From a virus (lineage: Duplodnaviria; Heunggongvirae; Uroviricota; Caudoviricetes), in IMG/VR virus record IMGVR_UViG_2671180427_000006, positions 1-4,715 of that record: a stretch of 4,715 nt of DNA, one strand, 5' to 3'. Positions within the stretch are counted from its first letter, which is position 1. The number at the start of each line of letters is the position of its first letter. The notes beneath the pieces were generated by a model that made no database searches, was not told where the DNA came from, and saw nothing but the letters and a program-made list of their open reading frames with translations. The position numbers and the translations under genes were made by a program. Shown here in pieces: positions 1 through 4,715 of this stretch.

Positions 1-1692
1 GTCAGTGGTGCAACTGAGCCGGAGTGGTACTACGTCATCGTACTGGCCGGGCAGTCCAATGCCATGGCTTACGGTGAAGGGCTTCCGCTTCCGGATTCAT
101 ACGATGCGCCCCATCCGCGCATTAAGCAACTGGCCCGTCGTAACACAGTGACTCCCGGTGGTGAAGTATGCGTATTTAACGACATCATTCCTGCTGACCA
201 TTGTCTGCATGATGTTCAGGATATGAGTACGATTAACCATCCCCGGGCTGACCTGAGCAAAGGGCAGTACGGCTGTGTCGGACAGGGCTTACATATTGCC
301 AAAAAACTGCTTCCGTATATCCCTAATAATGCGGGGATCCTGCTGGTACCATGCTGTCGTGGTGGTTCGGCATTCACCCAGGGCACGGAGGGGACATTCA
401 GCGAGTCCACGGGGGCCAGTCAGGATTCGGCTCGCTGGGGAGTGGGTAAGCCGTTATATCAGGATCTGCTTTTCCGCACGAAGGCAGCATTGCAGAAAAA
501 CCCGAAAAACGTTTTGCTGGCGATATGCTGGATGCAGGGGGAATTCGATATGACGAATGCCAGTTACGCCCAGCAGCCAGCAGCATTTCTTGCAATGGTA
601 CAGCAGTTCCGTGCTGACCTTGCCGGGCTGGCGGCGCAGTGTCACGGTGGAAGTCCGGCATCAGTCCCCTGGATTTGTGGCGACACGACATACGCGTGGA
701 AACAAGAACACGGTACGCAATATGAAGTGGTATATGGTGCATATAAAGGTAAAGAATCCCAGCAGATTTATTTTGTTCCCTTTATGACCGATGGTAGCGG
801 AGTTAATACACCGACAAACAACCCGTCAGAAGATCCTGATATTGTCGGGTCTGGTTATTACGGTTCGGCATCCCGAACGAACAAAAACTGGGTATCATCA
901 AATCGCCCGACGCATTTCAGCTCATGGGCGCGTCGTGGCATTATTCCCGATCGTATGGCAACCGCTATTCTGAACGCAGTCGGGCGCACCTCAGCCTTCA
1001 TCAGTGGTAAGGCACCGGAAATCAAACCCTCGCCCGGCGGCGACACGCCATCGGGTCCGTCTGCAGATACGTCCGTTCGCACAATCTCCCTGCTGCCGAC
1101 AGCCGGAGAGGCTGCTGCGCAGGGCTGGACCATTAAGGACGGCGGAATTCAGTTGTCGGGTGGTGTATTTAAGATCGCCAAGCAGAGCAATAAAACCTGG
1201 TCCCTGACGCGCCCGGTGGATGACGCAGTCTCCCTGCTGACACGGGGTGGCAGACTGAGCTGTAAGTTTCGACTGTCAGGCGCACTGACCAACAATCAGT
1301 TCGGTCTGGGAATTTATCTGTATACCGATGTAGCGTTACCTGACGTCGTGGCGATGACGGGTACCGGTAACCCGTTCCTGATGTCGTTCTTCACCCAGAC
1401 CACAGACGGCAAACTGAATCTGATGCATCACAAGAAAGCAGGAAACACAAAGTTGGGCGAGTTCGGGAATTACAGTAACGACTGGCAGACGCTGGAGCTG
1501 GTGTTCACCGCCGGCAGTGCCACGGTTACTCCGAAACTGAATGGAGTGGCTGGCCCGGCATTCCAGGTCATAAAAGACAGTCTGACACTGGGGCTGAATG
1601 CGCTGACGCTGACGGATATTACCAAAAATGCAGCGTATGGCGTTGAGATAGAAAGTCTGGTGCTGGAGATAAATGCACCGGCATCATCATAA
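1..1692 (+). CDS. nanS-p: Sialate O-acetylesterase, SGNH/SASA family (NanS-p-like prophage esterase); 5'-partial, start lies upstream of window
   Basis: The reading frame is open from base 1 with no stop before the first ATG at 64. The conserved motif YVIVLAGQSNAM spans that ATG, so Met-64 is internal. GQSN (catalytic Ser block), a downstream Gly block (CCRGGSAF), the WMQGEFD (QGE) block and a later His fit SASA-type carbohydrate esterases. Stop TAA at 1690-1692. The long C-terminal Gly/Thr/Ser-rich extension is of unknown function. Confidence 0.8.
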   Translation, partial: VSGATEPEWYYVIVLAGQSNAMAYGEGLPLPDSYDAPHPRIKQLARRNTVTPGGEVCVFNDIIPADHCLHDVQDMSTINHPRADLSKGQYGCVGQGLHIAKKLLPYIPNNAGILLVPCCRGGSAFTQGTEGTFSESTGASQDSARWGVGKPLYQDLLFRTKAALQKNPKNVLLAICWMQGEFDMTNASYAQQPAAFLAMVQQFRADLAGLAAQCHGGSPASVPWICGDTTYAWKQEHGTQYEVVYGAYKGKESQQIYFVPFMTDGSGVNTPTNNPSEDPDIVGSGYYGSASRTNKNWVSSNRPTHFSSWARRGIIPDRMATAILNAVGRTSAFISGKAPEIKPSPGGDTPSGPSADTSVRTISLLPTAGEAAAQGWTIKDGGIQLSGGVFKIAKQSNKTWSLTRPVDDAVSLLTRGGRLSCKFRLSGALTNNQFGLGIYLYTDVALPDVVAMTGTGNPFLMSFFTQTTDGKLNLMHHKKAGNTKLGEFGNYSNDWQTLELVFTAGSATVTPKLNGVAGPAFQVIKDSLTLGLNALTLTDITKNAAYGVEIESLVLEINAPASS

Positions 1693-1777
1693 AAAGTGAG
1701 CCAGTCAAATGGAAGGTATCGTTAAACTCACCGGTAGTGTCAGTGGGGCGTCTGAGATGCCTGCATGAGTTATCAGA

Positions 1778-1807
1778 GCCATCAGTACTTAACTGGTGGC
1801 TTTTTTT
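1778..1807 (+). terminator. Rho-independent terminator between the esterase gene and the holin
   Basis: Stem GCCATCAG (1778-1785) / CTGGTGGC (1793-1800), 8 bp with one G-U pair, 7-nt loop TACTTAA, followed by TTTTTTT (1801-1807). Confidence 0.55.
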
Positions 1808-1842
1808 ATTGTTGTCAGCTTCCGGATAACGGGAGACGGGGT

Positions 1843-2058
1843 ATGTACCAGATGGAAAAAATCACAACAGGTGTGTCATACACCACGTCAGCGGTGGGAA
1901 CGGGCTACTGGTTCCTGCAGTTGCTGGACAGGGTTTCCCCGTCTCAGTGGGCGGCAATAGGCGTGCTGGGGAGTCTGCTGTTTGGGCTGCTGACATATCT
2001 GACTAACCTGTATTTCAAAATCAGAGAGGACCGTCGTAAGGCTGCACGGGGAGAGTAA
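1843..2058 (+). CDS. S: Class II holin, phage 21 S-type (pinholin family), 71 aa
   Basis: [71 protein letters not shown]. Two TMDs, the first Gly/Ala/Ser/Thr-rich (SAR-like), with a charged C-terminus; near-identical in pattern to S21/EssD as recalled. SD GGGAG (1831-1835) 7 nt before ATG 1843; a second in-frame Met at codon 4 gives a dual-start motif. Confidence 0.9.
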
Positions 2059-2062
2059 TTCA

Positions 2063-2413
2063 ATGACTCAAAACTATGAACTGATTGTGAAAGGGATCCG
2101 CAATTTTGAGAATAAAGTTACGGTAACTTTAGCGTTACGGGACAAAAAACGCTTTGACGGTGAAATTTTTGACCTGGACATCTCGCTGGACCGTGTTGAA
2201 GGTGCCACGCTGGAGTTTTATGAGGCAGCAGCCAGAAGGAGCATCAGACAGGTCTTCCTGGATGTTGCTGCCGGGTTATGTGAAGGGGATGAGCAGTCGC
2301 CGGAAAAGCGCCCCGTAATTTTAGAGGCGCAGAATGTATGGATAACCTACAAAGGAAAGCTACCGGGAATAATTACTGGTTCTCTGAAGACTCCTCCGGA
2401 ATCACAACCTTAA
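2063..2413 (+). CDS. ydfR: DUF1327 family protein (YdfR-like), 116 aa, conserved but uncharacterised lysis-cassette gene
   Basis: SD GGGAGAG (2049-2055) before ATG 2063, starting 4 nt after the holin stop. The N-terminal sequence MTQNYELIVKGIRNFENKVTV and the position between holin and endolysin match my recollection of YdfR in the E. coli Qin prophage (essQ-ydfR-rrrQ). Confidence 0.72.
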   Translation: MTQNYELIVKGIRNFENKVTVTLALRDKKRFDGEIFDLDISLDRVEGATLEFYEAAARRSIRQVFLDVAAGLCEGDEQSPEKRPVILEAQNVWITYKGKLPGIITGSLKTPPESQP

Positions 2414-2476
2414 GTCACTGACCGGAACAGATAAACCTGTCCGTGGGCAGAAACCGATAAATCCTGATAAATATCC

Positions 2477-3010
2477 ATGAACACCAAAATCAAATACGGC
2501 CTGTCGGCTGCCGTTCTGGCGCTGATTGCCGCTGGTGCGCCTGCGCCTGACATTCTCGACCAGTTTCTGGATGAAAAGGAAGGTAACCACACCACGGCAT
2601 ACCGTGATGGCGCGGGTATCTGGACCATCTGCCGCGGTGCCATCCTGGTGGATGGCAAACCTGTCGTTCCTGGCATGAAGTTGTCGAAGGAAAAATGCGA
2701 CCGGGTTAACGCCATTGAGCGTGATAAGGCGCTGGCATGGGTGGAGAAAAACATCAGAGTGCCATTGAGTGAACCCCAGAAAGCGGGGATCGCGTCATTC
2801 TGTCCGTACAACATTGGCCCCGGTAAGTGTTTTCCGTCGACGTTTTATAAACGAATTAATGCAGGTGATCGCAGGGGAGCGTGTGAGGCGATTCGCTGGT
2901 GGATTAAGGACGGTGGCAGGGACTGCCGTATTCGCTCAAATAACTGTTACGGTCAGGTATCCCGTCGTGACCAGGAGAGCGCGCTGGCGTGCTGGGGAAT
3001 CGACAGATAA
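2477..3010 (+). CDS. R: SAR endolysin (T4-lysozyme-like muramidase with N-terminal signal-anchor-release domain), 177 aa
   Basis: Weakly hydrophobic Ala/Gly-rich N-terminal TMD (LSAAVLALIAAGAPAP) followed by catalytic E35-x8-D44-x5-T50 (EGNHTTAYRDGAGIWT), as in phage 21 R21. Pairs functionally with the pinholin upstream. Confidence 0.92.
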   Translation: MNTKIKYGLSAAVLALIAAGAPAPDILDQFLDEKEGNHTTAYRDGAGIWTICRGAILVDGKPVVPGMKLSKEKCDRVNAIERDKALAWVEKNIRVPLSEPQKAGIASFCPYNIGPGKCFPSTFYKRINAGDRRGACEAIRWWIKDGGRDCRIRSNNCYGQVSRRDQESALACWGIDR

Positions 3011-3101
3011 GCAGAATATTTTGCTAATAAATGACGTTGGCCAAGGCGGATGGATAACACGAAATCCTGCGAACTGGCAAAATGTAAGTGAATAAAAGTA
3101 A

Positions 3102-3140
3102 AAACCCCGTTTGTTGGCAGCAAGCGGGGTTTTGTTTTTA
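3102..3140 (+). terminator. Strong Rho-independent terminator (bidirectional in appearance) about 90 bp after the endolysin
   Basis: Stem AAACCCCGTTTG (3102-3113) / CAAGCGGGGTTT (3121-3132), 12 bp with one G-U, 7-nt loop TTGGCAG, then TTTTGTTTTT. An A-rich tract upstream (AATAAAAGTAAAA) gives a T-tract on the opposite strand. Confidence 0.75.
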
Positions 3141-3204
3141 TGGCAGTAAGCTATGGGAGGCTGCCTTGATTGATTTTAGCAAACTGATTAGGGAGTTGCG
3201 ACTC

Positions 3205-3300
3205 ATGATTAGTCAATTACCAAACTGGAAATTTTTGCTGGTCTGGAGCATCCCTTTTTTATGGGTAGTATCCCAGTTAATTGTGGCAATTAAGGGGTAG
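3205..3300 (+). CDS. Hypothetical small hydrophobic peptide, 31 aa (MISQLPNWKFLLVWSIPFLWVVSQLIVAIKG)
   Basis: ATG 3205 preceded by SD GGGAG (3191-3195) with 9-nt spacing; one predicted TMD; stop TAG 3298-3300 sits 2 nt before the next ORF's ATG. Too short for the supplied ORF track. Confidence 0.4.
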   Translation: MISQLPNWKFLLVWSIPFLWVVSQLIVAIKG

Positions 3301-3302
3301 CT

Positions 3303-3434
3303 ATGTCAGACAAACTCATAACGCCGGCAAAGGTCCTGTGTGTGATTGTCGGTATTTCATTTTCACTAATGCTGGTTGCTCTTTTTCTGTCCTTCGCCTG
3401 GGTGATGTTGTCTTCGTCGGGGCTGCTGGGGTGA
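3303..3434 (+). CDS. Hypothetical small membrane peptide, 43 aa (MSDKLITPAKVLCVIVGISFSLMLVALFLSFAWVMLSSSGLLG)
   Basis: ATG 3303 with SD AAGGGG (3293-3298); polar N-terminus then a ~26-residue hydrophobic segment (single TMD); stop TGA 3432-3434 overlaps the GTG of the next ORF (GTGA). Confidence 0.45.
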   Translation: MSDKLITPAKVLCVIVGISFSLMLVALFLSFAWVMLSSSGLLG

Positions 3435-3553
3435 CAGTGACTGATGACATCAGCAGAGCGCTGGCTTTTGCTATTAAGTGGGTGGCTGTTGGTATTGCTG
3501 TGTCTCCGATGCTGTATGGGCTGGCAAAACTGGTCATTGCGCTGAAATCGTGA
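3431..3553 (+). CDS. Hypothetical small hydrophobic peptide, ~40 aa from GTG 3431 (start uncertain; ...TDDISRALAFAIKWVAVGIAVSPMLYGLAKLVIALKS)
   Basis: Open frame ending TGA 3551-3553; candidate GTG starts at 3431 or 3437; shares the motif RA(L/M)AFAI(K/R)xVA with the next peptide. The longer TTG-3281 version in the ORF track overlaps the previous ORF and lacks an SD. Confidence 0.35.
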   Translation: MTVTDDISRALAFAIKWVAVGIAVSPMLYGLAKLVIALKS

Positions 3554-3564
3554 ACTTTAAAAAG

Positions 3565-3651
3565 ATGAGTGCTGAACTTATTCGGGCAATGGCATTTGCC
3601 ATTCGTATTGTGGCCATTGCTGTTCTGGTCTGGGCAATCCGTTGGTGGTGA
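3565..3651 (+). CDS. Hypothetical small hydrophobic peptide, 28 aa ([28 protein letters not shown]), paralogous to the preceding peptide
   Basis: ATG 3565, 11 nt after the previous stop; stop TGA 3649-3651 is 1 nt before the Rz ATG; single hydrophobic helix with a Trp-rich C-terminus; no strong SD. Confidence 0.35.
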
Positions 3652-3652
3652 T

Positions 3653-4147
3653 ATGAACCGTGTTCTGTGTGTGGTGATTATTGTCCTGCTGGTAGCCTGT
3701 GGTGTGCTTAGTCTGGGGCTGAATCATTACCGCGATAACGCCATCACCTACAAAGCGCAGCGCGATAAAAAAGTCAGTGAGCTGAAACTGGCGAATGCCA
3801 CTATTACTGACATGCAGCAGCGCCAGCGAGATGTCGCTGCGCTTGATGCCAGATACACGAAGGAATTAGCCGATGCGAGAGCTGAAAATGAAACTCTGCG
3901 CGCTGATGTTGCCGCTGGTCGTAAGCGCCTGCGGGTCAACGCCACCTGCCCCGGTACCGTGCGTGAAGCCACCGGCACCTCCAGCGTGGATAATGCAACC
4001 GGCCCCCGACTGGCAGACACCGCTGAACGGGATTATTTCATCCTCAGAGAACGGTTGATGACAATGCAGAAGCAGCTGGAAGGGGCGCAGGAATATATCC
4101 GCACTCAGTGCACTAAGCTGGCTTTTTATTATCCGGAGGATACATGA
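3653..4147 (+). CDS. Rz: Rz i-spanin (inner-membrane spanin subunit), 164 aa
   Basis: [40 protein letters not shown]..., an N-terminal TMD plus coiled-coil periplasmic domain, closely matching lambda Rz as recalled ([41 protein letters not shown]). ATG 3653 chosen over the upstream GTG 3569 of the ORF track. Confidence 0.92.
3873..4058 (+). CDS. Rz1: Rz1 o-spanin (outer-membrane lipoprotein spanin subunit), 61 aa, embedded in the +1 frame of Rz
   Basis: [61 protein letters not shown]: signal peptide with lipobox (VSAC), Pro-rich mature part, strong similarity to lambda Rz1 as recalled. SD AAGGA (3859-3863) 9 nt before ATG 3873. Confidence 0.88.
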
Positions 4148-4368
4148 AGAAATTACGGGTAACCGTAGAACCTTTTCAGGGAACAATTCCGTTCCGTATT
4201 TTGCAGCGTGGTCGTGTTCTTGTTGAAGGTTCGTTCAGTGGTAAATGTACGCAATTACACTCCCGGACCTTTCAGGTGAATGCCACGAATGAAGAGCTAA
4301 CCGTGGAGTGTACGATGAATGCCGCTAAATGCCGCATGGTATCCGCTGCATTACAGCCAGTGTGTTGA
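4144..4368 (+). CDS. Hypothetical protein, 74 aa, basic N-terminus, four Cys, no TMD; start overlaps Rz stop (ATGA)
   Basis: ATG 4144 overlaps the Rz TGA (4145-4147) and is preceded by SD GGAGGA (4135-4140). [74 protein letters not shown]. No family recognised by me. Confidence 0.45.
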
Positions 4369-4571
4369 GCGACCTTATTATCCATGCGCGGTATTGTCGC
4401 CGTATTCCTGCATTAACAGAGACCGCAGCCCGACAGGGAGACTCCTCTGCGCGAGTGTGCGGGGATAATCAAAAACGATACACACCGGGGTTTACCGCGT
4501 TAACGGAGCGCGGCGTTGTCCCCTCATAGTCGCCTGTCCGGTGCGATGGTGGAAGAAACCGGACTACATTG

Positions 4572-4594
4572 AAAATGATAACCATTATCATTTT
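4572..4594. repeat. Perfect 10-bp inverted repeat AAAATGATAA-CCA-TTATCATTTT resembling a Fur box, immediately upstream of cosQ/cosN
   Basis: Arms 4572-4581 and 4585-4594 are exact reverse complements. The core AATGATAACCATTATC matches the Fur consensus GATAATGATAATCATTATC at 15 of 16 overlapping positions. No properly spaced -10 element is evident. Confidence 0.5.
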
Positions 4595-4595
4595 T

Positions 4596-4680
4596 GCGGG
4601 TCCTTTCCGGCGATCCGGGCCGTTACGGGGCGGCGACCTCGCGGTTTTTCACTATTTATGAAAATTTTTCAGGGAAAATC
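4596..4680. other. cos: cos region of a lambda-type phage (cosQ-proximal flank, cosN, beginning of cosB)
   Basis: GCGGGTCCTTTCCGGCGATCCGGGCCGTTACG | GGGCGGCGACCT | CGCGGTTTTTCACTATTTATGAAAATTTTT closely matches the lambda right end, cohesive end and first bases of the left end (recalled lambda: ACGGGTCCTTTCCGGTGATCCGACAGGTTACG / GGGCGGCGACCT / CGCGGGTTTTCGCTATTTATGAAAATTTTCC). Confidence 0.85.
4628..4639. other. cosN: cosN 12-nt cohesive-end sequence (terminase nicking site; virion genome left end would begin here)
   Basis: Exact match to the phage lambda 12-nt 5' cohesive end GGGCGGCGACCT, preceded by GTTACG as at the lambda right end. Confidence 0.85.
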
Positions 4681-4715
4681 GTGTCGGTACTTCTCGAATA
4701 TAACTTTTTGTTTTT

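Follow-up and report, generated by a model that had tools for sequence, protein, structure and literature searches.

A DUF1327 (YdfR-family) gene between holin and lysozyme of a lambda-like Escherichia coli prophage: an optional late-operon passenger with a possible link to RNase E

Organization of the locus

The stretch of DNA analysed here, referred to as the window, comprises 4,715 nucleotides of the IMG/VR virus record IMGVR_UViG_2671180427_000006 and covers the end of the late region in an Escherichia coli prophage that is lambda-like and resembles Stx phages (Table 1). The best matches among complete genomes are human E. coli isolates with 98-99.6% identity. In these genomes the annotated order is SASA esterase, class II holin, YdfR family protein, lysozyme, hypothetical proteins, lysis protein and terminase, while an antiterminator, a DNA methyltransferase and three tRNAs are located further upstream.

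The original prediction had placed a DUF1327 gene between a pinholin and a SAR endolysin, with its start 4 nt behind the holin stop, and this layout was confirmed. The holin stop codon occupies positions 2056-2058, the DUF1327 ATG follows 4 nt beyond it, and the neighbours encode a P21-type holin (PF04971), which has an MYQM dual start, and a lysozyme (PF00959) starting 63 nt downstream of the DUF1327 ORF. Judged from its Ala/Gly-rich, weakly hydrophobic N-terminus and from an E-8-D-5-T motif that can be read from the sequence (E35-8aa-D44-5aa-T50), the lysozyme is SAR-like.

Terminator-like hairpins flank the S-ydfR-R unit, one before the holin gene and one after the lysozyme gene, and none is found around the DUF1327 gene itself. 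The first hairpin would shield the unit from non-antiterminated transcription, and the second would presumably serve as a terminator. A crude consensus scan of the plus strand between positions 1600 and 4715 revealed no sigma-70-like site. With no promoter-like site upstream, the predicted co-expression of the gene with the lysis genes is likely.

Table 1. Features of the 4,715-nt window
Feature	Position	Strand	Evidence or remark
SASA esterase, NanS-p-type, 5'-cut	64-1692		
Terminator-like hairpin with T-run, upstream of holin	1775..1803	+	12-bp stem, TTTTATTGTT tail
P21-type class II holin (pinholin-like), 71 aa	1843..2058	+	PF04971, E 9e-33
Shine-Dalgarno GGGGAGAG inside the last holin codons	2048..2055	+	junction comparison
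DUF1327/YdfR-family gene, 116 aa, ATG start	2063..2413	+	PF07041, E 6.2e-43
N-terminal domain, aa 1-73	2063..2281	+	AlphaFold2 and homologs
Variable C-terminal tail, aa 74-116, CEGDEQSPEKRPVILEAQNVWITYKGKLPGIITGSLKTPPESQP, predicted disordered	2282..2410	+	pLDDT about 44-51
Lysozyme leader GATAAATCCTGATAAATATCC, A/U-rich, without Shine-Dalgarno	2456..2476	+	junction comparison
SAR-type lysozyme (endolysin R), 177 aa	2477..3010	+	PF00959, E 1.3e-23
Terminator-like hairpin, strong, just 3' of lysozyme gene	3101..3133	+	15-bp stem, GTTTTTATGG tail
Series of tiny hydrophobic ORFs	about 3166-3651		
Rz	3653-4147		
Rz1, embedded in Rz	3873-4058		
74-aa ORF	4144-4368		
Lambda cohesive-end sequence GGGCGGCGACCT	4628-4639		

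Family membership and coding capacity

The DUF1327 membership that had been proposed holds: residues 1-112 of the protein align to positions 1-92 of the 93 positions of PF07041, with 145.4 bits against a cut-off of 25. This profile was the sole Pfam match at E <= 0.01, with neither PF10805 nor any other lysis-regulator profile among the matches; no NCBIfam model matched, and PADLOC-DB yielded no family at E <= 1. The protein also matches phrog_406 (E 3.7e-68), and PHROG 406, like every PHROG matched, is annotated as unknown function. The statement that no role in lysis is established for the family is correct.

The signature of the N-terminal domain (Y5-E6-L7, V9, V21, R44, G47, Y53-E54 and A57) is complete in the window protein. 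In an alignment of 36 sequences, which includes homologs at 24-26% identity, M1, Y53 and E54 are invariant and the other signature residues are at least 90% conserved. The YdfR/DUF1327 family is already catalogued and the gene is a known entity; copies that are 96-100% identical to it were found in 80 IMG/VR loci, and the nearest database clusters (97% identical) carry the annotation 'YdfR family protein'. Pairwise dN/dS values against diverged copies are about 0.3-0.4 (median 0.32 in the N-domain, 0.41 in the tail); the ORF is therefore no chance reading frame but a real, moderately constrained gene.

The product had been described as acidic and free of transmembrane segments. It is only mildly acidic, with a pI of 5.2, 18 Asp plus Glu versus 16 Lys plus Arg and a net charge of about -2. 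The absence of a transmembrane domain is borne out by the hydropathy profile, which contains no TMD-like segment or membrane tether (Kyte-Doolittle maximum over 19 residues 0.69; GRAVY -0.34); the only predicted helix comprises residues 50-73.

A conserved N-terminal domain and exchangeable tails

Homolog alignments indicate that the N-terminal approximately 73 amino acids are the only part conserved throughout the family. For this part, AlphaFold2, run with the 36-sequence alignment, predicts three β-strands (residues 5-14, 18-27 and 33-43) followed by the helix, with pLDDT values of 74-89, and the remainder of the window protein is predicted to be disordered. The tails are of several types: the 72-aa protein of phage Evi has none, and the K-12 type (103 aa), the window type (114-116 aa) and the mEp460 type (104 aa) are different from each other. 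Longer extensions give rise to proteins of 176, 183, 206, 263, 268 and 287 aa. In these long variants (176-287 aa) no Pfam domain beyond DUF1327 was detected at a significant E-value, and domain fusions therefore yield no functional clue.

At the DNA level, matches break within the gene, such that K-12 covers only nt 1-206 and O157 copies only nt 124-336. Moreover, two N-domain alleles have been recombined with one and the same tail: BP-4795 and phage 86 (where the protein has 268 aa) share the window-type tail, yet carry a second N-domain allele with about 65% identity. The tail is an exchangeable segment, predicted to be disordered, that probably binds partners.

Fold searches retrieved no informative relative, and a PDB search with the family profile retrieved only CENP-P at chance level (E 0.3). 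A double-stranded RNA-binding domain was considered and rejected, since the N-domain lacks the first helix of the alpha-beta-beta-beta-alpha topology of a dsRBD. The net charge of the N-domain is about -1, i.e. it is not basic.

The holin junction and a shared Shine-Dalgarno sequence

Synteny was analysed in 88 loci from IMG/VR and GTDB genomes, 86 of which have enough upstream sequence. In all of these 86 Escherichia loci, the gene starts exactly 4 nt past the stop codon of a P21-type holin. The distance to the lysozyme gene, on the other hand, varies from -83 to +1241 nt, and the 63 nt of the window are found in 68 loci. The fixed position between holin and endolysin that had been claimed thus applies to the holin side; within Escherichia, the upstream junction is invariant, whereas the site downstream of the gene holds varying cargo. 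In a species-level genome scan, the window subtype was confined to Escherichia and Shigella, apart from two matches in MAGs labelled Veillonella and Bacillota, which are almost certainly mis-binned E. coli contigs.

The original prediction also credited the gene with a strong Shine-Dalgarno sequence of its own. The sequence is present, but it is encoded by the final codons of the holin gene (..ARGE*) and serves the lysozyme in cassettes that lack DUF1327. This emerged from a comparison of the junction in the window with that of VT2phi_272, a Stx2a phage without DUF1327, and of eight other loci. VT2phi_272 contains the same CACGGGGAGAGTAA, with the ATG of the lysozyme 4 nt further on. The use of an identical Shine-Dalgarno sequence and +4 slot by the lysozyme indicates that DUF1327 occupies the translationally coupled slot of the lysozyme.

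Every DUF1327-bearing cassette examined has the A/U-rich lysozyme leader GATAAATCCTGATAAATATCC without a Shine-Dalgarno sequence, whatever lies upstream of it. The alignment columns adjoining the lysozyme ATG are invariant in seven cassettes with differing upstream content. No significant RNA structure was found for the ydfR-R spacer and lysozyme leader (z -0.24). As a side observation, the DUF1327-less cassette examined, with its strong holin-embedded Shine-Dalgarno sequence, carries a different N-terminal allele of the lysozyme, MSRKLRYG in place of MNTKIKYG.

Optional presence across phages

A tblastn search of the phage collection detected the holin type in 436 records and DUF1327 in only 101; the gene is missing from about 77% of the records that have this holin. 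Its distribution depends on the phage type: DUF1327 is present in 41 of 47 Stx1a phages and 15 of 17 Stx2c phages, compared with 2 of 124 Stx2a phages. The records without DUF1327 include deposited, named genomes such as VT2phi_272, where S is directly followed by R, so that presence and absence at the S/R junction can be seen between otherwise collinear phages when VT2phi_272 is compared with the window. Among Stx1a, Stx2c and other lambdoid phages, an annotated 'YdfR family protein' is carried in the same slot behind S by BP-4795 (ORF47), H-19B, phage 86 (gp05) and mEp460 (mEp460_055). In phiSTEC1575-Stx2k, two further holin genes and an M15 peptidase take the place of the lysozyme behind the holin-DUF1327 pair. 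The gene is therefore linked to the 3' terminus of the holin gene rather than to a SAR endolysin.

The evidence says that the DUF1327 gene is an optional late-operon passenger and not part of the lysis machinery. That the protein belongs to DUF1327 and is optional rather than a core lysis component is held with high confidence. The suggestion that the gene might be a moron came nearer the mark than the one of lysis timing, in that its presence is polymorphic; a promoter and terminator of its own, as expected for a classical moron, are missing, and the gene is therefore better described as an optional late-operon passenger.

Distant homologs in tail operons

Searching all of 1.84 billion representatives with a profile produced only 90 matches. 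These include distant homologs of 72-76 aa with about 25-30% identity that consist of the N-domain alone, together with two tandem versions; in Yersinia, Serratia, Sodalis and Citrobacter they are annotated as DUF1327. The free-standing homologs sit in siphovirus-type tail operons, co-oriented with the late genes, and occupy four distinct slots: past the tail-assembly-chaperone genes and ahead of the tape measure gene in Serratia, directly ahead of tail protein L in Sodalis, directly past the tape measure gene in Citrobacter, and between L and K on metagenome contigs. Whatever role the domain shares across these locations is therefore not specific to holin-endolysin lysis. The feature common to the contexts is late expression in temperate Enterobacterales phages.

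Downstream of many copies, including those of E. coli H3, Evi, phage 86 and PhiR12_2, a small convergent ORF is found. An extra ORF of this kind follows many of the Stx- and lambdoid-phage copies, whereas the window has no convergent ORF downstream of DUF1327. Most of these ORFs are mutually unrelated; only the partners in Serratia and Citrobacter are homologous (36% identity, E 3e-14), despite their different slots in the tail operon. Four convergent neighbour ORFs contained no recognisable Pfam domain. A conserved two-gene module formed with the convergent ORFs was rejected, the Serratia/Citrobacter pair being the only related one. Nor does DUF1327 show the obligate co-occurrence with lysis genes that would be expected of a holin antagonist or SAR-release factor, as seen from the absence of the gene in many phages, from phiSTEC1575-Stx2k and from the homologs in tail operons.

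YdfR of E. coli K-12 and RNase E

K-12 YdfR (P76160), which is encoded in the Qin prophage between essQ and rrrQ, belongs to the same Pfam family as the window protein. Its gene likewise starts 4 nt past a P21-type holin gene; the Qin holin is 79% identical to the window holin, and the RrrQ lysozyme downstream of ydfR is 88% identical to the window lysozyme. Differences are found in the 3' part of the gene: K-12 YdfR has 103 aa versus 116 aa in the window, and ydfR overlaps the lysozyme start (ATGA), in contrast to the 63-nt spacer of the window. In a BLAST alignment, aa 1-74 of the window protein and of YdfR are 80% identical and 95% similar; the match ends at residue 74, and beyond approximately this residue there is no alignment.

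The only functional study found for the family was performed on K-12 YdfR (Gopel et al., RNA Biol 2026; PMC13232886). [quoted passage not shown] Full-length YdfR produced a signal with Rne1-597 only, shorter RNase E constructs being negative. FLAG-Rne1-598 co-purified with Strep-YdfR from lysate, and the Strep-YdfR eluate was rich in DNase-resistant nucleic acid; a contaminating RNA-binding protein could not be excluded by the authors. Overproduction of YdfR altered few transcripts and left growth unaffected, and ydfR reads were nearly absent under standard conditions (PMC13232886).

Since identity between the window protein and YdfR is confined to aa 1-74, the part that bears the reported interaction is the part that is shared. 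The co-purification was carried out from lysate without nuclease treatment, and an RNA bridge between YdfR and RNase E is thus possible. The small number of altered transcripts and the unaffected growth argue against a strong global effect on RNase E.

PMC13232886 also cites an envelope-integrity (CPRG) screen as hitting ydfR. In the report of that screen, ydfR is listed in supplementary tables of scores but is absent from the text (PMC3879167). The hit is unvalidated and may be polar, in that a Keio resistance cassette inserted here could by itself drive rrrQ, the lysozyme gene behind ydfR.

Possible function and alternatives

Phage-encoded modulators of RNase E include Srd of T4 and gp0.7 of T7. 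[quoted passage not shown] RapZ and YdfR show the same two-hybrid interaction class ('group II', NTD-only) and both co-purify RNA (PMC13232886), but RapZ is unrelated, much larger and tetrameric, and has a defined sRNA target, unlike YdfR.

We tentatively propose that the window protein is an optional accessory factor of the cytoplasm, made late, which acts through its N-domain on RNase E and/or RNA and thereby modulates late RNA decay or processing. Expression would be confined to the late lytic phase, when the Q-antiterminated transcript is made, and translation would begin at the ribosome-binding site contained in the end of the holin gene. The compact beta-beta-beta-helix domain would be the functional core, and the tail a disordered, exchangeable appendage. 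By homology to K-12 YdfR, this core may bind the catalytic N-terminal half of the host RNase E and/or RNA, so that decay or processing of RNA would be adjusted in the late phase, for instance on the long late transcript, rather than the steps of lysis at the membrane or cell wall. The place behind the holin would then reflect insertion into a permissive, translationally coupled junction and not a function in lysis. RNase E is present in these Enterobacterales hosts and is therefore a plausible common target. That this copy acts like K-12 YdfR and influences RNA metabolism late in infection is extrapolated from the paralog, and several points speak against it. The link to RNase E comes from one study of a paralog (PMC13232886), the N-domain is not basic, unlike an RNA binder, and the tail differs from that of K-12 YdfR. 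Cooperation between the holin and the DUF1327 protein would likewise lead one to expect the strict +4 linkage seen in Escherichia.

A broader version of the proposal, which we regard as conceivable if doubtful, is that the approximately 73-aa domain is a portable late module aimed at RNase E or RNA in temperate siphophage-type prophages across the Enterobacterales, placed behind the holin in Escherichia and within tail operons elsewhere, that the exchangeable tails recruit differing partners or RNAs, and that in Escherichia an action on the lysozyme leader couples late-mRNA processing to endolysin output. Such a coupling would extend to the toxin-lysis late transcript in Stx1a and Stx2c phages, though not in most Stx2a phages.

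A different target is envisaged if the protein is an anti-defence, superinfection-exclusion or other host-takeover factor encoded in a cargo hot spot, the type of site in which counter-defence genes are carried, and we consider this unlikely. The polymorphic presence and the mosaic N-domain and tail alleles would fit such a role, as would the diverse, mostly unrelated convergent ORFs directly downstream in many relatives and the homologous partners that Serratia and Citrobacter keep in different tail-operon slots; in addition, if the gene had a housekeeping role in the phage, its dN/dS of 0.3-0.4 would be high. However, neither a PADLOC match nor a recognisable domain in the extensions or the four convergent ORFs points in this direction, an experimental hint is lacking, and expression restricted to the late phase would come too late for most anti-restriction roles.

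It is improbable that the protein regulates the timing of lysis, as had originally been suggested. In such a role it would bind either the pinholin or the N-terminus that the SAR endolysin exposes to the cytoplasm, and would tune membrane depolarisation or endolysin release in the manner of an antiholin or of the Mu releasin. The invariant +4 position behind the P21-type holin in Escherichia and the co-translation with S and R would agree with it, and a K-12 ydfR deletion is listed in the tables of the CPRG envelope-leakiness screen (cited in PMC13232886). The lysozyme N-terminus furthermore carries lysines K4 and K6, the type of feature that makes Mu gp22 releasin-dependent (PMC9239132). The Mu releasin gp25 (PMC9239132) and the P1 antiholin LydB (PMC9025707) resemble DUF1327 as small proteins of SAR-endolysin cassettes that are neither holin nor endolysin. 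This likeness is limited, because DUF1327 homologs also occur outside lysis cassettes, and Mu releasin and antiholins are membrane proteins: gp25 is a DUF2730 protein with an N-terminal TMD anchor, whereas the window protein has no membrane segment or tether and no match to DUF2730. A role in lysis timing is further contradicted by the optional nature of the gene, which about 77% of the same-holin records do without, the lysozyme then filling the slot, by the other holins and M15 peptidase that can come next, and by the N-domain homologs in tail operons. Overexpression of YdfR had no effect on growth (PMC13232886), and the unvalidated CPRG hit could be polar on rrrQ.

A low probability is also assigned to direct binding of the protein to phage late mRNA, e.g. 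to the lysozyme leader, independently of RNase E, in which case the co-purification would be RNA-bridged. The N-domain is not basic and lacks the first dsRBD helix, the tail-operon homologs are not located beside such a leader, and the contaminating RNA-binding protein considered in PMC13232886 bears on this reading too. Finally, an effect mainly in cis, in which the insertion removes the holin-coupled ribosome-binding site from the lysozyme and shifts the holin:endolysin ratio while the protein is of minor importance, is very improbable: the shared Shine-Dalgarno sequence and the conserved SD-less lysozyme leader of all DUF1327-bearing cassettes examined are in line with it, but the gene is under purifying selection, N-domains with as little as about 25% identity are maintained in other genera and in wholly different surroundings, and the K-12 type re-couples the lysozyme via the ATGA overlap.

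New in this analysis are the modular architecture of the protein, the non-lysis context of its domain, the shared Shine-Dalgarno sequence and the match to the RNase E-interacting fragment of YdfR. The non-lysis status, the free-standing core and the match to this fragment redirect experiments. Should the proposed link to RNase E prove correct, the phages that manipulate host RNA decay would include temperate lambdoid phages besides T4, T7 and phiKZ, with possible consequences for the expression of late genes and Shiga toxin. Otherwise, the gene would be one more common prophage ORF. DNA matches to it are present in 4349 of 5426 complete E. coli genomes (about 80%), at a coverage of at least 80% in 1904 of these 4349, and up to 10 matching places are found per genome.

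Distribution of DUF1327 and organization of the lysis genes

The presence of DUF1327 follows the type of Stx phage. In the phage collection, the gene was found in 41 of 47 Stx1a-converting and 15 of 17 Stx2c-converting records, and in only two of the 124 Stx2a-converting records; one holin type is common to all of these records, irrespective of whether they carry DUF1327. Phage phiSTEC1575-Stx2k (L018) appears to combine two holin systems within a single cassette: at 1281-3299, a P21-type holin and DUF1327 precede a pair of small convergent ORFs, after which comes a second, different lysis set with two holin-family genes plus an M15 metallopeptidase.

Comparison of the window with six relative loci (L001, L013, L014, L016, L017 and L019) revealed that an A/U-rich lysozyme leader without a Shine-Dalgarno sequence, GATAAATCCTGATAAATATCC (window 2456-2476), is kept in every DUF1327-bearing cassette examined and contains GATAAAT twice. 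In the one DUF1327-less cassette examined, the lysozyme is served by a strong, holin-embedded GGGGAGAG. The lysozyme N-terminus differs as well, reading MNTKIKYG in the examined cassettes with DUF1327, whereas it is MSRKLRYG in the single cassette without it.

The window holin starts with the dual-start sequence MYQM (1843-1854), in contrast to MKSM in the K-12 Qin holin. In S21, a lysine at position 2 confers antiholin character on S71, the longer phage-21 product. As this lysine is missing from the window holin, antiholin control by the dual start may be different in this allele.

Genes flanking DUF1327 and the lysis genes

Directly 3' of DUF1327, many relatives have a small convergent ORF, which at times overlaps the 3' end of DUF1327 (see table); the window has no convergent ORF at this position. 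For the most part, these ORFs share no homology with each other, which suggests that the site serves as a hot spot for cargo genes. The Serratia and Citrobacter ORFs are homologous (36% identity, E 3e-14), despite the different tail-operon slots of the pair.

Coordinates of features in the window and in relative loci (L handles)
Feature	Sequence	Position	Strand	Remarks
NanS-p-type sialate O-acetylesterase	window	64-1692		5'-cut; PF03629 SASA and C-terminal DUF6645
Tiny ORF chain (three or four)	window	3166-3651		lysozyme terminator to Rz; very hydrophobic
Tiny hydrophobic ORF	window	3166/3205-3300		
Tiny hydrophobic ORF	window	3303-3434
Tiny hydrophobic ORF	window	3431-3553
Tiny hydrophobic ORF	window	3550-3651
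74-aa ORF	window	4144-4368		ATG overlaps Rz stop (ATGA)
Lambda cohesive end GGGCGGCGACCT	window	4628-4639
Convergent ORF	L001	8373-8645	-
Convergent ORF	L002	4244-4519	-
Convergent ORF	L006	4266-4553	-
Convergent ORF	L010	4273-4821	-
Convergent ORF	L014	2044-2340	-
Convergent ORF	L016	3317-3631	-
Convergent ORF	L018	1811-2083	-
Convergent ORF	L019	1958-2218	-

The tiny ORFs between lysozyme and Rz could encode small membrane proteins that belong to the lysis region. They are linked by GTGA stop/start overlaps, the Rz ATG lies 1 nt past the end of the last one, and an AFAI(K/R)(W/I)VA(V/I) motif is common to two of the ORFs. Their matches (PHROGs 4906, 1115, 3246 and 4493) have no assigned function, and the annotation of E. 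coli H3, the closest full prophage, lists them as hypothetical proteins.

The 74-aa ORF matches phrog_2571 (function not assigned; E 2.7e-28). Because this match covers only positions 100-172 of the 291-position profile, the ORF may represent a longer protein that occurs elsewhere, either as a fragment of it or as one of its domains. Further downstream, the lambda cohesive-end sequence is followed by lambda-like cos flanks (..TCGCGGTTTTTCACTATTTATGAAAATTTT..), and on these sequence features the window is taken to end at a cos site belonging to lambda-type packaging. This agrees with E. coli H3, where the terminase small subunit comes next.

At the opposite end, NanS-p-type esterases are typically found downstream of stx in Stx phages. 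E. coli H3 carries tRNA-Ile/Arg/Arg, and only a pseudogene fragment is present between these tRNAs and the esterase, an interval that we take to be the expected stx position in an Stx phage.

Labelling of public records

E. coli prophage sequences bearing ydfR were also encountered under other names, i.e., inside metagenome-assembled genomes labelled Veillonella parvula and Bacillota (L107 and L109) and in one protein record, P0075, that carries the name Enterococcus faecalis. Wrong binning or contamination of public data is the most likely cause.

Follow-up and report, generated by a model that had tools for sequence, protein, structure and literature searches.

Layout of the R-Rz spacer

What does a phage lysis operon carry between its endolysin and spanin genes, when the same two genes abut in related phages? 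We asked this question for a 4,715-nucleotide stretch of a Caudoviricetes genome (IMG/VR record IMGVR_UViG_2671180427_000006, positions 1 to 4,715), hereafter the window, whose numbering is used throughout. Between the R stop codon (3010) and the Rz ATG (3653) there is a spacer of 642 bp. The initial annotation had placed four small ORFs in this insert, behind a strong terminator, and the coordinates it gave were confirmed. On the left, the spacer is bordered by R, the gene of an SAR-type phage lysozyme (2477..3010, plus strand; Pfam Phage_lysozyme, E=1e-23; PGAP 'lysozyme') with a Gly/Ala-rich N-terminus, GLSAAVLALIAAGAPAP. On the right lies the i-spanin gene Rz (3653..4147, plus strand; Pfam Phage_lysis, E=4e-51), in which the o-spanin gene Rz1 is embedded (3873-4058, plus strand; lipobox LVVSAC). 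The true holin gene, at 1843-2058, matches Phage_holin_2_1.

The R stop codon is followed by an untranslated leader (3011..3100, plus strand) that keeps 84-94% identity in all spacer architectures, including those that contain ant; Salmonella carries a homologous stretch. The leader matched no Rfam family, and an analogy with IsrK-orf45-anrP, considered for the leader and the ant-type spacers, was dropped because the Rfam scores were below threshold.

Open frames are by themselves no more frequent in the spacer than expected by chance, as overlapping alternative ORFs of 57-90 aa also exist. Support for the ORFs therefore comes from conservation, which is found for ORF1 and for the ORF3/4 families and not for ORF2. 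Two of the alternative frames were considered and rejected. A 73-aa minus-strand ORF (3316-3537) spans a recombination junction at 3434/3435. A 90-aa reading of 3281-3553, in the style of phrog_3246, overlaps ORF2 with its upstream part, where pN/pS is about 1 and stop codons occur in 4 of 20 variants.

A patchwork of shuffled cassettes

Of 5426 complete E. coli genomes, 2078 (about 38%) carry part of the spacer, usually in several prophages per genome, Shiga-toxin phages included; 5116 places were located in E. coli. The exact 650-bp arrangement, with at least 80% of the query covered, was found in 587 of the complete E. coli genomes. Its composition varies widely. The 109 distinct spacers fall into at least 39 architectures, in which the same ORFs appear in other orders and combinations, next to other inserts such as ant or a methyltransferase gene, and spacer length in relatives ranges from 0 to about 1400 bp. 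As had been claimed for related phages, R and Rz adjoin directly (0 nt) in the K-12 prophages DLP12 and Qin, and also at two further loci, L115 and L120; elsewhere they are 298-1400 nt apart. None of the named K-12 DLP12/Qin homologues (ynfQ, ynfR, ynfS) lies between R and Rz.

The cassettes are not tied to one set of neighbours. Long-form members of the families described below occur behind R21-like endolysins, another SAR lysozyme, GH19 and M15 endolysins. They usually stand between endolysin and spanin, and do so even where the holins, endolysins and spanins are unrelated. From the end of the last ORF to the spanin ATG the distance is always 1-22 nt, and a short motif just upstream of Rz, GGTGGTGA, is common to cassettes whose last peptide ends in IRWW*. 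The long-form families also turn up ahead of genes for the baseplate and tail tip and behind tail-fibre genes; the idea that they belong to the lysis cassette alone had to be given up. ORF1 is the sole complete long-form cassette in the window: ORF3 is truncated, ORF4 is a short form and ORF2 a separate element. These comparisons show that the spacer was put together by recombination from mini-gene cassettes that shuffle independently, and is not the single coherent four-gene module suggested at first.

Four small hydrophobic peptides

The four peptides are 28-44 aa long, and each has a single hydrophobic 19-residue window with a mean Kyte-Doolittle hydropathy of 1.9-2.9, in agreement with the one helix per peptide originally noticed; they thus have the size and hydrophobicity of type I toxins (under about 60 aa, membrane-targeted). 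Full-length forms likewise have one hydrophobic helix and an N-flank of net charge +4. The translation signals first described, two Shine-Dalgarno (SD) sequences, a GTGA overlap and a gap of 1 nt before Rz, are all present at the positions given below.

ORF1 belongs to the phrog_6632 family and encodes a predicted N-in single-pass membrane peptide, according to its PHROG match, homologue starts, dN/dS and hydropathy. Its short version runs from ATG 3205 to TAG 3300 (31 aa), with the SD GGGAG at 3191-3195. We consider it most likely that translation starts further upstream, at TTG 3166 with the SD GGGAGG at 3155-3160, giving 44 aa (3166..3300, plus strand), because homologues from other genera have ATG or GTG exactly there and because the PHROG profile covers the extension. 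Homologues starting at the equivalent codon were found in Enterobacter, Klebsiella, Citrobacter, Providencia and Salmonella. ORF1 has two candidate in-frame starts, each with its SD, and an internal in-frame Met with its own SD is conserved in both long-form families.

ORF2 (3303..3434, ATG to TGA, plus strand; 43 aa, phrog_4906, PGAP WP_001280933) is hydrophobic and of uncertain coding status. Its SD, AAGGGG, lies at 3291-3296, and an SD is found upstream of it in three different contexts. No ORF2 homologue was found outside E. coli. ORF3 (3431..3553, stop TGA, plus strand) has 40 aa when read from GTG 3431, which overlaps the ORF2 stop as GTGA at 3431-3434; GTG 3437 and the TTG 3398 chosen by PGAP are further candidate starts. 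It corresponds to the 3' 118 nt of a 48-60-aa gene of phrog_1115/3246, full-length forms of which were also seen. ORF3 is a 5'-truncated copy, retaining the 3' two-thirds of that gene and fused at the ORF2 stop codon, with the junction at 3434/3435. ORF4 (3565..3651, ATG to TGA, plus strand; 28 aa, phrog_4493, PGAP WP_032140280) lacks a clear SD upstream and ends in IRWW*, with its stop 1 nt before the Rz ATG. ORF3 and ORF4 had been regarded as diverged paralogues, and both their alignment and their cross-hits to phrog_4493 and phrog_3246 bear this out; ORF4 is a natural short form of the ORF3 family, with relatives P0194-P0196 and P0202.

The suggestion that these genes had escaped annotation did not hold, since PGAP and PHROGs already annotate them. 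Three or four of the four ORFs are a "hypothetical protein" in RefSeq, the records being WP_001043230, WP_001280933, WP_042004856 and WP_032140280 (by direct membership or identity). The matching PHROG families, 6632, 4906 and 1115/3246/4493, have no assigned function; E-values were 1e-12 (ORF1 in its 70-aa form), 5e-21 (ORF2), 2e-27 (ORF3) and 4e-6 (ORF4), and 8e-41, 7e-24 and 6e-30 for full-length relatives. The PHROG and RefSeq records contain no start-site curation, no note of the mosaic and no mention of a hairpin or antisense RNA, and the start analysis presented here would correct the current annotation of start sites. None of the four peptides matched Pfam or NCBIfam, nor any described holin family, and PADLOC returned no match. 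The ORF3/4 family is narrow: among 1.84 billion representative proteins, only 20 matched in a profile search, with no distant annotated relative. Literature queries by phrase, sequence, accession, locus tag and concept returned no published account of the peptides.

Could such peptides be morons, expressed by the prophage from a promoter of their own in the lysogen, for example as superinfection-exclusion or host-fitness factors? The insertion of extra DNA between genes that otherwise abut is moron-like, and the cassettes encode small membrane proteins and are widespread in prophages. The term is used here in a sense that reportedly goes back to Juhala and colleagues in 2000, with a promoter upstream and a terminator downstream of the inserted gene; here the terminator lies upstream, and a simple consensus-based scan of 2900-3800 found no plus-strand sigma-70-like promoter, between hairpin and ORFs or elsewhere. 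Moreover, the tight packing of the cassettes suits translational coupling with late genes, and the absence of PADLOC matches also speaks against this explanation, which we regard as very unlikely.

Selection and frame integrity

Cross-genus dN/dS values of 0.13-0.64 for the ORF1 and ORF3/4 families, together with pN/pS of 0.14 for full-length ORF3, 0.30-0.34 for ORF4 and 0.15 for ORF1B, indicate that both families are under purifying selection across genera. Members sharing less than 50% identity keep the frame, the start position and the hydrophobic core. The expectation of conserved frames with synonymous-biased substitution was thus borne out for these two families, but not for ORF2, whose substitution pattern is indistinguishable from neutral and gives no signal of selection at the protein level. 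Of 24 distinct ORF2 variants, 22 keep the frame open.

Frame-breaking indels were counted among distinct alleles. They affect 4 of 17 full-length ORF3 alleles, 4 of 8 full-length ORF4 alleles and 2 of 24 ORF2 alleles, as against 1 of 95 for R and about 5 of 90 for Rz. Such indels strike these ORFs far more often than the flanking genes, and the ORFs therefore look dispensable. The initial annotation had named frameshifted copies with conserved nucleotide sequence as a sign that an RNA or structural element, and not a peptide, is conserved. Such copies do occur, but they are a minority, and cross-genus dN/dS still indicates coding.

According to these results, one must ask whether ORF2, the ORF3 fragment and the short ORF4 are mostly debris of a recombination or moron hot spot, that is, non-functional leftovers or fortuitous frames tolerated between R and Rz. 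ORF3 has lost its native start and at least 20 codons, ORF4 has no SD, frameshifted alleles are common, and ORF2 has substitutions that fit neutrality, together with a second frame that stays open across it in 16 of 20 variants. The spacer itself, which can be absent altogether or reach about 1400 bp and hosts ant, a methyltransferase gene and others, would fit such a site. However, the ORF3/4 core is under purifying selection, and natural 38-aa short forms of the ORF3 family (P0082, P0087) show that the N-terminal part is dispensable. The junction between the ORF2 stop and the ORF3 GTG reproduces the spacing of the Rz ribosome-binding site, GTG 3437 occupying the position that the Rz ATG has in the L074 architecture. 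Despite nucleotide divergence of up to 23%, ORF2 has kept its frame, start and stop, with two compensated indel pairs, and the exact arrangement recurs in 587 complete genomes. On balance, we consider debris an unlikely explanation for these three ORFs.

A hairpin and a predicted antisense RNA

The strong terminator placed at the start of the insert was called by a terminator scan at 3101-3133, followed by a T-run. In the whole element (3101..3139), a GC-rich hairpin is preceded by an A-run and followed by a T-run, so that U-runs follow the hairpin on both strands, as in a bidirectional intrinsic terminator. Compensatory pairs preserve the hairpin in 10 cassettes drawn from different genera and contexts, and long-form members nearly always have it about 40 nt upstream. 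It lies within 125 nt upstream of long-form ORFs in 24/27 and 31/35 contexts (55/62 in total) and in none of the ORF2 (0/21) or short-ORF4 (0/11) contexts (0/32 in total). ORF2, ORF3 and ORF4 of the window have no such hairpin/promoter unit.

On the minus strand, a predicted promoter lies at 3173..3201, with an extended −10, TGCTAAAAT (complement of 3173-3181), a weak −35, TCGCAA (complement of 3196-3201), and a 17-nt spacer; its score of 9 corresponds to a chance probability of about 0.013 per 20-nt window. A promoter-like site on this strand is present in 12/12 long-form cassettes, nearly always inside codons 3-13, with the −10 at ORF nucleotides 8-13 in 11 of them. Its position is the same in six of six ORF1-family cassettes, and the ORF3/4 family has an unrelated promoter-like sequence at the same position. 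The −35 of the ORF1 family is weak (3/6), and a default promoter scan called the minus-strand site in some related cassettes and not the ORF1-family site of the window. Among the six ORF1 cassettes compared, across genera, five share a 17-nt sequence, GATTTTAGCAAACTGAT, exactly, and the sixth departs from it by one base. Synonymous change is suppressed at the antisense promoter (19/153 codon comparisons, 12%, versus 51/106, 48%, just downstream), and synonymous sites in codons 3-7 are almost frozen. Another minus-strand promoter-like site, at 3309-3280, was set aside, since chance alone should yield one per region.

The RNA predicted from this promoter geometry and from folding would be about 70 nt long (3097..3166, minus strand), complementary to the ORF1 start codon and SD, and would end at the hairpin; its predicted fold is a 3' terminator hairpin with a U5ACUUUUAUU tail. 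ORF1 thus appears to carry its own antisense small-RNA gene, in a layout like that of type I toxin-antitoxin pairs. The proposal that the peptides are type I toxin-like is supported in this way by the predicted antisense promoter and the bidirectional terminator for ORF1 only; ORF2, ORF3 and ORF4, which lack the unit, gain nothing from it. The antisense RNA was deduced from motifs after the data had been seen, and the cassettes are phylogenetically related, so that they amount to only about three independent observations for this model. Rfam gave no match at E<=1 in the window and nothing at threshold in the spacers of 14 related loci. The best minus-strand resemblances, to the rimP leader (14.8 bits) and to isrJ (13.1 bits against a gathering score of 37), were non-significant, and a match to OhsC (21.6 bits against 50) reflects only the terminator.

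An alternative does without any antisense RNA. The peptides may be plain accessory late-gene products, modulators of lysis timing, of the spanins or of the SAR endolysin; the hairpin would then terminate or attenuate the upstream gene, and the first 13 codons would encode a functional basic cytoplasmic segment, with a dual start as in holin/antiholin pairs. The conservation of these codons could indeed reflect a functional N-terminal peptide together with the internal SD for the second start. Distant members differ by synonymous changes in the N-terminal extension, which is therefore translated, both families have the internal Met codons with their own SD, and the place between endolysin and spanin is kept with four endolysin types, the last ORF always ending close to the spanin ATG. 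In addition, Tree et al. 2014 listed 63 orphan Hfq-bound RNA peaks, none of which falls at the long-form ORF4 cassette of Sakai Sp4, where the antisense RNA would lie around 1,184,760-1,184,860 on the genome plus strand, opposite ECs_1094; EcOnc11, EcOnc33 and EcOnc52 lie elsewhere, and no peak was found in the R-Rz spacer of Sp4, Sp6 or Sp10 of this strain. The missing peak at Sp4 is weak evidence against antisense transcription, because cis-antisense RNAs often do not bind Hfq. However, a terminator serving the plus strand only needs no conserved upstream A-run, and this explanation does not account for a hairpin that travels with the ORF into unrelated operons, nor for the families being found next to baseplate, tail-tip and tail-fibre genes, nor for the near absence of synonymous change in codons 3-7; there is also no Pfam holin match. 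We therefore take it as a serious but rather unlikely alternative.

Comparison with known systems

The predicted geometry resembles that of symE/SymR, a type I toxin-antitoxin system of E. coli reportedly described by Kawano, Aravind and Storz in 2007. In both cases the antisense promoter lies in the first codons of the target ORF, and an RNA of about 70-80 nt runs from beside the start codon across the SD to an intrinsic terminator (here predicted). In contrast, SymE is soluble, has 113 aa and is expressed from its own SOS promoter, whereas the predicted targets here are 28-60-aa membrane peptides, promoterless and located inside phage late operons.

Small membrane proteins beside holin, endolysin or spanin genes are also known as lysis accessories: P2 LysA, the antiholins lambda S107 and phage 21 S71, and Mu releasin gp25, with P2 lysA lying between the endolysin and spanin genes. 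The SAR-type endolysin next to the E. coli and Salmonella cassettes is a further likeness, and the two candidate in-frame starts would be another. However, we found no homology to these proteins, and the families described here are also found outside lysis cassettes and behind non-SAR GH19 and M15 endolysins.

Among hydrophobic type I toxin systems, Hok/Sok, Ibs/Sib, Ldr/Rdl, ShoB/OhsC and ZorO/OrzO (PMC2887945) share with the present cassettes small single-helix peptides, often in tandem diverged copies and on mobile elements; the pairing with a small antisense RNA is here predicted for ORF1. They differ in that the toxin usually has its own promoter, which was not found here, and that ORF2, ORF3 and ORF4 lack a candidate antitoxin; sequence similarity to the present peptides is also absent (Pfam and NCBIfam negative). 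Finally, convergent short sRNAs are known from moron sites of lambdoid prophages, namely AgvB and AsxR (PMC4104026), and the Pas sRNAs (bioRxiv 10.64898/2026.05.13.724894) are comparable. Like the RNA predicted here, they are RNAs of about 50-80 nt directed against the E. coli lambdoid late operon and ending at shared terminators, but they lie upstream of the esterase gene or between esterase and holin genes, not between R and Rz, and they act in trans on core sRNAs. In Sakai, Rfam places AgvB only upstream of the esterase gene, and the gathering thresholds for OhsC, IsrJ, IsrK, AgvB and AsxR were not reached in the spacer.

A model for the spacer

We propose that the spacer is a recombination-built stack of mobile late-operon cassettes encoding single-pass inner-membrane peptides, with ORF1 gated by an antisense RNA, a reading to which we give an even chance of being correct. 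The plus-strand message would come from the Q-antiterminated late transcript reading through the hairpin; no plus-strand promoter was found. Late in infection, the peptides would insert N-in/C-out into the inner membrane, and the last ORF would hand ribosomes over to Rz through the GGTGGTGA-N-ATG junction. From the promoter on the opposite strand, within the first 13 codons of the long forms, the RNA of about 70 nt would be made, beginning at the start codon, running across the SD and terminating at the same hairpin. As long as late mRNA is scarce, as in a lysogen or with leaky read-through, this RNA would keep the peptide, and whatever is coupled to it, from being translated; after induction it would be out-titrated, acting as a type I toxin-antitoxin-like gate with symE/SymR geometry. 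The peptides themselves are most likely dispensable membrane-active accessory factors that would modulate envelope or lysis events, and not core lysis proteins.

Beyond this locus, we suggest only tentatively, as a reading less likely than not, that there is a widespread and unrecognised class of mobile mini-cassettes in enterobacterial phage late operons. Each would combine a bidirectional terminator with a membrane peptide of 45-60 aa and a cis-antisense RNA whose promoter lies within the target's first 13 codons. As a type I toxin-antitoxin-like gate, it would silence the membrane-active peptide and a coupled downstream gene, such as a spanin gene, until late transcription overwhelms the RNA.

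Even without the antisense model, the spacer is a clear example of mini-gene shuffling at a moron hot spot via short conserved flanks. About 38% of complete E. coli genomes carry part of it, yet its peptides have no assigned function. A layout like that of a type I toxin-antitoxin pair has not been described so far for phage late operons. If the model is true, an antisense-gated cassette would be a new regulatory layer in phage late gene expression and lysis, it would explain the puzzling terminator in the middle of a lysis operon, and these cassettes would form a family of natural peptide/sRNA pairs moving between operons.

Gene content of the late region

The window comes from a lambdoid prophage of E. 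coli, of which it is the late region. A SASA/NanS-p-type esterase gene (64-1692) is followed by genes for a phage-21-type class II holin (1843-2058), a YdfR/DUF1327 protein (2063-2413) and a SAR-type lysozyme, R (2477-3010), then by Rz (3653-4147) with Rz1 embedded in it (3873-4058), and by a 74-aa ORF (4144-4368). The start of this last ORF and the Rz stop codon overlap as ATGA; its match is to the middle part of phrog_2571, a 291-position profile of unknown function, and in PGAP it is a hypothetical protein. The esterase-holin intergenic region (1693-1842) carries a terminator-like hairpin at about 1777-1806 and has no Rfam family match; the prophage sRNAs PasA, PasC and PasD1 directly adjoin the holin/lysozyme operon (2026 preprint, bioRxiv 10.64898/2026.05.13.724894). 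In the Sakai prophage Sp10, the orphan Hfq peak EcOnc11 lies about 75 nt downstream of Rz on the opposite strand, and the distance between EcOnc12 (Sp9) and EcOnc03 makes an equivalent position probable for EcOnc12. The stretch 4571-4589 (GAAAATGATAACCATTATC), which is either the 3' end of a minus-strand YlcI/YnfO-family gene or lies just downstream of it, has two mismatches to the 19-bp Fur-box consensus GATAATGATAATCATTATC, where chance predicts no match.

That R and Rz adjoin each other elsewhere, as the initial annotation held, is borne out by K-12 DLP12, Qin and two compared loci (L115, L120). In the spacer that separates them here, we recovered the terminator (3101-3133) with its T-run and all four proposed ORFs (3205-3300, 3303-3434, 3431-3553 and 3565-3651), together with the SD sequences of the first two, the GTGA overlap at 3431-3434 and the 1-nt gap to the Rz ATG. 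Each of the four peptides has one strongly hydrophobic 19-residue stretch, and the suspected paralogy of ORF3 and ORF4 is upheld by their common matches to phrog_4493 and phrog_3246 and by an alignment over RAxAFAI(K/R). However, the module is not unannotated as had been supposed: PGAP, GenBank phage records and PHROG already contain these ORFs, and the peptides are catalogued as hypothetical proteins. PGAP lists ORF2 as WP_001280933, ORF4 as WP_032140280, ORF3 as WP_042004856 (start TTG 3398) and, sometimes, ORF1 as the 70-aa WP_001043230; several of the four are annotated in GenBank phage records, and all four belong to PHROG families of unknown function. Pfam, NCBIfam and PADLOC scans of the peptides gave no match, hence none to a described holin family, and no description of these ORFs was found in the literature.

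Forms and coding potential of the ORFs

We call long forms the full-length members of the ORF1 and ORF3/4 families, and short forms those shortened at the 5' end. ORF1 is most likely 44 aa long rather than the 31 codons first assigned to it, because in its homologues an ATG or GTG start codon takes the place of TTG 3166, which lies five nucleotides after the SD GGGAGG. Full-length ORF3 relatives have 48-60 aa (for example M(A/E/S)KYKRILLRLTMKNGLELKAPVTDDISRA...), of which the ORF3 of the window retains just the last 38-40 codons. A start at GTG 3437, whose distance to GGGGTGA equals that of the Rz ATG in the ORF1+ORF2 type of spacer, would yield a 38-aa product resembling the natural short forms P0082 and P0087. 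ORF4 (MSAELIRAM...) itself belongs to a set of natural short forms. Long-form ORF4/ORF3 cassettes also contain an 8-codon mini-ORF (M-V/C/G-REV-L/Y-SL*; L036 at about 3689-3719, L286 at 2979-3003, L303 at 5793-5765 on the minus strand), which includes the strong SD GGGAGGTG of the main ORF and whose TGA overlaps the main GTG start.

A synonymous bias was found for the ORF1 and ORF3/4 families and not for ORF2. Within E. coli, the ORF3/4 family has a pN/pS of 0.14, with 4, 3 and 12 polymorphic sites at codon positions 1, 2 and 3 (ORF4, 0.30-0.34); its dN/dS across E. coli, Salmonella and two distant phage contexts is 0.16-0.51. ORF1 homologues occur in Enterobacter, Klebsiella, Citrobacter, Providencia and Salmonella, with dN/dS of 0.13-0.64. 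By these substitution patterns, both families are coding. Among 1.84 billion representative proteins, a profile search returned only 20 ORF3/4 relatives, so this family is narrow. ORF2 has homologues in E. coli only and a pN/pS of 0.71, and its synonymous/non-synonymous pattern was indistinguishable from random substitution placement in 21 of 21 pairs; in favour of its being coding are an SD in three contexts and a frame open in 22 of 24 distinct alleles, two of them with compensating +1/-1 indels. Frameshifted alleles (4/17 for full-length ORF3, 4/8 for full-length ORF4, 2/24 for ORF2) make disruption far commoner here than in the neighbours R (1/95) and Rz (about 5/90). We read the ORFs as genuine yet dispensable genes.

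A mosaic spacer at an insertion hot spot

Several E. coli chromosomes carry the 650-bp segment 3011-3660 at 100% identity. Matches to at least part of it occur in 2078 of 5426 complete genomes, at a median of two places per genome, and matches to at least 80% of it in 587. The 81 loci with an R21-like lysozyme and Rz contain 51 distinct spacers, in length classes of 0, ~298, ~336, 426, 438, ~480, 642 and ~990 nt, and a wider sample of 109 distinct spacers has at least 39 arrangements. These include ORF1-type alone, full-length ORF4-type alone, ORF1+ORF2, full ORF3 with ORF4, full ORF3 then ORF2 (the order opposite to that of the window), ant with ORF2 as in Shiga-toxin phages, and spacers with additional methyltransferase or other genes. 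By alignment, the window spacer is a recombinant of an ORF1+ORF2 type (3011-3434) and an ORF3+ORF4 type (3435-3670), with a junction that coincides exactly with the ORF2 stop codon. The leader after the R stop codon (3011-3100) is 84-94% conserved in all spacer types; in Salmonella it forms a perfect 7-bp hairpin (GGCGGAT-N8-ATCCGCC), of which E. coli has just GGAT/ATCC.

The R-Rz junction is a general insertion hot spot. As in a moron, there is an insertion; the promoter and terminator layout of morons is absent. Other prophages' spacers provide inserts in L208, L174, L205 and L041, among them the ant antirepressor gene with a 39-aa ORF ahead of it, a 311-aa DNA methyltransferase-like ORF, a 231-aa ORF and other small hydrophobic ORFs such as MHVKDNNKTFLSIGCSMTPKAANIAGIILALSAMIGAIGFAVAAIAYVCR. 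Many Rz matches of 69% identity (L085-L110 and other genome_contigs loci) lie on short contigs of taxonomically impossible hosts such as Kitasatospora, Bacillota and Bacteroidetes; these look like phage lambda control-DNA contamination of public assemblies.

The endolysin-spanin position is retained in several other contexts. Salmonella has a 60-aa ORF3-type gene flanked by a different SAR lysozyme and Rz, with an HP1-type holin. In Enterobacter, the neighbours of an ORF1-type gene are a GH19 endolysin and an overlapping spanin pair, with other holins; in a further genome, the ORF1-type gene follows an M15 peptidase endolysin. In the Salmonella locus L286, a further 29-aa hydrophobic ORF (2724-2813; MICFVAAFMLACDGRSGWGWFLLVGLIVM) shares an ATGA overlap with the SAR lysozyme stop codon; it lies 5' of the leader and hairpin. 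Outside lysis modules, related myovirus-like elements have P0197 (ORF3/4-type) and P0216 (ORF1-type) at one and the same site ahead of a baseplate ("sheath initiator") gene, P0212 precedes the tail-tip gene J and P0200 follows tail-fibre genes. The ORF1 and ORF3/4 families therefore behave as interchangeable mobile late-operon cassettes, and their preferred site is the endolysin-spanin junction.

A hairpin and a predicted antisense RNA accompany the long forms

All 12 long-form cassettes examined have a GC-rich hairpin 35-75 nt 5' of the start codon, flanked by an A-run 5' and a T-run 3'; U-runs follow it on both strands. Its sequence varies with context, and pairing is kept through compensatory changes. 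Among all compared loci, such a hairpin occurs no more than 125 nt upstream in 24 of 27 ORF1-long and 31 of 35 ORF3/4-long contexts (median distance about 40 nt), and in none of 21 ORF2 and 11 short-ORF4 contexts. A terminator immediately 5' of a promoter-less ORF, and moving with that ORF, calls for an explanation.

In four divergent ORF3/4 long forms, a promoter scan located a sigma-70-like site on the minus strand, each time at the same place (TGGACA-18-TATACT, TAGTCA-18-TATACT, TGGTCA-18-TATACT and TAGACA-18-TAACAT). Its -10 is complementary to the K-Y codons right after the start codon, and its -35 to the codons around a conserved internal Met. With our own scoring, which also counted an extended -10, such a site was found in 12/12 long-form cassettes, against a background probability of about 0.013 per 20-nt window each. 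The -10 falls at ORF nucleotides 8-13 in 11 of the 12, the ORF1 family included despite its unrelated sequence there (TGCTAAAAT). Minus-strand transcription would start near the start codon, run through the SD complement and stop at the hairpin. For the window, the prediction is an antisense RNA of about 70 nt (~3166 to ~3097, minus strand) from putative promoter elements at 3173-3181 and 3196-3201 (minus strand). Such a layout would match that of symE and its antisense RNA SymR.

The 17-mer GATTTTAGCAAACTGAT is identical in 5/6 ORF1-family cassettes compared, across genera and contexts, and differs by one synonymous base in the sixth (L302). Synonymous differences in this family number 19 in 153 codon comparisons over codons 2-13, versus 51 in 106 over the next 13. 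A dual start, with an internal Met and its own SD, might instead account for this conservation. Further points speak against the antisense RNA: the ORF1-family -35 is weak, no Rfam family matches, and none of the orphan Hfq peaks of Tree et al. (2014) falls on the long-form ORF4 cassette of Sakai Sp4 (ECs_1094). Moreover, the evidence is computational and was collected after the pattern had been noticed, and the cassettes are related, so that they amount to about three independent observations. On balance, we put the existence of the antisense RNA at slightly better than even.

Proposed mode of action

The scan found no plus-strand promoter after the hairpin, which leads us to infer that Q-antiterminated late transcription serves to express the ORFs. 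An N-in/C-out topology is suggested by the full-length forms, in which a basic N-flank (net +4) is followed by one helix and then by two to five C-terminal residues. In every lambdoid architecture the last ORF ends in ...GG(T/G)GGTGA, 1-7 nt before the Rz ATG, suggesting translational hand-over to Rz. We propose that, for as long as late mRNA is scarce, the antisense RNA would prevent translation of the long-form peptide and of whatever is coupled to it; the peptides would be dispensable membrane-active accessory factors. In the window, only ORF1 has the complete hairpin/predicted-antisense unit. The remaining three, ORF2, the ORF3 fragment and ORF4, would be passengers that lack such a gate, and the first two of these may be non-functional. 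Of the features of a type I toxin-antitoxin system, the small hydrophobic protein is present, the antisense RNA is predicted and a toxin promoter is absent from the plus-strand scan; membership in this class is not established. The candidate arrangement is an antisense-gated small membrane peptide in an unusual mobile late-operon format.

Follow-up and report, generated by a model that had tools for sequence, protein, structure and literature searches.

A PHROG 2571 cargo gene between Rz and cos in the late region of a lambdoid Escherichia coli prophage

Two positions in the late operon of lambdoid phages are recognised cargo slots, one past the spanin genes and the other between the Q antiterminator gene and the holin gene. 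In phage lambda, the interval between Rz and cos contains bor, a gene with its own promoter that is expressed in the lysogen. In the usage attributed to Juhala and Hendrix, an extra gene unit of a lambdoid phage is said to be a moron. Small phage proteins of another kind are Acb2 and Tad1, sponges that act against CBASS and Thoeris. Here, we describe a small gene that occupies the Rz-to-cos slot and compare it with these systems. It had been picked out by an earlier reading of the DNA that used the letters alone (the sequence-only reading). That reading gave the lambda interval as bor plus about 2.4 kb, which is too long: with the end of Rz at 46427 and that of the lambda genome at 48502, about 2.1 kb remain, bor included.

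The stretch of DNA analysed (the window, 4,715 nt) represents the late region of a lambdoid prophage of E. coli. Its features, with the evidence for those nearest the gene of interest, are as follows.

64-1692: SASA-family sialate esterase
1843-2058: P21-type holin
2063-2413: DUF1327 protein
2477-3010: phage lysozyme
3653-4147, plus strand: Rz i-spanin, 164 aa (Pfam Phage_lysis, 4.4e-51)
3873-4058, plus strand: Rz1 o-spanin lipoprotein, in the +1 frame inside Rz (Pfam Rz1, 1.7e-21)
4135-4140, plus strand: Shine-Dalgarno GGAGGA (sequence; junction survey of 93 loci)
4144-4368, plus strand: 74-aa gene, member of PHROG 2571, product predicted to be a small all-beta sandwich and cytoplasmic (ORF list, PHROG match, homologues, dN/dS, AlphaFold)
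4369-4564: non-coding tail 3' of the ORF (blastn end-points of close relatives)
4575-4639: lambda-type cos region (blastn against lambda; sequence)

Between the endolysin gene and Rz (3303-3651) there are also three tiny hydrophobic ORFs of 43, 38, and about 24-27 aa. The second and third share matches to PHROGs 1115, 3246, and 4493 and look like tandem paralogues. A strong terminator-like hairpin, with 15 pairs followed by a T run, is located at 3101-3133, about 90 nt past the endolysin stop. This hairpin lies within the late operon, where it overlaps a 70-codon ORF (3088-3300), and Q-modified polymerase presumably reads through it.

The ORF at 4144-4368 is, as first proposed, a same-strand gene in the slot occupied in lambda by bor. 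The 12-nt cohesive end, GGGCGGCGACCT, which is of the lambda type, is found at 4628-4639, 480 nt past the Rz stop (in agreement with the earlier estimate of about 480 bp) and 259 nt past the stop of the ORF. Upstream of it, positions 4575-4617 are 88% identical to lambda 48451-48492 (blastn); we take this segment to be, probably, cosQ. The absence of bor is also borne out: a tblastn search of the window with lambda Bor returned nothing (E > 1), and the minus strand between Rz and cos offers only ORFs of 33-40 codons.

In close relatives, the 196-nt tail that follows the ORF (4369-4564) travels with it. Similarity ends at 4563/4564 in 69 loci (blastn), just short of about 4575, where the lambda-like cos segment starts. 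The tail shows no unusual folding (z-scores of -0.25 and -0.18), and a search of the whole window against Rfam found no RNA family. An overlapping ORF in the +2 frame (4329-4529) was considered and rejected as a gene, given that its length ranges from 46 to 91 codons among close relatives. In the nearest relatives, E. coli H3 and Combat2C1 (99% identical), about 760 extra bases are present between the ORF tail and cos. This segment, which falls at about 4564-4575 of the window when compared with 3970-5078 of locus L003, encodes a 46-aa ORF and, on the minus strand, a YlcI/YnfO (DUF3950) protein. It is missing from both the window and STEC17-183.

The junction between Rz and the ORF can be read directly. 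The start codon (ATG, 4144-4146) overlaps the Rz stop (TGA, 4145-4147) in the sequence ATGA, and GGAGGA sits 3 nt ahead of the ATG, a rather short spacing; both elements had been recognised from the letters. We surveyed this junction in 93 loci of close relatives, in which the spacer with its Shine-Dalgarno is kept as GGAG[G/A]A. The overlap itself occurs in only about half of them and is thus not a family trait. In about one third, Rz ends (..RTQCIK*) at a TAG located 23 nt upstream and is followed by the same spacer and Shine-Dalgarno, and in a few the gap between Rz and the ORF is 27, 85, 251, or about 440 nt. The window has CTG where relatives carry the TAG, and 11 more codons are read. 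Consequently, its Rz has 164 aa as compared with 153 aa in lambda, with an 11-residue C-terminal extension after the conserved C-terminal cysteine (window 4115-4147). The ATGA overlap of the window is thus explained by loss of the usual Rz stop (TAG to CTG), which extended Rz into the next start codon. The translational coupling to Rz that had been emphasised is, judging from the sequence of the junction, real in the window, but as a design feature it does not hold, being a by-product of stop-codon loss.

The 74-aa ORF is a real gene that evolves fast under purifying selection. The sequence-only reading had proposed two checks on the gene, an intact frame in close relatives and a coding-type pattern of substitution, and the gene stands on both. 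The frame is intact in all 101 loci surveyed by tblastn, with lengths of 71-88 aa. Across allele pairs with 61-97% protein identity, dN/dS in frame is 0.27-0.51 in nine of ten cases, significantly below 1 (Fisher p < 0.05), and most pairs have values of about 1-2 in the two shifted frames. Only the window allele paired with that of E. coli O55:H7 CB9615 (locus L090, 4001-4225) departs from this; these alleles differ by 18 non-synonymous and 4 synonymous changes, which are distributed along the protein. Diversification (dN/dS above 1) in this pair is a hint only, given the few sites and a Fisher p of 0.6. The endolysin of the same phages has a dN/dS of 0.03-0.10. Omega of the 74-aa gene is below 1, yet 4-10 times that of the endolysin; the gene is therefore constrained but evolves faster at the protein level. 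A common allele in complete E. coli genomes carries an in-frame 9-nt deletion; this form (for example L001, 1668-1883), found in many E. coli genomes, encodes 71 aa and is without the residues SAA near the C-terminus.

It is unlikely in the extreme, in our view, that the ORF is no functional gene and that its frame has been kept by hitch-hiking or by some other role of the DNA near cos. The ORF is short, has no known function, and includes the one close allele pair with 18 non-synonymous against 4 synonymous changes, all of which would fit such an account. Against it, purifying selection is confined to the annotated frame, the in-frame deletion allele is maintained, relatives only 25-45% identical share both the length and the predicted fold, and in other phages the gene lies away from cos.

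The protein had been described as an orphan that matches nothing, and this description fails. It matches PHROG 2571, a family catalogued as of unknown function, over residues 1-73 (E 2.7e-28), and each of ten distant members examined hits this PHROG as well (E 1e-10 to 1e-20). At least 1000 contigs encode the identical protein, which is UniRef A0A0F4HGS4 (“uncharacterized protein”). Among complete E. coli genomes, 23% carry the gene (1,244 of 5,426), with up to six copies each, and there the NCBI pipeline always labels it “hypothetical protein.” The Rz region has matches in 421 phage records, and the ORF is encoded in 26 of these, mostly Stx1, Stx2a, and Stx2c converting phages together with H-19B; lambda does not have it. 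The gene was therefore already catalogued, and the sequence-only reading correctly called a real gene without making a new discovery.

A profile search of 1.8 billion representative proteins placed the wider family in 47 representative clusters. Named relatives come from Escherichia, Salmonella, Citrobacter, Yokenella, Leclercia, Yersinia, and Xenorhabdus, and those from the last six genera are 25-45% identical (word-indexed profile search). Positions conserved across the wider family are M1, K2, V6, F17, Q21, G33-K34, Y43, and V45. The protein and profile searches that had been suggested thus led to a PHROG, with no match to the 74-aa protein in Pfam (E up to 1) or NCBIfam. PADLOC returned no match (E up to 0.1) for this protein, for mEp237 gp60, or for two PHROG 4280 proteins (see below). 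A one-genome-per-species scan found no relatives, and the distant member P0069 had no match in phages (tblastn). Profile matches to multi-repeat proteins (cystatin repeats and a DUF5122 propeller) were set aside as spurious. No relevant paper on the gene or its function was found in the literature by genomic context, PHROG identifier, or accession.

The product has 74 residues, a mass of 8 kDa, and a pI of 9.5. Its N-terminus is polar rather than hydrophobic, and the first 25 residues include six K/R and a single D/E. The 19-residue Kyte-Doolittle mean peaks at only 0.76, and the hydropathy scan accordingly revealed no membrane segment, signal peptide, or lipobox. The earlier description of a soluble-looking protein with a basic N-terminus and four cysteines agrees with these properties. 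The emphasis on the cysteines (residues 35, 56, 63, and 74) as a defining trait does not, as none of the four is conserved in the alignment of the wider family. Cys63 and Cys74 co-occur in the alignment; a cysteine pair was considered, but two linked C-terminal alleles explain this equally well. Indeed, the C-terminal 18 residues exist in alternative forms among relatives.

Structure prediction, another of the suggested checks, gave a confident all-beta model. AlphaFold2, run with a 21-sequence alignment, predicts six beta strands and a short helix (mean pLDDT 89.5, pTM 0.75). A sequence profile search of the PDB for a relative of solved structure yielded noise only (best E 0.039). Foldseek searches of the PDB and BFVD found nothing below E 0.065, and all structural scores fall in the non-specific range. 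Homology to a beta sandwich of lambda gpJ was rejected, as hhalign against lambda J gives a probability of 0.3%.

Calling the gene a candidate moron turns out to be fair. It is inserted between genes that are adjacent in most relatives: 26 of the 421 records have it, lambda does not, and it is found with two packaging modules. Its base composition is unlike that of its neighbours, with G+C of 47.3% and GC3 of 44.6% as compared with 54.3% and 57.3% for Rz and 55.2% and 61.0% for R; the lower G+C relative to Rz is as expected of imported cargo. A classical moron with a promoter and a terminator to itself is not supported. A simple consensus scan, a crude method that a weak or non-sigma-70 promoter within Rz could escape, found no sigma-70-like promoter upstream of 4144-4368 and no intrinsic terminator downstream.

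We then examined where members of the family are encoded. In E. coli and Salmonella, close members always lie after Rz, and are followed either by lambda-type Nu1/A/W/portal genes or by DUF3950, HNH, and Terminase_2 genes (HK97 type). In mEp237, Yokenella, Citrobacter koseri, and gut metagenomes, distant members come after the spanin gene of lysis cassettes that are unrelated, and further ones lie between the Q antiterminator and holin genes in Salmonella and Xenorhabdus. In Yersinia enterocolitica (loci L094 and L095, 4001-4216), the member is encoded in an early region, outside the late operon. Genes for a Ser/Thr protein kinase, ParDE, and an ERF recombinase are found beside it in this block. 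Thus, the gene is adjacent to lysis genes, on either side, in most loci and remote from them in Yersinia, and most phages with the same Rz do not have it.

Most distant members of PHROG 2571 have a recurrent neighbour. In 15 loci, and in either slot, a conserved gene of PHROG 4280 (about 69 aa, also catalogued as of unknown function) lies 3' of the PHROG 2571 member, usually at a distance of about 40-80 nt. Examples, by locus, are as follows.

L085, 4265-4471: PHROG 4280 gene
L093, 4306-4527: PHROG 4280 gene
L102, 4306-4515: PHROG 4280 gene
L103, 4327-4536: PHROG 4280 gene
L100, 4319-4534: PHROG 4280 gene
L106, 1736-1951: PHROG 4280 gene

The PHROG 4280 gene is truncated in one E. coli lineage (L087-L089), and tblastn found no remnant of it in the window. 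The two genes could together make up a mobile cassette, not recognised before, in temperate phages of enterobacteria. Such a cassette would hop between both late cargo slots and have a new function in counter-defence or competition between phages. The E. coli/Stx lineage would then retain the beta-sandwich half, which would have become self-sufficient. We regard this proposal as doubtful, and also as the single lead worth pursuing. The Xenorhabdus budapestensis prophage (L106), which carries a PHROG 2571 member, has another gene starting at the last base of Rz (3699-3941). This gene encodes a protein with the Acb2/Tad1 hairpin domain (Pfam, 44.5 bits against a cut-off of 27), which owes its Pfam name to Acb2 and Tad1.

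The gene of the window belongs to PHROG 2571 and is mobile cargo: the ORF occurs with both lambda-type Nu1/A and HNH/Terminase_2 packaging modules and beside unrelated lysis cassettes. That it is a real cargo gene of this family is very probable. Our best explanation overall, which we offer tentatively, is that of a non-essential late-operon cargo gene that encodes a small binding protein, possibly a conflict factor. As neither a promoter-like nor a terminator-like site was found on its flanks, we infer that it is expressed as part of the late transcript. The gene would be made only in lytic growth, from the Q-antiterminated transcript, with translation starting at its own Shine-Dalgarno and aided here by the stop-start overlap with the extended Rz. 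The product, a predicted 8-kDa cytoplasmic all-beta sandwich with no catalytic signature, would most likely act by binding another macromolecule. A part for such a small binding protein in phage-host or phage-phage conflict is conceivable, and we suggest it with some hesitation. A conflict factor of this kind, serving counter-defence or host take-over, might be moved between phages as a small cassette, which in the E. coli lineage would have lost its usual PHROG 4280 partner. Fast evolution, mobility between slots, the structure of the cassette, and the Acb2/Tad1 gene after Rz in Xenorhabdus all point in this direction. The last of these is a positional analogy, which implies neither homology nor function. 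On the other hand, many counter-defence genes are expressed early, not late, which counts against this reading.

The sequence-only reading had also suggested a lysis accessory protein. If the product tuned the holin, endolysin, or spanin, this would explain why its gene abuts the lysis cassette and overlaps Rz. The ORF is found directly 3' of the spanin gene beside at least four types of lysis cassette, elsewhere it is commonly placed upstream of the holin gene, within about 0.5-2.3 kb of it, and about half of the close relatives share the ATGA overlap. However, the overlap results from stop-codon loss and is not conserved, lambda and about 94% of the phage records with this Rz lack the gene, and distant members lie upstream of the holin or, as in Yersinia, in an early region far from the lysis genes. 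The protein has no segment that would target it to the envelope (hydropathy maximum of 0.76). Lacking a signal peptide, lipobox, or membrane segment, it could not gain access to the periplasmic domains of Rz and Rz1. A pinholin/SAR-endolysin cassette (a P21-type holin is encoded here) makes no large holes through which a cytoplasmic protein could pass, which also argues against a role in lysis. Because the periplasmic parts of the spanin are out of reach for a cytoplasmic protein and most phages with the same Rz do without the gene, we rate a lysis role as unlikely. A location in the late operon is also what would be expected of a virion-associated accessory, a small beta-sandwich module that would either be injected or serve to decorate the particle. 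Some remote similarities fit this idea: in a 225-aa relative (P0065), the domain is preceded by a region that weakly matches Phage_Tail_Tip, and two distant members have weak Pfam matches to FNIII-A_GpJ (E 0.03-0.15). The P0065 fusion is a single cluster, though, and could be an artefact of gene calling, the profile-profile comparison with lambda J is negative (the 0.3% given above), and structural scores are non-specific throughout. Moreover, the gene accompanies two unrelated head/packaging modules and is unlinked to tail genes. A virion role is thus improbable.

Another possibility is a lysogenic-conversion moron similar to bor, which the prophage would express and from which the host would gain serum resistance, virulence, or superinfection exclusion. 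The slot is the same as that of bor, G+C is below that of the neighbouring genes, and the gene is common in STEC and Stx phages. Its strand is nevertheless that of the late genes, the consensus scan found neither a promoter-like site upstream nor a terminator downstream of it, and its product, having no export signal, cannot be a surface factor. The product also shows no similarity to Bor (tblastn, E > 1) and has no PADLOC match. We consider this account very unlikely, and return to the cargo gene with a possible role in conflict as the preferred reading. The gene is among the commonest unexplained genes of E. coli prophages, including Stx phages, and has neither a Pfam family nor a solved structure. 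Its role, once known, would supply a missing piece in the picture of the late operon of lambdoid phages. Should it prove to be a counter-defence or competition factor, it would provide that field with a new family of small proteins.

Small beta sandwiches of the jelly-roll or carbohydrate-binding-module (CBM) type, namely those of CBM35/36, the PA-IIL lectin, the gpJ domain, and XepA, share 5-16% identity with the 74-aa protein (Foldseek E of 0.065 or higher), and typical CBMs are about twice its size. Lambda bor resembles the gene in its genomic slot, its standing as non-essential cargo, and its atypical base composition. In contrast, bor is on the opposite strand and Bor starts with a lipoprotein-type signal, and the two proteins are dissimilar in sequence. 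The likeness to Acb2/Tad1 (PF24729) is one of position and size only, these being small soluble phage proteins with one representative in the post-Rz slot; the 74-aa protein has no PF24729 match (Pfam, E up to 1) and is predicted to be all-beta. Within PHROG 2571, the subfamily of the window differs from the rest in having cysteines that the others lack and in being without the PHROG 4280 partner. Its counterpart in position among PHROG 2571 members is mEp237 gp60 (YP_007111433), which is likewise encoded just past an Rz-like spanin.

Follow-up and report, generated by a model that had tools for sequence, protein, structure and literature searches.

The closest described counterparts of the sequence element considered here are the Fur sites at nohA, in the Qin prophage, and at nohB (nohD), in the DLP12 prophage, of Escherichia coli K-12. 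In the K-12 table of Chen et al. 2007 (PMC2189734) the nohB Fur cluster (25.3 bits, coordinate 579824) stands among the strongest, the nohA cluster has 22.3 bits at coordinate 1634624, or -233 from the start of the gene, and an oligonucleotide carrying the nohA site gave a positive gel shift at 150 nM Fur. The nohA locus was first isolated through an in vivo Fur selection (Vassinova & Kozyrev 2000, cited in PMC2189734), reviews name nohB among the Fur-regulated genes, nohA was classed as Fur-repressed by Myers et al. 2013, and Grainger et al. (PMC1802558) describe a weak nohA::lacZ fusion and an FNR box at -85.5 from a mapped nohA start, a distance which implies that this start falls inside the Fur box. 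The available text of the K-12 papers on the nohA and nohB Fur sites holds no mention that we could find of an adjacent cos site. Both published coordinates, when projected onto the current sequence, map exactly onto palindromes that adjoin cos: the Qin palindrome is centered at NC_000913.3 1636600, exactly 233 bp upstream of the nohA start, and the DLP12 palindrome at 580601 (NC_000913.3), which is 579824 plus the 777-bp shift between genome versions. The Qin cos region is lambda sequence around the palindrome and from cosQ to cosN, and the published in vitro gel shift covers this lambda-identical Qin/nohA allele only. A perfect FNR-type box (TTGATGCAGATCAA), positive by FNR ChIP-chip and EMSA (PMC1802558), is found about 89 bp to the left of the Fur box in lambda, Qin and DLP12 (~1404-1417 of locus L003, ~2184-2197 of L134 and ~4507-4520 of L005, respectively). 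An FNR ChIP-seq summit at nohA (U00096.2 1634625; PMC3688515 Table 4) coincides with the center of the Fur box, 1634624, and not with that of the FNR box, 1634713.5.

Lambdoid prophages have other Fur boxes that tie phage DNA to the iron status of the host, such as those of stx1 in Stx1 phages and of the sit operon in lambda-like coliphages. These boxes overlap clear promoters of cargo (moron) genes and have an obvious iron or virulence logic; the box described below, unlike them, abuts a packaging site, has no consensus promoter and has cos and the terminase operon as its constant neighbors. The lambda IHF site I1 (in cosB) and the I2 segment offer a different comparison, as sites for host DNA-binding proteins that are likewise held at a fixed position relative to the cos subsites. 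They are situated rightward of cosN, and their part in the initiation of packaging has been demonstrated; the Fur box, by contrast, is found leftward of cosQ, many functional cos sites do without it, and any role that it has in packaging is at most putative. The left boundary of cosQ was reportedly defined in the work of Wieczorek and Feiss in 2001 and of Cue and Feiss in 1993. The possibility that the palindrome is itself the IHF site "I2" was considered and rejected, since I2 is placed to the right of cosN (PMC4856287).

The DNA analyzed here, which we call the window, consists of the 4,715 nucleotides at positions 1 to 4,715 of the IMG/VR record IMGVR_UViG_2671180427_000006 (Caudoviricetes), and it represents the late region of a lambdoid prophage, of a type that occurs in Shiga-toxin E. 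coli. No record was identical to the window along its full length, and the 53 nt around the palindrome recur at 100% identity in many complete E. coli genomes and are annotated in none of them. The window encodes a SASA-type esterase (64-1692), a P21-type holin (1765-2058), a DUF1327 protein (2063-2413), a lysozyme (2477-3010) and, as the last recognizable late gene before cos, the Rz spanin gene (3569-4147, + strand; PF03245, E=7e-51). Rz is followed by a 74-aa ORF with no assigned function (4144-4368) and then by a conserved non-coding left flank of ~200 bp (4369-4571, unstranded), which is common to Stx1-type prophages such as Sakai Sp15 and contains no annotated gene. The palindrome and cos occupy the remainder (4572-4715). 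By alignment with lambda cosQ (48473-48479) and with the phi80 feature annotated as "cosQ; aka R4 region", cosQ (GGGTCCT) is at 4598-4604 on the + strand; the cohesive-end sequence of cosN (GGGCGGCGACCT), identical to the 12-nt ends of lambda and phi80, is at 4628-4639 (+), with the top-strand nick before 4628. Sequence comparison identifies 4640-4715 (+) as the start of the I2/cosB side of cos, ended by the window edge; this segment is identical to CFT073 prophage sequence that runs into a Nu1-type small terminase gene. The terminase genes of the window phage fall beyond the window, and no leftward gene is evident next to its Fur box. A search of the entire window with Rfam covariance models (E <= 1) returned no match, and the window therefore contains no known prophage sRNA.

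The initial annotation had drawn attention to a perfect 10-bp inverted repeat with a 3-bp spacer, and the letters at 4572-4594 (AAAATGATAACCATTATCATTTT) bear this out, reading AAAATGATAA-CCA-TTATCATTTT with 10-nt arms that are 100% complementary across 3 nt (a feature read without strand). None of 200 dinucleotide-preserving shuffles of the window produced such a palindrome within three mismatches or fewer. The palindrome ends 3 nt, and its 7-1-7 core 7 nt, before the start of cosQ, and the distance of 34-56 bp that had been given between the palindrome and the downstream cosN nick is right, because cosQ and the cohesive end are both placed by the alignment with lambda and phi80. A match to the Fur consensus at 15 of 16 overlapping positions had also been claimed; this count is correct, and the comparison with the full 19-mer (GATAATGATAATCATTATC) is even stronger, with its best match (GAAAATGATAACCATTATC) at 4571-4589 on the + strand scoring 17/19 (16/19 on the - strand) and with no match as good in the same number of window shuffles (0/200). 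The core at 4576-4590, TGATAAC-C-ATTATCA (also unstranded), is conserved among lambdoid cos regions and agrees with the Fur 7-1-7 unit at 13 of 14 positions. Judged by the 19-bp consensus, whether this is viewed as an array of hexamers (here GAAAAT-GATAAC-C-ATTATC-ATTTTT) or as overlapping 7-1-7 units, the site qualifies as an E. coli Fur box. A scan of the window, lambda and CFT073 found no sigma-70 consensus promoter over the Fur site, which reproduces the reported absence of a canonically spaced promoter at the palindrome.

The window palindrome is a prophage Fur site of the nohA/nohB type and is largely known already. To call it "unexpected" at this location, as had been done, was wrong: work on E. 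coli Fur from the 1990s-2000s onward includes the nohA/nohB site, though not described as part of cos. The two K-12 sites occupy the homologous position just to the left of cosQ, have the same TGATAAY-N-ATTATCA core, lie ~233 bp upstream of a Nu1-type small terminase gene and are among the strongest predicted Fur clusters of their genome. The window allele differs from them in its C-C center, which yields the perfect 10-3-10 palindrome, and in its better outer hexamers (17/19 vs 16/19); the 19-mer scores of its relatives are 16 for lambda/Qin, 16 for DLP12, 16 for Sp15 and 15 for CFT073. Its left flank is unrelated to those of nohA and nohB, with neither the ylcI/ynfO gene nor the FNR box. The K-12 papers treat their element as a promoter site of nohA, and cos is not named there.

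At the same place before GGGTCCT, lambda and Qin have TGATAATCATTATCA, DLP12 and phi80 have TGATAATTATTATCA, and further prophages have TGACAATCATTATCA or TGATAACCATTATCA. IMG/VR was scanned with the cosQ pattern alone, so as not to select on the motif, and this yielded 107 lambda-type cos sites (79 distinct) that represent 30 unrelated left-flank contexts. A Fur motif (at least 11/14 to TGATAATNATTATCA) begins 19-23 nt before GGGTCCT in 16 of these contexts; the remaining 14, in which cosQ and cosN are intact, contain no comparable motif. The spacing, where the motif exists, is tightly held, and in 76 sites comprising 37 distinct variants, distant genera included, the interval from the end of the motif to GGGTCCT is 4-8 nt (mode 6). 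A scan of genome collections found the motif together with cosQ in at least nine genera of the Enterobacterales (Kluyvera, Superficieibacter, Erwinia, Pluralibacter, Serratia, Buttiauxella, Symbiopectobacterium, Kosakonia and Sodalis), which have very different cosQ-cosN spacers and cosN sequences. As a candidate cos subsite the motif is set at a fixed spacing to the other subsites and is not present in all functional lambda-type cos sites. Some 30 further matches from the scan, in unrelated taxa such as Colwellia, Streptomyces, Cohnella, Veillonella, Flavobacterium and others, consist of right-end sequence identical to lambda, on contigs of ~3.5 kb or ~48.5 kb or at contig ends, and many have an artificial junction (GGGTCCTTTCCGGTGAAAAAAAAGGTACCAAAAAAAACATCGTCG). 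These are sequencing control DNA that contaminates public assemblies.

The window is a mosaic of known prophages, with a left flank and palindrome of the Sakai Sp15 allele, a cosN/cosB side identical to that of the CFT073 prophage, and a joint at cosQ (4598-4604). Sp15 couples the same left flank and GGGTCCT to another cosN and another terminase. More broadly, a single left flank with its motif was found joined to three right-hand cos types, and one right-hand type was found both with and without the motif. With flanks that are exchangeable in this way, the motif stays with cosQ as a small island, conserved and bounded on either side by recombination joints, and cosQ itself acts as a recombination joint between packaging modules. 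At several cos sites without a Fur box (IMG/VR loci such as L018, L020 and L067), a canonical GC hairpin followed by T7 (ggccggagaaatccggc-ttttttt) abuts cosQ instead, and it comes after a rightward ORF of ~138 aa; a slot for cargo genes seems to have its edge immediately left of cosQ. The CFT073 prophage encodes, ~700 bp to the left of its cos-adjacent Fur box, a 108-aa protein with a TonB C-terminal domain (PF03544, E=7e-13; NC_004431.1 1423654-1423980, locus L135 455-781), and it also has a small leftward ORF that runs from near the Fur box and begins with a signal-peptide-like sequence (MKIRNILAISLATSSFSCLAF...). Two leads from phi80 were set aside: PHI80_64, labeled "putative Fur-regulated protein" (locus L004 378-608, ~900 bp to the left of cos), belongs to no Pfam family, and phi80 lysis in iron-restricted medium (PMC13449921) is, as its authors conclude, independent of iron.

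Occupancy of such sites in vivo can be read from the ChIP-exo maps of Gao et al. 2023 (PMC10164565). In strain CFT073, Fur peak P53 (1424699-1424711), found under iron-replete conditions only and upstream of a nohD-like operon, overlaps the motif TGATAATTATTCTCG, which spans 1424694-1424708 on the identical genome version and precedes GGGTCCT by 6 nt. In strain Sakai, peak P90 (2918933-2918945 of NC_002695.1), again iron-replete only, was assigned to the Sp15 terminase operon (PMC10164565). The Sakai peaks are given in coordinates of NC_002695.1 and the sequence used here is NC_002695.2, and the offset between versions (v2 minus v1) was calibrated at the stx1 Fur box, which the same data set detects as peak P91 (+123), and at the cirA Fur site, peak P94 (about +130 to +138); the Sp15 cos palindrome taken with P90 gives +125. 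These offsets are consistent at the three Fur sites, and P90 therefore sits on the Sp15 palindrome (CAAATGATAACCATTATCATTTT), which is identical to the window 23-mer at 22 of 23 positions, the one difference being at an outer position. Iron-dependent occupancy by Fur was thus found in vivo for the homologous alleles of both CFT073 and Sakai. The Sp15 site shares its left flank with the window and differs from it in cosN and in terminase (TerS 158 aa, TerL 707 aa); the CFT073 site is exactly like the window on the cosN/cosB side, but its motif (TGATAATTATTCTCG) is more degenerate and its adjoining leftward genes respond to delta-fur.

In the same study (PMC10164565) neither the DLP12 nor the Qin site of MG1655 has a listed ChIP-exo peak, nor do the DLP12 site of W3110 and the lambda DE3 palindrome (768425-768439) of BL21(DE3), and none of the Sakai prophage peaks P28, P34, P36 and P50 adjoins a cos site. 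Read mapping may contribute to the missing K-12 and DE3 peaks, because the DLP12, Qin and DE3 copies resemble one another; the copies are not identical, and low occupancy is an equally possible cause. Overall, binding of Fur at this type of site is well supported, and the suggestion of the initial annotation that the palindrome could be an iron-responsive operator is supported: sites homologous to it are bound by purified Fur, act as Fur titrators in vivo and coincide with ChIP-exo peaks under iron-replete conditions only. From these homologs we infer that the window's own allele binds Fur as well.

The transcriptional output of these sites is less uniform, as judged from expression in delta-fur relative to wild type (log2 ratios, Gao et al. 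2023, PMC10164565). The CFT073 values are +2.95 and +2.33 for the leftward unit beside the site, with +1.34 and +2.13 for the terminase operon. The Sakai genes ECs2961 and ECs2963 show increases of +1.12 and +1.05, and ECs2976, a distant gene of the same prophage near Q, also rises by +1.05; since ECs2976 rises like the terminase genes, general prophage induction is sufficient to account for the Sakai change. In K-12, MG1655 nohD is at -0.14 with near-zero counts, and W3110 ylcI, ynfO, ybcV and nohD fall, alongside appY. Derepression amounts to 2- to 8-fold in CFT073 and about 2-fold in Sakai, with none in K-12, and Fur-dependent repression is modest and inconsistent, being supported in one phage (CFT073), marginal in another (Sakai) and absent in K-12. 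The fall of appY in W3110 delta-fur is ~20-fold (PMC10164565 Dataset 3), and genes that flank both cryptic cos sites (ybcV, ybcW, ylcI and nohD at one, ynfO and ydfO at the other) fall 4- to 40-fold; MG1655 lacks a fall of this type. AppY was considered as the cause of the W3110 decrease and dropped, since the AppY paper does not mention the cos-flanking genes.

The reading that we favor, and hold to be rather more probable than its rivals together, is that the palindrome is a genuine operator for host Fur at the left edge of cos, which damps weak transcription and which packaging does not need. The absence of the motif from 14 of the 30 lambda-type contexts is what argues that packaging can do without it. 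A very different proposal, which had been raised in the initial annotation as a hairpin-forming element of the late transcript, is that the palindrome works as a nucleic-acid structure, either a terminator-like insulator that keeps transcripts that are not antiterminated out of the terminase operon or a DNA cruciform. The 10-bp palindrome (11-12 pairs with flanking bases) is indeed followed by T5, the fold that includes flanking GGAC/GUCC pairs, with bases of cosQ among them, reaches -14.3 kcal/mol (z = -4.2), and a canonical GC hairpin with T7 takes the same place before cosQ in motif-less contexts. The hairpin alone, however, is worth only -7.3 kcal/mol, with a stem that is nearly all A-U and has a single G-C pair; the palindrome was not among the terminators predicted by a scan of the window, lambda and CFT073, and the lambda arms are only 7 nt long with no U-run. 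Among the 37 distinct variants, 211 arm positions have the consensus letter on both arms, and against 46 one-arm changes, which break pairing, only 2 are compensatory, a pattern consistent with a protein-binding site rather than a hairpin. The letters that never vary belong to the Fur half-site, GATAA/TTATC. The element does not combine the G+C-rich stem, U-run and retained pairing of an intrinsic terminator, nor does it belong to a structured RNA of Rfam, prophage sRNAs included, and a role as a hairpin in the late transcript is accordingly disfavored to the point of being very improbable. In the window, GGAC at 4561-4564 is able to pair with GUCC inside cosQ (4599-4602) and so to bracket the hairpin; its closest relatives have GGAT there.

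If the palindrome is a protein site, the protein might be another dimer, phage-encoded or a different host regulator, with Fur binding as an incidental property. In its favor, the site is an AT-rich palindrome, and a functional Fur phenotype of the phage is at most putative, but conservation falls precisely on the letters of the Fur half-site (GATAAT/ATTATC), Fur binds homologous alleles directly by EMSA and ChIP-exo, and no alternative candidate protein was found, so that we regard another cognate binder as hardly credible. Fur could also bind with no effect on either regulation or packaging, the site being a relic operator or a neutral high-affinity sequence that hitch-hikes with cosQ through recombination joints on either side of the two. 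The lack of an expression effect in K-12, the missing promoter consensus, the 14 contexts that do without the motif and the behavior of motif and cosQ as a small island between mosaic joints are all in keeping with neutrality. On the other side, the half-site letters are near-invariant in phages of distant Enterobacterales in which the cosQ-cosN spacer and cosN have fully diverged, which is hard to explain without selection, and the adjoining leftward unit of CFT073 is derepressed 5- to 8-fold; on balance we consider neutrality unlikely, though the foremost of the rivals. The operator reading leaves the fixed spacing of 4-8 nt to cosQ unexplained, as no such spacing is required of an ordinary promoter operator, and this leaves room for a neutral, hitch-hiking island or for an accessory role in cos. 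In the latter case a bound dimer, of Fur or another protein, would help the incoming terminase motor to recognize cosQ/cosN as packaging ends, by means such as slowing the motor or bending the DNA. The spacing is kept over unrelated flanks and over different terminase and cosN types (Sp15, Serratia, Sodalis), and the functional cos inserts used in the Feiss laboratory (lambda 48446-182) happen to include the palindrome (48452-48466). Mutations in cosQ are suppressed by changes in terminase or portal that slow translocation, which is counted in favor of such a role. Against it stand the lambda-type cos contexts that have no motif (14/30) and the definition of cosQ as 7 bp only (cited in PMC4669245); no literature link between Fur and packaging was found, and the Fur occupancy data come from lysogens and not from the packaging stage. 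We find help to the motor at the end of packaging doubtful, more so than neutrality.

Returning to the operator, we envisage that in an iron-replete lysogen Fe2+-Fur dimers would occupy the hexamer array GAAAAT-GATAAC-C-ATTATC-ATTTTT and damp weak transcription initiated at the palindrome or reading through it. The transcripts affected would be those that cross cos toward the terminase/head operon on the right and, in phages with a leftward cargo gene beside cos, also those that run leftward into this gene; with iron scarcity or in the absence of Fur the repression would be relieved. For the window phage itself, transcriptional repression as the output of the site, and the particular transcripts affected, are predictions from its relatives. 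A bolder version, to which we give little weight, treats the Fur box as a conserved but optional accessory of cos, in lambdoid phages across Enterobacterales, that is physically coupled to cosQ, with Fur bound 4-8 bp upstream of cosQ and either gating leaky terminase expression in lysogens according to iron or acting on the packaging motor. Were this true, leaky terminase in a lysogen would cut the prophage's own cos, gating by iron status would limit its expression, and Fur would be a previously unrecognized host factor in the lambda packaging region.

As a Fur site the element matters little, because the nohA and nohB sites have long been present in the Fur literature and in genome-wide maps. 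What appears to be new, relative to the literature consulted, is that the "nohA Fur site" is the sequence that abuts cosQ, and that the pairing of a Fur box with cosQ at fixed spacing extends through lambda, phi80, Stx1 prophages and at least nine genera of Enterobacterales and is absent from about half of the lambda-type contexts. A functional pairing would connect the iron status of the host with the expression of, or with events at, the packaging region of many prophages, those of Shiga-toxin phages included. If the pairing has no function, the site would illustrate how a transcription-factor site can be strong and conserved and yet have little regulatory output, and would be a caution for regulon maps that place "terminase" in the Fur regulon.
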